Below, in pieces: positions 1-64,000 of a stretch of 64,000 nucleotides of DNA. A program made the position numbers and the translations under genes. How positions within the stretch are numbered: the stretch's first letter is position 1; each line of letters begins with the position of its first letter. The stretch is from Thermoproteota archaeon (GTDB lineage: Archaea; Korarchaeota; JAOZGF01; JAOZFZ01). The DNA is taken from positions 256,001-320,000 of the forward strand of contig JAOZFT010000004.1 in NCBI GenBank assembly GCA_027492035.1, given 5' to 3'. Below the pieces are notes generated by a model. It saw only the letters and a program-made list of their open reading frames with translations, searched no databases and was not told where the DNA came from.

Positions 1-70
1 GGGAATGAAAGAAAAAAATTAAATAAACTTTTAAAGAAGGATTTTTTTAAATAAAAGAAGTGGTGAGGAT

Positions 71-292
71 ATGAGGCCTCCTCTTACAGAATTAAGGAAA
101 GCTATTCAGAGTCAAATAACGGTAAGGTTAAAGGATGGAAAAGAGTATAAAGGCAGACTGGAACAGATAGATGATCACATGAATTTAGTGTTGAGTGGTT
201 GCACTGAAGTAAGCTGCGACGGTGACCCTGTGAAAAGAATAGGAGATGTATTCCTGCGTGGGAACAATATAATGTTTATTATTCTTGGGTAA
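71..292 (+). CDS. Sm/Lsm-like archaeal protein (SmAP)
   Basis: Sm1 (V-LKDGKEYKGRL..IDDHMNLVL) and Sm2 (FLRGNNI) motifs. Confidence 0.93.
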   Translation: MRPPLTELRKAIQSQITVRLKDGKEYKGRLEQIDDHMNLVLSGCTEVSCDGDPVKRIGDVFLRGNNIMFIILG

Positions 293-422
293 TTTAGTAA
301 CCTTGCTAAAGACATTTTCTAAACAGTGCCTTATCCTTAACGTGAAAACTCTATTGTATTTTACATTGAATATGTAAGGTTCTTGGAGGCAAAAAGTGAA
401 AATCAAGCTGTAAAGGGAGAAA

Positions 423-539
423 TGGGCCGGGTGGGATTCGAACCCACGACCTCCGCCCTTTCGATTTCCTTAATCGTCAAGGCGGCATCATCTCTGGAGT
501 TGTTACTTAAACAACTTAGCCAGGCTAGACTACCGGCCC
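423..539 (-). tRNA. tRNA-Val(GAC) with two introns (26 nt in D-loop, 16 nt at 37/38)
   Basis: Cloverleaf GGGCCGG/CCGGCCC and TTCGAAT T-loop; BHB CTGG/CCAG with bulges CTA, AGA; BHB TTGA/TCGA with bulges CGA, AAG. Confidence 0.92.
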
Positions 540-652
540 ATTGTTGCTACACTTAAAGATTAAACTTAAGCACTGAGAAAAATTATTTTACTCCTCTATA
601 TAAAAAATTTTCCTCTCGGTAGGGAGGTTGTTACAAAATCATCACTTTATTC

Positions 653-1027
653 TCACAAAATCTTATTTTTTGCAGGTTCTATAGATAGGTAAACGCTTGC
701 ACTCGACTCAATTTCTTTAAAAATGCTTTTTTCTCCACGAAATATAGCCAGTAATCCACCAAAAGAGAAAACAACTGCTTTATCGCTGTATTGTTTAAGT
801 AAACGTCCTTTCATAAGTATCCTTTCTTCACTACTTTTTTCAGGCTTATTTGTTGAGAGATTAACAACATAGATAGATGAACTCCTTAAATAAGGCAAAA
901 AATCCCTTGGCAGATCTACTTCTAATGAAATCTTCCTCTCTAGCGAAATAAAGGAGCAGGTAACTATTTTTTTCAGCTTTGTTGAGGCTTTCTTCTCCAG
1001 CTTACATTCTAAGTTTAAAAGCAACAT
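653..1027 (-). CDS. rpoG: RNA polymerase subunit G (Rpo8/Rpb8 homolog)
   Basis: OB-fold-sized protein with the Rpb8 signature SFGGLL and LEVDLP; start moved to ATG 1027 behind GGAGGTG. Confidence 0.8.
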   Translation of the reverse strand: MLLLNLECKLEKKASTKLKKIVTCSFISLERKISLEVDLPRDFLPYLRSSSIYVVNLSTNKPEKSSEERILMKGRLLKQYSDKAVVFSFGGLLAIFRGEKSIFKEIESSASVYLSIEPAKNKIL

Positions 1028-1251
1028 ACACCTCCTCTCTACCCAAGAATCAAAAATCACCCCTTCGCTTTTTCTAGGGCCCAGAAACTAAGATCAAAAA
1101 ATAATATCATAATTCTAAAAAGTGAAAGAGAAAATTTTGGAGGGAAGGGATAAGTTTAAAGAAGCATTTTTAAACATTATTTACCCCACTATTTAAAAGT
1201 TTAAGGTAAGGAATCAGGATATGGAAAAAATAGCATTTTACTTCCCTTATT

Positions 1252-2061
1252 GTGGTGAGAAAAACAGTGCAAAGGACCCTCTTCAAATTCATCTATAAAC
1301 TTAGTTCTTTCTTCGGCAGACCCATTTATGAGAGATACCTATACAATGAAGTAAAGAGAGGTAAAGTGCCTAAACATATAGGGATAATTCTTGACGGAAA
1401 CCGCAGGTACGCTATTGAAAAAGGAAAAGAGCCTTGGTGGGGACATTACCGTGGAGCGGAGAAATTAAAAGAAACGTTAGAGTGGTGCCTTGAATTAGGA
1501 ATAAGAAATGTCACAGTTTATGCTTTTTCTACAGAGAACAGTGGAAGGTCAAAAAAGGAGGTAGAAAATCTCTTCAAACTTTTCATTGAAAAATTAAAAG
1601 AAGCCTCAGAAGATGAAAGGATACACAGGAATAAAGTTAGAATAAAGATTTTTGGTAAAAGAGAATACTTGCCCAATGACTTAAAAGAAGCAATAAAAGA
1701 AGCTGAAGAGAAAACAAAGGATTACAGCAATTACCTACTTGGGATATGTCTCCTATATGGTGGAAGACAAGAAATAGTTGATGCTGTAAAGAGGATAGCT
1801 TTAAGTGTTAAGCAGGGGAGAATTGAACCTGAAGAAATATCTGAAAAGGTAATTGAGGAAAACCTTTACACGCAAGGAATGCCTGATCCTGACCTAATAA
1901 TAAGAACTTCAGGGGAAGAAAGGCTAAGTAACTTTCTACTTTGGCAATCTGCATATTCAGAACTGTATTTTTGTGAAACATACTTTCCTGAATTCCGGAA
2001 GATAGATTTCTTAAGAGCAATAAGGGATTATCAAAGGAGAAAAAGGAGATTTGGGAAATAA
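1252..2061 (+). CDS. uppS: cis-prenyltransferase (polyprenyl diphosphate synthase)
   Basis: HIGIILDGNRR, YAFSTEN, IRTSGEERLSNFLLWQSAYSE motifs. Confidence 0.96.
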   Translation: MVRKTVQRTLFKFIYKLSSFFGRPIYERYLYNEVKRGKVPKHIGIILDGNRRYAIEKGKEPWWGHYRGAEKLKETLEWCLELGIRNVTVYAFSTENSGRSKKEVENLFKLFIEKLKEASEDERIHRNKVRIKIFGKREYLPNDLKEAIKEAEEKTKDYSNYLLGICLLYGGRQEIVDAVKRIALSVKQGRIEPEEISEKVIEENLYTQGMPDPDLIIRTSGEERLSNFLLWQSAYSELYFCETYFPEFRKIDFLRAIRDYQRRKRRFGK

Positions 2062-2153
2062 ATCACTTTGAAAAGTTTTAAAAGTAATAGTTCAAAAAAA
2101 TAATTAACTTGGAAAGGTATCTTTAGGAAAAAATTCCATCCTATTTCTGGAAA

Positions 2154-2672
2154 ATGGGTGAGGAGGAGAGGTTGCTCTACAAAGTAACAACTTTAAAGAA
2201 GCAAGTTAAACAATTGACCAAAATTAAAAAGAAGAAAAAGAAAATTTATCTTGTAATCGACGGGCCAAACATTCTTAGGAAGGATTTACCCACTTCCCTT
2301 TCCCTTATTAAGTCAGTCTTAGATGATTTAGGAGACTTAAGAGTCGGTGTAGTCATACTAAACAGAAATGCACCGGAAAAACTAATTGAAGCAGTTACCA
2401 ACCATGGATTTAAGGCTGTTGTTTCCCCTGGCGACCCAATGGTAACCTTAACCATAACAGCCATGGAATTAATTCATGATTCTAAGGCAGATATTTTTGC
2501 GTTGGCTACTAGGAAAGCTGATTTCCTTCCATTGATTATTAAAGCTAAAGAAAAAGGGTTAGAAACTATAATAATAGGTGCTGAGCCTGGATTCAGTGTT
2601 GCACTTCAAAACGCAGCTGATTACTCAATTAACTTAAGCAGAGTAGGGGAAAAAGGAAACGAAAACAGTTAA
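2154..2672 (+). CDS. NYN (PIN-like) domain protein, TIGR00288-like
   Basis: IDGPN, EAVTNHGF, ADFLP..KAKEKG.ETIIIGAEPGFSVALQNAAD. Confidence 0.85.
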   Translation: MGEEERLLYKVTTLKKQVKQLTKIKKKKKKIYLVIDGPNILRKDLPTSLSLIKSVLDDLGDLRVGVVILNRNAPEKLIEAVTNHGFKAVVSPGDPMVTLTITAMELIHDSKADIFALATRKADFLPLIIKAKEKGLETIIIGAEPGFSVALQNAADYSINLSRVGEKGNENS

Positions 2673-2765
2673 ACCTTCTGTCGAAGATAATGGAAAGCAA
2701 AGAATGAATTTAAAAAGAAATAGAAACTTAAAAAAATATGTAGTGACATAGAGTAGTGGATTCTA

Positions 2766-3974
2766 ATGCAACCACCATCTGAAACTTCTTATCTGCGGGT
2801 GGGCTTAAAATATAACCCCTTCTTTTTCCTTTCAAGTGAAGCTATACAAACTTCTCTTCCAATAGAAATAGAGAAAATACATGTATCCTCCGACATAGAC
2901 ACCAAAATAGCCTCAGCACTAAGGGACTCCATAGTCAACAAAAAAAGGAAACTAATTTTCTTAACTGGGGTGTTTGGGTTAGGGAAAACAGAAAGGGCAA
3001 AACTCATCAAAAAAATACTTGAAGAGAAGGGGTTCATTGCAGTGTATATTAAAATAGATACTTCAAACCCGAAAACTCTTGTTCACGTGATACTAAGGGA
3101 ACTAATAAATAAACACCAAGAAATTTACAGCATCCCCTTCTTAGGAAAACTGAAAAAAAGCGAGTTGCATAATGAAATAAGTGTTAGTAACTTGGTTACG
3201 AACCCAGAAAAAACCTTGTTGAAAGTTAAAAAAATCATTAATGAACTTTCCCCTTTTGCTTTGATTTGTGACGAATTAGAAAATGTTTTCCATGCTCATG
3301 TAGATGAACAAAAATTTTTCTTTTCATTCCTTCTTTCTCTCTACAAAATGATGCCTACTAACTCTCTTCTGGTGGTTGCATGCATACCTGCTGCCTTAAA
3401 CCTGTTAAAAAGCTTAAAAAATGACTTTTACCAAGAAATAAATGAAGTAATTCATTTAACTCCTTTAAAAGGGAATGAAAGCCTAAAACTGGTTGAAAAA
3501 AGGATTCAATTAGCTAGAGACAAGAATTTCAACATGGAAAATCCACTTTACCCCTTTACCCAAGAAGCAATTCTTTACGCAAACGAAGTAGCGAAAGGAA
3601 ACGCTAGATACCTACTTAAAATATTAAGAACAGCCTTAGCCACACTAATAGCTGACCCTAATAAGGAAATCGTGGATAAAAAGTTTATAGAGAAAGTTGT
3701 TAAAAACCTTAGATATGAAAAAGCAATAAAGAAAGAAGCTAAAAAGAAAATTAAAGAAGAAGTAATACCACAGGAGTACCTAAATGAACTGAAAGTAATA
3801 ATTAACGAATTTGAAGGAGGGCCTGTTAACTATATCCAGTTAGCGAAAATAAATAAGATACCTGCTGTTTTACAGCTTAGGAAACTGAAAGAAATGGAAA
3901 AAAAGGGTTTAGTGATGGAAGAAGCCGGTAGATTCTACATAAAAGAAGAAATAAAAAGGAGAATACAGAAATAA
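2766..3974 (+). CDS. P-loop ATPase (AAA+/Cdc6-like architecture) with probable C-terminal winged helix
   Basis: Walker A GVFGLGKT, Walker B LICDELE, YPFT..AI and GNAR lid motif; specific function unknown. Confidence 0.75.
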   Translation: MQPPSETSYLRVGLKYNPFFFLSSEAIQTSLPIEIEKIHVSSDIDTKIASALRDSIVNKKRKLIFLTGVFGLGKTERAKLIKKILEEKGFIAVYIKIDTSNPKTLVHVILRELINKHQEIYSIPFLGKLKKSELHNEISVSNLVTNPEKTLLKVKKIINELSPFALICDELENVFHAHVDEQKFFFSFLLSLYKMMPTNSLLVVACIPAALNLLKSLKNDFYQEINEVIHLTPLKGNESLKLVEKRIQLARDKNFNMENPLYPFTQEAILYANEVAKGNARYLLKILRTALATLIADPNKEIVDKKFIEKVVKNLRYEKAIKKEAKKKIKEEVIPQEYLNELKVIINEFEGGPVNYIQLAKINKIPAVLQLRKLKEMEKKGLVMEEAGRFYIKEEIKRRIQK

Positions 3975-4031
3975 ATATATCCCTAGAGTAAGCTATAGTT
4001 ATCCCTTATCTGATTTCTTTTGTAAATTGAG

Positions 4032-4105
4032 GGCCGGAGGCGGGATTTGAACCCGCGTCGAGGGCTCCACAGGCCCCTAGGCTACCAGGCTGCCCCACCC
4101 CGGCC
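4032..4105 (-). tRNA. tRNA-His(GTG), G-1 encoded
   Basis: Cloverleaf, anticodon arm GGGGC-CTGTGGA-GCCCT, discriminator C. Confidence 0.95.
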
Positions 4106-4451
4106 ACATGTTAAAGAAAGGCTTCAACCTTATAGTGAAGTGTTGAATAATATTTTTTGTTTTAAATAGGTTTTTCAAAGGAAAGCTCAGAAGAGCACTT
4201 TTCCATATGGCTCTCTTTTTTTTAAAAATTTTCTTCTTCATTTAAATGCTTTCACTTTTTACTGCTCTTTTTCATTTATTCTCAAGAATTAAAATTCTTG
4301 AGCCCTATGCTGGGAGAGTTATTCTGAAGTTGTTCGGATCTAAAACACTAAAACTCTCGTTATTTAATGCATCATACAGTATAACACTGCGATTAAAAAG
4401 GCAAATTTAATATACATGAATTTCGTCTGTTTTGAAAATTAATCATCACTA

Positions 4452-5080
4452 TTACGTTATATTCTGTAGAGTCTTTATAGGGATGAATACAAATAATTTA
4501 TCAAATTCATAATAGTTTGATCTAAATATTCCTTTTACTTTAAATTTAGCTTTTATGCCGTTTGGGAATAACAAATAGAAGGTATCACTAACCTTTAAAT
4601 GCATTTCATTTGCTAGTCTATATCCCAAGATAGCTTCATATCCGTTATCATCTGAGAGATAGGTTCCAGAAACTATTATCTTTTTAATATCAGTTACACT
4701 AGACTCATTTTCTGGCGAAATTCCTATGGCTCTACAAAACATTGTACTTGGCAAATTATTTAAATAAATTAATGCATCTGTATTAACTCTAGTTGAAATT
4801 CCAACTATATTTCTTGAGATACTGAAATTTTTTATTAATTTGTGAATAATTTCTTTGGAATTATCTATATAAGCAGTATCCTTAATAGGGAGTATTTTCA
4901 TATGTGCAGTATACAAGTTAATTGTTTTATTTGCTATATCTTCACTCCATCCTGTCATCAAAGCATCGGTAACGACATATGCAATAACACCAGTAGATAT
5001 GGCAATAATTATTAAAGTAATTTTCCATTTTTTTTAGCATATAACTCTTTTTTAGCTATAAAAAAAGCTGCTCTCAACAT
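4452..5080 (-). pseudogene. Frameshifted, 3'-truncated MacB/LolE/FtsX-type ABC permease
   Basis: MLRAAFFIAKKELYAKK then frameshift in an A8 run to WKITLIIIAISTGV...; EAILGYRLA..LKVSD..FKVKGIF periplasmic motif; C-terminal TM domain absent; very AT-rich. Confidence 0.75.
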
Positions 5081-5387
5081 ATATCATTCACAACTATTGT
5101 TTATCTATACATAACATATATAAATATTAATTTAAAAGAATAAAGCATAACGATTTTTGTTCCGAAAGTCTGTTCTATATGAGAATTCTCCCAAGCTGGG
5201 TTCTAATTAAGATGTAGAAGGTCATTAAGCATTAAAGCCGCCTGGAGATTAAGGAGAGGAAGAAGGAATTATTGAGGATGATTGCCCCAGAAATGATTAG
5301 GCAGATGATACAGAAGAAAGTTGAGAGGATTCTTTCAATGTACCTGCCTAGAGATAAAGTTGTTGAAGCTGAGAAGATTGGGGTAGT

Positions 5388-5531
5388 ATGAGATGCGAGT
5401 TCCAAAGTATTCAAGAGCTTATGGAATATGTAGAGAAGGAGGCTTGGAGAAGAGCGAAGGCTATACTGGAAAAGAATGGTATAAAGGTACAAGCACCAAA
5501 ATTGAACAGTGGTGCGGGGGGTGGGATTTGA
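5388..5531 (+). CDS. Small hypothetical ORF (47 aa) running into the tRNA-Leu 3' end; probable mobile-element remnant
   Basis: ATGA-coupled to an upstream ORF fragment (about 5237-5391); purine-rich, coding-like composition. Confidence 0.4.
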   Translation: MRCEFQSIQELMEYVEKEAWRRAKAILEKNGIKVQAPKLNSGAGGGI

Positions 5532-5646
5532 ACCCACGCAGAGCTTCTCACTAGGTATCTTGCACATGAAGTAAGACCTAAGCCTAGCGCCTTTGGCCGT
5601 AACCGTCAATGTTTGGTCTACTTTGACCAGGCTCGGCAACCCCCGC
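5510..5646 (-). tRNA. tRNA-Leu(TAG) with two introns (30 nt in D-loop, 20 nt at 37/38); CCA encoded
   Basis: GCGGGGG acceptor and long variable arm; D-loop BHB GGTC/GGCC with AAA/AAA bulges; anticodon intron helix CTTA/CAAG has one mismatch. Confidence 0.87.
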
Positions 5647-5655
5647 AGTTTATGA

Positions 5656-5730
5656 TGCCCCGGGCGGGATTTGAACCCGCGTCAATGGCTCGAAAGGCCA
5701 TTATGCTTAACCGGGCTACACCACCGGGGC
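5656..5730 (-). tRNA. tRNA-Glu(TTC)
   Basis: Cloverleaf, ATGGC-CTTTCGA-GCCAT. Confidence 0.96.
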
Positions 5731-5736
5731 TTATGA

Positions 5737-5826
5737 CGCCGCCGGCAGGATTTGAACCTGCGACCATCTGGTGGCTGCACTTAATTTTTAACAGCCAGAC
5801 GCTCCACCGGGCTGAGCTACGGCGGC
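5737..5826 (-). tRNA. tRNA-Asn(GTT) with 16-nt intron at 37/38
   Basis: Cloverleaf; BHB CTGT/GCAG with bulges TAA, CCA. Confidence 0.94.
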
Positions 5827-5905
5827 TGCCTTTTTAGAGTTGTTGATAACCTTTTTTAGTCCCTTTTTCTTTTTAAAATTTATTAGTTTGATAAGGTTTT
5901 CCCTC

Positions 5906-6451
5906 TCACACCTTTAAATTTTTTTCTTTTCTAGCTCTTTGTCTTCTTTCAAGAAACGAATAGACTGAATTGTGAGGTGCACCATTCAGTAATAGTTGTA
6001 TAGCCCTTTTTGCATCTAGAACATTAAGGTAAGGACCTATTATAGAAACTGTTTTCCCGTACACGGAAATGAAGGTGGATGTATACTTTTCAATTTTTTC
6101 TCTTGCTTTGCCGTTTTTACCTATTATTCGGCCGCGTAATCTTACTAATGAATTTTTTGACCGTCCTGAGTATTCCTCTAAATCTATTATTTCGAGTGTG
6201 TTTTCTTCATCTAACAATTTCAGGGCTTTTTCCGGCGTGAATCCTCTAGCTATCGCTAATATCACATTTTTTGCTGTTAAAGTGTTCATAGCGTCGGCAT
6301 TGTTTATAGGTGTTATTTTTACTTCTCCTGTTTGACTGTCTACCTCGATAATTGTTTTTGTTAATTTCTGTATCTTTGTTTTTGTTTCCCCCTTTTTACC
6401 AATTACTACTCCTATTCTTTGTTTAGGTATGATAATTTCAACGGGGTTCAT
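5906..6451 (-). CDS. KH-domain pre-rRNA processing protein (Dim2/Pno1 family)
   Basis: Two GXXG KH motifs (VIGKKG, GRIIGKNG), AIARGF; conserved position after rio1. Confidence 0.93.
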   Translation of the reverse strand: MNPVEIIIPKQRIGVVIGKKGETKTKIQKLTKTIIEVDSQTGEVKITPINNADAMNTLTAKNVILAIARGFTPEKALKLLDEENTLEIIDLEEYSGRSKNSLVRLRGRIIGKNGKAREKIEKYTSTFISVYGKTVSIIGPYLNVLDAKRAIQLLLNGAPHNSVYSFLERRQRARKEKNLKV

Positions 6452-7163
6452 TCCCCTTACCTTCTTTTAAAAGTTGCTTCAGGAAAGATAAAGGGTCACC
6501 AGTTGTGACTCCATTTTTTTTAAAGAAGAAAAATATTCTTTCAATGTCTCTCCTTAAAAAATCTAAGGCATAAGGATGCGAAGATAAAACAGCTTGTGAA
6601 ACATCTATTATAAAAGGGATGTCCCAAATCAAGATATTATATTCACTTAAGTCTCCATGGACAAGGTTTGCATTCTTATACATTTTTTCTATGTCCTTCT
6701 TTATAAGGGTGAAGATTTTATTTGCATCGTTGATCTCTATGTCTTTAAGTAAAGGTGCTGGAGTGCCTTTTTCTCCAATAAACTTCATTACAAGGATGTT
6801 TTTTTTGCAGATGATGGGTTTTGGGACATTTACTCCTGCATCGTACATCCTTTTAAGGTTTTTGTATTCTTTAAGGGCCCATAAGTAAACGAGATGCTTC
6901 ATGTCTTTCTTCATTCTTTTAAACCTTAGATCTCCTTCAATATATACTCTTCTCTCTTTAAAGTTACTGGTTAATGTTTTATAAACTTTGATAGCAACTT
7001 CCTTTGCACTCTTTCTCCCATGAAGCAGCACAGCCTCTTTACCTGAATTAATAATTCCCCCTACTTCAGTTATAAATTTCTTTCGGATTAATGTGTAAAG
7101 TGTGAGTAAGGTTTCTTTATCGAAAATGCCTCCATAAATTTTCAAGTCCTCTTTTGTCTTCAT
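6438..7163 (-). CDS. rio1: RIO1-family Ser/Thr kinase (true start possibly CTG at 7208)
   Basis: SGKEA, AIKVY, LVHGDLSEYNIL, IIDVSQAV. Confidence 0.95.
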   Translation of the reverse strand: MKTKEDLKIYGGIFDKETLLTLYTLIRKKFITEVGGIINSGKEAVLLHGRKSAKEVAIKVYKTLTSNFKERRVYIEGDLRFKRMKKDMKHLVYLWALKEYKNLKRMYDAGVNVPKPIICKKNILVMKFIGEKGTPAPLLKDIEINDANKIFTLIKKDIEKMYKNANLVHGDLSEYNILIWDIPFIIDVSQAVLSSHPYALDFLRRDIERIFFFFKKNGVTTGDPLSFLKQLLKEGKGNEPR

Positions 7164-7209
7164 CCTCCTTTTAGTTTTTCTTCTAAGCAGTTTATCTTCT
7201 GCATCCAGT

Positions 7210-7560
7210 TTAAAGCTCCTCCGTAACTCCCTTAATAAAGTCTAAATACCCCTTCCTTTTAAGCCATCCCACTTGTGAAGAAGTATATCTATGTACTATA
7301 TCTCCTTTTTTTGGTTGAAACGGCCAAAGAGCTACTAAAACAATGTCCCCCTCTTTCATCCAGACCCTTTTCCTAATCCTGCCAGGTATCCTGCAGAATC
7401 TAGTGACTCCATCCGAGCAAAAAACCTTTAAGTGTCCAGCCCCTAGAAATTCAGTTATTATACCTAGCTTTTCTTCTTTTACAGGCAAAATTATTTTGCG
7501 CCCTATTTCTTCATCTGTTTCTCTTTGAACTGTTTTCCTTTTTTTACCCATTCTGATCAA
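7210..7560 (-). CDS. eif1a: Translation initiation factor aIF-1A
   Basis: LGAG..VFCSDG.TR.CRIPGRIRKRVW..EGDIVLV..W.FQ. Confidence 0.95.
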   Translation of the reverse strand: MIRMGKKRKTVQRETDEEIGRKIILPVKEEKLGIITEFLGAGHLKVFCSDGVTRFCRIPGRIRKRVWMKEGDIVLVALWPFQPKKGDIVHRYTSSQVGWLKRKGYLDFIKGVTEEL

Positions 7561-7563
7561 CTG

Positions 7564-7872
7564 TTAAGGTTTCACTATTTGAACATGCAGAACTCCCCCT
7601 ATGTTTTTTGAAAATTTTTTGTTTAACACCCCTTTTTTGTCAAGTTCAGTTATTATTTTTGTCCCGAAGATGTTGATTATATCACTCTGGCCCATTAGAT
7701 CAATTATTTCTTTCAGATTTTTTCTCCCTCCATCATAAAACTCTTTATTTATTTCTATTTTTAAACCATTTTGGTAAATTTTTTTGCCAAGAATTTCTAA
7801 GTCACAAATTGCTAGTATAGTTTTTCCATTTTTAATATGTACCTTGGTACAGAAAACAAGGTTGCTGTTCAT
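7564..7872 (-). CDS. DUF424 family protein
   Basis: LAICD.EILGK...L.I..EFY.G; conserved neighbour of aIF-2 beta. Confidence 0.85.
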   Translation of the reverse strand: MNSNLVFCTKVHIKNGKTILAICDLEILGKKIYQNGLKIEINKEFYDGGRKNLKEIIDLMGQSDIINIFGTKIITELDKKGVLNKKFSKNIGGVLHVQIVKP

Positions 7873-7886
7873 TTACAGCCCTTTTC

Positions 7887-8300
7887 CTATATCTTTTTGA
7901 TAGGGGTTAAAGCTCCACATGCTTCACATTTCAGGTAATGAATCCCTTTCTCTTTAATGATTCTTGTGTCTGGTCTTTCACAAACTGGACATATTACGTA
8001 TAAGTTTATGTATTTCCTTAACTTTTTGTTAAGCCTTGAAAATTGGAACTTCCCATGAAGTAATATTACAGTACCTTTTTTTGTATATGAGGTCCCTAAT
8101 TCTCTGCATAGGAAAAGCAAAATATGGTTTTCGTCTCTGTTCAAAACTCTCCTTACTTCGTTAAAGTTTTGAATCACTGTGCTTGATCCTTCAATGTAAC
8201 CTCTTAGCACAGGGATTTGAAATCTTCCCCCTTTCTTAATTACTAAAGGTGTTTCACTTCTTGCCTTTTCGAGGAGAGAAATGTATTGATCGATTTCCAT
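7887..8300 (-). CDS. eif2b: Translation initiation factor aIF-2 beta
   Basis: NF..V...LNRD..H...FL.RELGT; YVICPVC..PDT..CEACGA zinc ribbon. Confidence 0.95.
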   Translation of the reverse strand: MEIDQYISLLEKARSETPLVIKKGGRFQIPVLRGYIEGSSTVIQNFNEVRRVLNRDENHILLFLCRELGTSYTKKGTVILLHGKFQFSRLNKKLRKYINLYVICPVCERPDTRIIKEKGIHYLKCEACGALTPIKKI

Positions 8301-8386
8301 GTTTCCTCATCACTCACTACATTGGTTCTATCCTTCTATAAAAATTTTCTCCCGGATTTTCTTTTTTGTGGGCTTTATATACCACT

Positions 8387-8836
8387 TTATTTTCTATTTT
8401 CTTCTCCAATTTTTTCACTAAATTCCTTTAAATCCTTTTTCTTTGCTCTCTTTTTAAGCCTATGTATTATTTCTAATTTCCGTGTGATAAACCAGTTTGG
8501 GTCAGATACTTTTATGACTAACTCAGGCAATAAGAACCTTCCATTTCCAATTACCTTTATTAACCCTATCACATCCACCAGGTCTCCGAATCCTATCTCA
8601 TGAATAGAGGGAACATAAGCTAAATTAATCGAGAAACCACTACCATCTTCTATTCTCACTACTTCAGTTTCAATTCGTGAATTGTAAGCTATGTTTGTTA
8701 CTACACCCATTACTCTGACCTTTAAAGCTTTAAAGCCGGTGCTGGTTGTTAAAACTGGATTTTTTACTCCAGAGACATATGAAAGCTTAGCTTCACATAT
8801 TTCCTTAATTTTCATTTTGTAAGCTACTTCAAACAC
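8387..8836 (-). CDS. Single OB-fold protein, RPA32/Stn1-like
   Basis: KVRVMGVV..IEDGSG..GDLVDVIG..DPNW pattern. Confidence 0.7.
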   Translation of the reverse strand: MFEVAYKMKIKEICEAKLSYVSGVKNPVLTTSTGFKALKVRVMGVVTNIAYNSRIETEVVRIEDGSGFSINLAYVPSIHEIGFGDLVDVIGLIKVIGNGRFLLPELVIKVSDPNWFITRKLEIIHRLKKRAKKKDLKEFSEKIGEENRK

Positions 8837-8865
8837 TTCTCTCCTGCCTTTTCACTACTTTTAAA

Positions 8866-10158
8866 CTATTCTCTGTTTTCCACTACCACACGACCCTTCA
8901 AAAAATTTACTAAAGCTTGCTCGACAAATGCAACATAAAATTCCCCCGCTTCAATATCACCTTTCAAATGAATAGACTTATAGTTGAATAAACGGCCCTT
9001 GACCATTTTATCTTTCTTTTCAGTAATTAAAACTTCGTGGTTACTGTTCACTAGTTTCATGTTTCTTTCAAGTGAAATGCTTTCAGTTACTTTTCGCAAT
9101 TTTTTAATCCTAGGTTTAAGTTTATGTGGTGGAATAAGAGGCAATGTTGAAGCCTTGGTTCCAGGTCTTGGGAAAAATTTTGAAATATTTACTTTGTCAG
9201 GCTTTATCTCTTTTAAGGCTTGTAGTGTTTTGTTGAAATCTTCCTCTGTTTCAGTGGGATAACCTACTATAACATCTGTAACAATGGTTAAGAGGGGGAA
9301 TTTACTGCGTAAAGTTTTTAGGGTAGATATTACTTCCTCTATTTTATAGGGACGGTTCATGTCTTCCAAAACCTTGTTTGAGCCGCTTTGAATAGGTACA
9401 TGAAGGAAAAGATACATTTTTTGGCTACTGTATACCTTAATTAATTCATGTAAATATTTTCTTGCGAAGTAGGGGTTCATCATGCCTAGTCTGATCTTGA
9501 ACTTGTAAGGCAGTGCAATTATCCTTTTCAGTAAGTCAATAATGGTGGTTTTTAAATCTAAACCGTAAGCGCCTGTGTCAAGTGATGAAAGATATATCTC
9601 TTTTACTTCAGCTTTCAAACTGTTACTTACTTTGGAAAGAATGTCCTTTGCTTCGTAAGAGTAGAATGTCTCGTATATTTTCTTTTCGGCACAGTACGTG
9701 CAATTGAAGGGGCAGCCTTCTGATATTTGAATGATTTCTCTGAACTTGTTTATTCTTTCTTTAGGTAAATGTAGCTTAGGTACCGGCTTGTTTGGAAAAT
9801 AAAGAATCCCTCTCTCTCCATTTAACACTTTTCGGCTTATTTCAACGATTTTATTTATTGCATAAGGCCCTAAAATAGCACCATAATTTGGTATGGCTTT
9901 TATTATGGCTGATAAATGCAGCTTTGTTAGACAACCTGCAACAATGACTGGTTTATTGATTTTTGAGAGTTTCTTTAACTTAAAAAGGATTTTATCCTCC
10001 GTAGGTTTCTTTACCCCGCATGTATTAATTATTATTAGGTCAGATTCTTCTTTTCTGGACTGTACGAATCCTGCATTTCTCAACTGGCCAGTTATTATCT
10101 CTGTATTGCTTTGGTTTAATGCACAACCGTAAGTCTTAATCCAAAATTTCTTCTTCAT
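8866..10158 (-). CDS. tRNA t6A37 methylthiotransferase (MtaB/CDKAL1-like radical SAM)
   Basis: TYGC..N, NTCGVK, AGC, radical SAM CPFNCTYC, C-terminal TRAM-like region; start reassigned to ATG 10158. Confidence 0.92.
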   Translation of the reverse strand: MKKKFWIKTYGCALNQSNTEIITGQLRNAGFVQSRKEESDLIIINTCGVKKPTEDKILFKLKKLSKINKPVIVAGCLTKLHLSAIIKAIPNYGAILGPYAINKIVEISRKVLNGERGILYFPNKPVPKLHLPKERINKFREIIQISEGCPFNCTYCAEKKIYETFYSYEAKDILSKVSNSLKAEVKEIYLSSLDTGAYGLDLKTTIIDLLKRIIALPYKFKIRLGMMNPYFARKYLHELIKVYSSQKMYLFLHVPIQSGSNKVLEDMNRPYKIEEVISTLKTLRSKFPLLTIVTDVIVGYPTETEEDFNKTLQALKEIKPDKVNISKFFPRPGTKASTLPLIPPHKLKPRIKKLRKVTESISLERNMKLVNSNHEVLITEKKDKMVKGRLFNYKSIHLKGDIEAGEFYVAFVEQALVNFLKGRVVVENRE

Positions 10159-10175
10159 TGTATTCTTTCCAAAAT

Positions 10176-11720
10176 CTAGCCTTTCATCTTGTTTAAAAAC
10201 ATTTTCCAAGAAAGGATAGGATGCCTTGAGGCCTTTACTTCATCCAATCTACCAATTGATGCCTTGAATGGGGCTTTTTTAACTTTTTCAGGGTTAGTTT
10301 CAGCTTCTTTCATTATTTCCAAAAGGGCTTGACAGTAGCCATCGAGGTTTTCTTTTGTTTCACATTCCGTGGGTTCAATCATGAGACAGTTTTTCATTAT
10401 CAAAGGAAAGTTGATTATGGGGGGGTAAAGTGAGTAGTCAAGAAGTCTCTTTGCAACATCTGCTACATTTATTTTTCCAGCCCCTACTTCCGCTAATGAA
10501 ACAACAAATTCATGTTTTCTAACATTCCCTGGTGAATAAACAGGGTCGAAGAGCTTCTTCTCTTTAATTAGTCTTCGGTAAAGATAATTCGAGTTTAGTA
10601 CTGCCATGTCCGAAACTTTGTTTAAACCCTCAAAACCCAGCATGTAAATGTAAATATAAGCCTTTATCAGAACTTCAGTGTTTCCATAATAACTTCTGAC
10701 TTTACCGATGCTGTGGGGGACATTGTAATCTAGAATATACTTATTTCCTTTTTTTGAAATTAATGGGACAGGCAGAAAATCTTTCAATTCCCCTTTTACA
10801 CCAACAGGTCCAGCTCCAGGCCCTCCCCCACCGTGAGGGGAAGCAAATGTTTTATGCAGGTTTAAATGCATTAAGTCAAAACCCATGTCCCTGGCTCTGA
10901 CTTTGCAAAGTAATGCGTTCATGTTGGCGCCGTCCATGTACATTAAACCACCGTAGTTATGTACTAACTTTGAAACTTTCTGTATTTCTTTCTCAAATAT
11001 CCCTAAAGTGTTTGGGACAGTGATCATTGCAGCTGCTGTTCTTTCCGATAAAGCGTATTCTAAAGCATCCAAGTTTATGCATCCATCTTCACCACTTGGA
11101 ATAGTAACCACTTTGAACCCTCCCATAACTGCACTGGCTGGGTTAGTTCCGTGTGCAGAGTCGGGGATTATTATTTCTGTCCTTTTTCCCCCCTCCCCCC
11201 TAAACTTATGGAATGCTTTTATTATGCTTACCCCTGTAAATTCCCCGTTGGCGCCGGCAGCTGGCTGTAAAGTAAACCTATCCATTCCAGTGATTTCACA
11301 AAGCCACTTCTCCAGTTTATAAAGGATTTCAAGCAATCCTTGAACTGTTTCCTCTGGTTGTTGAGGATGTAGGTTAGCCACTAAATTAGGGATGTATTGA
11401 AGTATTTTTGGTGTATATTTCATTGTGCAGCTTCCTAACGGGTAAATGGTTTGGTCAACTGAGAAATTCATTTGTGAAAGCCTAATATAATGTCTCACTA
11501 CTTCTACTTCAGTTAATTCAGGTAAATTAGGTTTTTGTTGTCTAAGTATCACTTCAGGAATTTTCTTTTCAAGAGAGAGATAAAGTTTTTTGAAGAACTC
11601 TTCTTCCGGAAGAGGCAAAATCCCTGTTTTACCCTCTTTTGACAATTCAAAAACTGTAGGTTCCAGTACTTCTTTGCTTTTCGTCCATTTAGCTTGATGA
11701 AAACCGGAACACATCCTCAT
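10176..11720 (-). CDS. gcvPB: Glycine dehydrogenase (decarboxylating) subunit 2
   Basis: YPLGSCTMKY, SAHGTNPASA, HLNLHKTF.SPHGGGGPG. Confidence 0.96.
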   Translation of the reverse strand: MRMCSGFHQAKWTKSKEVLEPTVFELSKEGKTGILPLPEEEFFKKLYLSLEKKIPEVILRQQKPNLPELTEVEVVRHYIRLSQMNFSVDQTIYPLGSCTMKYTPKILQYIPNLVANLHPQQPEETVQGLLEILYKLEKWLCEITGMDRFTLQPAAGANGEFTGVSIIKAFHKFRGEGGKRTEIIIPDSAHGTNPASAVMGGFKVVTIPSGEDGCINLDALEYALSERTAAAMITVPNTLGIFEKEIQKVSKLVHNYGGLMYMDGANMNALLCKVRARDMGFDLMHLNLHKTFASPHGGGGPGAGPVGVKGELKDFLPVPLISKKGNKYILDYNVPHSIGKVRSYYGNTEVLIKAYIYIYMLGFEGLNKVSDMAVLNSNYLYRRLIKEKKLFDPVYSPGNVRKHEFVVSLAEVGAGKINVADVAKRLLDYSLYPPIINFPLIMKNCLMIEPTECETKENLDGYCQALLEIMKEAETNPEKVKKAPFKASIGRLDEVKASRHPILSWKMFLNKMKG

Positions 11721-13123
11721 TCACCTTTCTGGCTTTCTAAAACATCAAAGATATTATTTATAAGCAAGTCTAAGTCTTCTTTTGTATGGATTTCGGTGAC
11801 AGCTAAAATAAGGGAGTTGGTGAGTGCTTCCAAATCGGTGTATTCACTTATTCGGCCAGCTAAAATATCTCTTTTTAACAGTTCCAGCCACACTTCCTTC
11901 GCTCTTGTGGAAATGAATTTTAGAACGAAATCCGAAAAATAAATTGCATTTTTAAAGGGAATCTTCAAATGTTCAGAATTCTTTAAGGCTGAAACCACAT
12001 AAGATGTTTTAGCTAGAATATTTCGTGATATCTCTTCAAATCCTTTCTTCCCTATTAAAGACAGGTAAATAGCTGTTCTGAGGGCGACTAATGCTTCATT
12101 GGTACATATATTAGATGTTGCTCTTTCTCTTCTTATATGTTGTTCTCTATTCGGCAAAGTCATTACGTAGCCGCGTTGGGAACCGTCTAAAGTCGTTGTT
12201 AATCCAATTATTCTACCAGGCATTTGATATATGATTCTCTTTTCTCCTTTACAGGCGAAAATCCCCAATGCTCCTCCTCCGAAACTTAAGGGGTTGCCTA
12301 GTGCCTGTCCTTCACCTATAACTATATCTGCATTATATTCTCCTGGGGGCTTGAAAATCCCTAGTGCGAATGGATTAACGCCTACAATTAGTAGAGCCCC
12401 GGCTTCATGGACTATTTCACTTATTTCTTGGGTTTTTATTTCTATTGTTCCTATGTCGTAAGGAAATTCAAAATAGAAAGCACTTGTCGCTTTTGAAATC
12501 TTATTTTCTAAATCTTCAACGTCCACTGTACCTGTGTTTTTATTGAAATTTATAGTTCTGATTTTCAGTCCAAGAGCTTCCGTGTAAAGCTGTAAAGTTT
12601 TTAACCTGTCTCTCGGTATTATTTTTGGAATTGTTATTTCTCTTCTTTTGTTTATTCTGTAAGCCATTCTTGCGGCTTCACCCAAGGCTGTGTTCCAGTC
12701 ATACATGGAAGAATTAGCTACATCCATTCCTGTGATTTCACAAATTAATGATTGGTATTCAAATAAGCTTTGGAGCATTCCTTGACTTGCTTCAGCAGTG
12801 TATGGGGTATAGGAAGAGTAAAATTCAGTCCTTGAAGAAAGCTCTTCTACAGCATAAGGGATGTAGTGGGGATAGAAGCCTCCGCCTGCAAATATCAGTA
12901 ACTCTTTATTTTTTGAAAGAATGTTTTTGAGGTGGCGCCAAGTCTCGTACTCTGTGTGGGGTTCAGGCAAGTTCATTTTTCCTTTAAATCTTATCTCGCT
13001 AGGTATGTCCTGGAAAAGCTCTTCCATGCTCTTAAATCCAGCCTCTGCTAACATTTCATTGGTATGAGGTATATTGGGTATGAATGGGAAGTAGGGGGGA
13101 GAAGATTTGTTTCTTTCTCTCAT
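11717..13123 (-). CDS. gcvPA: Glycine dehydrogenase (decarboxylating) subunit 1
   Basis: YTPY..EASQG.LQ..FEYQ, NSSMYD, REQHIRRERATSNICTNEAL. Confidence 0.96.
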   Translation of the reverse strand: MRERNKSSPPYFPFIPNIPHTNEMLAEAGFKSMEELFQDIPSEIRFKGKMNLPEPHTEYETWRHLKNILSKNKELLIFAGGGFYPHYIPYAVEELSSRTEFYSSYTPYTAEASQGMLQSLFEYQSLICEITGMDVANSSMYDWNTALGEAARMAYRINKRREITIPKIIPRDRLKTLQLYTEALGLKIRTINFNKNTGTVDVEDLENKISKATSAFYFEFPYDIGTIEIKTQEISEIVHEAGALLIVGVNPFALGIFKPPGEYNADIVIGEGQALGNPLSFGGGALGIFACKGEKRIIYQMPGRIIGLTTTLDGSQRGYVMTLPNREQHIRRERATSNICTNEALVALRTAIYLSLIGKKGFEEISRNILAKTSYVVSALKNSEHLKIPFKNAIYFSDFVLKFISTRAKEVWLELLKRDILAGRISEYTDLEALTNSLILAVTEIHTKEDLDLLINNIFDVLESQKGE

Positions 13124-13124
13124 T

Positions 13125-13547
13125 TCACTCCTTCTCTATTTCCTTTATGTAATTTTGATATTGTTCAGAAGTCATCAATTTTTGTTTTTCCAAGCCAAGG
13201 CTTGTGGTTTCTATTTTTGCGAACCAACCGGAATCATAAGGTTGTTCATGGACTATTGCCGGATCTTCCAGTAACTTTTCGTTTAACTCAATTATTTTTC
13301 CTGACACAGGTGAATAAACAGGTTCAGAGCTTTTTTGTGTGTTGACAACTGCATATTCCTCAAATTGTTTCACCGTGTCGTTTACGTTTTTGGTGAATTC
13401 TATGTAAGTTATTTCCCCCAATTTTTGTTGTGCATAGTCACTTATTCCCGTCACAATTTTTCTTTCATCAACCTTCTTTAACCATTCATGCTCTTTTGTG
13501 TAGAGGAGGTTTTTAGGTATGTTATAGGACATTTCCCCTTCACCCAT
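13125..13547 (-). CDS. gcvH: Glycine cleavage system H protein
   Basis: YTKEHEW, GISDYAQ..LG, lipoyl-Lys region TQKSSEPVYSPVSG, PYDSGW. Confidence 0.94.
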   Translation of the reverse strand: MGEGEMSYNIPKNLLYTKEHEWLKKVDERKIVTGISDYAQQKLGEITYIEFTKNVNDTVKQFEEYAVVNTQKSSEPVYSPVSGKIIELNEKLLEDPAIVHEQPYDSGWFAKIETTSLGLEKQKLMTSEQYQNYIKEIEKE

Positions 13548-13640
13548 ATTAATCTCAAAAATTACTTTGTTTAAAATTATTATTCTGGATTTCTTAGGTG
13601 CTGTTCTCCCACATTTAAATTTTTAGTGTTTAAGGAGTCT

Positions 13641-14420
13641 TTAATAAGGGATGTCTCGTATTCCCTCTTGAGTTATAATGAAAGCAGCTTCTCCCACTGG
13701 AAGATAAGGATTGTCAACTAACTTTATTATTCTCTTAGTGTTTCCAGCTTTTCTAATGTGAAGTATAGATATGGGTGTATGGGCCAATATGTGGCCTCCT
13801 GTGGCTACGGCTTCTTTCTCAAATAAATTGTCAGGTATGTCCATTACATGGTTAGTTACCACCACTGCAACGTTTTCGGTTAAGCTTAATCGATTTAGGA
13901 CGTGTAAGTGTTTTTTTAATTCTTGTTGACGTCTAAACAAGTCTTTTCTTCCGTGGAATTCACTCCTGAAATAGTTAATAAGTGAATCAATTACTATAAG
14001 TTTAACGTTCTCTCTCTCAACTAATTCTTTGAGGTTGTTAGTTGCTTTCTTCTGGTCGTCAAGTGACAATGCTTTTTTATAATAAATATTTCTTAAAGTG
14101 ACTGATGGGTCTAGATTTAAGGCTTGTGACATTTGTTTAATTCTTAGAGGGTTAAAAGTTCCTTCAGTGTCTATAAAAGCCGCTTTGCTACTAAGTCCAC
14201 CTAGTTTTTCGGGTAATTGAACATTTACACATAATTGAAAAACAAATTGGGTTTTTCCAGTTCCATATTTTCCATATATTTCAGTGATTCCCCCAGTTTC
14301 GATGCCTCCTCCTAATAACTGATCTACAGACTTACTTCCAGTAGTTATCCTCTTCTTTTGTGAAGAGTATTTTTTTAAGAATTCATGGGCGGTCATGAAA
14401 CCTAAATCTTTGTTTTCCAA
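13641..14420 (-). CDS. RadA/Rad51-family recombinase lacking the N-terminal HhH domain
   Basis: GFMTA (FxxA) motif, TTGS..VD.LLGGGIETG, GKYGTGKT, IDTEGTF, VIDS, RQQ.L, GGHILAH. Confidence 0.9.
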   Translation of the reverse strand: MENKDLGFMTAHEFLKKYSSQKKRITTGSKSVDQLLGGGIETGGITEIYGKYGTGKTQFVFQLCVNVQLPEKLGGLSSKAAFIDTEGTFNPLRIKQMSQALNLDPSVTLRNIYYKKALSLDDQKKATNNLKELVERENVKLIVIDSLINYFRSEFHGRKDLFRRQQELKKHLHVLNRLSLTENVAVVVTNHVMDIPDNLFEKEAVATGGHILAHTPISILHIRKAGNTKRIIKLVDNPYLPVGEAAFIITQEGIRDIPY

Positions 14421-14431
14421 TTTCGCGTCAC

Positions 14432-15106
14432 TTACAAGTCTTCACTGTCCACTATTTTTATTCCATCCTTTACAATTCTATATCTTACTTTACTTCCTTC
14501 TTTCAATCCCTTAACTAATACTGCCTCTTTATAGTTATTTAAATTCACAAGTTTTATTATGTTATCTGGCCACGAAAGCGACATTTTACCTCCAAGTGGC
14601 CATATTTCTTTTGAAACTGCCGAATTAAGTGGTTTATGTATAGCTTGGTTTGTAATTAAAACTTCTAGGTTGAAACTGTTTGATAATTCCTTTAAGCGGG
14701 CAAATTGTTTATTTAACATGAGATTAACCGTTATTCCCCTCTTTTTAACTAAAGCCAACCTGTATAGTTCAGTGAACGAATCAAAAATTACTAGTTTAGG
14801 TTGAATAGAAGAAAGCACTTCTTCTAGATAATTTACCACGGTTAATTGTTCATGGAATGAATTCAATTTACTAACAATAAGGTTTCGTGACTCCTCAACC
14901 AACTCATATCTCTTAATCAAGTACGTTAATTTTTCTTCGAATAAACGCACTCCAGTTGAAAAAAAGAGCACCCTGTTTCCCTTAGATATGTGTTCAAGGG
15001 CATAAAGTATTGACATTATGGTTTTGCCTGTGAAGGGTTCACCAAATATCTCTAAAAAACCGACGTTGTCCCCAAGAACCCTTTTAAAAAGATTAAAGGA
15101 GAACAT
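14432..15106 (-). CDS. Divergent RecA-superfamily ATPase (RadB/Rad51-paralog-like)
   Basis: EIFGEPFTGKT, VIFDS.TELYR, VLITNQ, PLGG. Confidence 0.8.
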   Translation of the reverse strand: MFSFNLFKRVLGDNVGFLEIFGEPFTGKTIMSILYALEHISKGNRVLFFSTGVRLFEEKLTYLIKRYELVEESRNLIVSKLNSFHEQLTVVNYLEEVLSSIQPKLVIFDSFTELYRLALVKKRGITVNLMLNKQFARLKELSNSFNLEVLITNQAIHKPLNSAVSKEIWPLGGKMSLSWPDNIIKLVNLNNYKEAVLVKGLKEGSKVRYRIVKDGIKIVDSEDL

Positions 15107-15316
15107 CTTCTATGCTCCAAAGTAAGTCAGTAACCTACCATATTCTAAATTTCTTTTTTAGAATATAGAATAAGTGTGACTCTTTTTTAACTTAACCTCC
15201 CCTTCCACCTTTGGAAACAAGGAAGACTTAGAAATTTACGAGGTCTCATCCCTCCCTAAAACGGCTTTACTCCAAGGTCTCATGGTTAAAAACTATTTTT
15301 TAGGACAGAGTCTCTT

Positions 15317-15631
15317 TCAAAAATTTATTAAAGACAAAAGCAGCATTAGAACTAACCCTGTTAAAGCTAGTTTTTTTCCTTTATAAGGGTGTAAATCAGA
15401 TGCCCAAAGAACTAAACCTATACCTACTAAAGCACCACCCATAGCTTTCAAAATGTTTATGGAAACATCCTTTAAAGTTACAAGTAAATTCTTTGCAGCT
15501 TCCCCGAAATCCTTCAATCCCTCTGAAATACCATGCAACCCAGTTGTTGAAGGTTCAGAGTAGGAAACAACTACGTTAATGCTTAAGAAAAGTATTGAAG
15601 ATAGGAAAAAAAGGAACAGGTGCCTCCACAA
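15317..15631 (-). CDS. Small membrane protein: signal peptide plus C-terminal two-helix hydrophobic hairpin (VirB2/TrbC pilin-like layout)
   Basis: Hydrophobic N-terminus, amphipathic linker, two TM segments around a short basic loop (YKGKK); family call is inference. Confidence 0.55.
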   Translation of the reverse strand: MWRHLFLFFLSSILFLSINVVVSYSEPSTTGLHGISEGLKDFGEAAKNLLVTLKDVSINILKAMGGALVGIGLVLWASDLHPYKGKKLALTGLVLMLLLSLINF

Positions 15632-15641
15632 GAAAAATCAC

Positions 15642-15905
15642 CTAAGATAACCCGAACATTTCCTTTAAAATATTTAAAACCCAATTCAAACCACTAGATA
15701 TGCCTGATTCTCCTTGGGCTAGTTTTTCGCTTATTCCTCCCCATAACTGGCTCAACCAGTTAGTTATTTGTGTTACAGGGCTAAGTATAGCAACCATAAA
15801 CAGTGAAATTGAAGCAGCTATCAAAAGAGCCTCTCCTATTACTTCCGAAACCCCCTTATTACTTTTTAGATATTTTTTTAAAAACGAAACAATTAACTGT
15901 AACAT
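15642..15905 (-). CDS. Short type IV pilin-like protein (class III signal peptide)
   Basis: KKYLKSNKG|VSEVIGEALLIAASISLFMVAIL matches the archaeal prepilin (PibD/FlaK) cleavage pattern. Confidence 0.75.
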   Translation of the reverse strand: MLQLIVSFLKKYLKSNKGVSEVIGEALLIAASISLFMVAILSPVTQITNWLSQLWGGISEKLAQGESGISSGLNWVLNILKEMFGLS

Positions 15906-16025
15906 CCCTAGATTACCTTCTTCCTTAAAAAATTGAAGCCCTTATTTTATTGTAAAGATCTTGGGAAGAAGAATTTTGCTTCAACTTTTTTGAAAACAAA
16001 GTTCATTTAAGTAGAGAGAGAGGAA

Positions 16026-17369
16026 ATGAAAAATAAAAAACAAAGTTTACTAAGGCTAGCTCTTAATCAGTTAATTGAGAAAGGGCTAGTAAAAGTTTAT
16101 AGCGAAGAAATTCTACTGAAGCATGTGGCTGAGCTGCAAAGGGAGAACCAAGGCACCCCTCTCTTTTTTAAAAAAGTGAAAGGAGGAAAAGGCCTTTTCA
16201 GAACATCCTTTTTAACAGGTTTATTCAGCAACAAAAAACTTATTTCTTTAATGCTTAATGTAGATGAAAATAGTTTAAGAGATAAATTACTTGAAGCCAT
16301 GTTTTCGAAAGGGAAGGTGCAAATATCAACTGGAGACAAGTTTGAAATGGAAGCCTTCTATAACCCTGACTTACTTAGTCATCTACCAATTCTTAAACAC
16401 TATGAAAGAGAGAAGGGACCATATATTACTTCCTCTGCTGTTATAGCTAAGGACCCGGAAACTGGCAGAATGAATGTTTCAATACATAGAATGACTCCCC
16501 TAAAGAAAAATTTTCTAGTTTTAAGAGTGGTTGAAGGGAGAGATCTCTACAATTTCGTAGAGAAAGCTAAGACAAGAGGAGAGAATTTACCTGTAGCAGT
16601 GATTATAGGGTTCGATGCAGCTTTAATGCTATCTGCAGCCACTTCCCTCCCAGGAAAAAACGAGCTTGAAATGGCATCTGTTTTAAGAAACAGGCCGGTT
16701 GAATTAGTTAAATGTGAAACAGTGGACGCTTACGCTCCTGTAGATGCTGAAATAATTTTGGAAGGGGAAATATTAACTAGAAAATCGGAACTTGAAGGCC
16801 CGTTTGTGGAAATAGGCGGCGTCGATGTAGTAAGGAGGCAGCCTATTCTTGAAATCAAAGCTTTGAAAATGAGGAAAGACGCAATTTATTACGACATATT
16901 ACCGGCAAGTGAAGAACATGCTTTGCTCATGGGCCTAACCAAGGAACCCTTAATATATGCAGCTGCTAAAGAAAAAGTTGATTTAGTAGATGTTAAAATG
17001 ACTCGTGCAGGAATGTATTGGCTGGAAGCAGTGATAAAGATAAGGAAGAGAAGGAATGGGGACCCCTTAGCCGCTGCCTTTGCAGCTATTAACGTTCATC
17101 CAAGCCTGAAAAGAGTAATAATTACCGATGAGGACGTTGAAATAAATAATTACATAGAAGTAAGCAGAGCTATACTTACTAGATGTTATCCCCCAATGGA
17201 CGTGTATGTCTTCACAGGAATTCCAGGTTCAAGTTTAGATCACTCCAACATTCGAAAAGTAAAATTGTATAACTCAGGTAATAGAAAAGAAATATTTATA
17301 GAGTTGCCTCCAGCGAAAATTGTAGTCGACGCTACATGGAAAGGTCCTAATGAATTGCTTAAAAACTAA
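16026..17369 (+). CDS. UbiD-family prFMN decarboxylase (candidate anhydromevalonate-phosphate decarboxylase)
   Basis: LPIL.HY.RE.GPYITS, NVSIHR, EIILEG, EGPF.E, SSLD.S. Confidence 0.9.
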   Translation: MKNKKQSLLRLALNQLIEKGLVKVYSEEILLKHVAELQRENQGTPLFFKKVKGGKGLFRTSFLTGLFSNKKLISLMLNVDENSLRDKLLEAMFSKGKVQISTGDKFEMEAFYNPDLLSHLPILKHYEREKGPYITSSAVIAKDPETGRMNVSIHRMTPLKKNFLVLRVVEGRDLYNFVEKAKTRGENLPVAVIIGFDAALMLSAATSLPGKNELEMASVLRNRPVELVKCETVDAYAPVDAEIILEGEILTRKSELEGPFVEIGGVDVVRRQPILEIKALKMRKDAIYYDILPASEEHALLMGLTKEPLIYAAAKEKVDLVDVKMTRAGMYWLEAVIKIRKRRNGDPLAAAFAAINVHPSLKRVIITDEDVEINNYIEVSRAILTRCYPPMDVYVFTGIPGSSLDHSNIRKVKLYNSGNRKEIFIELPPAKIVVDATWKGPNELLKN

Positions 17370-18624
17370 AGGAGCTACCTAAAACTTTCAATGCTTCCTT
17401 AGAAACTTTTTCCTTAAACTCCTTTGTAGTGTAGATCCTTATTACGTCGAAATGCCTCTTCAATAAATTAACGAATTCTGAAAACTCAGATATCAACCCT
17501 AAAAATTCAACTTCTCCTTTTACACGCTTAACTACCGGAAAATGAGTCAATCTCTCCTCTTTAACCTGATAAGGAATTGAAGGCAGGGTAGGTGTGTCAA
17601 TTATAACAAACTCTTTATCAACCCCGGCCTCCTCAGCTATCTCCAGTTCAATACTCCTTTTAACTTCCTCATTGGTTATTATCCTCGTGAGCAAGTCCTC
17701 CTCTGGCTGAAGCATCCTTTCAAAGGCAACTTTGAAAAGTCTCCTTTGAACTAACATTTCAAAAAAGTACTTCGCCCTCTTCAAGTTTTCATCCACCGGG
17801 TTAATATTTCGAAGCTGTCTAAGTTTTTCAAAAACAAATACATCATCTAGTCTTAAGTAATTTAAGGGTTCTGTCAATTGATCCAAACCTAAATAGTCAG
17901 AGGCTAGTTTCATTGAGTTGGAAAGCAGAAGTTCAGCGGATCTCACTGTTTTGTGGTAATAAACATTTTTAAACATCTCGAATCGTGCAATTAAAAACGC
18001 TTCTAAAGCTGATAAACCACCATAATCAATAGCTAAGCCTTCATTCAGCACTTCTAAGCTATAAATAAGCCTGTAAATATCTATTTTTCCGTATTCCACC
18101 CCCGTAAAATAAGAATCCCTCACCAGATAATCCATTTTATCCACATCAATAACTCCTTTTATTATTTTTCCAGGTATACCTTCTCCCTTTAAAACCGAGA
18201 CAACTTCCTTCAGCTGAAAACCAAGGTCCTCAATTAACTCCCTTAAAGAAGATTGTTTAATGATCCACAAAGTTAATTCTTCATGTCCTTTGGCCAAAAC
18301 AGATTTCAAAGCTTCCTCAAAAACGTGGCTGAAAGGTCCGTGGCCTATATCGTGAAGCAGGGCACAAACCTTCACTAACTCCATTTCTTCTTTGCTCAAC
18401 ACATTCTTTTCAAGTAATTGTGACGCTGTCCTGTCAGCTAAATGGAAAGTCCCCAGTGAATGATCAAACCTGGTGTGTACAGCCCCAGGATAAACTAGAT
18501 AAGCAGCTGCCAACTGCTTGATATTCCTTAATCTCTGAAAAAAGAGGGTATCTACTATTTCCATTTCATTTTTTGACAGGCGAATGTAGTTATGCACCGG
18601 ATCCTTTATTTCGACATAATCCAC
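17359..18624 (-). CDS. HD-domain phosphohydrolase (COG1078/SAMHD1-like)
   Basis: DPVH, FQRLR.IKQL, HTRFDHSLG, LLHDIGHGPFSH, D.DKMDYL.RD, VYYHK. Confidence 0.93.
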   Translation of the reverse strand: MDYVEIKDPVHNYIRLSKNEMEIVDTLFFQRLRNIKQLAAAYLVYPGAVHTRFDHSLGTFHLADRTASQLLEKNVLSKEEMELVKVCALLHDIGHGPFSHVFEEALKSVLAKGHEELTLWIIKQSSLRELIEDLGFQLKEVVSVLKGEGIPGKIIKGVIDVDKMDYLVRDSYFTGVEYGKIDIYRLIYSLEVLNEGLAIDYGGLSALEAFLIARFEMFKNVYYHKTVRSAELLLSNSMKLASDYLGLDQLTEPLNYLRLDDVFVFEKLRQLRNINPVDENLKRAKYFFEMLVQRRLFKVAFERMLQPEEDLLTRIITNEEVKRSIELEIAEEAGVDKEFVIIDTPTLPSIPYQVKEERLTHFPVVKRVKGEVEFLGLISEFSEFVNLLKRHFDVIRIYTTKEFKEKVSKEALKVLGSSFSF

Positions 18625-18643
18625 AGAACCACCGAAATAGTTA

Positions 18644-18985
18644 CTAAGCCTTTTTCTTATAGAGGAAGTTCTGGATTTCTCTGCGGATAAGTATTATGTC
18701 TCTTTCGTTCATGCTACGAATGTTTTCGAACGATTCAGAAACTTTCACGATGTTCCCCACTGCATTAATTTTTTCAATTGGAACCTCTAATTCAATGTTT
18801 CTGCCCTGTGAATTAATTCCTTGAATCAAGATGCTTAATTTAGCCTCAGGAAAAGTAAATTTCAAAGACTTAACTACACCCACATACTTAGCATCTTTAT
18901 CAACCACTGCCTTACCTATAAATAAGCCTGGGAATTTTTTCTCAAACAACTCAGTTGACCCTGTCAGAGCAATCACCATCGCCAA
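18644..18985 (-). CDS. PRC-barrel domain protein
   Basis: IGKAVVD.DAKYVG.V and EVPIEKINAVGNIV motifs. Confidence 0.75.
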   Translation of the reverse strand: MAMVIALTGSTELFEKKFPGLFIGKAVVDKDAKYVGVVKSLKFTFPEAKLSILIQGINSQGRNIELEVPIEKINAVGNIVKVSESFENIRSMNERDIILIRREIQNFLYKKKA

Positions 18986-19040
18986 AATTCACTTTTTTAG
19001 ATAATTTGAGGTTTTCTTACTCGAAACATTTTTATATTTC

Positions 19041-19421
19041 TTACTGTTTTTCCTCCTTTAAAGTAATGGAATCCATTATTTCAATTAATTTCTTAAACAA
19101 AGATAACTGCAAGTTTAAAATATTCAACGTTTCCCTTATTTCTTCCTTTTCCTCCTCCCCCAATTTACTCAACAAGTCCGAATAACTTGAAATTTTCCCT
19201 AAAAGGTTTTTCTTCAAAGAGAAAAAAACCCCTAAGTCTTTGCTATAACCCTTTCTCTCCTTTTTCAAGAAAATTACTTCTCTTTTACAGTTGGGACACC
19301 AAGTTTTTCCATTCTGTTCAAACAGGGGGGATTTACAAATAGGACATATTTCAGGCAGCATCTTAGCCCCTTTCTTCAATAACTCAGCCATTTCTTTAAT
19401 GTTCCCACCCAAAAAAATCAA
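19041..19421 (-). CDS. UPF0148 / autoantigen p27-like Zn-ribbon protein
   Basis: MAELLKKGAKML...CP.C.SPLF.....WCPNC. Confidence 0.88.
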   Translation of the reverse strand: MIFLGGNIKEMAELLKKGAKMLPEICPICKSPLFEQNGKTWCPNCKREVIFLKKERKGYSKDLGVFFSLKKNLLGKISSYSDLLSKLGEEEKEEIRETLNILNLQLSLFKKLIEIMDSITLKEEKQ

Positions 19422-19599
19422 CTCTTAAATTTTTATCAAGTTATACAAAGGCAGTGTAGGATAATGTCTCCTTTTCTCAATTAAATGGAAGAAAGAGAAA
19501 ATTTAAAAATTAACGCTAGTTAAGTATGAAGTAGCTCTGCTACGGAAACGTGACTGCTGAAAGTAATGAATAAAAAGAAGTAAATGTTCCTTTTTCTCG

Positions 19600-19896
19600 G
19601 TGACAAATCAATTCCAGGTGGCTTCTATGAGTAAAGAAGAAAAATATAAAGAAACAATAAATAGGATAGTCTCTATTCTAAGAAGTATAATAGAAGACAC
19701 TTCTGTCCCAAGAAATATAAGAAAAACAGCAAATGAAGCAATAACAACTCTCCTGAACAAAAACCAAACACCGGGTTTGAGAGCCAGTATCGTTACTTCT
19801 ATCCTTGATGAAATAAGTAACGATCCAAACATGCCTATGCATACAAGAACAAAAATATGGGCATGTATGAGCCAATTAGAAACAATAGTTGATTAA
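19600..19896 (+). CDS. UPF0147 family protein
   Basis: EDTSVPRNIR, LDEISNDPNMP.HTRT.IW. Confidence 0.92.
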   Translation: MTNQFQVASMSKEEKYKETINRIVSILRSIIEDTSVPRNIRKTANEAITTLLNKNQTPGLRASIVTSILDEISNDPNMPMHTRTKIWACMSQLETIVD

Positions 19897-19929
19897 AGTT
19901 TCTGCCATGAAAAATATTTAGCTTTTCCG

Positions 19930-20014
19930 GCGGGGGTTGCCGAGCCAGGTTAAAGGCGCTAGCTTCAGGAGCTAGTGGATAAGCCCTGCGTGGGTTCAAA
20001 TCCCACCCCCCGCA
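19930..20014 (+). tRNA. tRNA-Leu(CAG)
   Basis: Cloverleaf, CTAGC-TTCAGGA-GCTAG, long variable arm. Confidence 0.95.
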
Positions 20015-20057
20015 TAACTTAAACCTGTTTAAATTTCTCAATGGAGGAAAAAATCCG

Positions 20058-20573
20058 GTGAAACCTTGGGAATATATAATTCGAAGCATCTCCCGAAACG
20101 AAATAGATAATGTGATAAGGATTAACCGGGAATGCTTGCCCGAAAATTATTCCCGTTTCTTCTTCGAAGAAATCTTTAGGAATTTCCAAAGGTATTTTTT
20201 AGTAGCCGAATTTAACGGCAAAATTGTTGGTTACGCCATGGCTCGTGTGGAAACAATATTTCATTTGTTTAAATTGCAAAAAAAACTTCATTTAATCTCA
20301 ATAGCAGTGCTTCCATCCTTTAGAAGAATGGGGATCGCCTCTTCACTCCTTAAAAAACTGGAGGAAGAAGCAGTTTCGGCGGACATTTTTTCAATTTTTT
20401 TAGAAGTGAGGGTAAGTAATTACGGAGCTCTTTCATTATACAGAAAGATGGGTTTTAAAATGGTTCAGGTTTTGAAGAAATATTACAGGGACGGCGAAGA
20501 CGCTTATTTAATGGAAAAAATATTGTCGAGGGGAATGGGGCCGCCCGGATTTGAACCGGGGTTTCTCGGATGA
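20058..20573 (+). CDS. rimI: N-terminal acetyltransferase, Ard1/RimI (GNAT)
   Basis: LPENY, HLISIAV...RRMGIA, LEVRVSN..A..LY, YYRDGEDAY.M. Confidence 0.92.
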   Translation: MKPWEYIIRSISRNEIDNVIRINRECLPENYSRFFFEEIFRNFQRYFLVAEFNGKIVGYAMARVETIFHLFKLQKKLHLISIAVLPSFRRMGIASSLLKKLEEEAVSADIFSIFLEVRVSNYGALSLYRKMGFKMVQVLKKYYRDGEDAYLMEKILSRGMGPPGFEPGFLG

Positions 20574-20626
20574 ACACTCTCGAGAGCCCGAGTCTCGAAG
20601 GCTAGACCTAGCTACCCCACGGCCCC
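20536..20626 (-). tRNA. tRNA-Pro(CGG) with 16-nt intron in the variable loop (about 45/46; 20563-20578)
   Basis: CGAGA-CTCGGGC-TCTCG arm; BHB CTCG/CGAG with bulges AGA, AAA; splicing restores the AGAC variable loop. Confidence 0.9.
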
Positions 20627-20757
20627 CCTAATCCTTTACTTTTACTTAAGTAATTTTACGTTCAATTTTTCTAGGCAGTGAAACATTTATCTTTTTAAGT
20701 CCTATTCCTTAAATTTATTTTTGTTGTTTTTACTTTCAAAATTGAAAGGTAGATTTT

Positions 20758-21492
20758 GTGCTGTCAGAATTCATAAAGGATAAGTTAGCGGCTAGAATAG
20801 CTGGAGAGATAGTTCTATCTAAAAACCCGGGAGAAACCATGAAAAAATGGAGATTAATCTTTGGCGTCAGGCAATTGCAGTTAGCCAGTTTTTTAGGTTT
20901 CTCACCAAGCGTAATTTCGGACTATGAAGGGGGAAGGAGAAAATCACCAGGTTCACAAATAATAAGAAGGTTTGTTCTATCTTTAATAAAAATAGATGAA
21001 CTCAAGGGAGGAGAAAAACTTAACGAATTGGCAACTAAGCTTTACCCTGAATTTCTCACTCCTGCACTTGTTGACATGGGTGAATTCACTTTCCCTGTGA
21101 AAATAAAAATGATTCAAGAAGTCTTGGAAGCTAAAGTGCTTTATGGTACAGAGGAATCTCTAAACAGCACAATTTATGGGTATACAATAATTGACAGTAT
21201 AAAAGCCATAAAAACACTCTCCGGGGATGATTTTCTGAAATTCTTTGGACTTACAACCCAAAGAGCCTTAATTTTCACAAAGGTTGGAAGTGGAAGGTCA
21301 CCAATGGTTGCAATAAGAGTTAGAGGCTTTAAACCTGCAACTGTTATACTTCACGGCCCTGAAGAAGTGGATCCTCTAGCTATAGAACTAGCAAAAATAG
21401 AAAACTTGCCTTTGATGGTTTCAAGGTTACCCACTCCTGAAGAAATAGCTAAGAAAATACGTTCCTTAATGGAGAGAGGGGGAGGAATATAA
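20758..21492 (+). CDS. XRE-family HTH transcriptional regulator (COG1709-like)
   Basis: IAGEIVLS..PG..MKKWR, SVISDYE.GRRKSPG, GRSPMVAIRV; usual neighbour of HMG-CoA synthase. Confidence 0.9.
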   Translation: MLSEFIKDKLAARIAGEIVLSKNPGETMKKWRLIFGVRQLQLASFLGFSPSVISDYEGGRRKSPGSQIIRRFVLSLIKIDELKGGEKLNELATKLYPEFLTPALVDMGEFTFPVKIKMIQEVLEAKVLYGTEESLNSTIYGYTIIDSIKAIKTLSGDDFLKFFGLTTQRALIFTKVGSGRSPMVAIRVRGFKPATVILHGPEEVDPLAIELAKIENLPLMVSRLPTPEEIAKKIRSLMERGGGI

Positions 21493-21699
21493 ATTAGTTT
21501 ATTAACGTAAAATAATTTATTAATAAACGAAAAATTTATAAATAAGTATGTAATAAAAGGCTTAATTTACCAAGCAACACCCTTTAAAGGGGTTAAATGG
21601 AAGTCCAGTTTCCAAATTCTTTTTGCAGTGTCAACAGTAATCATCTTTCAAAGTTAAAGGCACCATTTTCTTCTGCAGTTATTTTCATGAGGTGATCCA

Positions 21700-22761
21700 T
21701 TGAAAAACAAAATTGATGTCGACATACTAGGTTGGGGAGGATATGTCCCAATTTACAGGATTTCAGTTGATGAAATAAGTAAAGAATGGGGTGAAAACCC
21801 TTTAAAATGGAGAAAAATGCTTGGGTTATGTGAAAAATCAGTCCCTTCCCTAGACGAGGACTCAACCACACTGGCTGTGGAGGCATGTAAAATTTGCTTA
21901 AAAAGGGCTCAGGTGGATCCCTCTGAAATTACTGCCATTTATGTAGGCACTGAGTCGAAAGCTTACGCTGTAAAACCCACTTCCACAATTATAGCTCAAG
22001 CGCTAGGGTTATCGCCATCTATTTCTTCCGCAGATATGGAATTCGCTTGTAAAGCTGGCACTGAAGCCTTAACCGTCTGTATGAGCCAAGTTATCTCGAG
22101 AGGAGGGGTGGGTTTAGCCATAGGGACCGATACTGCTCAAGGCAGACCTAAAGATCCCCTAGAGTACTCTGCCGGAGCTGGAGCTGCTGCATTTATTTTG
22201 GGCAGTAAACACTCTAAAAGGGAGTCAGCTGCAAAAATCCTTTTTCATTACTCCTATGTTACTGACACACCTGATTTTTGGAGAAAGAATGGCGATAAAT
22301 ATCCCTGCCATGCTGAAAGATTTACCGGCTCCCCTGCATACTTCAAACATACAGTGAATGCAGCTAGAACATTAATGAAAACAGTTGGAACTAACCCTTC
22401 AGATTACCAGCATGTAATTTTTCACCAGCCTAATGGTAAGTTTCCTCTTAAAGCCGCTAAACTTTTAGGGTTCGTTAAGAAACAGCTAAAATATGGTTTA
22501 CTGGTGGATAAGATAGGGAATACTTACTCAGCTAATTCCCTTCTTGGACTTGTTTCAGTTTTAGATAATGCAGCCCCAGGCGATAAAATATTGCTTGTGT
22601 CCTTCGGCTCAGGAGCTGGTAGTGACGCCTTCCACTTAGAGGTTCAAGAAGGAATAAGTGAAAAGAAGAGGTTAGCTTTACCGCTTGAAAAATTCATTAA
22701 CAGAAAAATAAATGTTTCCTATGGGTCTTATGTTAGGAAACGTGCAATGCTTTATGTTTAA
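21700..22761 (+). CDS. Hydroxymethylglutaryl-CoA synthase (archaeal type)
   Basis: DEDSTT, GTES..YAVKP, EFACKAGT, FHQPN.KFP, IGNTYS, SFGSGAGSD. Confidence 0.95.
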   Translation: MKNKIDVDILGWGGYVPIYRISVDEISKEWGENPLKWRKMLGLCEKSVPSLDEDSTTLAVEACKICLKRAQVDPSEITAIYVGTESKAYAVKPTSTIIAQALGLSPSISSADMEFACKAGTEALTVCMSQVISRGGVGLAIGTDTAQGRPKDPLEYSAGAGAAAFILGSKHSKRESAAKILFHYSYVTDTPDFWRKNGDKYPCHAERFTGSPAYFKHTVNAARTLMKTVGTNPSDYQHVIFHQPNGKFPLKAAKLLGFVKKQLKYGLLVDKIGNTYSANSLLGLVSVLDNAAPGDKILLVSFGSGAGSDAFHLEVQEGISEKKRLALPLEKFINRKINVSYGSYVRKRAMLYV

Positions 22762-22785
22762 TTAACTGTTTAAGGTGTTTTTATT

Positions 22786-23943
22786 TTGAGAAGGGTTGTC
22801 ATGGCTGGCTACGGCTTAATCAGGGTTGGTGAGCATTGGAATAAGTCATTAAGGCACTTAGGTGCTGAAGTCTACTTGGATTTAGTTAGCAGGGTTGGTG
22901 AAGTGAAAATAAATAAAGTGTATGTCTCAAGCCTATTTGCCGCGGAGTCATCTCATCAATATCTATTTGCTCCCCTACTAGCGGACCATTTAGGTTTAGA
23001 GCATGTTCCTGCTACAAGAGTAGAAGCTGGAGATGCTTCTGGTGGAATAGCTGTTCATGAAGCGTTTTTAAGTATAAAATCAGGAATGTTTGACAGTGTC
23101 TTGGTTATTGGTGCAGAGAAAATGACAGAGCATGTTGCTTCTATTTCTACAGAGAGTAGAGCAAAACTACTTGATTCAAAATATGAATCCCCCCACGGTT
23201 TAACTTTGGCAGGTACTTATGCATTAATGATGCGTGAATACATGGACAAATACTCTGTACCAAGAGAAGCTTTCGGCATGTTTTCTGTAGAAATGCATAA
23301 AAATGCAGTAAATAACCCGTACGCCCAATTAAGATTTCCAATTACCCTAGAAAAGTATTTTGAATCACCTACAACAGCTGACCCTTTAAAACTCTACGAT
23401 TGCGCCCCTATAAGTGACGGAGCTGCAGCTTTGCTCCTAACTTCCCTAGATTACGGGAAGGAAATCAGCGACTCATTAGTTGAAATAAAGGCTAGTTCAG
23501 CAGCCACAGATAATTTCTCAATTATTGACCGTGACTCTATACTTGAACTTAAAAGTACAAGTAAAGCTTTAGAAGAAGCTCTTTCAGAAGCCAAAGTTAA
23601 GAGAAGAAACATTGACGTCTTAGAAATACATGACTCCTTCACAATTGCCGCTTTCCTTTCTCTTGAAAGTTTAGGTTTCTCACAGAAAGGCAAAACTCAT
23701 GAACTTGTTTTAAATAATTATTTCTCCAAAGATTCAGATTTACCTGTTAACCCAGGTGGTGGATTAAAAGCTAGAGGCCATCCTATGGGAGCAACAGGTG
23801 TTTATCAGCTTGTGGAAAGCTATATGCAACTCACTGGTGAAGCTGGTCACTTCCAAGTACCTGACCCGAAAAATATCCTTGTTCAAAATATGGGGGGCAC
23901 AGGTTCCATTACTGCAGTTCATATTTTAAGTAGAATCGAATGA
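22786..23943 (+). CDS. Thiolase-fold protein (acetoacetyl-CoA thiolase family; catalytic Cys residues substituted)
   Basis: GAEKM, NPYAQ, DGAAA, EIHDSF, NPGGGL.ARGHP.GATG; lies between HMGCS and DUF35. Confidence 0.88.
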   Translation: MRRVVMAGYGLIRVGEHWNKSLRHLGAEVYLDLVSRVGEVKINKVYVSSLFAAESSHQYLFAPLLADHLGLEHVPATRVEAGDASGGIAVHEAFLSIKSGMFDSVLVIGAEKMTEHVASISTESRAKLLDSKYESPHGLTLAGTYALMMREYMDKYSVPREAFGMFSVEMHKNAVNNPYAQLRFPITLEKYFESPTTADPLKLYDCAPISDGAAALLLTSLDYGKEISDSLVEIKASSAATDNFSIIDRDSILELKSTSKALEEALSEAKVKRRNIDVLEIHDSFTIAAFLSLESLGFSQKGKTHELVLNNYFSKDSDLPVNPGGGLKARGHPMGATGVYQLVESYMQLTGEAGHFQVPDPKNILVQNMGGTGSITAVHILSRIE

Positions 23944-24359
23944 GAAAGAGATGGTTACTTGTGGCTAGTGCACCTCAGGTATGGAGGGAATCAAAGCAAA
24001 GGTATAAATTAATAGGTTTCGAATGTGAAAACTGCAAAAGACCCTTCTTTGTTGAAAGGGTAATCTGTCCCAACTGTAAATCAAGGAAAATAAGGGAAAT
24101 AAGGTTGGGTGCTGAAGGAACAGTAGAAAGCTTTACTGTCATATTTAACCCACCTAAAAAATTTGAGTACCACTCCCCTTATATAATTGGGTTAATTAAA
24201 TTGAAGAAAGGGGTTAAAGTAATTGGGCAAATTGTTGATTGTCTCCCTCAAGAGGTTAAAGTAGGGTTGGAAGTGGAAGTCTCCTTCAGAATTGTTTCTA
24301 AAGATGAAGACACGGGTTTAATTATGTATGGCTATAAATTTAGACCTAAAATCTATTAA
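23940..24359 (+). CDS. DUF35 Zn-ribbon/OB-fold scaffold protein
   Basis: C..C...CP.C, G.V.SFT, YGYKFRP. Confidence 0.92.
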   Translation: MRKRWLLVASAPQVWRESKQRYKLIGFECENCKRPFFVERVICPNCKSRKIREIRLGAEGTVESFTVIFNPPKKFEYHSPYIIGLIKLKKGVKVIGQIVDCLPQEVKVGLEVEVSFRIVSKDEDTGLIMYGYKFRPKIY

Positions 24360-24370
24360 AAACAACTTCT

Positions 24371-24727
24371 CTACTTTCCTGATTTTAATTTAAGGATTGC
24401 ACCAGCTAAATCTCCCTTTTCCTCAATTAACGCTTTTTTAGCTGCTTCATAATCAACTCCAGCTTTTTCTGCAACCAAGGCAATATCCTCTTCGGGTATC
24501 TCTAATTCTTCCTCTATCTCCTCTTCTATTATTTCCCCCTCGATTTGAATAACCTTTCTTGGACCGTAGCTTACAACTGAAACTACAGGATCGTAAACAA
24601 CGAGTTTTTTTTCATTTCCCTCCAGAACAACTTTATTTATATCTTCTAAAGGCTCAATACTAACCCCCATTTTCTTCATTAACCGTGTTATCTCTCTTTG
24701 ACTCGGCATTTTTCTTAAAGGCTTCAA
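24371..24727 (-). CDS. nac: Nascent polypeptide-associated complex protein
   Basis: R...MKKMG, C-terminal UBA EEDIALVA...A.KAL....GDLA.AIL.L. Confidence 0.92.
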   Translation of the reverse strand: MKPLRKMPSQREITRLMKKMGVSIEPLEDINKVVLEGNEKKLVVYDPVVSVVSYGPRKVIQIEGEIIEEEIEEELEIPEEDIALVAEKAGVDYEAAKKALIEEKGDLAGAILKLKSGK

Positions 24728-24920
24728 GTAAATCCCTCCCTAAGTTTTCGGCTCTAAGTAGTTGCGTTAAGTTTTTAAACTGCTTAAATATAAATTAAGT
24801 GTTTAAATTTTAAAAACATATCAAACTATTCCTTTAACAAGGAAGAATTTAACCATTTTAAACTAAACCTAACACCTTTAACGGAAACAATAAAAACCTA
24901 AAGGGGAAAATGGGGGAATT

Positions 24921-25445
24921 ATGTTTTGTGAAATTTGCGGGAAAAAAATAACCTCTACCCTCTACCGAATAACTCTTGAGGGGAGTGTGTTAATAGTTTG
25001 TAAAGAGTGTTCAGTTTTTGGAGAAAATGCAAAACCCTATATACCCAAAAAAACTGTACCTAAACCAAAAGAAAAAAGGGGGACTAAAGAAACCCGGTAT
25101 AAGAAAAATCTCAAGGTAATTAAGGAACCAAAAGATAAAGGTTTCGACGAAGAGTATGAGATAGTTGAGAATTACAGTGAAATAATAAAGGGTATAAGAT
25201 TGAAACTAGGCTTAAAACAGGAAAAATTTGCAGAAATCCTCAATGAAAAAACTTCCTTAATTAAGAAAATAGAAAAAGGAGCTATAGAACCCTCTTTAGA
25301 TCTTGCAAGGAAAATAGAGAGAAGGTTTAATGTAAAAATTATCAAAGAAAAGGTCCAGGAAGAAGTATTAAATTCCAAGTTTTCAGGTAAGGAAGAAGCT
25401 TTAACTTTAGGTGAAATAGCAAGAATCAAAGAGAAGCGTAGTTGA
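24921..25445 (+). CDS. Multiprotein bridging factor aMBF1
   Basis: CEICG..VC.EC Zn ribbon plus HTH, LTLGE. Confidence 0.92.
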   Translation: MFCEICGKKITSTLYRITLEGSVLIVCKECSVFGENAKPYIPKKTVPKPKEKRGTKETRYKKNLKVIKEPKDKGFDEEYEIVENYSEIIKGIRLKLGLKQEKFAEILNEKTSLIKKIEKGAIEPSLDLARKIERRFNVKIIKEKVQEEVLNSKFSGKEEALTLGEIARIKEKRS

Positions 25446-25455
25446 AGGCCCTTTC

Positions 25456-25980
25456 CTATATAGCAATTACTTTTTTTCCCTTTTCTGAAGGCAAAATTTT
25501 TACTTTAGCATTAGGGTATTTAAAATAAATTTCTCTTCCATCAAATAACCTATCCAGAAAAACAGCTAATGCAGCTATTTCGGAATGTGGTTGGTTAGTT
25601 ACTGAAATGTTATAATCTGAAACTTCATACACCCAACCAGGCACTTTCTCCGCTCCTACCACAACCATGATTTTTTTTTCCTCCCTAAGTTCATTCACTT
25701 TTTCCAATAAGGGCACACCATACATCGTTAAATGAACAACCACCCCTCCCTTCTTTCTCCATTCCAGAACTAGTTCTCTAGGTTTTTCGGTTGAGTTTAC
25801 TTGGAACTTTCCTCCAAAGATTTCACAAACCCTTTTTACCCTTTCTTCTATTTCTTTTTCGTAAATGTTTGCGAAAATTATTTCCTTAGCTCCGAAGGCT
25901 CTAGCAACTAAAGCTACATGTGTACTAACTCTTTTATCCCTACTTAACCTATGCCCAAGCCTTAAAACCACAATTTCCAT
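25456..25980 (-). CDS. trm56: tRNA (cytidine56-2'-O)-methyltransferase
   Basis: LRLGHR..RDKRVSTHV.L.ARAFGA, HLTMYG, VGAEKVP, NQPHSE.AALA. Confidence 0.95.
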   Translation of the reverse strand: MEIVVLRLGHRLSRDKRVSTHVALVARAFGAKEIIFANIYEKEIEERVKRVCEIFGGKFQVNSTEKPRELVLEWRKKGGVVVHLTMYGVPLLEKVNELREEKKIMVVVGAEKVPGWVYEVSDYNISVTNQPHSEIAALAVFLDRLFDGREIYFKYPNAKVKILPSEKGKKVIAI

Positions 25981-26098
25981 TAATCCTCTCCATTTTTGGA
26001 AAGGGATAAATGTATAAATTTATATTTTTCATTTACCCTTACAACCTCTTAAAAACAAAAAAAGTTAAATTCTTCCAGTTTAGAAAGGGGAGGCTTTT

Positions 26099-26614
26099 AT
26101 GTCACTTACTTTGCAACATATTGAGAAGTATCCTTTTTTTGATGTTATTGAGCAAATAGCAGGAGAAGAAGCATGTGAAATAGTGAAATCTCTTCTCTTC
26201 GAAGATAAAACAATTAAAGAGATAGCTAAAGACACAGGGTTAAAAATTAACTTAATAAGGAAAGTACTGTATAAATTAAACAAATACTATATTGCCACTT
26301 ACGAAAAAAGCGAGAAGAAAATAAACCCTATCTTCAGGGAGTTCACATGGAGATTTAACCCTCAAGCAGTTGTGAAGTATGTAGAGAAGAGAAAAGAAGT
26401 TCTAATTGATAACTTAAAAAAGAACCTTAATTACCTAAGCCAAAAACAAGTATTCTTCTGCGGAAACCAAGGCTGCTCAACCTATGATTTCGAAAAAGCC
26501 TTTGAATTAAATTTTAAATGCCCTAACTGTAATACCGCTTTGAAACTTCTAGATTCCACAACTACAATAAATAAAATAAAGACCTTCCTAAGCAAAGTCT
26601 ACACAAATTACTAA
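26099..26614 (+). CDS. tfe: Transcription factor E alpha
   Basis: N-terminal wHTH (EIA..TG....IRKVLYKL) and FFC...C....F..A....FKCPNC. Confidence 0.9.
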   Translation: MSLTLQHIEKYPFFDVIEQIAGEEACEIVKSLLFEDKTIKEIAKDTGLKINLIRKVLYKLNKYYIATYEKSEKKINPIFREFTWRFNPQAVVKYVEKRKEVLIDNLKKNLNYLSQKQVFFCGNQGCSTYDFEKAFELNFKCPNCNTALKLLDSTTTINKIKTFLSKVYTNY

Positions 26615-26655
26615 TGGAAACGATCTTATTTTAAATTTGTTTATCCTAAACCTGT

Positions 26656-26745
26656 GGGCCGGTGGTCTAGACGGCTATGACGTCGCCCTTACGTGACATT
26701 TGCTGAGTAAGGCGGAGGTCGTGGGTTCGAATCCCACCCGGCCCA
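26656..26745 (+). tRNA. tRNA-Val(TAC) with 16-nt intron at 37/38 (26694-26709)
   Basis: Cloverleaf; BHB CTTA/TGAG with bulges CGT, TAA. Confidence 0.94.
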
Positions 26746-27319
26746 CTAAATTTTTTTAAGTGAATCCTTAAGTTTTTAACATGGCTTCAACCTTTAACTT
26801 AACTTGATGAGAGTTGCCAATAAATATTCTTACCTTCTTTCAGGATGTGGATGTTCAATAACCTCTCCGCCTCCCCTAATCATGATAGGGTGAGTTAAAA
26901 CCTAAAAGATCACCAAAAAGACTAAAGCCAATAATTACGTATAAAACGCCTTGGTGCATCCTCCCCCATTTTTCATCTCACTTCTCCTTTACTCCCAAAA
27001 TGTTTAAAGTCTGCGTTTAAATAAATACAATTCAAATAAATCCTTCTAGTTTAAAACGCTATGTCTTTGTACAGTTGTACAAACCACTTGCACAAGGAAA
27101 GGTTGACACTGTTGGGGACACCATTCCCAACGTCATTGAAGAGCTTATATCGTAAAAAAGAGGAGGAAATTTACAATAAAATTATAAAACGATTTTGAAG
27201 AGAAGCAGAAAGGACCGACGTTTAGAGCTGGTTTTAGATTTAAAAACGCTCATATGAGAAGTGATATATGGTTGATCCCTCGAATTTATTCTTAAGAAGG
27301 ATTCTTCTGTTACAATTTT

Positions 27320-27650
27320 AACTAATACACTAACTAATCTTTCTTTTCTTATATATCTTATATAATAAGCGTTCTCATTTATTGATTTAATTAGCTTATT
27401 CGTTACTTGCCTATAAGGCTTTATAGCTTGGAAATAGCATAAATCCAGAAATTCACGTCCAAAGTTTCCAGAGTCTCTTTTTCATCTTTGTCGTAGATGT
27501 AAATTGTGCCACTCCTAACTTCACCAGCTAATTTCTCGTCTCCTTTGGAGATCCATTCAACTTTAAGCTCGTAGCCTAGCCTAAACTTGTTTTTCAATCT
27601 CTCAATCTCTTTTTTAAGCTCCTTCCTAAGTTTAAAGCTTAACCCTTTTA
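27320..27650 (-). pseudogene. Multiply frameshifted gene remnant downstream of tRNA-Val (boundaries approximate)
   Basis: Reads LRKELKKEIERLKNKFRLGYELKVEWISKGDEKLAGEVRSGTIYIYDKDEKETLETL / EFLD / YAIS / AIKPYRQVTNKLIKSINENAY across frames, with no start codon. Confidence 0.55.
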
Positions 27651-27823
27651 AAGCTCGATTAGTTCTTCCTTTCTATGGTTTAAGGCATCCTCTTCACTAT
27701 GTTTCCTTTTGTAAAGGGTTTTCTTTGTTGATTTACCCTGTTCCTTTTAAAAAAAGAGATAGTTAAAAAGGAAACTTAAGTTTTTAAAAAGTGGAGTTTT
27801 GTGTTTGGAGGTGTTTTGAATTA

Positions 27824-28264
27824 ATGAGGGTTTGTGTTACATCTCACTTTTCGATCGCTCACGTTGTGAAAAGACGAAACAGCTGGGAGACACTTCACGG
27901 CCATAATTACAAGGCTGTTTTATGTGTTGAAAAAGAATTAGATGAATTAGGGATGGTTATGGATTTTAAAGACTTAAAACTTGTTTTAAATGGAATAATT
28001 AAGAAACTGGATCATAAAACTCTCCTGCCAAGTAAAAACAAGGAAATTAATTTACGACTTGAGGGAAATTTAGCGTCTTTTCAAATTAGAAATAAAAAAT
28101 ACACTTTACCCTTGGAAGATGTAGAATTAATTCCTACCACGAATGTAACCGCTGAAGAAGTTGCACTCTACCTAGTTTCTAAATTAAGAGAAAAAATTCA
28201 GGCTTCAAAACTTGAGTTATCAATTTACGAAAGCCCTGACATGTTTGTGGTTGAGAGGGTTTAA
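27824..28264 (+). CDS. 6-pyruvoyl/6-carboxy-tetrahydropterin synthase family protein (QueD/PTPS)
   Basis: F..AH, LHGHNY, GMVMDFK.LK, LDHK.L, TAEE.A, final ES motif. Confidence 0.9.
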   Translation: MRVCVTSHFSIAHVVKRRNSWETLHGHNYKAVLCVEKELDELGMVMDFKDLKLVLNGIIKKLDHKTLLPSKNKEINLRLEGNLASFQIRNKKYTLPLEDVELIPTTNVTAEEVALYLVSKLREKIQASKLELSIYESPDMFVVERV

Positions 28265-28267
28265 AAA

Positions 28268-29479
28268 ATGTTTCTGAAGGCTGAACTTGGGAAATTGAAA
28301 GTAGGTCTTGGAGAAAAAGTTGCGGTAGTAGCTGTAATGAATTTAAGTCCTGAATCCTTTTATAAACCCTCTGTGCAAACGCGTGAAAATGCTTTAATTT
28401 ATGCACAGAAATGTATAGAGGAAGGAGCAGATATAATAGACGTGGGGGCTGTTTCCTCTGCCCCCCCAAGTATTTACGGGTTAAAGGAAAAAATTTCTGT
28501 TAGAGAAGAAATTAAAAGATTAGAACCCGTACTAAAGGAGCTAACGGCCAATTTAAGCATTCCTCTTTCTGTGGACACTCACAGGTGGGAGGCAGCAGAA
28601 TTAGCCCTTAAAAAGGGTGTAAACATTATAAATGACATTAGTGGATTTAAAAAAGACTTGAGAGTGGCGGAGAAAGTGGCTGAATACGGTGCATCAGCTT
28701 TCCTTATGGCTTGTAAACAGGAGCCAGGCGATGTTTGTGGAATAAATGAAATATGTAAAGTTTTGGGTGATAGCTTAGCTATAGCTTCATCTTCAGGTGT
28801 GAACCTTAACAAAATTGTTCTTGACCCGGGAGTAGGATTTGGCAAAGATCCACAATGTGACTTAAAAATATTAAGGGATTTAAGGAGGTTTTACTTGTTG
28901 GGTAGGCCCATCATGGTTGGTGTTTCCCGTAAACACTTTATAGGTGAATGCTTAGGAGGAGTTCCCCCTGAGGAAAGACTAATAGGTTCTTTAGCCGCAA
29001 CTTCCATTGCTGTTTTTAAAGGTGCACATGTAATCCGCACCCATGACGTTAAGGAAACTGTTGAAGCAGTGAAAGTTGCTGAAAGAATTAGAGGAGACAT
29101 TAAGACTTTGTCTTCTGGTTGCGTTTCAGCTGTGGACATAGATTTTTTGGAAACATGTGAGGACTTAGAAAATTACTTGTTTACGTTGGGGGTTGGTAAA
29201 GAAGGGATTAAAAGAATGCGTGAGAAGGGAGTGTTTCATGTTTTCCTTTTACGAAACTTAAGCACTCCTGCAGTGTTGGTTTTAAAACAATTATTCCTTG
29301 CTGCGGGGGGTGAGTTAGCAACTCATAAAGATGTCATAGATTTCAATATTGAGAGGTCAGATGTTTTAGTTTTAGCTACTGAGGAACAAGTTAGGAAAGT
29401 TGTTAAGAACCTTAGAACAAACTCTTTTGGTTTAAGAGAGGTTAAGTTTGTACTTGAAAGAATGTTGGAGATGGGATAG
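28268..29479 (+). CDS. folP: Dihydropteroate synthase with extra C-terminal domain
   Basis: NLSPESF, ADIIDVG, SVDT, INDISG, DPGVGFGK, GVSRK, RTHDV. Confidence 0.92.
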   Translation: MFLKAELGKLKVGLGEKVAVVAVMNLSPESFYKPSVQTRENALIYAQKCIEEGADIIDVGAVSSAPPSIYGLKEKISVREEIKRLEPVLKELTANLSIPLSVDTHRWEAAELALKKGVNIINDISGFKKDLRVAEKVAEYGASAFLMACKQEPGDVCGINEICKVLGDSLAIASSSGVNLNKIVLDPGVGFGKDPQCDLKILRDLRRFYLLGRPIMVGVSRKHFIGECLGGVPPEERLIGSLAATSIAVFKGAHVIRTHDVKETVEAVKVAERIRGDIKTLSSGCVSAVDIDFLETCEDLENYLFTLGVGKEGIKRMREKGVFHVFLLRNLSTPAVLVLKQLFLAAGGELATHKDVIDFNIERSDVLVLATEEQVRKVVKNLRTNSFGLREVKFVLERMLEMG

Positions 29480-29509
29480 TATGCTTTTTAAGGGATTTAA
29501 AGGTGGTTT

Positions 29510-30022
29510 GTGACGATATCTCGTGATTTACGTCTTTCAGCTGGAACTCTTGAGAAGGAATTGAAGAAACCGAAAGGAGAACTTTTCAAGAAGTTTCAGG
29601 AACTTGATAAAGTCTTGTTAGAAGCCAAGTACTTAGTTACTGTCGGTGACTTTGTTTCCTTTTCAGCTTTAGAAAACAATATTCAACCTAACCTGATGAT
29701 TATAGATAGGAAAGTTGAAAGGAAAGAATTTGTTTTTAGAATCCCAAACAACTACCTTCTGCTTAACACAATCAACCCTAAAGGGTTTGTAACTGTTAAG
29801 GCTTTTAAGGCTGTTAAAGAATCACTTAAACTTATTGGGACTGGTTTTAGGGTTTGTTTAATTGTTTGTGGTGAGGAAGATTTGTTAGGGTTCCCGGTTG
29901 TTTTACTTTTCCCATTAAGCACTGTAATGTTGTATGGGCAGCCTGGTGAAGGAATTGTAGCTGTCAAAATAGATAACGAAAGCAAAAACGAAGCAAAAAA
30001 GCTTCTTTCCCTTTTTGAGTAA
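29510..30022 (+). CDS. GTP-dependent dephospho-CoA kinase (DUF359)
   Basis: ELK.P.G.L, VTVGD, D.KV.R, NP.G, GEEDLL, YGQPGEG. Confidence 0.9.
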   Translation: MTISRDLRLSAGTLEKELKKPKGELFKKFQELDKVLLEAKYLVTVGDFVSFSALENNIQPNLMIIDRKVERKEFVFRIPNNYLLLNTINPKGFVTVKAFKAVKESLKLIGTGFRVCLIVCGEEDLLGFPVVLLFPLSTVMLYGQPGEGIVAVKIDNESKNEAKKLLSLFE

Positions 30023-30033
30023 GGGTCTCTTTT

Positions 30034-31140
30034 CTAACTTAACCAGTCCCTTTCCTCCATTTTCTTAGGAATGTAGACATCTGACAAGTAAGTTATGTTT
30101 TTTGAACACAAGGCCTGGACTTCAGCTTTTTCCTTCCTTTCTAGCATTAACTGGAATTCTTCTTGGTACCTTTTGTTTTTAAACCATGGATAATTACTTA
30201 TTTCACTTAACCTTTTTATATCTGCTTCAGTCATTTTTAACCTTGCATATTTAGGCACTTTATATTTATCTAAGTCGCTTGGAAGTAGGCCAAGTAATTT
30301 AGCGTCTTGTGTGGCTAGTCTAGGTGTGTCGAAAGAGAGCTGTATAGAACCTCTTTTATAAACGCTTGCTATGTAAAAACCGTAAGGGTCGCTGTCCACC
30401 AAAATATAAACTGGCAGTTTCAATTCTTCCCTTAATCTTTTAACGAATCTACGAGTTGCTACATCTGCTTGACCTTTACCTGTGACAAGTATACACTTCT
30501 GTTTCTTCCATATTTTGTCTTCAACCAGTCTGAAAAAAGCTGCATCCTTTTCAATCACTAAAACGTACTCTGCACCATAATCTACAAATTCTACTTCGTC
30601 CACTAAGGGAGTTATTGACCAACCGCCTGTGCCCAGTCTGGAGCAATCAATTAAATCCCCCTTATCCCTGATTTTTATTTCCCCTACGCAAACTCCTTTC
30701 GCACTTGCAATTACTCCTAAGTTTTCTCTGTATACCCCCATCATAGCCGCTATGTCTTCTATTATTGCGTCTGATTCATTCTGCGTCTCAAAAATATATG
30801 CTCTGTTATAGAAGATGTCTCTTAACTGGGCGTGAATATTTCTTCTTAAAAGTTCAGTTATTGTGGAACTTACAGCAACTGTTTGAGTGAATTTTCTGAC
30901 GTTTTTCATGTTAAAGAAGTCTCTTTTCATTAAAATCTTTTTCAATAGAATTAAGTCTTTCTCTTCATCGTAAACTACTACCTCCTTTTTTCTAGCAGGT
31001 ATTTCAAGGAAAGGGTTTTGTCTTTTCCTTATTTGTGAAAGGATTCTAAGGAAAATTTCATTTAACATTTTGTCAATTAGTTTTTCCCTTTCTATTTTCT
31101 CCGCAAGAATTATATATTCCTCATTTTCCTTCTTTTTCAA
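30034..31140 (-). CDS. top6A: DNA topoisomerase VI subunit A
   Basis: LRDIFY (catalytic Tyr), F..Q.ESD..IED, IEKDA, TGKGQ.D..TR, D.DPYG, KAE.QAL. Confidence 0.95.
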   Translation of the reverse strand: MKKKENEEYIILAEKIEREKLIDKMLNEIFLRILSQIRKRQNPFLEIPARKKEVVVYDEEKDLILLKKILMKRDFFNMKNVRKFTQTVAVSSTITELLRRNIHAQLRDIFYNRAYIFETQNESDAIIEDIAAMMGVYRENLGVIASAKGVCVGEIKIRDKGDLIDCSRLGTGGWSITPLVDEVEFVDYGAEYVLVIEKDAAFFRLVEDKIWKKQKCILVTGKGQADVATRRFVKRLREELKLPVYILVDSDPYGFYIASVYKRGSIQLSFDTPRLATQDAKLLGLLPSDLDKYKVPKYARLKMTEADIKRLSEISNYPWFKNKRYQEEFQLMLERKEKAEVQALCSKNITYLSDVYIPKKMEERDWLS

Positions 31141-32666
31141 GTGAAACCTCCTCCCGATATTTTCTCAGAAACAAAGTTGAGAAATTCTCTTCTCACCTTT
31201 TCTTCATCCACTCCCTTCACTGTTTCAGCTATGAATCTTGAAACAAGTTCTGCGTGTTTACTGAATAATTTGAAAGCCTTCATTTTCCTTTCCTTTGCCT
31301 CTTTTTTATGCAGGAAATTTTGTAACTCTTTACAAACTTTTAAAATACCTAAATGTATTTCTCTTCTTATTTCAGGTTTGTTTGCAATGTATTCCTTACC
31401 TAAGGTTTTGTAAGGTACACTTGTTGAACAGATATGTACAAAGACAGCTAAGGGTGAATTTGTCTTTACATCATACCTTTTCCAATTTATTTTCTTTATT
31501 ACTCTTGTTGAAACGTCGTTCCATTCATCGTAGAGTAAAGGTATCCTGTTTGCGAATCTGTACAGTTTAATTTCTTCATTTACAGGGATCTTGCCACCCC
31601 AAGCTAAAGCCACTTCCACAATGAAAGGGTGTCCTTCATAGGCTTTCGGTGGTCTTTGAGTGGCGGTTACAAATTCAGGTTCCAAAACCCTTTTTATACC
31701 CATTACAAACGTCTCTACCCCTATCGGAGCAAGTGAAGATGCATCTGGAGGCTTTATTCCTTCGAAATTCCTTAGCCCTTTCACTATCCTTCTTTTCTCT
31801 CCTTCGCTTAACTCTTTAACCCTTTTATTTGGATCCACTTTTGCCATTTCCAAAATCTTTAGACTTGTTTTCTTCCCTAAAGCTTGAAACTCCTTTCTAA
31901 GAAAATTAATTACTTTATCCCTTTCTCTCCTCCTGCATAATCTGTTAAATAATTCGAAATTCGCTCCTTTTGGGTGAGGTTTTGATTCCTTCGGTGTGGA
32001 AGGTACTTCTTTTGTTACTCTTCCATAAATGATTCTGTTTCCATCAGGCTCAATAAATTCGATAGTTGCGTAGGGGGCAACCATTGCTGTTTGTTTTATA
32101 TACTCTATGATTTTGTCTCTAGACCTTTTATAGTTTCCCTCAATCCATAACTCTATGATTGTCCCATGTTTATTTGTATTATTTAATTCAACAGCTTCTT
32201 CTAGGTTTCTAGGTTCTGTGACAGGTAAATTGTTTAATATGTCAATCTTTATTTTTAAATCGGTTATGTAATCCTTAGTGATCGAAACAACATGTACTGG
32301 CTTCTGAGTTGTTATTTGCCCATACATAACGGCCATTGTTCCTCCCATTCCGAACCTTCCCCTATGCTGTTTCATCATGTACTTTGAAGAATAAAAAACT
32401 TTGCCGAAGCTTTCAGGTATGTTTTCTGGTGGAATACCAGGTCCGTTATCTTCAACTACTATCTTGAACATATTCTTCTCTTCTTCTTCCAGTTTCACTT
32501 TTATATCAGGTAAATAACCAGCTGTTTCGCAAGCGTCTAAACTGTTTTCCACAAGTTCACGTACTGCAGTATAAAGTGCTCTACCAGGGTTGTCAAAACC
32601 ACAGACATCCATGTTTTCATAAAAGAAGTCAGCTGGTGATTTCTCTTTGAAGGTTTCATTACCCAT
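31137..32666 (-). CDS. top6B: DNA topoisomerase VI subunit B
   Basis: S.A.FF, RELVENSLDA, EDNGPGI, KPHP, YEGHPFIVE, RFANRIPLL. Confidence 0.96.
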   Translation of the reverse strand: MGNETFKEKSPADFFYENMDVCGFDNPGRALYTAVRELVENSLDACETAGYLPDIKVKLEEEEKNMFKIVVEDNGPGIPPENIPESFGKVFYSSKYMMKQHRGRFGMGGTMAVMYGQITTQKPVHVVSITKDYITDLKIKIDILNNLPVTEPRNLEEAVELNNTNKHGTIIELWIEGNYKRSRDKIIEYIKQTAMVAPYATIEFIEPDGNRIIYGRVTKEVPSTPKESKPHPKGANFELFNRLCRRRERDKVINFLRKEFQALGKKTSLKILEMAKVDPNKRVKELSEGEKRRIVKGLRNFEGIKPPDASSLAPIGVETFVMGIKRVLEPEFVTATQRPPKAYEGHPFIVEVALAWGGKIPVNEEIKLYRFANRIPLLYDEWNDVSTRVIKKINWKRYDVKTNSPLAVFVHICSTSVPYKTLGKEYIANKPEIRREIHLGILKVCKELQNFLHKKEAKERKMKAFKLFSKHAELVSRFIAETVKGVDEEKVRREFLNFVSEKISGGGFT

Positions 32667-32823
32667 TGCACTTTTCCTCTTTAATTTTGATGTTTATGGA
32701 AAGAATTTTATTTTTTTTAAAATGTTTTAAAAGAATACTGATAAAGTAGTTATTCGTTCAAATTTAAATTATTTCCTTGCGATCGTCCTTTCTTGTTTCG
32801 ACAATTTTTTTAGGTGAGAAGAA

Positions 32824-33420
32824 ATGCATTTTCTCCTAATAACCTTTTTCGCTGGTTTGTTTTCATTCATAACAGGTTATTATCTTTACCGTAAACTCAA
32901 AATCCCCTTCACTAGCTTCATTTTTTCTCTCCTTCTTTTCGCATATTTAACCACCACTTCAGAAAACTTCTTCATTTCTATACCTTTCAACTACGTAGTT
33001 GATTTCGCTATGAACCTAGACACTTTCGTAAGGGGAAAATACTATGTAGCAGTTACATCTATTTTCCTGCATTTTAACTTTTTCCATTTATTCTTCAACT
33101 GTTTCGCTTTGTATCTGTTTGGAAAGTTTTACGAGGAAGTTTATGGTGTAAAGAAAGCATTCATTGTTTTCTTTCTTTCAGGAGTTATCTCAAATTTAGC
33201 ATACTCTGTTGCATTGCCTAAAGTTTACAGCTTAGGTGCTTCAGCCGCTATCCTTGGAATGTTCGGTGGTGTACTTTCCTATAAGCTCCAACATAAAACC
33301 AGTTTACTTCCAGACTTAGTAGTTGCCATTTTTTTAGTTTTAGGCGGCGGATTGCCTAACGTAAACATTGTAGCTCACTTAACAGGATTAGTTACTGGTT
33401 TTCTGTTATCTAAAAAATAA
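32824..33420 (+). CDS. Rhomboid-family intramembrane serine protease
   Basis: TSIFLH...HL.FN, GASAA, AHLTG...G. Confidence 0.9.
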   Translation: MHFLLITFFAGLFSFITGYYLYRKLKIPFTSFIFSLLLFAYLTTTSENFFISIPFNYVVDFAMNLDTFVRGKYYVAVTSIFLHFNFFHLFFNCFALYLFGKFYEEVYGVKKAFIVFFLSGVISNLAYSVALPKVYSLGASAAILGMFGGVLSYKLQHKTSLLPDLVVAIFLVLGGGLPNVNIVAHLTGLVTGFLLSKK

Positions 33421-33515
33421 AAAGGAAACACTGTAATGAAATATTCCTGAAAACAGGAACCTCCTTTGCGGAGGAGGAAAAATTATTTAAATTTTTCGAA
33501 AAATTTAAATAAAAA

Positions 33516-34511
33516 ATGGTAAATGATTACTTGATGAGAGAGAAAAGCGAAAAAACAAAAAAGAAACTGGTAATGGAAGAAATTACGAAATGTCCCTATT
33601 GCGGGGCAGATTCCAAGTATTTCTTCACAGACTCTAGGGAAGGAAAAATAATTTGTACAAAATGTGGGACAATAATCAGTGAAAGAATAATTGATAGGGG
33701 ACCTGAGTACCGTGTCTTTGACTCTGAAGATGTTGGGAAAGTAAGAGCTGGACCTCCTATTAGCCCAAGAGCCCTAGATTTAGGAGTAAACACAATAATA
33801 ACAGCAACAGGTGCAGAATACAGTGCAGGAAAAGTAAGGGACACGATTCTATATCACAGATTAAAAAAAATGGACAGCAGAACAAAAATGCATAATTCAC
33901 AAAGAAGGAATTTTGTAAAAGCAACCAGAGTTTTGGATAAAGTCACGCCAATCCTGAACCTGCCAGGTTACGTAAAAAATGAAGCCATAAAAATCTATAA
34001 ATACGTCCTACAGAACGATTTAGTAAAGGGCAGAAGTGTTGTCCCAATGATAGCTGGTGCAGTTTACATAGCCTGCCGCAGACACCAAATTCCACATCCG
34101 CTTAGACAAATAGCTCAAGCCTTCAATATAAAAGAGAAAGAACTTGGAAAAAGTTCAAGGCTTCTGATGAAAAAAGTAGGGATAAAAGTTTTACCTGCAG
34201 ATCCTGTAAGTTACGTACCCCAACTCTGTGCAAAACTTGGCCTACCCCCAAAAATCCAAACACTGGCTATGCAAATAATTGAAGAAGCAAAAAAAAGGAA
34301 CCTAGCCATAGGCAAAGACCCTAAAGGAACATCTGCGGCAGCTGTCTACTTAGCATGCAGGCTCCTAAAAGAACGGCAGACCCAACGGAAACTAGCTGAA
34401 TCAGCCGGTGTAACAGAAGTAACAGTTAGAAATAGGTACAAAAACATGAGAAAGGGGCTCATGGATTTAATAAATAAATATGAGAAAAAGAACAAAACAG
34501 GAGAAACCTGA
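33516..34511 (+). CDS. tfb: Transcription initiation factor IIB
   Basis: CPYC..C.KCG Zn ribbon, D.GPE.R, KGRS, GKDP.G..AA..Y, VTEVTVRNRY. Confidence 0.96.
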   Translation: MVNDYLMREKSEKTKKKLVMEEITKCPYCGADSKYFFTDSREGKIICTKCGTIISERIIDRGPEYRVFDSEDVGKVRAGPPISPRALDLGVNTIITATGAEYSAGKVRDTILYHRLKKMDSRTKMHNSQRRNFVKATRVLDKVTPILNLPGYVKNEAIKIYKYVLQNDLVKGRSVVPMIAGAVYIACRRHQIPHPLRQIAQAFNIKEKELGKSSRLLMKKVGIKVLPADPVSYVPQLCAKLGLPPKIQTLAMQIIEEAKKRNLAIGKDPKGTSAAAVYLACRLLKERQTQRKLAESAGVTEVTVRNRYKNMRKGLMDLINKYEKKNKTGET

Positions 34512-34605
34512 AGGGTACCAATTCAGCCAGGCCGCATGGAGTTAATAAATTTCTAAAGTTTCTTGGCTGTTTTCTCGTTAAAACTCTTCCCTTTTACGTA
34601 TTGTT

Positions 34606-34908
34606 CTAATCAATTTCTATATTATCTTCGTTGAAGCCAAACTTCACCAGTAACTCAAGAGCCCTTCTCCTATGGTCCCCCTGCAGAATAATGTTCCCAT
34701 TTTTAACAGTTCCTCCGCAAGCAAGTTTACTTTTTAATTTCACAGCTAAATCTTGGACATTGATATCTTTCCCATCAAGTCCCTTTATTACTGTAACCAT
34801 TTTGCCAAATCTTTTCTTTTCAGCTGTAATAGTTATAAGCTGTTCTCCTTTAGCAACTCCCTCAAACAGTTCCTTAGGTAAACCCCACTTCTTCACTATC
34901 TCACTCAT
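34606..34908 (-). CDS. Translation initiation factor aIF-1 (SUI1)
   Basis: [25 protein letters not shown]. Confidence 0.94.
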
Positions 34909-35198
34909 AGCCTACTTTTCCACCTGACAAAAGTAAAGCACTGTGCAAACCTTCCTTTATACTCTAACCCTATATCTCATTACCCTTTCACACACTAATA
35001 CATTATAATACCTTATTTAAATTTTTGCCAAAAACCAAAATGAAACAGGCAGCAAAACCAACTAAATTCTTTCCTTAACTTAAAAATTTTCAAAAAACAA
35101 CGGCCACAAAAAACAAAAAAATTAAAAACAAATAAAGATAAAAAAAGTAAACTTAAAACCTAGTAAAGGAAATCTTTTCAACATGGAAGGGTGCTTCT

Positions 35199-35342
35199 AT
35201 GTACATTTGTGAAAGATGCGGAAAAGAAATATCGCGAAAAGAACTAGAAGAAACACCAGGCATCCTAAGATGTCCAGAATGCGGCTTCCATGTCTTCATA
35301 AAGAAAAGGCCGCCGATAACAAAAAAGGTCAAGGCAATATAA
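35199..35342 (+). CDS. rpoP: RNA polymerase subunit P (Rpo12); not in ORF track
   Basis: 47 aa MYICERCG...RCPECGFHVFIKKRPPITKKVKAI. Confidence 0.9.
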   Translation: MYICERCGKEISRKELEETPGILRCPECGFHVFIKKRPPITKKVKAI

Positions 35343-35362
35343 AGGGAAAGGCGTAAAAAGTA

Positions 35363-36022
35363 ATGTTCACAGAACAAACACCGGAAAGAACACTAAAAAA
35401 AACAGTAACAAATAATAGGAACCCAGTAAACAAAATAAACAAAACAAAAAATAGCAACCAACCCAAAAAAGAAATAATAGACGCAGCAATAATAATACTT
35501 GTAACATTATTGATAAGTCAGCTGCTCTACCAAGTCCTAGCAATAACCCTAGGCATCCCCTTCCCAATACTCTATGTCTCAAGCCCATCTATGACTCCAA
35601 CCATAAACATAGGAGATCTAGTAATAGCGAAAAACATAAAACCAAGCCAAATAAAAGAAGGGGACATAATAATATTTAAAACACAAAGATCAACAGTCTA
35701 TCCCTACCCCATAATCCATAGAGTAATCAAGAAGGTGACAATAGACAACACCCTCTACCTTTACACAAAGGGGGATAACAACCTAATACAAGACCCATGG
35801 AACCCAATAAGCGAAAAAAGAGGAGACGAGATAATAGGAGAGCCCCTATTCATAATCCCGAAAATAGGATACGCGGCTATGTTCCTGCAATCGCCAATAG
35901 GAAAAGCAATCTCAATCCTATACATAATCCTCAGTTTTATCTACCTAGCGGGAACAGAGAACCTCAAAAAATTTTTAAAACCCAAAAACAAAAACAATAA
36001 AAAAGGAACGAAAGAAACATAA
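35363..36022 (+). CDS. Signal peptidase I (Sec11/SipW type)
   Basis: S.SM.P..GDL, GDII.F, IIHRV, TKGDNN..DP. Confidence 0.92.
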   Translation: MFTEQTPERTLKKTVTNNRNPVNKINKTKNSNQPKKEIIDAAIIILVTLLISQLLYQVLAITLGIPFPILYVSSPSMTPTINIGDLVIAKNIKPSQIKEGDIIIFKTQRSTVYPYPIIHRVIKKVTIDNTLYLYTKGDNNLIQDPWNPISEKRGDEIIGEPLFIIPKIGYAAMFLQSPIGKAISILYIILSFIYLAGTENLKKFLKPKNKNNKKGTKET

Positions 36023-36056
36023 AGGAAAAGAAAAAATAAAGAAGAGGCCTAAGCAA

Positions 36057-38132
36057 ATGAAAAAAACAACGAAACAACAAAAAAACAAAGAAAAAAACCT
36101 GCCAAGTACTCAATTAACTACTTCAACAAAGATTCTGCTTAAAATAAAAAATATAACACTTACAGAAAAAACAAAGCAAGCAATAACTTACACGCTAGTA
36201 ACCATGGCATTCATACTCTCAATTTACATCCGTCTACAACCAGCCTTAAGATTCGGGCCATATTTAACAGGAGACGACCCAGTTCTACACTATAGGCTAA
36301 CAAAATACGTAGTAGAAACAGGAAAACTGCCAGAAATAGATCCATTAGCCTGGTATCCATGGGGACAACACGTAACGCAGGCATTCCCTATCTTACATTA
36401 CTACCTAGGAGCATACCTCTATAAACTAACTCACCTAATACTTCCAAACCTGGACCTCTATACGTTCACGGTATACGAACCAGCCTACTTCAGCTCGCTA
36501 GCAATACCCCTAACCTACCTGATAACAAAAAAAATATGGAACAGAACAGCAGCAATATTCTCAACATATTTCGCAGCTCTAAACGGAGGATACTTAACAA
36601 GGACAATAGCAGGATTCTACAGACATGAACAATTCGCAATTCCCTTCATACTACTCTCACTCTACTTTACAATAACAGCCACCCAAACAAAAACACTCAA
36701 AAAAACAATCTTATACTCCCTCCTATCAGCCTTAGCAATCTTCACTTCAGCGGGATTATGGAAGGGGTACAGGTACCTACCAACAATATATGCATTAACA
36801 ACCTACCTCCTAATTCTACTGGAAAAAGCAAATCAAAAAAACTTAATAGCATTAACCCTCCCAACCATAGGAGAACTTATAGCAATCCCTATTTATCCAG
36901 AACTAACAGCTCACAAACTCCAAATAGACCATTACTTGGTAATCTCAGCCTTTTTTGCGGCAGCTGCAACACCACATTTCCAGAAACAAAAAACACGCCT
37001 TAAAAAATCCTTGCCGCCAATAATATTAGGAGCAATAATTGTAGCAGCCACCTACACATTGCTACACCCAACACTAGAAGGGAGACTGCAACTAATGCTA
37101 ACCCCGATAAGACAGCCAAAACTAGGAGACGTAAGATACACAGTAGCAGAACACGCCTCAGGAACATACTTCTTAAACTACATAAACTTCGGAGTAATTT
37201 ACATGGTAGCAAGTATAGCCCTGCTCTTATGGAGAAGAAGAAACGTAAACGACTACTTAATACCCTTAACAGTGATAATTTCACTTTATTTCAGCATAAG
37301 CCTAGTAAGAGTAGCGCCGCTCTACGCTGCATTCCTAGCACCAATCACCGGAATACCACTGGCATACGTAATAAACAAACTAAAACAAAAATGGGACACT
37401 ATGTGGTATATCTACCGCCAAACAACCAAGAAAAAGAAAGCGAAAAAAAGGAAGATAAAACCAAACACAAAACTGATAACCCCAACACTCCTGCTAACCT
37501 CATTAATAATACTGACACTACCCTACACAGGCTACCAAGGCTACATAATGGCGCATTCCTACCCACTAGGGTTAGCAACCTACAAAGGAAACCAAAGCGA
37601 ATGGTTCCAAGCATTAGCCTGGATAAAAAGCAACACAACGCCAACAGACATAATAGGTTCATGGTGGGACTATGGTTATTGGTTTGAGACTTATTGTAAC
37701 CGTTCAACTTTAGCTGATGGTGCTACAACTAACAGTAGTCAAATTAAGTTGTTAGCTAGGGCTTTCATGTCTGATGAGGCTTCTGCTTGGCGTTTCTTTA
37801 AAAGGTTCAATGTAAGTTACGTGGTCGTGGATGCTTTCCAGGAAATGGGTATCGGCTCCAAGCATCCCTTCTATGGTTTTGGTACGGGATCTAACTATAA
37901 ATGGACGGCTATGGCTGCAATTTTTGGTGTTTCAGCTAAAGATTACGTTAAATTTCAACAGACGCAGCAAACCGGTTATTTGTTCCTTCCCACAAGTTTG
38001 GCCCTGAATACTACCATTTTTAAGCTTTGTAGTTACCCTGAGTTTGGGAAGCAGTTAGGTATTGAGTTACAGTATTTTGAACTCGTTTATAAGTCTGAAC
38101 CTTATCCCGTGTATGTTTACAGGGTTAAATAG
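36057..38132 (+). CDS. aglB: Oligosaccharyltransferase (STT3/AglB)
   Basis: DP..HYR, WYPWG, RT.AG..RHE, TVAEH, SWWDYG, many TM helices. Confidence 0.93.
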   Translation: MKKTTKQQKNKEKNLPSTQLTTSTKILLKIKNITLTEKTKQAITYTLVTMAFILSIYIRLQPALRFGPYLTGDDPVLHYRLTKYVVETGKLPEIDPLAWYPWGQHVTQAFPILHYYLGAYLYKLTHLILPNLDLYTFTVYEPAYFSSLAIPLTYLITKKIWNRTAAIFSTYFAALNGGYLTRTIAGFYRHEQFAIPFILLSLYFTITATQTKTLKKTILYSLLSALAIFTSAGLWKGYRYLPTIYALTTYLLILLEKANQKNLIALTLPTIGELIAIPIYPELTAHKLQIDHYLVISAFFAAAATPHFQKQKTRLKKSLPPIILGAIIVAATYTLLHPTLEGRLQLMLTPIRQPKLGDVRYTVAEHASGTYFLNYINFGVIYMVASIALLLWRRRNVNDYLIPLTVIISLYFSISLVRVAPLYAAFLAPITGIPLAYVINKLKQKWDTMWYIYRQTTKKKKAKKRKIKPNTKLITPTLLLTSLIILTLPYTGYQGYIMAHSYPLGLATYKGNQSEWFQALAWIKSNTTPTDIIGSWWDYGYWFETYCNRSTLADGATTNSSQIKLLARAFMSDEASAWRFFKRFNVSYVVVDAFQEMGIGSKHPFYGFGTGSNYKWTAMAAIFGVSAKDYVKFQQTQQTGYLFLPTSLALNTTIFKLCSYPEFGKQLGIELQYFELVYKSEPYPVYVYRVK

Positions 38133-38605
38133 TTCTTTCCTTATCCTGGGAATTTCTGGATTCCCAGTAGTTTTGTAGCTTTTATTGAATATTTTCTGGT
38201 ATCCTCTTTCCTTTAGCTTTCTCTTTCGTGTCGATGTCATCCATTTTATTGCTGGGTTTTCTTTTAATTTTTTGGGTTGAATTCTTTTATTCTAGTAGAT
38301 GCATGATACTGGAGAATCTTTCTATTTATTGCTTTTTTGAGTGTTTTCCTCCTCTTGAGTTGTTTGCTTATTTTCCTTTTTTAGCTGTTTTTCCGTTCCT
38401 TTTTCTGTGTTCTTCCAGTTTAGGTAAAGAAAAGAAGTTTTGCCAGGTTACATGGACTCCTCAAGCTTATTCCTTTTAAAGAAACTTGTTGCAGGGTCAA
38501 CAATTAAGAAAGCTGTTGAGGAAGCAATTAAAGAGGTTGGTGTGGACCCTTTTTCAGAATTCAAACCCATTACTATCCTCTGTGGAGAGAAGGCCGGAAA
38601 CTATC

Positions 38606-39301
38606 CTAAACCCTCTTTAACCCCTTTTTTAAACCTTCAACTAAATCCTGTAATGCTTTTTTAGGGTTTTTTGCTTTTACAACTCCTGAAGAAATAAGTA
38701 CTCCCTCTGCACCTAACTTAATTGCTTCCTCCACATCCTCTTGGCTTTTTATCCCTGCCCCGCACACTACATGAATTAACCTATTTACATTTTTAATTAT
38801 TTTCACTGATTTTTTGAGAGTAGCTGGTTTACTTTTTGAAACAGAAGATGGCCCGCTTATTAACTCAGGCGGTTCATAAGCTATTATGTCTGGTTTGAAA
38901 GCTGTTAAGCTTAAACATTCCTCGAGAGTGCCTGCACATACACAGCTTAAAAGCTCCTCTTTCCTACATTCTGAAATCAAAAACCTAATCTCTTTTAGAT
39001 TGAGTGGATGTTCGGAATGATTAATTATTGTCCCTATTGCTCCTGCCTTTTTTGCAGCTAAAACCGTGAAGAAACCTGTGTTTCTACCTGGCTTTACCGG
39101 GTCTATATGTTGAGCTAAAACAGGCAGGTTGACATTTTTTTTTACTCTGTAAATGTCTGATGATTGAACAGCAGCTAATATCTCTACATTCTCGCTTTCA
39201 CGTACATTTTTAATTATTTCTGCAAGTTCAATAGCTTTTTCCCCTGTGGCTTCTGGATATGTTTTAAAGTTTATGATAATGACTGGAAAACTGATTTCCA
39301 A
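38606..39301 (-). CDS. tpiA: Triosephosphate isomerase (archaeal type)
   Basis: INFKTY, AQH.D, NHSE, AYEPPELI, GAGI, SGVVKA. Confidence 0.95.
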   Translation of the reverse strand: MEISFPVIIINFKTYPEATGEKAIELAEIIKNVRESENVEILAAVQSSDIYRVKKNVNLPVLAQHIDPVKPGRNTGFFTVLAAKKAGAIGTIINHSEHPLNLKEIRFLISECRKEELLSCVCAGTLEECLSLTAFKPDIIAYEPPELISGPSSVSKSKPATLKKSVKIIKNVNRLIHVVCGAGIKSQEDVEEAIKLGAEGVLISSGVVKAKNPKKALQDLVEGLKKGLKRV

Positions 39302-39342
39302 TTTTTCTCCTCCAAATTTTTTGTCTTTTCAGTTGTGTAGGT

Positions 39343-40362
39343 TTAAGTTGTTACATCCTCTTTTAAAATAACAATGTTTGTTCTTCCATATCCCCTCTTC
39401 TCAAGTATGCCCTTCTCCTCCAGTTTAGAAATTATTTTTGAAACAGTTGCTTTTGAAAGACCCATTTTTAATGGAAGTTCTTTTTGCTCTATCTTTCCAC
39501 CCTCCTCCTTTATTATTTCAATCAACTTTTTCTCGTCTTGTGTCAACAAAGTTGTCTTTATTATTTCCCTCCTTCTTCTGAAAAACAGTATAGCTATAAC
39601 CCCTATTGTCAAGGAGGAGGTAATTATTAAGATTTGTGTAAGATAAAGTGGTTGAGGGCTTGGGGAGGGAGTGGCGCTATTTAGTTGCTGGCTTAAGTTA
39701 TAGGTTATCATTATAAGAGGGGACTCCCTAGTTAGGTTTACAAATTTCCAGCTGAACCTTTTCCTTAAACCTATGGATGTATTGATTACAGGTTTCGGGT
39801 TTATGACAGGTAATGGGGGAATAGGTAAAAGGTCTGCTTTCTCAGGTAAAAGCGCGGTTACGTCAACTTCCCCTATTCTGACGTATTTCAAAGCTTTAAA
39901 AATAAAAGTGAAAAACTTATGGTTTTCATTATTGACTTCATGCCTTATGTATGTTCTGCCTTCTGTTTTTTCAGGTGAAGAAAATGTTACAGTTAATAGG
40001 GATGTTTCCCCTTTCTTTAATGTTTTGTTTAAATCTAGTTTAAGAAATGTTTCGTTAATATTCAAGTTTGGGTTAAACACCTCAACCACTGAAACTTTGG
40101 CAGCATCTGAAAAAATATTTCTGGGAGAAATTGCGTAAATGAACAGCGTTGGATTGGTTAAATTATCGGTTTCTGCCCTTATTTTGATTTTCATTTCGAA
40201 ATTCACATTATTTCTTCCTAAGTCAATAAATACTTCAGCTTTTTCGATGCTGTACATTGCTTCATTATTAGGTGGGGCATGTAATGGTTGAAACAGATCC
40301 GGAAGTAAAATAAGTAAAACCGTGGAAAGTAAAATTGTTTCTGCTGCTTTATGATGTTTCAT
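39343..40362 (-). CDS. Membrane-anchored protein with extracellular domain and cytoplasmic C-terminal winged HTH (COG2512-like)
   Basis: Signal peptide, TM helix followed by RRRR, then DEK..I..I...GG.I.QK.L....G.SKATVS.....LE.KG....GRTN. Confidence 0.8.
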   Translation of the reverse strand: MKHHKAAETILLSTVLLILLPDLFQPLHAPPNNEAMYSIEKAEVFIDLGRNNVNFEMKIKIRAETDNLTNPTLFIYAISPRNIFSDAAKVSVVEVFNPNLNINETFLKLDLNKTLKKGETSLLTVTFSSPEKTEGRTYIRHEVNNENHKFFTFIFKALKYVRIGEVDVTALLPEKADLLPIPPLPVINPKPVINTSIGLRKRFSWKFVNLTRESPLIMITYNLSQQLNSATPSPSPQPLYLTQILIITSSLTIGVIAILFFRRRREIIKTTLLTQDEKKLIEIIKEEGGKIEQKELPLKMGLSKATVSKIISKLEEKGILEKRGYGRTNIVILKEDVTT

Positions 40363-40423
40363 CCTTTTTTCTTCACCTTTTCAGGGAAGTTAATTTTCTA
40401 TTTAATTTCTTTTTAAAGGAACT

Positions 40424-40996
40424 TTAAAGGAATAAGCCTTCCTCCATAAGTTTCCTTCTAACTTCGTAAATGGCTTTATATATTTCTTCCAATTTCTTTG
40501 TGCCTGTGCATACAAGTTTACCCGTTCGGAAAAGCAAAAACGTGGCTTTAGGTTTTTTTTGTCTATAAATTAAACCTGGGAATTGTTCAGGCTCATAATT
40601 CGCCCCTTCTAGCTTTAAAATAGCTTTTTCTAAATGTATCTGTCTTTTAATGTCTGCTGAAGCCACTATGTTTTCGACTTTAAGTTTTGGCGGGCTTTTA
40701 AGTTTTATCCCTATTTTTCCAAGTTTCTTAATTATCCTTTCTAAGGCGTAATTTGCATCTCTTTCAGATTGAGTGCCTGTGCATACAAGTTTACCTGTTC
40801 CAAAAATTAAGAATGCTGCTTTAGGCTTCTTTAATTTATAAATTAAGCCTGGGAACTTTGAAGGGTTATAGTCAGCCCCCTCAGCTTTTAATTTTTTTGC
40901 GATATATTTTAAATCGAGTTCTGTACCTAAGTCAATTGAACTTACGGTGTTTTGAACTTTCACTTCAATTTCTTCAACAGCCAAATGAATCGCCAC
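40424..40996 (-). CDS. tbp: TATA-box binding protein
   Basis: Two repeats of Y.P..FPGLIY....PKA..L.F.TGKLVCTG. Confidence 0.97.
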   Translation of the reverse strand: MAIHLAVEEIEVKVQNTVSSIDLGTELDLKYIAKKLKAEGADYNPSKFPGLIYKLKKPKAAFLIFGTGKLVCTGTQSERDANYALERIIKKLGKIGIKLKSPPKLKVENIVASADIKRQIHLEKAILKLEGANYEPEQFPGLIYRQKKPKATFLLFRTGKLVCTGTKKLEEIYKAIYEVRRKLMEEGLFL

Positions 40997-41072
40997 ATCT
41001 TATTCTTGTTCCTCCCTCAAAAAAATGCAGGGATTTTGATAGGTGTTTAAAGTTTATTTCTTTTAGCTCTTT

Positions 41073-41864
41073 TTAAATTTCACTGCAGTTTCTGAAGTAT
41101 GAGCTGAAACTGCTGTAAAACAGATCTTCCTCTCTGCTGATTTTCATTTCCTCACTGAATGTTCCTTCACAAAATTCTACAGGAGCTTCTCTAACTAGAA
41201 CGAAAGGGGTTAGTTCGTTTCTCTCTTTCAAATAAAGTTCAGCTATACAGGCTAAATTGTCAGCCACAGCTCTCCTTGTAAATTTCATTTTCTTCCCATA
41301 CAAATCCTCCTTCCCTCTTTCATCTATAACTGGTTTAAAACCTGAAACGGCAAGTGCAACGCCTATGTTTCCTTTTCTTAAAGGCTGGGTTTTACTGTCA
41401 ACTATCAAAATCCCTACCTTTTTTCTTCCTGTCCTCCTCAAAATTTCTTCTCTGAAGTTTTTAGCCACCATCCAGGGCTTTCTTGGATGTAGCACAGCAT
41501 ATCCTTTAGGAACGTTAGAAAGATCAATCCCAGCATTCGCAATTAAAATTCCATCCTTTAAAGTATAAACCACGCCTTTGATTCCTCCAATTATTTCATC
41601 AGCTTCCCTTAAAATCAATTCAGCCAATGCAGCAGGTATATTGTACTTTTTGGCTAGTCTTTCCCCCTCAACACTTGGTTTAACACTGAATAAACTCTTT
41701 ATTCTTCCTTGGGAGACAGACACCACTTTACTTGTCACCACAATTATATCTCTGTTTCTAATTTCTAAATTGTTTAAATGTAAAGTTTTGAAAAAGAAGG
41801 TGTAAAGGTTTTCTCTGAAATTCATCACATTGCTTTTCAAACCGTAAACTTCCACAATGCGCAC
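41073..41864 (-). CDS. cofE: Coenzyme F420-0:gamma-glutamyl ligase family protein
   Basis: VVTSKVVS..QGR, ANAGID.SN, DS...PLR.G, G..DLYG, ADNLA. Confidence 0.85.
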   Translation of the reverse strand: MRIVEVYGLKSNVMNFRENLYTFFFKTLHLNNLEIRNRDIIVVTSKVVSVSQGRIKSLFSVKPSVEGERLAKKYNIPAALAELILREADEIIGGIKGVVYTLKDGILIANAGIDLSNVPKGYAVLHPRKPWMVAKNFREEILRRTGRKKVGILIVDSKTQPLRKGNIGVALAVSGFKPVIDERGKEDLYGKKMKFTRRAVADNLACIAELYLKERNELTPFVLVREAPVEFCEGTFSEEMKISREEDLFYSSFSSYFRNCSEI

Positions 41865-41893
41865 CCCGCGTGGATGCTTTAAACCTTTAGAAC

Positions 41894-42031
41894 TTACTTC
41901 TTCCTCTTCTTATTCTCTCCATTACTTGCTTCTTCTCTTTTTAAGGCGTTTATTATTTGATAAGCCGATAAAACTACAGCTATTGCTGCCACCACCGCTT
42001 CCTGAAGTTGATAAAAACTGTATATGTTCAT
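41894..42031 (-). CDS. Putative 45-aa single-TM small protein; not in ORF track
   Basis: MNIYSFYQLQEAVVAAIAVVLSAYQIINALKREEASNGENKKRKK; GAGGAGGGAGTG upstream. Confidence 0.45.
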   Translation of the reverse strand: MNIYSFYQLQEAVVAAIAVVLSAYQIINALKREEASNGENKKRKK

Positions 42032-42381
42032 TCTTTCACTCCCTCCTCTTTTTTTATGAAAAAGGCATCTTTAAGGAGGAACCCTTTTTTAAATTTTCAA
42101 AAAAGGAAAAATTTTTTAAACCCTTTAAAAATAGGGAAGTTTTTGAAAACTTCAAGTTACCTCTCCTTCCTCACTCGAAAATTTAAACATAAAATTTATT
42201 AACCTTGCAAAAGGGGAGTTTTAAGGGTCATCAACTTTTTGTAACACCGTATAAACCATATGGTTTTTCAGTTTTCAAAGGGAAACTGGAGCCTTTTCCA
42301 TTTAACAATTGAGGGAAAATGGTTTGTTTAAATATTTCAAGGAGCATTTCCGAAACCAAGAAATTAAGTGGAAAAATTTAA

Positions 42382-42864
42382 GTGAAGAAAATGCCTAAAA
42401 TAAAGTACTCACTGACTCAAGTAAATGATGAAGCCACTGCAAAATCAATGGGAAAAGATTTGGACTTGTCTTTGAAAAAAACCCGTGAACTTTGCAAATT
42501 AATTAAGGGAATGCATATTGATAAAGCAAAGAAGACTTTGCGGAACATAATTGAGAAAAGGCAAGCTGTCCCTTTTAAACGTTTCAGATCTGGTGCAGGA
42601 CATAAGAAAAACCTGCAAAAATGGGATTCAGGCAGGTACCCTGCCAAGTCAGCTAAAGAAGTGCTTAAAGTAATTGAGAATGCAGAAGCTAATGCTGAGG
42701 ACAAGGGATTAGAGCTTGAAAAATTATGGGTGAAACATGTGCTTGTTAAAGAAGGCCCAAAACTGGAAAGAGTTTTTTACCGGGCAATGGGGAGGTCAAC
42801 CCCGAAAATCCGGAGACTTGTTCATTTAGAAGTCATCCTTGAAGAACGTGAAGGGAGGGAATAA
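42382..42864 (+). CDS. rpl22: 50S ribosomal protein uL22
   Basis: VPF.RF...GH, GRYP.K, NAEANA, RAMGR. Confidence 0.96.
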   Translation: MKKMPKIKYSLTQVNDEATAKSMGKDLDLSLKKTRELCKLIKGMHIDKAKKTLRNIIEKRQAVPFKRFRSGAGHKKNLQKWDSGRYPAKSAKEVLKVIENAEANAEDKGLELEKLWVKHVLVKEGPKLERVFYRAMGRSTPKIRRLVHLEVILEEREGRE

Positions 42865-42866
42865 AG

Positions 42867-43613
42867 ATTCCAGAGAAGAAGTCCATACTGACAGATTTCA
42901 TAAAGGATGGGTTAATTCATGCAGACTTAGATGAGTACTTGTCGAAAGAACTTAAAAGGTCGGGTTATCACAGTGTCAATTTAATAAAAACCCCCTTGGG
43001 TACAAGAATACATATTAAAGCTGAGAGACCTGCTTTAGTCATAGGTAGGCATGGTCAAACAATAAAATATTTGACAACTGTTTTCAGGGAGAAATTCATG
43101 CTGGAGAATCCGCAAATAGAGGTTATTCAACTGGATGAACCTTCCCTTTCAGCTAAAATAATGGCGAACAAAATAGCCAGTGCGATAGACAGGGGAATAA
43201 GGTATAGGTCAGCTGTAAATGTTGCGTTTAGGAGAATAATGGCTTCAGGTGCAGTAGGGGCTGAAATACTTATTTCAGGAAAATTAATCAGTAAAAGATC
43301 TAGAAGTGTAAGATTTAGAGAAGGTAAAATGATAAAAAGTGGTTACCCTAAGGAAATTTTTGTGGATGTGGGGAAAGATTTTGCTTTGTTAAAAACAGGG
43401 ATTGTAGGGGTTAAAGTTAAAATTTTGCAGCCTAACTACGTGGGAGCAGACGTTATTTCGATAAAGGAGGATATAGCAGAGAAATTGATGGAAGGAAGGA
43501 GGAAAGAAATAGCTGAAACGCAACAGACCGAGTTAGTTACTGAAGCGGTTGCAGAACCTGAAAACAAGTCTGAAGAAGGAATTGAAGGAGAAAAAACAGG
43601 AGAAGAAAATTAA
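42867..43613 (+). CDS. rps3: 30S ribosomal protein uS3; N-terminus extends upstream of TTG 42939, non-canonical start likely
   Basis: FIKDGL...LDEYL.KEL...GY, TPLGT, RP..VIGR.G, GAEI.ISGK, G.VGVKV. Confidence 0.93.
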   Translation: MPEKKSILTDFIKDGLIHADLDEYLSKELKRSGYHSVNLIKTPLGTRIHIKAERPALVIGRHGQTIKYLTTVFREKFMLENPQIEVIQLDEPSLSAKIMANKIASAIDRGIRYRSAVNVAFRRIMASGAVGAEILISGKLISKRSRSVRFREGKMIKSGYPKEIFVDVGKDFALLKTGIVGVKVKILQPNYVGADVISIKEDIAEKLMEGRRKEIAETQQTELVTEAVAEPENKSEEGIEGEKTGEEN

Positions 43614-43638
43614 AGCTTGTTTTGGAAGAGGGAATTAA

Positions 43639-43830
43639 ATGAAACTAGCTGAAATTAAAAAACTATCCAAGGAGGAGCGTAAGAAGAAATTGAAACAGCT
43701 AAAAGAAGATCTTTGGAACCTTAGGATTCAACAAAAAGCTGCAGGTACTCTAGAGAATCCCTCCGCAATTAAGACTCTGAAAAGAGACATAGCAAGGTTA
43801 CTAACTCTGTTGAGGGAAGAAGAAAGGTGA
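43639..43830 (+). CDS. rpl29: 50S ribosomal protein uL29
   Basis: ENP..I...KRDIARLLT. Confidence 0.95.
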   Translation: MKLAEIKKLSKEERKKKLKQLKEDLWNLRIQQKAAGTLENPSAIKTLKRDIARLLTLLREEER

Positions 43831-44114
43831 TAACCCAAAAAAACATTTACTACCATGAATTGATAGGTTTAGAGGTTGAAATAACAAATTCAACCAATCC
43901 TTCCTTAATAAAGAGAAAAGGGAAGGTAATTTTTGAAACCAGGAACATGTTGTTTATAAGTGATTCCGCTAAACCATCAAAAGAAATTAAAATCCCGAAA
44001 GCTATTTGTTGCTTTAGGTTTAAGCTGCCTTCCGAAAAGGAGGTTGAAGTGAAGGGGGATCTTTTGGTTGGAAGACCTGAAAAAAGACTTAAATGTAAGA
44101 GAGTGAGGAAATGA
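43827..44114 (+). CDS. rnp1: RNase P protein component 1 (Rpp29/Pop4)
   Basis: HELIGL.V, G.V..ETRN, IPK, G..L.GRPE.R. Confidence 0.94.
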   Translation: MITQKNIYYHELIGLEVEITNSTNPSLIKRKGKVIFETRNMLFISDSAKPSKEIKIPKAICCFRFKLPSEKEVEVKGDLLVGRPEKRLKCKRVRK

Positions 44115-44425
44115 GAAAAATTAAAGGTTTCACTCCGCCTAAAGAAGAATGTAAAGACAGAAATTGTCCTTGGCACGGTAATTTAGCGGTGAGGGGGAGA
44201 ACCATCAAGGGAAGAATAGTTAAGTTTAAGGCTGACAAGACAGCCGTTCTTTTAATTGAAAGAATCCGCTACGTTAAAAAATATTTAAGGTATGAAAAAA
44301 GGGAAACCAAGGTTTCAGTCCATGTTCCTCCATGCATCCCCTTAAAAGAGGGGGATAATGTAGTTGTTGCAGAGTGTCGGCCAATCAGTAAAACAAAAAG
44401 TTTTGTTGTGTTGCAGAAAATTTAA
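44111..44425 (+). CDS. rps17: 30S ribosomal protein uS17
   Basis: C.D..CPWHG.L.VRG, KY.RYE.R, ECRPISKTK. Confidence 0.96.
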   Translation: MRKIKGFTPPKEECKDRNCPWHGNLAVRGRTIKGRIVKFKADKTAVLLIERIRYVKKYLRYEKRETKVSVHVPPCIPLKEGDNVVVAECRPISKTKSFVVLQKI

Positions 44426-44451
44426 AAAATCTCGGTAAAGGAGGAAGAGAA

Positions 44452-44880
44452 ATGCCTAGACTAGGGATTAAAAGGAAAAAAGGGGTAGCTTTTAAACCCA
44501 AACTAACTAGAGGATTACCTGTAGGGAGTAAGATAACCTGTGCTGACAATTCAGGGGCTAAAATCCTTCAAATAATTGGAGTTATAGGTTACAAAGGGAA
44601 ACATAACAGGTACCCCTCCGCAAGTATAGGGGATATGGTGTCGGTTACTGTGAAACAGGGGGCCCTGAAATTAAGGAAACAAGTAATGAGGGCAATAATT
44701 ATAAGGCAGAGGATGCCTTTTAAAAGGCCTAACGGTTTACATGTGACATTTGAAGATAATGCAGGAGTTCTTGTGGATAAGGAAGGTAAACCCTTAGCTT
44801 CAGAAATAAGGGGACCTATAGCAAGGGAAGCTGTTGAAAGATGGCCTGAATTATCTAAAATTTCCTCAATAGTGGTTTAG
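44452..44880 (+). CDS. rpl14: 50S ribosomal protein uL14
   Basis: CADNSGAK, FEDNA, GPIARE. Confidence 0.96.
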   Translation: MPRLGIKRKKGVAFKPKLTRGLPVGSKITCADNSGAKILQIIGVIGYKGKHNRYPSASIGDMVSVTVKQGALKLRKQVMRAIIIRQRMPFKRPNGLHVTFEDNAGVLVDKEGKPLASEIRGPIAREAVERWPELSKISSIVV

Positions 44881-45272
44881 TGGTGAATAAAGTAATGGGT
44901 ATAACTAAATCTAAGCAGCCGAGGAAGCAAAGGAAGTTTCTTTACAAAGCTAAGTGGCATATAAGGCATAAACTTTTAGCTGCGCCTTTATCTGAAGGCT
45001 TAGCTGATCAACATGGAGTGAAATCTCTTCCTGTGAGAAAAGGAGATACTGTACTTGTTGTTAGGGGAGATTATAAAGGAACGGAAGGGAAGGTAGCCGG
45101 TGTAGACTACAAAAAACTTAGGGTCCATGTCGAAAACGTCAAGAAGAAAAAGGCAGACGGTTCTGAATATTATTTTCCAATCCACCCCTCAAAGGTTGTG
45201 ATTACAAAACTTAATTTAAAAGACGAAAGAAGAAAAGCTATAATTGAAAGGAAAAAGGCTTTAGTAGAGTAG
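44880..45272 (+). CDS. rpl24: 50S ribosomal protein uL24
   Basis: SKQPRKQRK, PVRKGD.V.V.RG, IHPSKV. Confidence 0.96.
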   Translation: MVNKVMGITKSKQPRKQRKFLYKAKWHIRHKLLAAPLSEGLADQHGVKSLPVRKGDTVLVVRGDYKGTEGKVAGVDYKKLRVHVENVKKKKADGSEYYFPIHPSKVVITKLNLKDERRKAIIERKKALVE

Positions 45273-45281
45273 GCGAAAGAA

Positions 45282-46013
45282 ATGTCAAAGAGTTTAAAAA
45301 GATTTTCAGCTCCTCCTTTGTGGAGGATACCAGTTAAAAAATTTAAGTGGGTGACTAGACCAAGTCCAGGCCCCCACCCAAAAAATTTCTCTATCCCATT
45401 ACTCTTAATTCTCCGTGACGTTTTAAGGATTGTTAACGATTCATCTGAAGCAAGGAAAGTAATAGGTAACAAAGAAGTTTTGGTTGATGGTGTACCACGT
45501 ACAAATTACAAGTTCCCTGTGGGTTTAATGGATGTTTTAGAAATACCTAAACTTGGCTTAATCTACAGAATACTGCCAACCCCTAAAAAAACCCTTGAAC
45601 CCATACCTATTCCTGAAGAAGAGAAAAATTTAAAATTGTGCAGGATAGAAAATAAAAAAATTAACAAAGGCAACAATATCCAATTAAATCTTCACGACGG
45701 CCGAAACGTTTTACTTAAGCCTAACATCACCCTTCTTAAAGAAAAAGTTTATAGAAGGCTTGACAGTTTACTTTTAACTGTTCCTCATCAAACTTTAAAA
45801 GAGCATGTTGAATTTAGTGAAGGTCATTTTGCTTTAGTGGTTAAGGGTAAACATATGGGTGCAGTAGGTGAAATAACTTCTATGGATGAAGGGTTTAAAA
45901 ACGCAACTGTAACTTTAAACACAGAAAAGGGAGAAATAAAAACAAGAAAAGATTTCGTTATGGTTATAGGGGAAAAAAAGCCTCTTTTAGCCTTTAATTT
46001 AACTAAGGAGTAA
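45282..46013 (+). CDS. rps4e: 30S ribosomal protein eS4
   Basis: LKR..AP..W, PGPH, FPVGLMDV, QLNLHDGRN. Confidence 0.96.
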   Translation: MSKSLKRFSAPPLWRIPVKKFKWVTRPSPGPHPKNFSIPLLLILRDVLRIVNDSSEARKVIGNKEVLVDGVPRTNYKFPVGLMDVLEIPKLGLIYRILPTPKKTLEPIPIPEEEKNLKLCRIENKKINKGNNIQLNLHDGRNVLLKPNITLLKEKVYRRLDSLLLTVPHQTLKEHVEFSEGHFALVVKGKHMGAVGEITSMDEGFKNATVTLNTEKGEIKTRKDFVMVIGEKKPLLAFNLTKE

Positions 46014-46022
46014 TGACCCTAA

Positions 46023-46553
46023 ATGATAGCTGAAAACCCTATGAGGAAGGTAAGGATAGAAAAAGTTGTTATTCACTCTTGTGTGGGTAAATCAGGTGAA
46101 GCTTTGGAGAAGGCAAGTAAAATAATAGAAAAAATTTCTGGACAGAAACCTGCAATCAAAAAAGCAAAGAAAACCATCAGGGACTTTGGGATTCATAAAA
46201 GAGAACCAATAAGTGTTATGGTTACTTTAAGAGGAAGAAAAGCTGAAGAAGTTTTTGACAAGGTTTTGAAAGCTGTAGATAATAAAGTAAAAATTTCTTC
46301 ACTAGATAATCAAGGAAATTTAGCGTTTGGTATAGAGGAGCACATTGACATTCCTGAAATGAAATACGACCCCGATTTAGGTGTGATAGGGCTTGATGTA
46401 ATCGCCTGTCTAGAAAGGCCAGGTTATAGAGTTAAAAGAAGGAGAAGGGAAAAGAGAAAAATACCTAAAAAACATAGAATAACACGTGAAGAAGCAATTA
46501 ATTTCTTTAACGAAAGATTTGGTGTTGAATTTATTCAGTCTGTTGCCCCTTAA
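46023..46553 (+). CDS. rpl5: 50S ribosomal protein uL5
   Basis: NPMR...I.KVV, VTLRG, FGI.EHID, YDP..G, RPGYRV. Confidence 0.96.
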   Translation: MIAENPMRKVRIEKVVIHSCVGKSGEALEKASKIIEKISGQKPAIKKAKKTIRDFGIHKREPISVMVTLRGRKAEEVFDKVLKAVDNKVKISSLDNQGNLAFGIEEHIDIPEMKYDPDLGVIGLDVIACLERPGYRVKRRRREKRKIPKKHRITREEAINFFNERFGVEFIQSVAP

Positions 46554-46572
46554 CTTCTGTGAAAGGTGAACG

Positions 46573-46740
46573 GTGTTGAGTGAATCGAATAATAAACAAA
46601 TAAACGTGGAGGGGAAGGTTCGGAGATGTAGAAGATGCGGGAGAGTTGGACGTGGTTTAATAACAAAATATGGGTTAAACCTGTGTAGACAATGTTTCAG
46701 GGAAATTGCTCCTAAACTAGGCTGGAAAAAATACGAATAA
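46573..46740 (+). CDS. rps14: 30S ribosomal protein uS14; not in ORF track
   Basis: 55 aa with CRRCG...[25 protein letters not shown]. Confidence 0.94.
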
Positions 46741-46751
46741 GAACAGGTGTT

Positions 46752-47156
46752 GTGAGGAGAAGAGAGTTGGTTTCAGATATTTTATCGAATGCTTTAATAA
46801 ACATATACAACCACGAAGCCATTGGGAGGGAGAACTGCTTAATTTACCCTGCTTCAAAACTTTTAAAGGAAGTGTTAAGGGTAATGCAAAGGCATGGCTA
46901 CATTGGTGAATTCGTTTATATTGATGATGGACGTGGAGGAAAGTTTAAAGTGTCTCTTCTTGGACGAATAAATAAATGCATGGCTATAAGGCCGAGATTT
47001 TATGTAAAAGTGAAAGATTTGGTTGAATGGGAACAAAAATATTTACCTGCAAATGACATGGGTATATTAATATTAACGACACCTAAAGGGGTCATGACCT
47101 CTAAGGAAGCTAAAAAGAAGGGGGTAGGTGGTCTTCTGTTAGCCTTTATTTACTAG
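46752..47156 (+). CDS. rps8: 30S ribosomal protein uS8
   Basis: PASKL, GYIGEF..IDDGRGG, TTPKGVM. Confidence 0.96.
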   Translation: MRRRELVSDILSNALINIYNHEAIGRENCLIYPASKLLKEVLRVMQRHGYIGEFVYIDDGRGGKFKVSLLGRINKCMAIRPRFYVKVKDLVEWEQKYLPANDMGILILTTPKGVMTSKEAKKKGVGGLLLAFIY

Positions 47157-47173
47157 AGATAAGGTGAACAATC

Positions 47174-47719
47174 ATGCCTTTAACATACCTAATTGAGGAG
47201 AAGATACCCGTCCCTGAAGGAATTAATGTCACGATTAAACCAGGAGAAATACATGTTAAGGGACCTAGAGGGAAATTATTCAGGGAATATGATGAAAGAA
47301 AAATTTCCGTTAAGAAAATAAATAACGAAGTGGTTTTGAGAGTTATTTTCCCTGGTAAAAGAAGGAAGGCGTACCTCTATACAATTAAAAGCCACATAAA
47401 TAACATGTTTACTGGGGTTACTAAAGGGTTCAGGTATAGATTGCGGGTTGTCCAAACACATTTCCCTATAGAAGTTGCTGTTGAGGGGAGGAAGGTTTTA
47501 ATAAAAAACTTTATAGGTGAGAAGAAGCCTCGTGAAGCGGAAATCGTGGGTGATGTAAAGGTAACTGTAAACGGTAAAGATGTGGTAGTGGAGGGAATAA
47601 ATAAAGAAGATGTTGGACAAACAGCTGCAAACATCCAATTGGCAACTAAAATAAAGGATAAGGATGTTAGAAAATTCATTGACGGAGTCTACGTCTACAA
47701 AAAAGAGGTAATTAAATGA
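47174..47719 (+). CDS. rpl6: 50S ribosomal protein uL6
   Basis: VKGP.G, SHI.NM..GV..GF, HFP, NFIGE, VGQTAANI, D.R.F.DG.Y. Confidence 0.96.
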   Translation: MPLTYLIEEKIPVPEGINVTIKPGEIHVKGPRGKLFREYDERKISVKKINNEVVLRVIFPGKRRKAYLYTIKSHINNMFTGVTKGFRYRLRVVQTHFPIEVAVEGRKVLIKNFIGEKKPREAEIVGDVKVTVNGKDVVVEGINKEDVGQTAANIQLATKIKDKDVRKFIDGVYVYKKEVIK

Positions 47720-48120
47720 AAACTGTGAAGGAGCTTCAATTTTTAATAAAGAAAATTAAAAAGAGAAAGCCTAAGTTTGTTAGGGTCGACAGTTGGCGTT
47801 ACAAAAAACTTAATCCCCGCTGGAGAAAGCCAAGGGGTACTGACAGTAAAGTAAGGAGGAGATTTAGTGGGAGAACTCCTCTTCCAGACCCTGGTTACCG
47901 GACAGCTAAAAGAATTAGAGGGCTTCACCCTTCAGGCTACAAGCCTGTTTTGGTTTCAAACATGAGAGATTTGGAGCGAATAAATAAAGATTTTGAAGCT
48001 GCAATCCTTTCAAGGACCCTAAGTAAGAGAAAAAAAGTAGAAATCCAAAATGAAGCATTACAAAGAGGAATAAAGGTACTTAACCCTGTAAAATCAACTA
48101 TGGAAGAAGGAGAGTTATAA
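47716..48120 (+). CDS. rpl32e: 50S ribosomal protein eL32
   Basis: WRKPRG.DSK.R, RGLHPSG. Confidence 0.96.
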   Translation: MKTVKELQFLIKKIKKRKPKFVRVDSWRYKKLNPRWRKPRGTDSKVRRRFSGRTPLPDPGYRTAKRIRGLHPSGYKPVLVSNMRDLERINKDFEAAILSRTLSKRKKVEIQNEALQRGIKVLNPVKSTMEEGEL

Positions 48121-48569
48121 TGAGCAATTTAAAAATACAGAAAAGATTAGCTTCACAGATTTTAAAAGTTGGAACCGGTAGGGTTTGGATCAACCCAGAA
48201 AAAACAGGTTTGGTGGAGACAGCTATAACTAGGGAATCTGTTGCAAAGTTGATAAGTGAAGGAGTGATTAAGAAAAGGAAAGTGAAAGGGACAAGTAGAG
48301 CAAGAGCTAGAATCCGTCATTTCAAAAGAAAGAAAAGGTCAAGGACCCCTGGCAACAAGAAAGGGTCAAAATATTCTATAGTTTCTAGAAAAAGAAGATG
48401 GGTCATGAAAACAAGAGCCCTAAGAAAATTTATTAAGGAATTAAAGGGAAGGAGGAAGATCTCTAATGAAGTTTACCGGAAACTTTACAGAATGATAAGT
48501 GGGGGGTACTTTACATCCAGAACTCATGTTAAGTTCTACTTGACAAGGCACGGTTTGTGGAGGAGATAA
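48120..48569 (+). CDS. rpl19e: 50S ribosomal protein eL19
   Basis: L..QKRLA..ILKVG..RVW, SR.RAR, YR.LY....GG.F. Confidence 0.96.
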   Translation: MSNLKIQKRLASQILKVGTGRVWINPEKTGLVETAITRESVAKLISEGVIKKRKVKGTSRARARIRHFKRKKRSRTPGNKKGSKYSIVSRKRRWVMKTRALRKFIKELKGRRKISNEVYRKLYRMISGGYFTSRTHVKFYLTRHGLWRR

Positions 48570-48570
48570 G

Positions 48571-49164
48571 GTGGGGAAGAAAAGAATTTATAAAGTTCCC
48601 TTTAAAAGGAAAAGGGAGGGAAAAACAAATTACTATAAACGTTTGACCCTGCTTAAGTCTAAAAAATTACTTGTAGTTCTAAGGGGATCTTTGAAACATT
48701 TCAGGGTTCAATTCGTGGAACCGAAAATAGAAGGAGACAAAACAATAGTCTCCGCTTGGTCTCAGCAACTTATTAAAAAGTATGGGTGGAAAGCTCCTAC
48801 AGGGAACGTCCCTGCAGCTTACTTAACAGGTTATTTATGCGGGAAAAAAGCCACAAAGTTAGGGATAAATTTTGCAGTTCCATATTTCGGGCTTCACAGA
48901 TCCACTAAAGGAAACAGGTTATTCTCCGCCATTAAAGGATTAATAGATGCAGGTGTTACTGTTCCATGTGAAGAAAAAATGCTACCTGAAGAAGAAAGGG
49001 TGAAAGGTGAACATGTGGCAAGTTACGCCCAGGAAATACTGGAGGAAAACGAAGCCCTGTACTACAAAAGGTTTTCGGGTTATTTATCGAAAGGGTTAAA
49101 ACCTGAGGACTTACCTAACCATTTTGAGGTTGTTAAAAAAAGGATTGAAAGTGATTTCTCGTGA
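48571..49164 (+). CDS. rpl18: 50S ribosomal protein uL18
   Basis: REGKTNY.KR, N.PAAYLTG, G..DAG, G.H. Confidence 0.96.
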   Translation: MGKKRIYKVPFKRKREGKTNYYKRLTLLKSKKLLVVLRGSLKHFRVQFVEPKIEGDKTIVSAWSQQLIKKYGWKAPTGNVPAAYLTGYLCGKKATKLGINFAVPYFGLHRSTKGNRLFSAIKGLIDAGVTVPCEEKMLPEEERVKGEHVASYAQEILEENEALYYKRFSGYLSKGLKPEDLPNHFEVVKKRIESDFS

Positions 49165-49787
49165 GTGAGCAAGAGTGGTATCCAAAAACTAAGTTAGGAA
49201 GGATGGTGTTTAATGGAGAGATAACTTCAATAGATGACATTTTCAAGTTAAACAAAAAAATTAAAGAGCCTGAGATAGTTGATTTCCTTCTACCAAACCT
49301 TGAAAGTGAAGTAGCTGATATAACCCTCGTCCAGAGACAAACAGATGCAGGTGAAGTTAGTAGATTCAGAGTAGTTGTTGTAGTAGGTAACAGAAGTGGA
49401 TATATTGGTGTAGGTAAAGGAGTTGCTAGAGAGATACCTACAGCCATTAAAAAGGCAACTCAAAACGCTAAGTTAAACCTTCAACTGGTAATTAGAGGGT
49501 GTGGGAGCTGGGCGTGTGGATGCGGTGGACAGCTTCATAGTTTACCCTTCACAGTTGAAGGTGCAAGCGGGTCTGTACGTGTAAAAATAATTCCAGCCCC
49601 TAGAGGTGTGGGTTTAGTTACCGGTGAAAAAGCTAAAACTGTTTTAAAGCTTGCCGGTATTTCAGATGCTTGGGTGAAAACTAAGGGGAACACTAGAACA
49701 ACTTTAAACTTTGTCGTAGCCACTTATAAAGCATTAACACAAACAACCAAGGTGATTACTAAGGAGGATTGGAGGATAAAATTATGA
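49161..49787 (+). CDS. rps5: 30S ribosomal protein uS5
   Basis: W.PKT.LG, QTDAG, RGCGSW.C, PAPRG.GL, G.T.T..N. Confidence 0.96.
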   Translation: MSEQEWYPKTKLGRMVFNGEITSIDDIFKLNKKIKEPEIVDFLLPNLESEVADITLVQRQTDAGEVSRFRVVVVVGNRSGYIGVGKGVAREIPTAIKKATQNAKLNLQLVIRGCGSWACGCGGQLHSLPFTVEGASGSVRVKIIPAPRGVGLVTGEKAKTVLKLAGISDAWVKTKGNTRTTLNFVVATYKALTQTTKVITKEDWRIKL

Positions 49788-50269
49788 GCTCTGGAAACGG
49801 GAAGAAGAAACTGGTTGTGGTAAGGGTGAGGGGAAGGGTTGCACCCCGAGAAGTAAATAAAACACTTGAACTTTTGAACATTAAAAAGAAGTTCCGGGCT
49901 ACTTTGGTTGATAACTGTCCCTCTTACCTTGGAATGTTAAACCATGTACGTAATTACATAGCGTGGGGTGAAATTTCCAAGGAAAACTTGGTTACCCTTT
50001 TAAGGAAGAGAGGGAGGCTAATAGGTGACAAGCCTTTAACAGATAAGTATTTAGAAAGGAACACAGACTTTAGCTCAGTAGAGGAGTTAGCTGAAAAAAT
50101 TTATAATTGCGAGTGTTCACTTAAGGATGTAAAAGGTTTGAAGAAATTTTTCAGGTTAAGGCCCCCAAAGAAAGGGTTTAAGGGGTCAATTAAAAAATCT
50201 GTGGAGAACAGGGGTATTCTCGGTTATCACGGTGAAAAAATTAATGAATTGATTGCAAGGATGATTTAG
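49784..50269 (+). CDS. rpl30: 50S ribosomal protein uL30
   Basis: VRVRG, TL.LL, GML..V..YIAWGE, FRL.PP.KG; ATG overlaps the uS5 stop. Confidence 0.95.
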   Translation: MSSGNGKKKLVVVRVRGRVAPREVNKTLELLNIKKKFRATLVDNCPSYLGMLNHVRNYIAWGEISKENLVTLLRKRGRLIGDKPLTDKYLERNTDFSSVEELAEKIYNCECSLKDVKGLKKFFRLRPPKKGFKGSIKKSVENRGILGYHGEKINELIARMI

Positions 50270-50280
50270 GAGGTTAAGAA

Positions 50281-50730
50281 ATGACTACAAGGAAAGAGAA
50301 AAGGTCAAGGAAATTCAGAGGATTAAAAACTCATGGTTGGGGAATAAAGAGCCACAGAAAAAGTGGCTATAGGGGGGGTTTCGGTAAAGCAGGGGGTCAT
50401 AAGCATCACTGGACAAAGGTTTTAGTTGAGGAACCCGACTACTTCGGAAAAGGAATGAGAGGGATTAGAAGACCCAAAAAACTAATTAAAGCCCCTAAAA
50501 CCGTGAACTTAGGTTATATAGAGGAAAAGTTAGATGAACTTGTAAGTAGAAAGTTGGTGGAGGAAGAAGGCGGTGTTTTTAAAGTTGACGTTAGGAAGTT
50601 AGGGTTTGAAAAGGTTTTAGGGGAGGGGAACGTGAACCATAAGTTGCATATTTTGGCATTTAAGTTCTCACGTAAAGCTGTTGAGAAAATCGAGGGCAAA
50701 GGAGGCAAGGTAACTGTTTTGGAGGGGTGA
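50281..50730 (+). CDS. rpl15: 50S ribosomal protein uL15
   Basis: RG..THG.G, RGG.G.AG..KH, KVLG.G, FS..A.EKIE..GG. Confidence 0.96.
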   Translation: MTTRKEKRSRKFRGLKTHGWGIKSHRKSGYRGGFGKAGGHKHHWTKVLVEEPDYFGKGMRGIRRPKKLIKAPKTVNLGYIEEKLDELVSRKLVEEEGGVFKVDVRKLGFEKVLGEGNVNHKLHILAFKFSRKAVEKIEGKGGKVTVLEG

Positions 50731-50733
50731 CTT

Positions 50734-52140
50734 TTGGATTTCTTAGAGGTTTTAGCCAAGATTTCAAAGTATATTCCTGGAGTTAAAAACCCTAAAAGAC
50801 ACGTAACCTTAAATGAAAAAATACTTTGGACAGGAATTGTTGTAGTGATTTATTATGTTTTAACCCAAGTTCCTCTTTACGGAATCCCTAAAGTGACAAC
50901 GGATTACTTGGCACAGTTAAGGTTTATTTTTGCAGGTGCAGCTGGAACTTTACTTGAACTGGGTATAAGTCCCATAGTTACGGCAGGCATAATACTCGAA
51001 CTCTTTGTCGGTTCCAAAATAATTGAATTGGATTTAACTTCTGCTGAGGACAGAGCAAAGTTTACAGCTGCGCAGCGAACCTTCTCGATAATAATGATAA
51101 TTTTTGAAGCCTCAATTTATGTTTTCGGCGGCAGATACGGGAGAGTGGGGGAAGTTATTTCTTTAACCACTGCTTCGCTTTTATTTTTCCAACTTTTCAT
51201 CGGCAGCTACATAACTCTACTTCTGGATGAGTTAACTTCAACTTGGGGAATAGGTAGCGGTATAAGCTTATTTATTGCTGCCGGTGTTGCCCAAACAATT
51301 TTCTGGGAGACATTTTCTCCCCTTAAAGACAAGTACGGAAATTACATTGGAGCCCTTTTTGCGTTGATAGGCAGCGGCGGAGCTGTGTGGTATAGGGAGG
51401 GATACCCCTCCATGGTTGGTTTATTAGCAAGTGTTGTTGTTTTTGTTGTGGTTATTTTTCTTCAAACAGTTCAAGTTGAAATACCCATATCTTATGGTTC
51501 AGTTAAGGGGATGAGGGGGAAATATCCAATCAGTCTACTTTATATTTCAAACATTCCCATAATATTTGCGTCTACACTGTTTGCTGATGTCTATTTAATT
51601 TCTCAAATGCTTTGGAGTAGGTTTTCAACTTCTACCAATGAATTGTTGAGGAGACTTGTTTCCTTAATAGGGACTTATGAAGTTACAGAGACAGGCAGAC
51701 TCTCCATAAAAGGTGGTTTATGCTACTACTTAACGTCGCCTTATGGGCTTCATTCAGCCATGAGCGACCCTTTAAGGTCAATTATTTACACTGTGGTATT
51801 AATTATAGTAAGTGTAATTTTCGGTGTAGTATGGGTTGAACTTTCCGGCATGGATGCAAAATCGATAGCTAAACAATTTGTTTCAAGTGGAATGACAATT
51901 CCAGGTTTCAGGTCAAGCTACAAAGTTTTAGAAAAAGTTTTAAGTCGATACATTTACCCCGTAACAATCATAGGTGCAATATTGGTAGGTGTGATAGCTG
52001 CATTCGCTGACTTTTTCGGTTCCATAGGTAGAGGCATGGGCATTTTATTAGCAACCATGATTTTGTGGCAGTTCTACCAATCACTTGCTAGAGAACAGAT
52101 TCAAGAGGCCCACCCATTAATAAGGAGGTTTATGAAGTAA
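50734..52140 (+). CDS. secY: Preprotein translocase SecY/Sec61 alpha
   Basis: GTL.ELGI.PIVTA, DE....WGIGSGISLFI, Y.SNIP.I, IPGFR. Confidence 0.97.
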   Translation: MDFLEVLAKISKYIPGVKNPKRHVTLNEKILWTGIVVVIYYVLTQVPLYGIPKVTTDYLAQLRFIFAGAAGTLLELGISPIVTAGIILELFVGSKIIELDLTSAEDRAKFTAAQRTFSIIMIIFEASIYVFGGRYGRVGEVISLTTASLLFFQLFIGSYITLLLDELTSTWGIGSGISLFIAAGVAQTIFWETFSPLKDKYGNYIGALFALIGSGGAVWYREGYPSMVGLLASVVVFVVVIFLQTVQVEIPISYGSVKGMRGKYPISLLYISNIPIIFASTLFADVYLISQMLWSRFSTSTNELLRRLVSLIGTYEVTETGRLSIKGGLCYYLTSPYGLHSAMSDPLRSIIYTVVLIIVSVIFGVVWVELSGMDAKSIAKQFVSSGMTIPGFRSSYKVLEKVLSRYIYPVTIIGAILVGVIAAFADFFGSIGRGMGILLATMILWQFYQSLAREQIQEAHPLIRRFMK

Positions 52141-52161
52141 TAAGGGGAAAAGGGAGGAAAT

Positions 52162-52704
52162 ATGTTTTTTGAAGGTTTTATTACGGGAATTTTGAAATGG
52201 CTTTACGGCTTAGTTAAGTGGTGGATTGTTCCACCTAGATCAATGGTCTTCACTTTAATATTAGCTCTTATTCTCAACATTGTCTCAGCTTCTTTCCAGA
52301 AACTTTTAGTTGATGTTGATGAACTTAGAAGAAGCCTTAAAAAGGTTAAAGAGTTTAATGAACTTAAAAAGAAAGCCCTGCTAACTAAAGATAAAAAACT
52401 TATGGCTAAAGTTAAGAAAGAGGAGCCTGCGATTTTGAAGATTCAATTAGAGATTTCTAAAAAACAAATGATGCCTACATTTATAATGTTGCCTTTAATA
52501 CTTGTTTTTTGGTGGATTTTCTACCCTTTCTTTACAGCAATGCCTGTGGTTAAACTCCCCTTCTCCGTGCCTTTCTTAAGCTTATTTCATGGAAACCATA
52601 TATTGTCAAATGATTTGTTAGGGTTCCTTGGCTGGTACATAATTGTTTCTTATTCACTTTACCCCTTTGTGCAAAAACTTTTCAGGATCCCTAGTCTAAG
52701 TTAA
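52162..52704 (+). CDS. DUF106 / EMC3-TMCO1 (Oxa1-superfamily) membrane protein
   Basis: TM, coiled coil, two TMs ending in WYI..S; conserved position after secY. Confidence 0.85.
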   Translation: MFFEGFITGILKWLYGLVKWWIVPPRSMVFTLILALILNIVSASFQKLLVDVDELRRSLKKVKEFNELKKKALLTKDKKLMAKVKKEEPAILKIQLEISKKQMMPTFIMLPLILVFWWIFYPFFTAMPVVKLPFSVPFLSLFHGNHILSNDLLGFLGWYIIVSYSLYPFVQKLFRIPSLS

Positions 52705-52712
52705 ATTTTTAT

Positions 52713-53000
52713 GTGGGGGAAGAGGTTCCAGCTATGAGGAAGAAATCAGGTAACGTGAAGAGAATACATAGAAAGACACCAGGTAACCGCACCACTTTAA
52801 TTTATAAAAGAAAGAGACATGGCAAGGCAGTTTGTGCAGTTTGCAGCGCTAAATTGCCAGGTGTACCTACTGGACCGAAAAGTTTAATGAGGAATCTTCC
52901 TAAATCTAAAAAAAGGGTTAACAGGAAATATGGAGGATGCTTGTGTTCTAGGTGTATGCGCGTCCAAGTCACAAAGGAAGTGCGAGGAATTCTTTCATGA
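52713..53000 (+). CDS. rpl34e: 50S ribosomal protein eL34
   Basis: KTPG, C..C...L.GV, R..R.YGG.LC..C. Confidence 0.95.
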   Translation: MGEEVPAMRKKSGNVKRIHRKTPGNRTTLIYKRKRHGKAVCAVCSAKLPGVPTGPKSLMRNLPKSKKRVNRKYGGCLCSRCMRVQVTKEVRGILS

Positions 53001-53542
53001 CTAAACACGTTGTAGCGATTTCAGGTAAAGCGGGAAGTGGCAAAACGACTGTCGCTAAGGAACTAGCTCGAAAACTAAATTTAAGATATGTTTCTGCAGG
53101 TTTATTTTTTAGGAAACTCTGTAAAGAAAGGGGAGTTGATTTCCAGTTTCTTCACAAAGAAGCTGAAAATGATCCTTCAATAGATAAGAAAGTAGATGAT
53201 ATGTTAAGGAAAGAAGCTGAAAAGGGTAATGTGGTTTTAGAAGGCAGATTAGCATGTTGGATGGCTGCAGAAAACGCAACAGTTAAAGTTTATTTGTTCG
53301 CTTCCGAAAAGGAAAGGGTGAAGAGAATAGCGGAGAGAGATAACTTAAGCTACGAAGAAGCTCTTAAACAAATTCTAAAGAGGGAAGAAAGCAACAAAAG
53401 AAGATATCTTAAATACTACAGCCTAGACCCTGATGAAGCATCCATTTGTGACATTTTGATCAACTCTTCAAAGTGGAAGCCTCATCAAATAGTTGAAATT
53501 ATTAAGAAAGCATATTTCTTACGGGAAAAGGAGGTGGAATAA
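52997..53542 (+). CDS. cmk: Cytidylate kinase (archaeal type)
   Basis: ISG.AGSGKTT, SAG..FR, ID..D, LEGRL; ATGA coupling to eL34. Confidence 0.93.
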   Translation: MTKHVVAISGKAGSGKTTVAKELARKLNLRYVSAGLFFRKLCKERGVDFQFLHKEAENDPSIDKKVDDMLRKEAEKGNVVLEGRLACWMAAENATVKVYLFASEKERVKRIAERDNLSYEEALKQILKREESNKRRYLKYYSLDPDEASICDILINSSKWKPHQIVEIIKKAYFLREKEVE

Positions 53543-53814
53543 TGTCTCTTTTTGAAGTAGGCAGGGTTTGTGTTAAAAAAGCTGGGAGAGAAGCTGGGCG
53601 TTTCTGCGTCATTGTGGATTTAATAGATAAAAACTATGTTTTGGTTACGGGGCCAAAGCAATTAACAGGTGTAAGGAGAAGGAGAGTTAACATTGACCAT
53701 TTGGAAATAACTAAACATAAAATCAACATCTCCAAAGGAGCTGATGACGACGAGGTAGTGAAGGCTTTAAATGAATCAACACTGCTTAAAATTTTTCAAG
53801 GAAGGAAGAAATGA
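53542..53814 (+). CDS. rpl14e: 50S ribosomal protein eL14
   Basis: GRVCVK.AGREAG..CVIVD, GV.RRR.N..H. Confidence 0.95.
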   Translation: MSLFEVGRVCVKKAGREAGRFCVIVDLIDKNYVLVTGPKQLTGVRRRRVNIDHLEITKHKINISKGADDDEVVKALNESTLLKIFQGRKK

Positions 53815-54778
53815 ATAAAGGGATGGATGAGTGGCTTACAAAAACAAGATATGAAAAGCCAAATTTGTACAAAGGATGGAGCAGTGAAAAAGATGTACCC
53901 CAATTATTAAATAAAGGAATTGTTCCAGTTGATAAGCCTCCCTCAATGACTTCAACGGCTGTTGTGGAATGGGTTAAATCCCTCTTCCATGTATCTAAGG
54001 CAGGTCATTTAGGAACCCTAGACCCCTACATAAAGGGGAGGGAAATCCTAACGTTACAGGGGTCTTACCTGTAGCCCTCGGTAAAGCCTGTAAAGTTGCT
54101 GATTTATTGCTTAAAACAGAAAAGGAATATGTTGGAGTGATGAAGCTTCATCGAGATATTCCAGAAGAAAATGTACGTAATGTTTTTGAAGTGTTTAAAG
54201 GGGAAATATATCAGGTTCCCCCCTCCAGGGCGGCTGTGAAAAGGAGTTTGCGCGTAAGAAAAATTCATGAACTGAAACTTTTACAGAAAAAGGGTAAATT
54301 CGTTCTGTTTCAGGTGAACTGTCAATCAGGTACTTACGTAAGGAAACTCTGCGTCGATATCGGCAGGGTTTTGAAAGTAAGAGCTAACATGGTTAGTTTA
54401 CGCAGAATAAAAACTGGAACATTTCACGAAGATCAATCCTTCACTTTACCACAAATAACCCTCGCTTATTATTTGTGGAAAACTAGGGGGGTAGAGGAGC
54501 CGATAAGGGAAGTTGTTAAACCACTAGATTCAGTCCTTAACAATTTGTTACCTGCAATATTAATCAAAGACTCTGCAGTCGAACCTGTTAAGAACGGTTT
54601 TCCGTTAATGATCCCAGGAATCATAGCTTTATCCAGTAAGGTTCCGAGAGGAGGCATTGTCTCTATTCAAAAATTAAACGGGGAAATAATTGCAGTTGCA
54701 AAAACGGTTTTATCTTCTGAAGAAATTTACAAGAAGAAAAGGGGGGTTGCAGCGAAACCTATCAAAGTTCTTGTCTAA
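53811..54778 (+). CDS. cbf5: H/ACA pseudouridine synthase Cbf5, spliced: join(53811..54021,54045..54778)
   Basis: VDKP, GH.GTLD|PNVTGVLP restored after removing 23 nt; KEYV, Q.PP..AVK, SGTY.R, LRR, PUA domain. Confidence 0.93.
54022..54044 (+). other. 23-nt BHB intron in cbf5 pre-mRNA
   Basis: Central helix CCCT/AGGG, bulges AG|A and AA|A, intron stem CCCC/GGGG, exon stem TTAGGA/TCCTAA. Confidence 0.9.
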
Positions 54779-54858
54779 AAAGAAATTTTAAAAACGTATA
54801 CCTTACCCTTATTTCTTAAAGGGTAAAATGTTTTTGCTGCTTAATTTGTTGAAAGATT

Positions 54859-54962
54859 GCCGGGGTACTCCAGCCAGGTAGGAGGCGGGCCTGGAGAAAT
54901 TTCTTTTAAACAAAAAGCCCGTGGCTCTTGGAGCCTCGTGGGTTCAAATCCCACCCCCGGCG
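54859..54962 (+). tRNA. tRNA-Ser(GGA) with 19-nt insertion at 37/38 (54897-54915)
   Basis: Cloverleaf with long variable arm and G73; the insertion lacks a proper BHB helix. Confidence 0.85.
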
Positions 54963-54966
54963 TCTC

Positions 54967-55371
54967 TTATTTTTCCCTTTCTTTCTTAACAGCGAACTCT
55001 GGGAAGAAAAAAACTTCTCTGCCTACTTTCTCAACTTCCTCAAAATCTATGTAACATATCCCCTTACGTGCTAAATTGGTAAGTAGGTCTTTTGCGTCAT
55101 CGATGGGTATTTGCAGCTCTTCAGCAACTGTTGAAACAGTTAATTTTCCATTGTAGGCTTCCGCTAATCTAAGTACTGGACTTTCAAGTCTTAAACTTTT
55201 AGGTTTCCTTGTTCCAAAAAATAGGGTTAGTCCTGCTAAAGCGAAGAAAACAAAACCTGTCAGGATTCGTTGAGGTGCAAAAACAGAGGCAATTATAAAA
55301 AGAATACCTAAGAAGGCAAGTATTGTAGAGGATATGTACAATAACGCCTTAATTACTTGTCTCTGTTTCAT
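54967..55371 (-). CDS. Two-TM membrane protein with C-terminal winged-helix-like domain
   Basis: Two hydrophobic helices then VLRLA...NGKLTVSTVAEELQIPIDDAKDLLTNLARKG...FFFPEF; start reassigned to ATG 55371. Confidence 0.75.
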   Translation of the reverse strand: MKQRQVIKALLYISSTILAFLGILFIIASVFAPQRILTGFVFFALAGLTLFFGTRKPKSLRLESPVLRLAEAYNGKLTVSTVAEELQIPIDDAKDLLTNLARKGICYIDFEEVEKVGREVFFFPEFAVKKEREK

Positions 55372-55396
55372 TTCTATTTTGCACGCTGCTTGATTT

Positions 55397-56089
55397 TTAG
55401 GTTTCGGCTTCAAGTTTTTTAATTTCTTCATCCACTCTACTTTTTATCCTTTCCTTCTCCAACTCTTTCTCTAATATATCTCTTTCTTCTTCGTCCATGT
55501 AGTTTATGGCCCCCCCTGTAGCTATTAACTCATCTATGGCTGCACTTTTGGCTTTTAAGTCATTTATTTTTTCTTCAGCCCTTCTCACTATTGCACCAGC
55601 GTTAGCGGCGTCGTTCGACAGTCCAGTCAGCGTTTCCTTTATTTCTTTCTGTGCTTCAGCGGTTTCATACTGGGCCTTCAACATCTCCTTTTTTGCAGCA
55701 AAGGAATCAACTTTAGTCCTTAAAGTTTCTCTTAATGTTTTCAGCTTCTCTTCATCTTTTTTCATCGATTCTATTTCTTCATTTAGTTTTCTCAGCTGCT
55801 CTTCCAGAAGTACCTTCCTCTCAATAGCCATCCTCGCTAAGTCTTTTCTCCCAAGTTTCATGGCTTCTTCTGCATTCTCCTCATTTTTCCTGATTTTCTC
55901 TTTTATCCTCTCTCTCCTGAACTCTAACTTTTTTCTGGCAGCAATAGCTGTTGTTAAGCTCATATCTACGTTATGGAGTTGTTGAATCATTTTTTCGTAA
56001 GCGTAGTCAAGTTGTTCACGTGGGTCTTCAAATGAAGAAAGTACTTTATTGATTTTTGAAGCTATAAGTGTTTTAACGCGTTCCAACAT
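55397..56089 (-). CDS. pspA: PspA/IM30 (ESCRT-III superfamily) protein
   Basis: R...LI.SKIN......EDP.EQL, G..DLAR.A..RK, KA.Y..A.AQ, R.EEKI....A...AI.EL, V.EE...L. Confidence 0.92.
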   Translation of the reverse strand: MLERVKTLIASKINKVLSSFEDPREQLDYAYEKMIQQLHNVDMSLTTAIAARKKLEFRRERIKEKIRKNEENAEEAMKLGRKDLARMAIERKVLLEEQLRKLNEEIESMKKDEEKLKTLRETLRTKVDSFAAKKEMLKAQYETAEAQKEIKETLTGLSNDAANAGAIVRRAEEKINDLKAKSAAIDELIATGGAINYMDEEERDILEKELEKERIKSRVDEEIKKLEAET

Positions 56090-56125
56090 TTTTTCTTCAT
56101 CACCTTCAAAAACACTTTAAATTTC

Positions 56126-56521
56126 CTACACCCTCCTTCCTCTTCTCCCTCCAGGTCTCCTTGTGCCGTCGTGAGGTATAGGTGTAACATCTTCTATCGA
56201 CTCAATTATTAACCCACTTCTAGCTAATGCCCTTATAGCCGCCTGTGCACCTGGACCTGGAGTTTTGGATTTATGTCCTCCTTGGGCTCTGACTTTAACA
56301 TGTATTCTTTTAATTCCTTTGTCAAGGGCTTCCTTAGCTGCTGCATAAGCTGTCTTCATGGCTGCAAAGGGGGTTCCTTCTTCACAATCTTTCCTCACAA
56401 ACATTCCTCCACTTTTTCTTGAAATTATTTCTGCACCTGTTAAGTCTGTTATTGTCACTATTGTGTTGTTGTAGCTTGAGTAGATGTGAGCTACTCCCTT
56501 CCTTCTTTTCGATTCTTTCAC
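56126..56521 (-). CDS. rps11: 30S ribosomal protein uS11
   Basis: [39 protein letters not shown]. Confidence 0.97.
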
Positions 56522-56522
56522 G

Positions 56523-57020
56523 TTAACTCACCTTTCTCCCTGAACCTTTTTGAGTAAATGTTATAGTGTCTTCCTCTTCTCTTTTGACGATGTAACTCGG
56601 TTTCTTTATTCTTCTTCCTGCAACTGCAACGTGTCCATGTGTTATTAGTTGTCTTGCTTCATAAATTGTTTTTGCTAACCCTTTCTCAAAAACTATTGTC
56701 TGTAACCGCCTCCTTAGAAAGTCTTCAACTGTTAAGTTAAGTACAGCCTCCAACTTGGCGTTTTCACTAAGTACTTTCTCTCTTTTTAGTTTTTCTAGTA
56801 TCTTCTTCTCTAAAGCTCTATTTTTCTCGTTTGGAGGCATACCTATCAGCTTCCTAGCTATCACTCTGTATCTTCTAAGCACTGCCCTGGCTCTCCATAT
56901 TTCTCTTTTGTTTCTTAAACCATATTTTCCAAGCAGTTCTTGTTCCTGGACCAACCTTATTTTGTCCCAAGGTATCCTAGGCGGCTTATATTTTCTCCTA
57001 ACTCTTTTTATGTCTCCCAT
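56523..57020 (-). CDS. rps4: 30S ribosomal protein uS4
   Basis: [27 protein letters not shown]. Confidence 0.96.
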
Positions 57021-57027
57021 TTCTTTA

Positions 57028-57477
57028 TCACTTCCTTACTTCTCTCCTCTTAACCCCTACTGCTACTCCTTTCCTGCCTGTTGTTTTTGTCCTTTGTCCT
57101 CTCACTTTTAACCCTAAAGCATGTCTTATTCCTCTCCAGTTCTTGACTTTCTTTTGTCTATCTATATCCTCCTTAACTTTCAGTTCCAGGTCCGGCCCCA
57201 CTAAATGTAAATCCTTCCCTGTTTCAAGATCTTTTCTTCTGTTTAAAAGCCATGGGGGGGCAATTGTGGCGTCTATCTTTTTTATGAATTCCTCTATCTT
57301 TTCCACCTCCTTGTCTTTTAACTCCCCTATTTTGCTGTTGCTATCCAGTTTCAGCTTTGAAACTATGTATTGGGCTGTTGCGTAACTTACCCCCTTTATT
57401 TGAGCTAATCCATAAATTAATTTGTAGTTTCCTTGTATATCTGTCCTTGCTATCCTTACAATGTGTTTGAAAGACAT
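57028..57477 (-). CDS. rps13: 30S ribosomal protein uS13
   Basis: IVRI..TD, P.WLLNRRKD, RG.RH..GLKVRGQRT.T.GR. Confidence 0.97.
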   Translation of the reverse strand: MSFKHIVRIARTDIQGNYKLIYGLAQIKGVSYATAQYIVSKLKLDSNSKIGELKDKEVEKIEEFIKKIDATIAPPWLLNRRKDLETGKDLHLVGPDLELKVKEDIDRQKKVKNWRGIRHALGLKVRGQRTKTTGRKGVAVGVKRREVRK

Positions 57478-57517
57478 TTTATCTCATCCTTTTCCAGGTT
57501 GAAAAAATTGTTTTATT

Positions 57518-58184
57518 TTAATTTATAAATTCTTCCAATTTCTTCTGTCCCTTCTTATTCCTGATTTTTTCTATTGTTTTCCATGTTTTTCTGATGTGTT
57601 TACCGAATGCTTCTCTGTTTTTTAAAGTTTTTTCTAAAAAATTAATTGTTGTTTTATCTGAAGGGTATCCTGAGCCTATCTCACCCATTTCTTCTTTTAT
57701 CTTCTCCATTAGTTCATCCCTGAAAACTTTTGCGATTATTGAAGCTGCTGCAACTACTAAATATTTCTGTTCTGCTTTGTTTTCTGAATGTATCACAACT
57801 TTCCCTTTAATTTCTTTGTTTAAGTATTTACTTATTTTTAAAGTGAATCTTTCTGTTTTTCTGTCAGGTGAATCAACGTAAACTTCATCTGGTTTTGTTT
57901 CGTTGATTATTTCAGCTATTTTTTTGGCTTCGAGCTCATTTAAATTTTTTCTTTTATCTATCTCCTGCGCTGTTACTTTTCTAAATGTGTAGTCACATTT
58001 TTTTATTATTTCTGTGAACAACTCCCTCCTCTTCTTGGCCGTTAATTTTTTGGAATCTTTCACCCCTATTTCCTGCAAAAAATTGATTTGTTTAGCGTTA
58101 ACCTTTACCCCGCAAATTATCATGGGTCCTAAGACAGGTCCTTTAGGCGGTTTATCCTCTACCTGCTTCATCCACTCCTAATAT
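57518..58184 (-). CDS. rnhB: Ribonuclease HII, spliced: complement join(57518..58142,58159..58184); start uncertain (GTG 58175 or ATA 58184)
   Basis: ILGVDEAGR|GPVLGPM restored after removing 16 nt; VKDSKKL, YVDS, VAAASIIAKV.RD, GSGYPSD, R.TW. Confidence 0.9.
58143..58158 (-). other. 16-nt BHB-type intron in rnhB pre-mRNA
   Basis: Minus strand AGGT-AG|A-GG(ATAAA)CC-GCCT-AA|A; cutting after the 2nd nt of each bulge gives in-frame GGT AGA GGA CCT. Confidence 0.82.
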
Positions 58185-58212
58185 TTTTTTTGAGTTTTTT
58201 CCTTCTCTTACT

Positions 58213-59319
58213 TTAAATCACCTTTTTAACATATTCTTCTGCATAATCGACTATTACCCTTTTATAACCCTTAAGTTTACGGTCAAGTTCAGGGTCGCCC
58301 GTATCTACATGGAAGAAAGGAGTTTCAATTACTTTGCTTTTTGTTGCAACTAAAATTATGTTTTTAATCCCCACCTTCTTTATAACTTCAGGGCTTATTT
58401 GCTGGTTTCCTCTTCCGAAAATGAACCCTTGCTTACCCAATGGACTAACCACAATTTTGGCCTTTTTATCGTTTATTATTTTCAACAGCTCCTTTTCGTT
58501 TAGATCTAACCCTATAACTCTCTTCTTGTACATTGCATCCACCCCTAAAAATGTTTTAGGTTGGTTAAGCATTTTTGTTATTGTTGAAACAGTTGATCCA
58601 GGCCCTAAAATATAAACTGAGTCGTTCATGTTGTCTATAACCCATTTAGCTATTGAGATTTTATTTTCTTCGTCGCTGGGAAGCAAAGTCTTGGAATTTT
58701 GTACTCGGCCCTTTACCACAGGCACCTTTAAGTAACCCTTGATTTCAAGAACTAAACGGTCTTCTCGGAAAGCTTGTTCATTTACTTCTACAACCTCCCT
58801 CTCTTCAAACTCAGTTTTTCCATCCAGGAATTCACTGAATATTTTAAAGGCTGAATCAATGTTTAGAGCAAAAACCCCACTGTACATTTTCACTCCTGAA
58901 GGAACCCCTATCACGGGGACTTTTGCATCTACTGTTTCACATAGATCCACAGCGGTTCCATCCCCCCCGAAAAAAATAATTAATTCAACTTTTTCTTTTA
59001 ACATTTGTTCAGCTATTTTTTTTGTGTCTTCTCTGGTTGTTTTTTCTTTCCTTAAACCTAAGGGCTTTATTTCAATATTTACTTTCTTCGCTTCTTCTTC
59101 ACCCATATTTCCAGCTCCTGTTAACAATTCAAACTCTTCCTTTCTGTTTTTTATTTTTTCAAGGAACTTCACTGCTTTACTTGGTGTTACTGGTTTTGCT
59201 CCGAGTTTTAAAGCTTTTTTCAGGGTTTCTTCTCCATCAGTGCCCTTTAACCCAACTCTCCCCCCCATGCCGGCAATCGGGTTCACAATTAACCCCACTT
59301 TCCTTTTCATTTTTTTCAA
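58213..59319 (-). CDS. ATP-NAD kinase / AcoX-like family protein (COG3199-like)
   Basis: NPIAGMGG.VGLKGTDG, GGDGTA, P.GVKMYS, GPGST, QGF..GRGNQQ, VDTGD. Confidence 0.9.
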   Translation of the reverse strand: MKKMKRKVGLIVNPIAGMGGRVGLKGTDGEETLKKALKLGAKPVTPSKAVKFLEKIKNRKEEFELLTGAGNMGEEEAKKVNIEIKPLGLRKEKTTREDTKKIAEQMLKEKVELIIFFGGDGTAVDLCETVDAKVPVIGVPSGVKMYSGVFALNIDSAFKIFSEFLDGKTEFEEREVVEVNEQAFREDRLVLEIKGYLKVPVVKGRVQNSKTLLPSDEENKISIAKWVIDNMNDSVYILGPGSTVSTITKMLNQPKTFLGVDAMYKKRVIGLDLNEKELLKIINDKKAKIVVSPLGKQGFIFGRGNQQISPEVIKKVGIKNIILVATKSKVIETPFFHVDTGDPELDRKLKGYKRVIVDYAEEYVKKVI

Positions 59320-59321
59320 CT

Positions 59322-59723
59322 CTACTCTTCAAACCAAAGAGAGGGAGATTGTTCATCTACATCTATACTTACCCACTTCTTTCCACTTTGTAAATCTGTT
59401 TCCACAGTAATCCTTATTATGGCTGATGAGTTGTGTTTAAAGGAGTAAACTTCAAACACTTTTCCTCTTAAAATTTTAAACTCTGGCTTTCCCATGTCAA
59501 GTATTTCTCCTGTGCTCAAAGTCAATTCAATTATTTCCCCCTCTGGACCTACATTGCTCTTTAAGGCCTTTTTGATTGCAGAAATTATTTTTTCGTATTT
59601 TTCCTTTTCATAAACAAGATTTGTGGATGAAATGATTAAGTTTCCTTTCTTTTTTGATTTCAGCTCTATTTCCTCTTTCCTTAATGCTTCCTTAACCTGG
59701 TAAGTAATGGATTCGTGGTGCAT
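59322..59723 (-). CDS. Hypothetical protein
   Basis: 133-aa ORF ending 2 nt before the next gene, typical composition, no recognised motif. Confidence 0.65.
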   Translation of the reverse strand: MHHESITYQVKEALRKEEIELKSKKKGNLIISSTNLVYEKEKYEKIISAIKKALKSNVGPEGEIIELTLSTGEILDMGKPEFKILRGKVFEVYSFKHNSSAIIRITVETDLQSGKKWVSIDVDEQSPSLWFEE

Positions 59724-59869
59724 CTGCGGCTTCCTCTCCCTTAAAGGTTTTCTTTGAAAAATTTTTTAGGATGAAATGATTAAGTTTAAAATTAAGGTAA
59801 ACGTTAAATTTTAAAAGGGCTTGCTTTGGAATATATATAGGTTTTCTCTGTGAAGAATAAGCCTCAACT

Positions 59870-59942
59870 AGCCCCGTGGTGTAGCGGTCAAGCATGACGG
59901 ACTTTGGATCCGTCGACCTCGGTTCGAATCCGAGCGGGGCTA
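59870..59942 (+). tRNA. tRNA-Gln(TTG)
   Basis: A1-U72, ACGGA-CTTTGGA-TCCGT. Confidence 0.95.
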
Positions 59943-59947
59943 TAAAA

Positions 59948-60068
59948 GGGCCCGTGGCTTAGCCTGGCTGGAGCGCTTGCCTTATAACGACGTTTATCGT
60001 CTTTTGAAGGCGGCGTTTTCCTTTCATGAGAAAGCAAGAGGTCGCGGGTTCGAATCCCGCCGGGCCCA
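59948..60068 (+). tRNA. tRNA-Ile(TAT) with 46-nt intron at 37/38 (59987-60032)
   Basis: Ile-type GGGCCCG acceptor and A73; CTTGC-CT TAT A|A-GCAAG; BHB CTTA/TGAG with bulges TAA, AAA. Confidence 0.88.
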
Positions 60069-60163
60069 TATGTTTCTTTACTTTCCTGAGGAATATGTTT
60101 CCAAGGAAAAGTTTAAATATTTCTTTGTGGAATTTAGAAGTAATTTTTGGGTTGTTAACATGC

Positions 60164-60238
60164 AGCGGGGTGGGGAAGTCAGGTTATCCCGCGGGGCTCA
60201 TAACCCCGAGGTCGGTGGTTCAAATCCACCCCCCGCTA
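60164..60238 (+). tRNA. Initiator tRNA-Met(CAT)
   Basis: A1-U72 and consecutive G-C pairs in the anticodon stem CGGGG-CTCATAA-CCCCG. Confidence 0.95.
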
Positions 60239-60269
60239 TGTTTTTACTGTTTTTGAGAAAAGGGTTGGG

Positions 60270-61055
60270 TTGATGCGTAAGCTTAACGGGTTCTTTTTTA
60301 CTTGGTTTTTTAAACCTAAACCTGTCCATCCCATTCTTGTTGAGGGGTTGCCTGGTATAGGTTTGGTTGGTAAAATTTCTGCTGATTACTTAATAAACAC
60401 TTACGATGCTGAAAAATTTTTGGAGATACATTCTCAGCACTTTGTTGAACCTGGATACGTTGATGAGTCTTCAGGAGTAAGTAAATTGCCTGTTAATGAA
60501 CTCTTCCTTTTGAAGGGTGAAAAAATAGGGATTGACAGGGACTTCTTTGTTCTTACAGGCGATTGTCAACCTTCCATAAGGGATACTTATGGACATTTTG
60601 TTTTGTCTTATACTTTAGTTAAGCTCTTAAGTGACTTTTCAGGGGATTTGGTTATAACTTTGGGAGGTTTGCAAACTCAATCAATAACTATTCCTCCTTT
60701 AGTGTATGTAAGCACATCTGACAGTTCAGTTTTCTCTCTTTTCAACTTTAAAAAAGCTAATTGTCTCGTTAGTAACTTCGGCAGAATCTACGGAGCAGCT
60801 GGTTTACTTTTGGCTTTCGCTAAAATTTTCGATTTGAAGGGGGTTTCTCTCTTGGGGACAACTCCTGGGAACTTACCTGATTACTACGCAGCCTACACAG
60901 TCCTTGTTTCATTTTCAAAACTTTTTAATTTGTCCTTGGATTTTTCCACTATTCAAGAGATGACTGAGAAAACCAAAAAAATACTTACTTCTTTCAGGGA
61001 AGAATTTAGGAAAAAGAAGGAGGAAAAGAAACCTAAAGGAACAGGGTACATGTAA
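60270..61055 (+). CDS. PAC2-family proteasome assembly chaperone (PbaA/PbaB-like)
   Basis: LVEGLPGIGLVGKI..DYL, TGD.Q, TLGG, G.I.GA.GLLL, C-terminal GYM (HbYX-like). Confidence 0.88.
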   Translation: MMRKLNGFFFTWFFKPKPVHPILVEGLPGIGLVGKISADYLINTYDAEKFLEIHSQHFVEPGYVDESSGVSKLPVNELFLLKGEKIGIDRDFFVLTGDCQPSIRDTYGHFVLSYTLVKLLSDFSGDLVITLGGLQTQSITIPPLVYVSTSDSSVFSLFNFKKANCLVSNFGRIYGAAGLLLAFAKIFDLKGVSLLGTTPGNLPDYYAAYTVLVSFSKLFNLSLDFSTIQEMTEKTKKILTSFREEFRKKKEEKKPKGTGYM

Positions 61056-61093
61056 TTCTTTTAGGGAGGAGGGCTTAACTGAAAAATTTTTGT

Positions 61094-61327
61094 TTAAATG
61101 GAGTGGATGGTTATTAAAGTTTGGGTGCTTCTTATTCCTTCTATGGCCCTAACTCTCTCAACCACGTTTTTAAGGGACCCCTTCTCTTCAGTATTTACTT
61201 CAAGCACTATGTCATACATGCCCGTTACTAAATGGGCTACCTTCACTCCCTCTATTTTCCTGGATTCCTTAAGAATGTAATCTTCCCTTCCAGGTTCAAC
61301 CTCTAAAAGCATGAAAGCCTTATACAT
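61094..61327 (-). CDS. Stand-alone Lrp/AsnC ligand-binding (RAM) domain protein
   Basis: AF.L..V.PG.E, V.G.YDI, I.GI.ST.TL. Confidence 0.88.
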   Translation of the reverse strand: MYKAFMLLEVEPGREDYILKESRKIEGVKVAHLVTGMYDIVLEVNTEEKGSLKNVVERVRAIEGIRSTQTLITIHSI

Positions 61328-61372
61328 TTTTGTTCTTCTCCCTCCTCCCCTTTTCTGTATCTTCTCTATTTC

Positions 61373-61664
61373 GCCAAGTTGGCTGTAATCCGCCTTCTAT
61401 TTATAGTTGGCATTCAACTGAGCGGATTGTTCCCTTCGCTGCAAGTCCTCATAAGGGCCTCCAATCCTTAGGCTTCAAGCACAGCCGTTTCACTAAATCT
61501 TACGGGGTCTTCTGGAAGTCCACTTCCTTCATCACCACCTCCCGTAAGGTATATCGTTTCTGTGCTGGAGGAGGTTTCTCAACCTGTGCCTTTCGGCACC
61601 TTGAACTTGCAGACGCCGGCGGATTTCTTCAGTGCATAGACCGTAAGCCAACCGCCAACTTGGC
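61373..61664 (-). ncRNA. rnpB: RNase P RNA (divergent) or RNase P-like RNA
   Basis: P1 GCCAAGTTGGC/GCCAACTTGGC; P4 AATCCGCC/GGCGGATT; conserved-region-like GAAGAAA, ACAGAAAC, TGAAAC, AGTTGAAT, ATAGAA..TTA; GNRA-capped P8 and P9 hairpins. Confidence 0.85.
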
Positions 61665-61696
61665 TTCCAAGCAAATGCTCCTTTACGCTAGGTTTA

Positions 61697-64000
<2,304 letters not shown>

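What the first reader, a model, noticed from the sequence alone, without database searches (positions are those of the whole stretch)
58139..58184. Apparently new mRNA intron: 16-nt BHB intron inside the RNase HII catalytic motif
The ORF track gives a protein lacking the catalytic DE. In another frame upstream the sequence reads ILGVDEAGRG-stop. The minus strand folds as helix AGGT/GCCT with bulges AG|A and AA|A and an inner GG-ATAAA-CC stem. Endonuclease-rule cleavage removes exactly 58143-58158 and restores DEAGRGPVLGPM in frame. The bulges are identical to those of the cbf5 and tRNA-Pro introns, and the length equals four tRNA introns here. The outer exon helix is weak (relaxed motif). I know of cbf5 as the only well-established archaeal pre-mRNA intron host. 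Two RNA-processing enzymes both interrupted at their active sites suggest a wider set of EndA-gated mRNAs that annotation would call frameshifts or pseudogenes.
Basis: partly seen in the sequence, partly recalled or inferred. Interest (0 to 1): 0.88.

Follow-up and report, generated by a model that had tools for sequence, protein, structure and literature searches.

The report
Tiny tRNA-type intron in RNase HII
The only usable RNase HII gene of this archaeon is broken inside its active-site motif by a 16-base insert shaped like a tRNA intron, and similar inserts at the same spot in many other archaea suggest that messenger RNAs are spliced this way more often than the single textbook case (cbf5).

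Summary
On the minus strand, window 58143-58158 is a 16-nt insert that separates a short frame ending in ...GVDEAGR from the 217-codon RNase HII frame that begins at GPVLGPM. Removing exactly these 16 nt restores the universal DEAGRGP motif.

The insert folds as a relaxed bulge-helix-bulge (BHB) motif:
- a 4-bp central helix;
- bulges AG|A and AA|A;
- a 2-bp inner stem;
- a 1-bp outer helix.

On its own this fold is weak evidence: the chance rate is about 0.4% per fixed pair of boundaries, and the minimum-energy fold does not prefer it. The comparison with other genomes is what decides the case.
- The one family-level relative has a 23-nt insert at the same nucleotide.
- 28 of 28 other relatives in the phylum are uninterrupted.
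- 13 further archaeal genomes from at least five phylum-level labels, and 46 of 46 metagenome hits, carry 21-42-nt inserts at the same site.
- Every insert breaks the frame or carries a stop.
- Helix covariation is strong: 90.6% of cells are paired, against 62.5% when shuffled.

The genome encodes EndA (a beta-alpha fusion of crenarchaeal type) and RtcB. It also has the published cbf5 intron with the same bulges. No RNA data could be obtained.

In 4 of 14 other loci a LAGLIDADG gene abuts rnhB, which points to a mobile origin. I found no printed report, but this scan has already noted rnhB introns on other DNA.

The parts
58159..58175 (-). rnhB exon 1, minimal version. It runs from the only canonical in-frame start (GTG at 58175-58173) through GAT GAA GCA GGT AG. 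The frame itself is open upstream to 58217, but it holds no ATG or TTG.
   Evidence: Relatives start 3-7 codons upstream of D-E with ATG or TTG. The sister genus starts with ATG three codons before D-E.
58143..58158 (-). 16-nt BHB-type intron. In the exon-1 frame it contains a stop (TAA at 58154-58152).
   Evidence: Its removal restores DEAGR|GPV.
57518..58142 (-). rnhB exon 2, including the stop codon. It encodes RNase_HII model positions 8-198.
58161..58164 (-). 5' strand of the central 4-bp helix. It is made of the third base of the Ala codon plus the Gly codon of exon 1, and it pairs with 58145-58148.
   Evidence: The pair at alignment columns 21/60 takes four standard pair types across 15 sequences.
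58145..58148 (-). 3' strand of the central helix, inside the intron.
58158..58160 (-). 5' bulge AGA. The predicted cut lies between 58159 and 58158.
   Evidence: The cut rule is taken from the tRNA introns of this genome.
58142..58144 (-). 3' bulge AAA. The predicted cut lies between 58143 and 58142.
58149..58157 (-). Inner hairpin: a 2-bp stem (58157-58156 with 58150-58149) and a 5-nt loop. It is the shortest inner part among the 61 sequences compared.
58169..58171 (-). ATG in the +1 frame, formed by the GAT-GAA codons. On unspliced RNA it opens the 217-aa ORF without D-E that an ORF caller would report. An AGGAG lies just upstream.
54022..54044 (+). The cbf5 intron (23 nt), which serves as an internal comparison. 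It has the same AG|A and AA|A bulges, a 4-bp central helix, a 4-5-bp inner stem and a 1-bp outer helix. It splits the catalytic Asp codon after its first letter.
   Evidence: The site is as published (PMC2738675, passage seen).
20563..20578 (-). 16-nt intron of tRNA-Pro(CGG). It lies 3' of the anticodon arm, at a non-canonical position, and has the same two bulges.
   Evidence: with my own reading of the sequence printed
58213..59319 (-). NAD kinase gene directly upstream of rnhB. No homing-endonuclease gene is present here.
   Evidence: The sister genus has the same neighbour (L052).

Best explanation
Window 58143-58158 (minus strand) is a minimal archaeal bulge-helix-bulge intron inside the rnhB coding sequence.

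Proposed mechanism, in order:
1. In the primary transcript, the last base of the Ala codon and the Gly codon of exon 1 pair with four bases near the 3' end of the insert. This leaves two 3-nt bulges.
2. The splicing endonuclease cuts after the second base of each bulge. In this genome that enzyme is a single 378-aa beta-alpha fusion of the crenarchaeal, broad-specificity type.
3. RtcB joins the exons, and a 16-nt intron is released.
4. Only the spliced message encodes RNase HII with its D-E catalytic pair.

On unspliced RNA the exon-1 frame stops after eight codons. An overlapping ATG frame would give a protein without D-E.

The intron belongs to a family that occupies this same nucleotide in rnhB of many archaea. 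It was probably spread by a free-standing LAGLIDADG/winged-helix endonuclease that still abuts rnhB in some lineages. Here it is an orphan, shortened copy, inherited at least since the split from the sister genus.

What is shown: the sequence anatomy, the frame restoration, the conservation of the site, the covariation, and the presence of the enzymes. What is inferred: cleavage, ligation, the order of events and the mobile origin.
For: (1) The anatomy is as described and the frame is restored exactly.

(2) The sister genus G001 was found through the Pfam model, not through a motif. It has a 23-nt insert at the same nucleotide with the same bulges, a 4-bp instead of a 2-bp inner stem, and an A-U to G-C exchange in the central helix. 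It has the same neighbours, NAD kinase and S13.

(3) 28 of 28 loci from other genomes of the phylum read DEAGRG(P/A) without a break. Several read ILGVDEAGRGPVLGPM, as the spliced product here does.

(4) A degenerate DNA pattern found 20 loci among species-representative genomes. 14 are archaeal rnhB with an insert of 21-38 nt at this site, and 6 are bacterial chance matches with no rnhB context. In all 14, the downstream ORF matches RNase_HII from model position 8.

(5) In metagenomes, 46 of 46 hits are DEAGR|GPV with inserts of 21-42 nt, 38 of them distinct. The central helix has 4 of 4 pairs in 38 hits, 3 of 4 in 7, and 2 of 4 in 1.

(6) Insert lengths fall in all three phases (19, 13 and 14 of 46). 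Every insert brings a stop or a frameshift. No single recoding rule therefore fits.

(7) Covariation on 15 sequences:
- 90.6% of cells are paired, against 62.5% when shuffled;
- 41 cells changed on both sides, against 11.8;
- score 0.661 against 0.168, with 0 of 500 shuffles reaching it;
- slid partners reach at most 52.5% paired.

(8) The machinery is present: EndA and RtcB.

(9) The same genome has the cbf5 intron at the published site, with an equally weak outer helix.

(10) This is the only usable rnhB. The second RNase HII-like locus, on C21, is decayed.
Against: - No RNA evidence exists; splicing is unseen.
- The outer (exon-exon) helix is a single pair and the inner stem only 2 bp. This is the weakest structure of all 61 sequences compared.
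- The free fold prefers another pairing, of exon 1 with exon 2, and is no more stable than shuffles.
- Exon 1 has no ATG or TTG where relatives start. The only canonical start is a GTG directly before D-E.
- The bulge sequences and exon codons of the 60 pattern-derived sequences were fixed by the pattern, so their bulge identity is not independent evidence.
- The alignment structure was derived from these same sequences.
- The broad specificity of this fused EndA is inferred from similarity to crenarchaeal catalytic subunits, not tested.
Confidence: 0.85

Rival explanations
1. The gene is a pseudogene. A 16-nt insertion killed rnhB and nothing repairs it.
For: The insert breaks the frame and exon 1 has no ATG. 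The genome does hold one clearly decayed RNase HII-like gene. The assembly is 93% complete, so another copy could be unassembled.
Against: - Exon 2 is intact over 207 codons and scores 1.6e-43 against Pfam.
- The out-of-frame exon 1 still reads GVDEAGR.
- The sister genus keeps an insert of different length at the same nucleotide, with both exons intact.
- 59 further sequences do the same, with compensatory changes in the helices.
- The real pseudogene on C21 shows what decay looks like here: stops in all frames.
Confidence: 0.05
2. The ribosome bypasses the insert during translation, in the manner of T4 gene 60. It takes off at GGA before the UAA stop and lands on the next GGA 16 nt downstream, which gives the same protein without RNA splicing.
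For: In this gene the first in-frame codon of the insert (GGA) is followed by TAA and is repeated as the first full codon of exon 2.
Against: - Only 2 of 48 distinct inserts have matching codons at the two ends.
- The sister genus has GGG against GGA, with a further codon before its stop.
- What is conserved is an RNA helix between the exon and the intron's 3' end, plus an inner stem. That is the splicing-enzyme substrate, not a bypass signal.
Confidence: 0.03
3. The unspliced 217-aa ORF from the ATG at 58171 is the real product. It would be an RNase HII-like protein without the D-E pair, and the upstream DEAGR is a relic.
For: The ATG has an AGGAG a few bases upstream, and the frame is open into exon 2. 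An ORF caller would report this protein.
Against: - The ATG is an automatic by-product of GAT-GAR codons.
- The frame link exists only because this insert happens to be 3n+1 long. In the sister genus no start reaches exon 2 without splicing.
- The D-E pair is catalytic in RNase HII (recalled knowledge), and it is uninterrupted in 28 of 28 relatives.
Confidence: 0.05
4. The insert is an assembly or sequencing artefact.
For: The genome is a 42-contig metagenome-type assembly. I could not inspect the reads.
Against: A 16-nt structured insert is not a typical error. Independent assemblies carry inserts at the same nucleotide.
Confidence: 0.01

Closest known systems
cbf5 pre-mRNA intron of Desulfurococcales and Sulfolobales (Watanabe 2002; Yoshinari 2006; Yokobori 2009, PMC2738675)
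   Same: Both are short BHB-type inserts. Published cbf5 introns are 16-44 bp (passage seen). Both sit in a protein-coding gene and split a catalytic-residue region, and both are too short to encode a nuclease and must be removed for function. This genome carries a cbf5 intron at the published site, with the same bulges and the same weak outer helix as the rnhB insert.
   Different: The host gene is rnhB, not cbf5. The insert lies eight codons from the start. The same site is occupied across several archaeal phyla rather than in one crenarchaeal clade. Splicing of cbf5 was shown experimentally; splicing of rnhB has not been.
Archaeal tRNA introns (strict hBHBh' and relaxed forms)
   Same: The 3-4-3 geometry is the same. 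Lengths match: four 16-nt tRNA introns lie in this window. The bulge sequences are the same as in tRNA-Pro and tRNA-Tyr. The same enzymes are presumed to act.
   Different: Canonical tRNA introns here rest on a 5-7-bp outer helix, the anticodon stem. The rnhB insert has 1 bp there, because both exon flanks are fixed by codons.
Archaeal rRNA and tRNA BHB introns with LAGLIDADG homing endonucleases, and 'collaborative homing' by a free-standing endonuclease beside an intron
   Same: A LAGLIDADG plus winged-helix gene family lies directly upstream of intron-bearing rnhB in 4 of 14 other loci. Two copies from different phyla are 49% identical. The target is the most conserved stretch of the gene. 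The intron has a patchy distribution.
   Different: The nuclease gene lies outside the intron. In this genome no LAGLIDADG_3 match exists at all. Homing itself is untested.
BHB element in the 5' UTR of HVO_1309 in Haloferax volcanii (Schwarz 2020, PMC7714728)
   Same: It is an mRNA substrate of the archaeal splicing endonuclease, confirmed there in vitro (passage seen).
   Different: It lies in an untranslated leader, so it does not interrupt a reading frame.
HAC1/XBP1 unconventional splicing by IRE1 and an RtcB-type ligase (eukaryotes; recalled, and mentioned in PMC13149111)
   Same: A short insert is cut out of an mRNA by a protein endonuclease at paired stem-loops and the exons are joined by RtcB, which changes the reading frame.
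   Different: The nuclease is different and the event is regulated by stress. No regulation is shown for rnhB.

Membership tests
Archaeal BHB intron (substrate of EndA and RtcB) | Two 3-nt bulges on opposite strands, separated by a 4-bp helix | tested here: met
   4 of 4 central pairs (one is U.G), with bulges AGA and AAA. The topology is the same as in this genome's canonical tRNA introns.
Archaeal BHB intron (substrate of EndA and RtcB) | Strict hBHBh' form: stable outer and inner helices flanking the bulges | tested here: not met
   The outer helix is 1 bp in all 15 sequences, because the exon codons fix it. The inner helix is 2 bp here and 1-11 bp elsewhere. It is therefore a relaxed form, like the cbf5 intron of the same genome.
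Archaeal BHB intron (substrate of EndA and RtcB) | Cutting after the second bulge base on each side restores the functional sequence | tested here: met
   the cut restores DEAGR|GPV, and the product aligns from residue 1 to uninterrupted relatives.
Archaeal BHB intron (substrate of EndA and RtcB) | Helices maintained by compensatory change among homologous introns | tested here: met
   8 of 11 pairs changed on both sides, and 0 of 500 shuffles reach the observed score. The structure was derived from the same sequences.
Archaeal BHB intron (substrate of EndA and RtcB) | The host encodes the splicing endonuclease and the RtcB ligase | tested here: met
Archaeal BHB intron (substrate of EndA and RtcB) | A spliced junction or a circular intron seen in RNA, or cleavage shown in vitro | not testable with these tools
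   No sequencing run could be listed.
Mobile intron with a partner homing endonuclease | A nuclease gene inside or next to the intron | tested here: not met
   Here NAD kinase lies upstream and S13 downstream, and the genome has no LAGLIDADG_3 match (the genome is 93% complete). The feature is met in 4 of 14 other loci.
Mobile intron with a partner homing endonuclease | The same insertion site in distant lineages while close relatives lack it | tested here: met
   Among the 30 genomes of this phylum whose main rnhB copy was read, only G000 and G001 are interrupted. The site is occupied in genomes labelled Thermoplasmatales, Woesearchaeota, Nanohalarchaeota, Altiarchaeota, Nitrososphaeria and Promethearchaeota.
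RNase HII (Pfam PF01351) | A full-length match that includes the N-terminal D-E motif | tested here: met
   Exon 2 alone matches model positions 8-198. The D-E pair sits in exon 1 in another frame. The feature is met only after the insert is removed.
Programmed translational bypass (T4 gene 60 type) | Matched take-off and landing codons, with a stop after the take-off codon | tested here: inconclusive
   Met in this gene (GGA, TAA, GGA), but in only 2 of 48 distinct inserts. It is therefore not the shared mechanism.

The most novel reading that the evidence does not exclude
rnhB carries a widespread, horizontally spreading family of tRNA-type mini-introns aimed at the codons of the RNase HII active site. 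A free-standing LAGLIDADG/winged-helix endonuclease drives their spread, and once that endonuclease is lost they shrink to a bare 16-nt substrate.

If so, splicing of messenger RNA by the tRNA-splicing enzymes is a common feature of Archaea, from DPANN to Asgard, and not a crenarchaeal curiosity limited to cbf5. Gene callers would systematically report such genes as intact but N-terminally shortened enzymes.

In this genome the unspliced message could in addition yield an RNase HII without its catalytic pair. Splicing efficiency would then set the ratio of dead to active enzyme.
Probability: 0.55. Interest if true: 0.85.

Novelty: new member of a known kind. Interest (0 to 1): 0.72.

Why it matters
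A 2020 paper from the field still states that cbf5 is the only coding-region BHB intron reported in archaeal mRNA (PMC7714728, passage seen). A second host gene would change that picture. Here the site is conserved across several phyla, dozens of sequence variants are available, and covariation is clear.
- It gives a natural series of minimal substrates (16-42 nt, all with a 1-bp outer helix) for testing what the broad-specificity endonucleases really need.
- It links mRNA introns to homing-type mobility.
- It flags a systematic annotation error: the gene is called as a complete ORF that lacks two catalytic residues.

For this genome it means that RNase HII activity, which is needed for ribonucleotide excision and primer removal, probably depends on the tRNA-splicing machinery.

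Tried and rejected
(1) RNA or DNA reads: the look-up of sequencing runs on window 53700-58400 listed no run. No RNA holder was listed.

(2) The search for related loci with exon 2 in metagenome contigs found no relative. I replaced it with DNA-pattern scans.

(3) Genome-wide search for more mRNA introns. I scanned for AGA/AAA-bulged BHB motifs of 12-70 nt that join two open frames.
- The scan gave 93 hits, against 77, 90, 24, 92 and 105 for five control bulge pairs.
- I looked at the junction peptides of 19 of the 93. These were hand-picked for short length or good helices, and 74 were not inspected. They look like ordinary gene boundaries.
- There is no enrichment. I did not run homology checks on the halves, so further introns are neither shown nor excluded. 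Other bulge sequences were not scanned.

(4) The free-energy fold of the 61-nt region gives no support for the BHB.

(5) A second rnhB: the weak Pfam hit on C21 is a decayed gene.

(6) A LAGLIDADG gene near rnhB or anywhere in the genome: none found.

(7) Literature. Five searches found no report of an rnhB BHB intron. The one paper that holds 'RNase HII', 'intron' and 'bulge-helix-bulge' together mentions them in unrelated passages.

(8) One paper reading was rejected for its term format. I read the reference list instead.

(9) I did not name the phylum. The relative's public title says 'Thermoproteota archaeon', but the held phylum set has only about 40 species.
Full report
THE OBSERVATION

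On the minus strand the sequence upstream of the annotated-looking RNase HII ORF (57518..58171, 217 aa) reads K-I-L-G-V-D-E-A-G-R-G-stop in another frame. The 217-aa ORF matches Pfam RNase_HII only from model position 8 (E 1.6e-43). It therefore lacks the N-terminal D-E pair.

The 16 nt at 58158->58143 occur once in the window. When a script removes them, the two frames join into ...DEAGR|GPVLGPM... The product then aligns from its first residue to residue 8 of uninterrupted relatives. The junction can slide over three equivalent positions, because the two bases before the insert are repeated at its end.

THE FOLD

I wrote a scanner that uses the geometry of this genome's canonical tRNA introns. 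In that geometry, on the 5' strand the outer and central helices are contiguous and a 3-nt bulge follows. On the 3' strand the inner and central helices are contiguous and a 3-nt bulge follows. The cut falls after the second bulge base.

The insert parses as follows:
- central helix 58164-58161 with 58148-58145 (4 pairs, one U.G);
- bulges AG|A and AA|A;
- inner stem of 2 bp with a 5-nt loop;
- outer helix of one pair.

The same scanner finds the cbf5 intron (54022-54044, 23 nt) with identical bulges, a 4-bp central helix, a 4-5-bp inner stem and, again, a 1-bp outer helix. Its position, after the first letter of the catalytic Asp codon, is the published one (PMC2738675, passage seen).

Canonical tRNA introns here have 5-7-bp outer helices and lengths of 12, 16 and 45 nt. 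Four 16-nt tRNA introns lie in the window, including a non-canonical one in tRNA-Pro(CGG) with the same two bulges.

Taken alone, the rnhB fold is weak evidence. 0.36% of 1,000,000 random 16-nt boundary pairs meet '4 central pairs plus at least 2 inner pairs'. The unconstrained fold prefers an exon-exon pairing and is no more stable than shuffles (z = -0.06).

COMPARATIVE EVIDENCE WITHIN THE LINEAGE

A Pfam search over 41 genomes (G000 and 40 relatives) found RNase_HII in 38. Only G000 and G001 have a main copy that starts at model position 8. G001 is the single other member of the family and belongs to a different genus.

G001 has ATG-GGG-ATA-GAT-GAG-GCG-GGG-AG, then 23 nt, then A-GGA-CCA. 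The insert is therefore at the same nucleotide. It has the same bulges and a 4-bp inner stem of different sequence. In the central helix there is an A-U to G-C exchange between the synonymous third base of the Ala codon and the last helix base of the intron. One other pair is lost. G001 has the same neighbours, NAD kinase and S13. Its exon 1 starts with ATG, and without splicing no start reaches exon 2.

All 28 loci fetched from the other genomes of the phylum read DEAGRG(P/A) without a break. Four of them read ILGVDEAGRGPVLGPM. A phylum-wide call returned only 32 genomes of at least 80% completeness, with the same result.

COMPARATIVE EVIDENCE ACROSS ARCHAEA

I built a degenerate pattern from the exon codons and the two bulges, with a gap of 9-39 nt. 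It found 20 loci in the species-representative genome collection.
- Six are bacterial and have no rnhB context, so they are chance matches.
- Fourteen are archaeal and read (I/V)DEAGR, then an insert, then GPV(I/F)G.

By their record titles the fourteen are:
- 2 Thermoplasmatales;
- 5 Woesearchaeota;
- 1 Nanohalarchaeota;
- 1 Altiarchaeota;
- 1 Nitrososphaeria;
- 1 Promethearchaeota;
- 2 labelled only 'archaeon';
- 1 'Thermoproteota archaeon', whose insert is the G001 sequence.

I scanned 59 of the 62 ORFs of at least 90 codons in these loci against Pfam. Three antisense ORFs of L052 were left out. Each of the 14 loci has an RNase_HII ORF that starts at model position 8.

A slightly longer pattern found 46 stretches in metagenome contigs. 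All 46 are DEAGR|GPV with inserts of 21-42 nt, and 38 are distinct. The central helix has 4 of 4 pairs in 38 hits, 3 of 4 in 7, and 2 of 4 in 1. Insert lengths fall into all three phases (19, 13 and 14 of 46). Every insert brings a stop or a frameshift.

Two limits apply. The pattern fixes the bulges, the GAT codon and the length range, so bulge identity among these hits is by construction and the census is a lower bound. Only G001 was found independently of the motif.

COVARIATION

I made a MAFFT alignment of the 15 genome sequences (A1) and wrote a structure for it by hand: 1 outer, 4 central and 6 inner pairs. The counts are as follows:
- 90.6% of cells are paired, against 62.5% in shuffles;
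- 41 cells changed on both sides, against 11.8;
- covariation score 0.661 against 0.168, with 0 of 500 shuffles reaching the observed value;
- with the partner slid by 1-3 columns, at most 52.5% of cells are paired and the score is at most 0.219.

All six inner pairs show changes on both sides. The central pair next to the 5' bulge links the wobble base of the exon's Gly codon to an intron base. It is paired in 14 of 15 sequences, through four pair types. The central pair next to the 3' bulge is paired in only 9 of 15, so the effective helix is 3-4 bp.

Two caveats apply. The structure came from these sequences, and several rows are close kin.

MACHINERY

EndA is one 378-aa ORF with two endonuclease domains.
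- Its C-terminal half aligns end to end with the catalytic subunits of crenarchaeal heterotetramers (2cv8 at 6e-36, 3p1z_B at 1e-34). The alignment includes the loop region with a conserved Lys, which I recall as the crenarchaeal-specific loop tied to broad specificity.
- Residues 91-184 of its N-terminal half match the partner subunits 2zyz_A and 3iey_B.

RtcB is present and uninterrupted.

NO BACK-UP GENE

The only other RNase_HII signal, on contig C21, keeps LDEAGKG in one frame and a 71-codon C-terminal piece in another. Stops lie in all frames between them, so it is decayed. The assembly is 93% complete.

ORIGIN

In 4 of the 14 other loci the gene directly upstream of rnhB belongs to one family, which carries a LAGLIDADG_3 domain and winged helices:
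- L048 (345 aa) and L053 (361 aa) are full-length and 49% identical, although one is labelled Woesearchaeota and the other Altiarchaeota;
- L041 and L043 are shorter homologues.

Inner stems of inserts from Thermoplasmatales, Altiarchaeota and Nitrososphaeria share the same first six base pairs.

Together with the patchy distribution, this fits a mobile intron helped by a free-standing homing endonuclease. Earlier notes of this scan proposed the same for other genomes (e1-1393049, e1-694274). In G000 and G001 no such gene is adjacent, and G000 has no LAGLIDADG_3 match at all. The 16-nt insert is the shortest of the 61 sequences compared. It looks like a shortened orphan. This origin is inferred, not shown.

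RIVALS

Pseudogene: contradicted by the intact exon 2, by the conserved out-of-frame exon 1, and by the recurrence of the insert with compensatory change.

Translational bypass: this gene does have GGA-TAA at the start of the insert and GGA at the start of exon 2. Only 2 of 48 distinct inserts have such matching codons, so bypass cannot be the shared mechanism.

The unspliced 217-aa product: the ATG at 58171 is an automatic by-product of the GAT-GAA codons. It reaches exon 2 only because this insert is 3n+1 long.

Assembly error: contradicted by independent assemblies that carry inserts at the same nucleotide.

An open weakness remains. Exon 1 has no ATG or TTG where relatives start. The only canonical start is a GTG directly before D-E, which would give an N-terminus two residues shorter than that of G001.

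THE 'WIDER SET' CLAIM

I scanned the genome for AGA/AAA-bulged motifs that join two open frames. The scan gave 93 hits, against 77, 90, 92 and 105 for four of the five control bulge pairs and 24 for the fifth (ACA/ATA). It recovered cbf5 and rnhB. The 19 junctions I inspected look like gene boundaries. I found no support for more such genes in this genome, but the test was crude.

WHAT IS KNOWN

PMC7714728 (2020) states that the cbf5 mRNA is the only additional BHB intron reported in archaea, and it adds a BHB element in a 5' UTR (passage seen). PMC2738675 gives cbf5 intron lengths of 16-44 bp. It notes that putative introns in other genes had been predicted but not confirmed (passages and reference list seen; its additional files were not seen).

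Five full-text searches found no report of an rnhB intron. Subscription journals are largely outside that library.

This scan had already noted intron-split rnhB beside an endonuclease gene in other genomes, as well as BHB mini-introns in rtcB and carB. The present case is therefore not the scan's first. It adds a non-DPANN lineage, the minimal 16-nt form, and a covariation test.

VERDICT

The feature is real. Very probably (0.85) it is a spliced tRNA-type intron in rnhB. That makes it a new host gene for a known kind of intron, and the site is shared widely among Archaea. RNA evidence is still missing.

Noticed in passing
G000 whole genome (contig C9 against the other 41 contigs): aragorn with intron search finds 22 of its 23 tRNA genes on the 666-kb contig C9 and one on C40. 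It finds none on the remaining 1.2 Mb. Either the tRNA genes are strongly clustered or many intron-rich tRNAs escape detection.
   Followed up: no
G000:C21 about 121,600-122,300, minus strand (L002 1486-1990): This is a decayed second RNase HII-like gene. LDEAGKG is in one frame, the next strand is shifted by one base, stops follow in all frames, and only a 71-codon C-terminal piece is open. Most other genomes of the phylum keep an intact roughly 240-aa paralogue that matches model positions 1-150.
   Followed up: partly
G000:C9:442896-444032, plus strand (L032 649-1785): The splicing endonuclease is a single 378-aa protein. Its N half resembles the structural subunits, and its C half the catalytic subunits, of crenarchaeal heterotetramers. 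It appears to be a natural beta-alpha fusion.
   Followed up: partly
L048 845-1879 (-), L053 1273-2355 (-), L041 647-1180 (+), L043 389-1171 (+): One family of LAGLIDADG_3 plus winged-helix proteins lies directly upstream of intron-bearing rnhB in genomes labelled Woesearchaeota, Altiarchaeota and Nanohalarchaeota. The two full-length copies are 49% identical, and two other copies are shortened.
   Followed up: partly
L051 129-1154 (+) and L055 128-1147 (+): Two nearly identical loci (96% protein identity) are labelled 'uncultured archaeon' and 'Promethearchaeota'. Upstream of their intron-bearing rnhB they carry a 340-aa protein with a Cro/C1-type HTH instead of the endonuclease. The inner stem of their intron is not adjacent to the central helix.
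   Followed up: no
window 423-539 (-) and 59948-60068 (+): These tRNA genes are 117 and 121 nt long, so they must hold long or multiple introns. aragorn and Rfam disagree on their identity: Val, and Ile or Met.
   Followed up: no
window 61374-61663 (-) and 61696-64000 (-): RNase P RNA lies directly downstream of the 23S rRNA gene, which runs off the end of the window.
   Followed up: no
window 20536-20626 (-) and G000:C9:323970-324062 (+): Two tRNA-Pro genes (CGG and TGG) share the same 16-nt intron at a non-canonical position 3' of the anticodon arm. Its bulges are the same as in the cbf5 and rnhB introns.
   Followed up: partly
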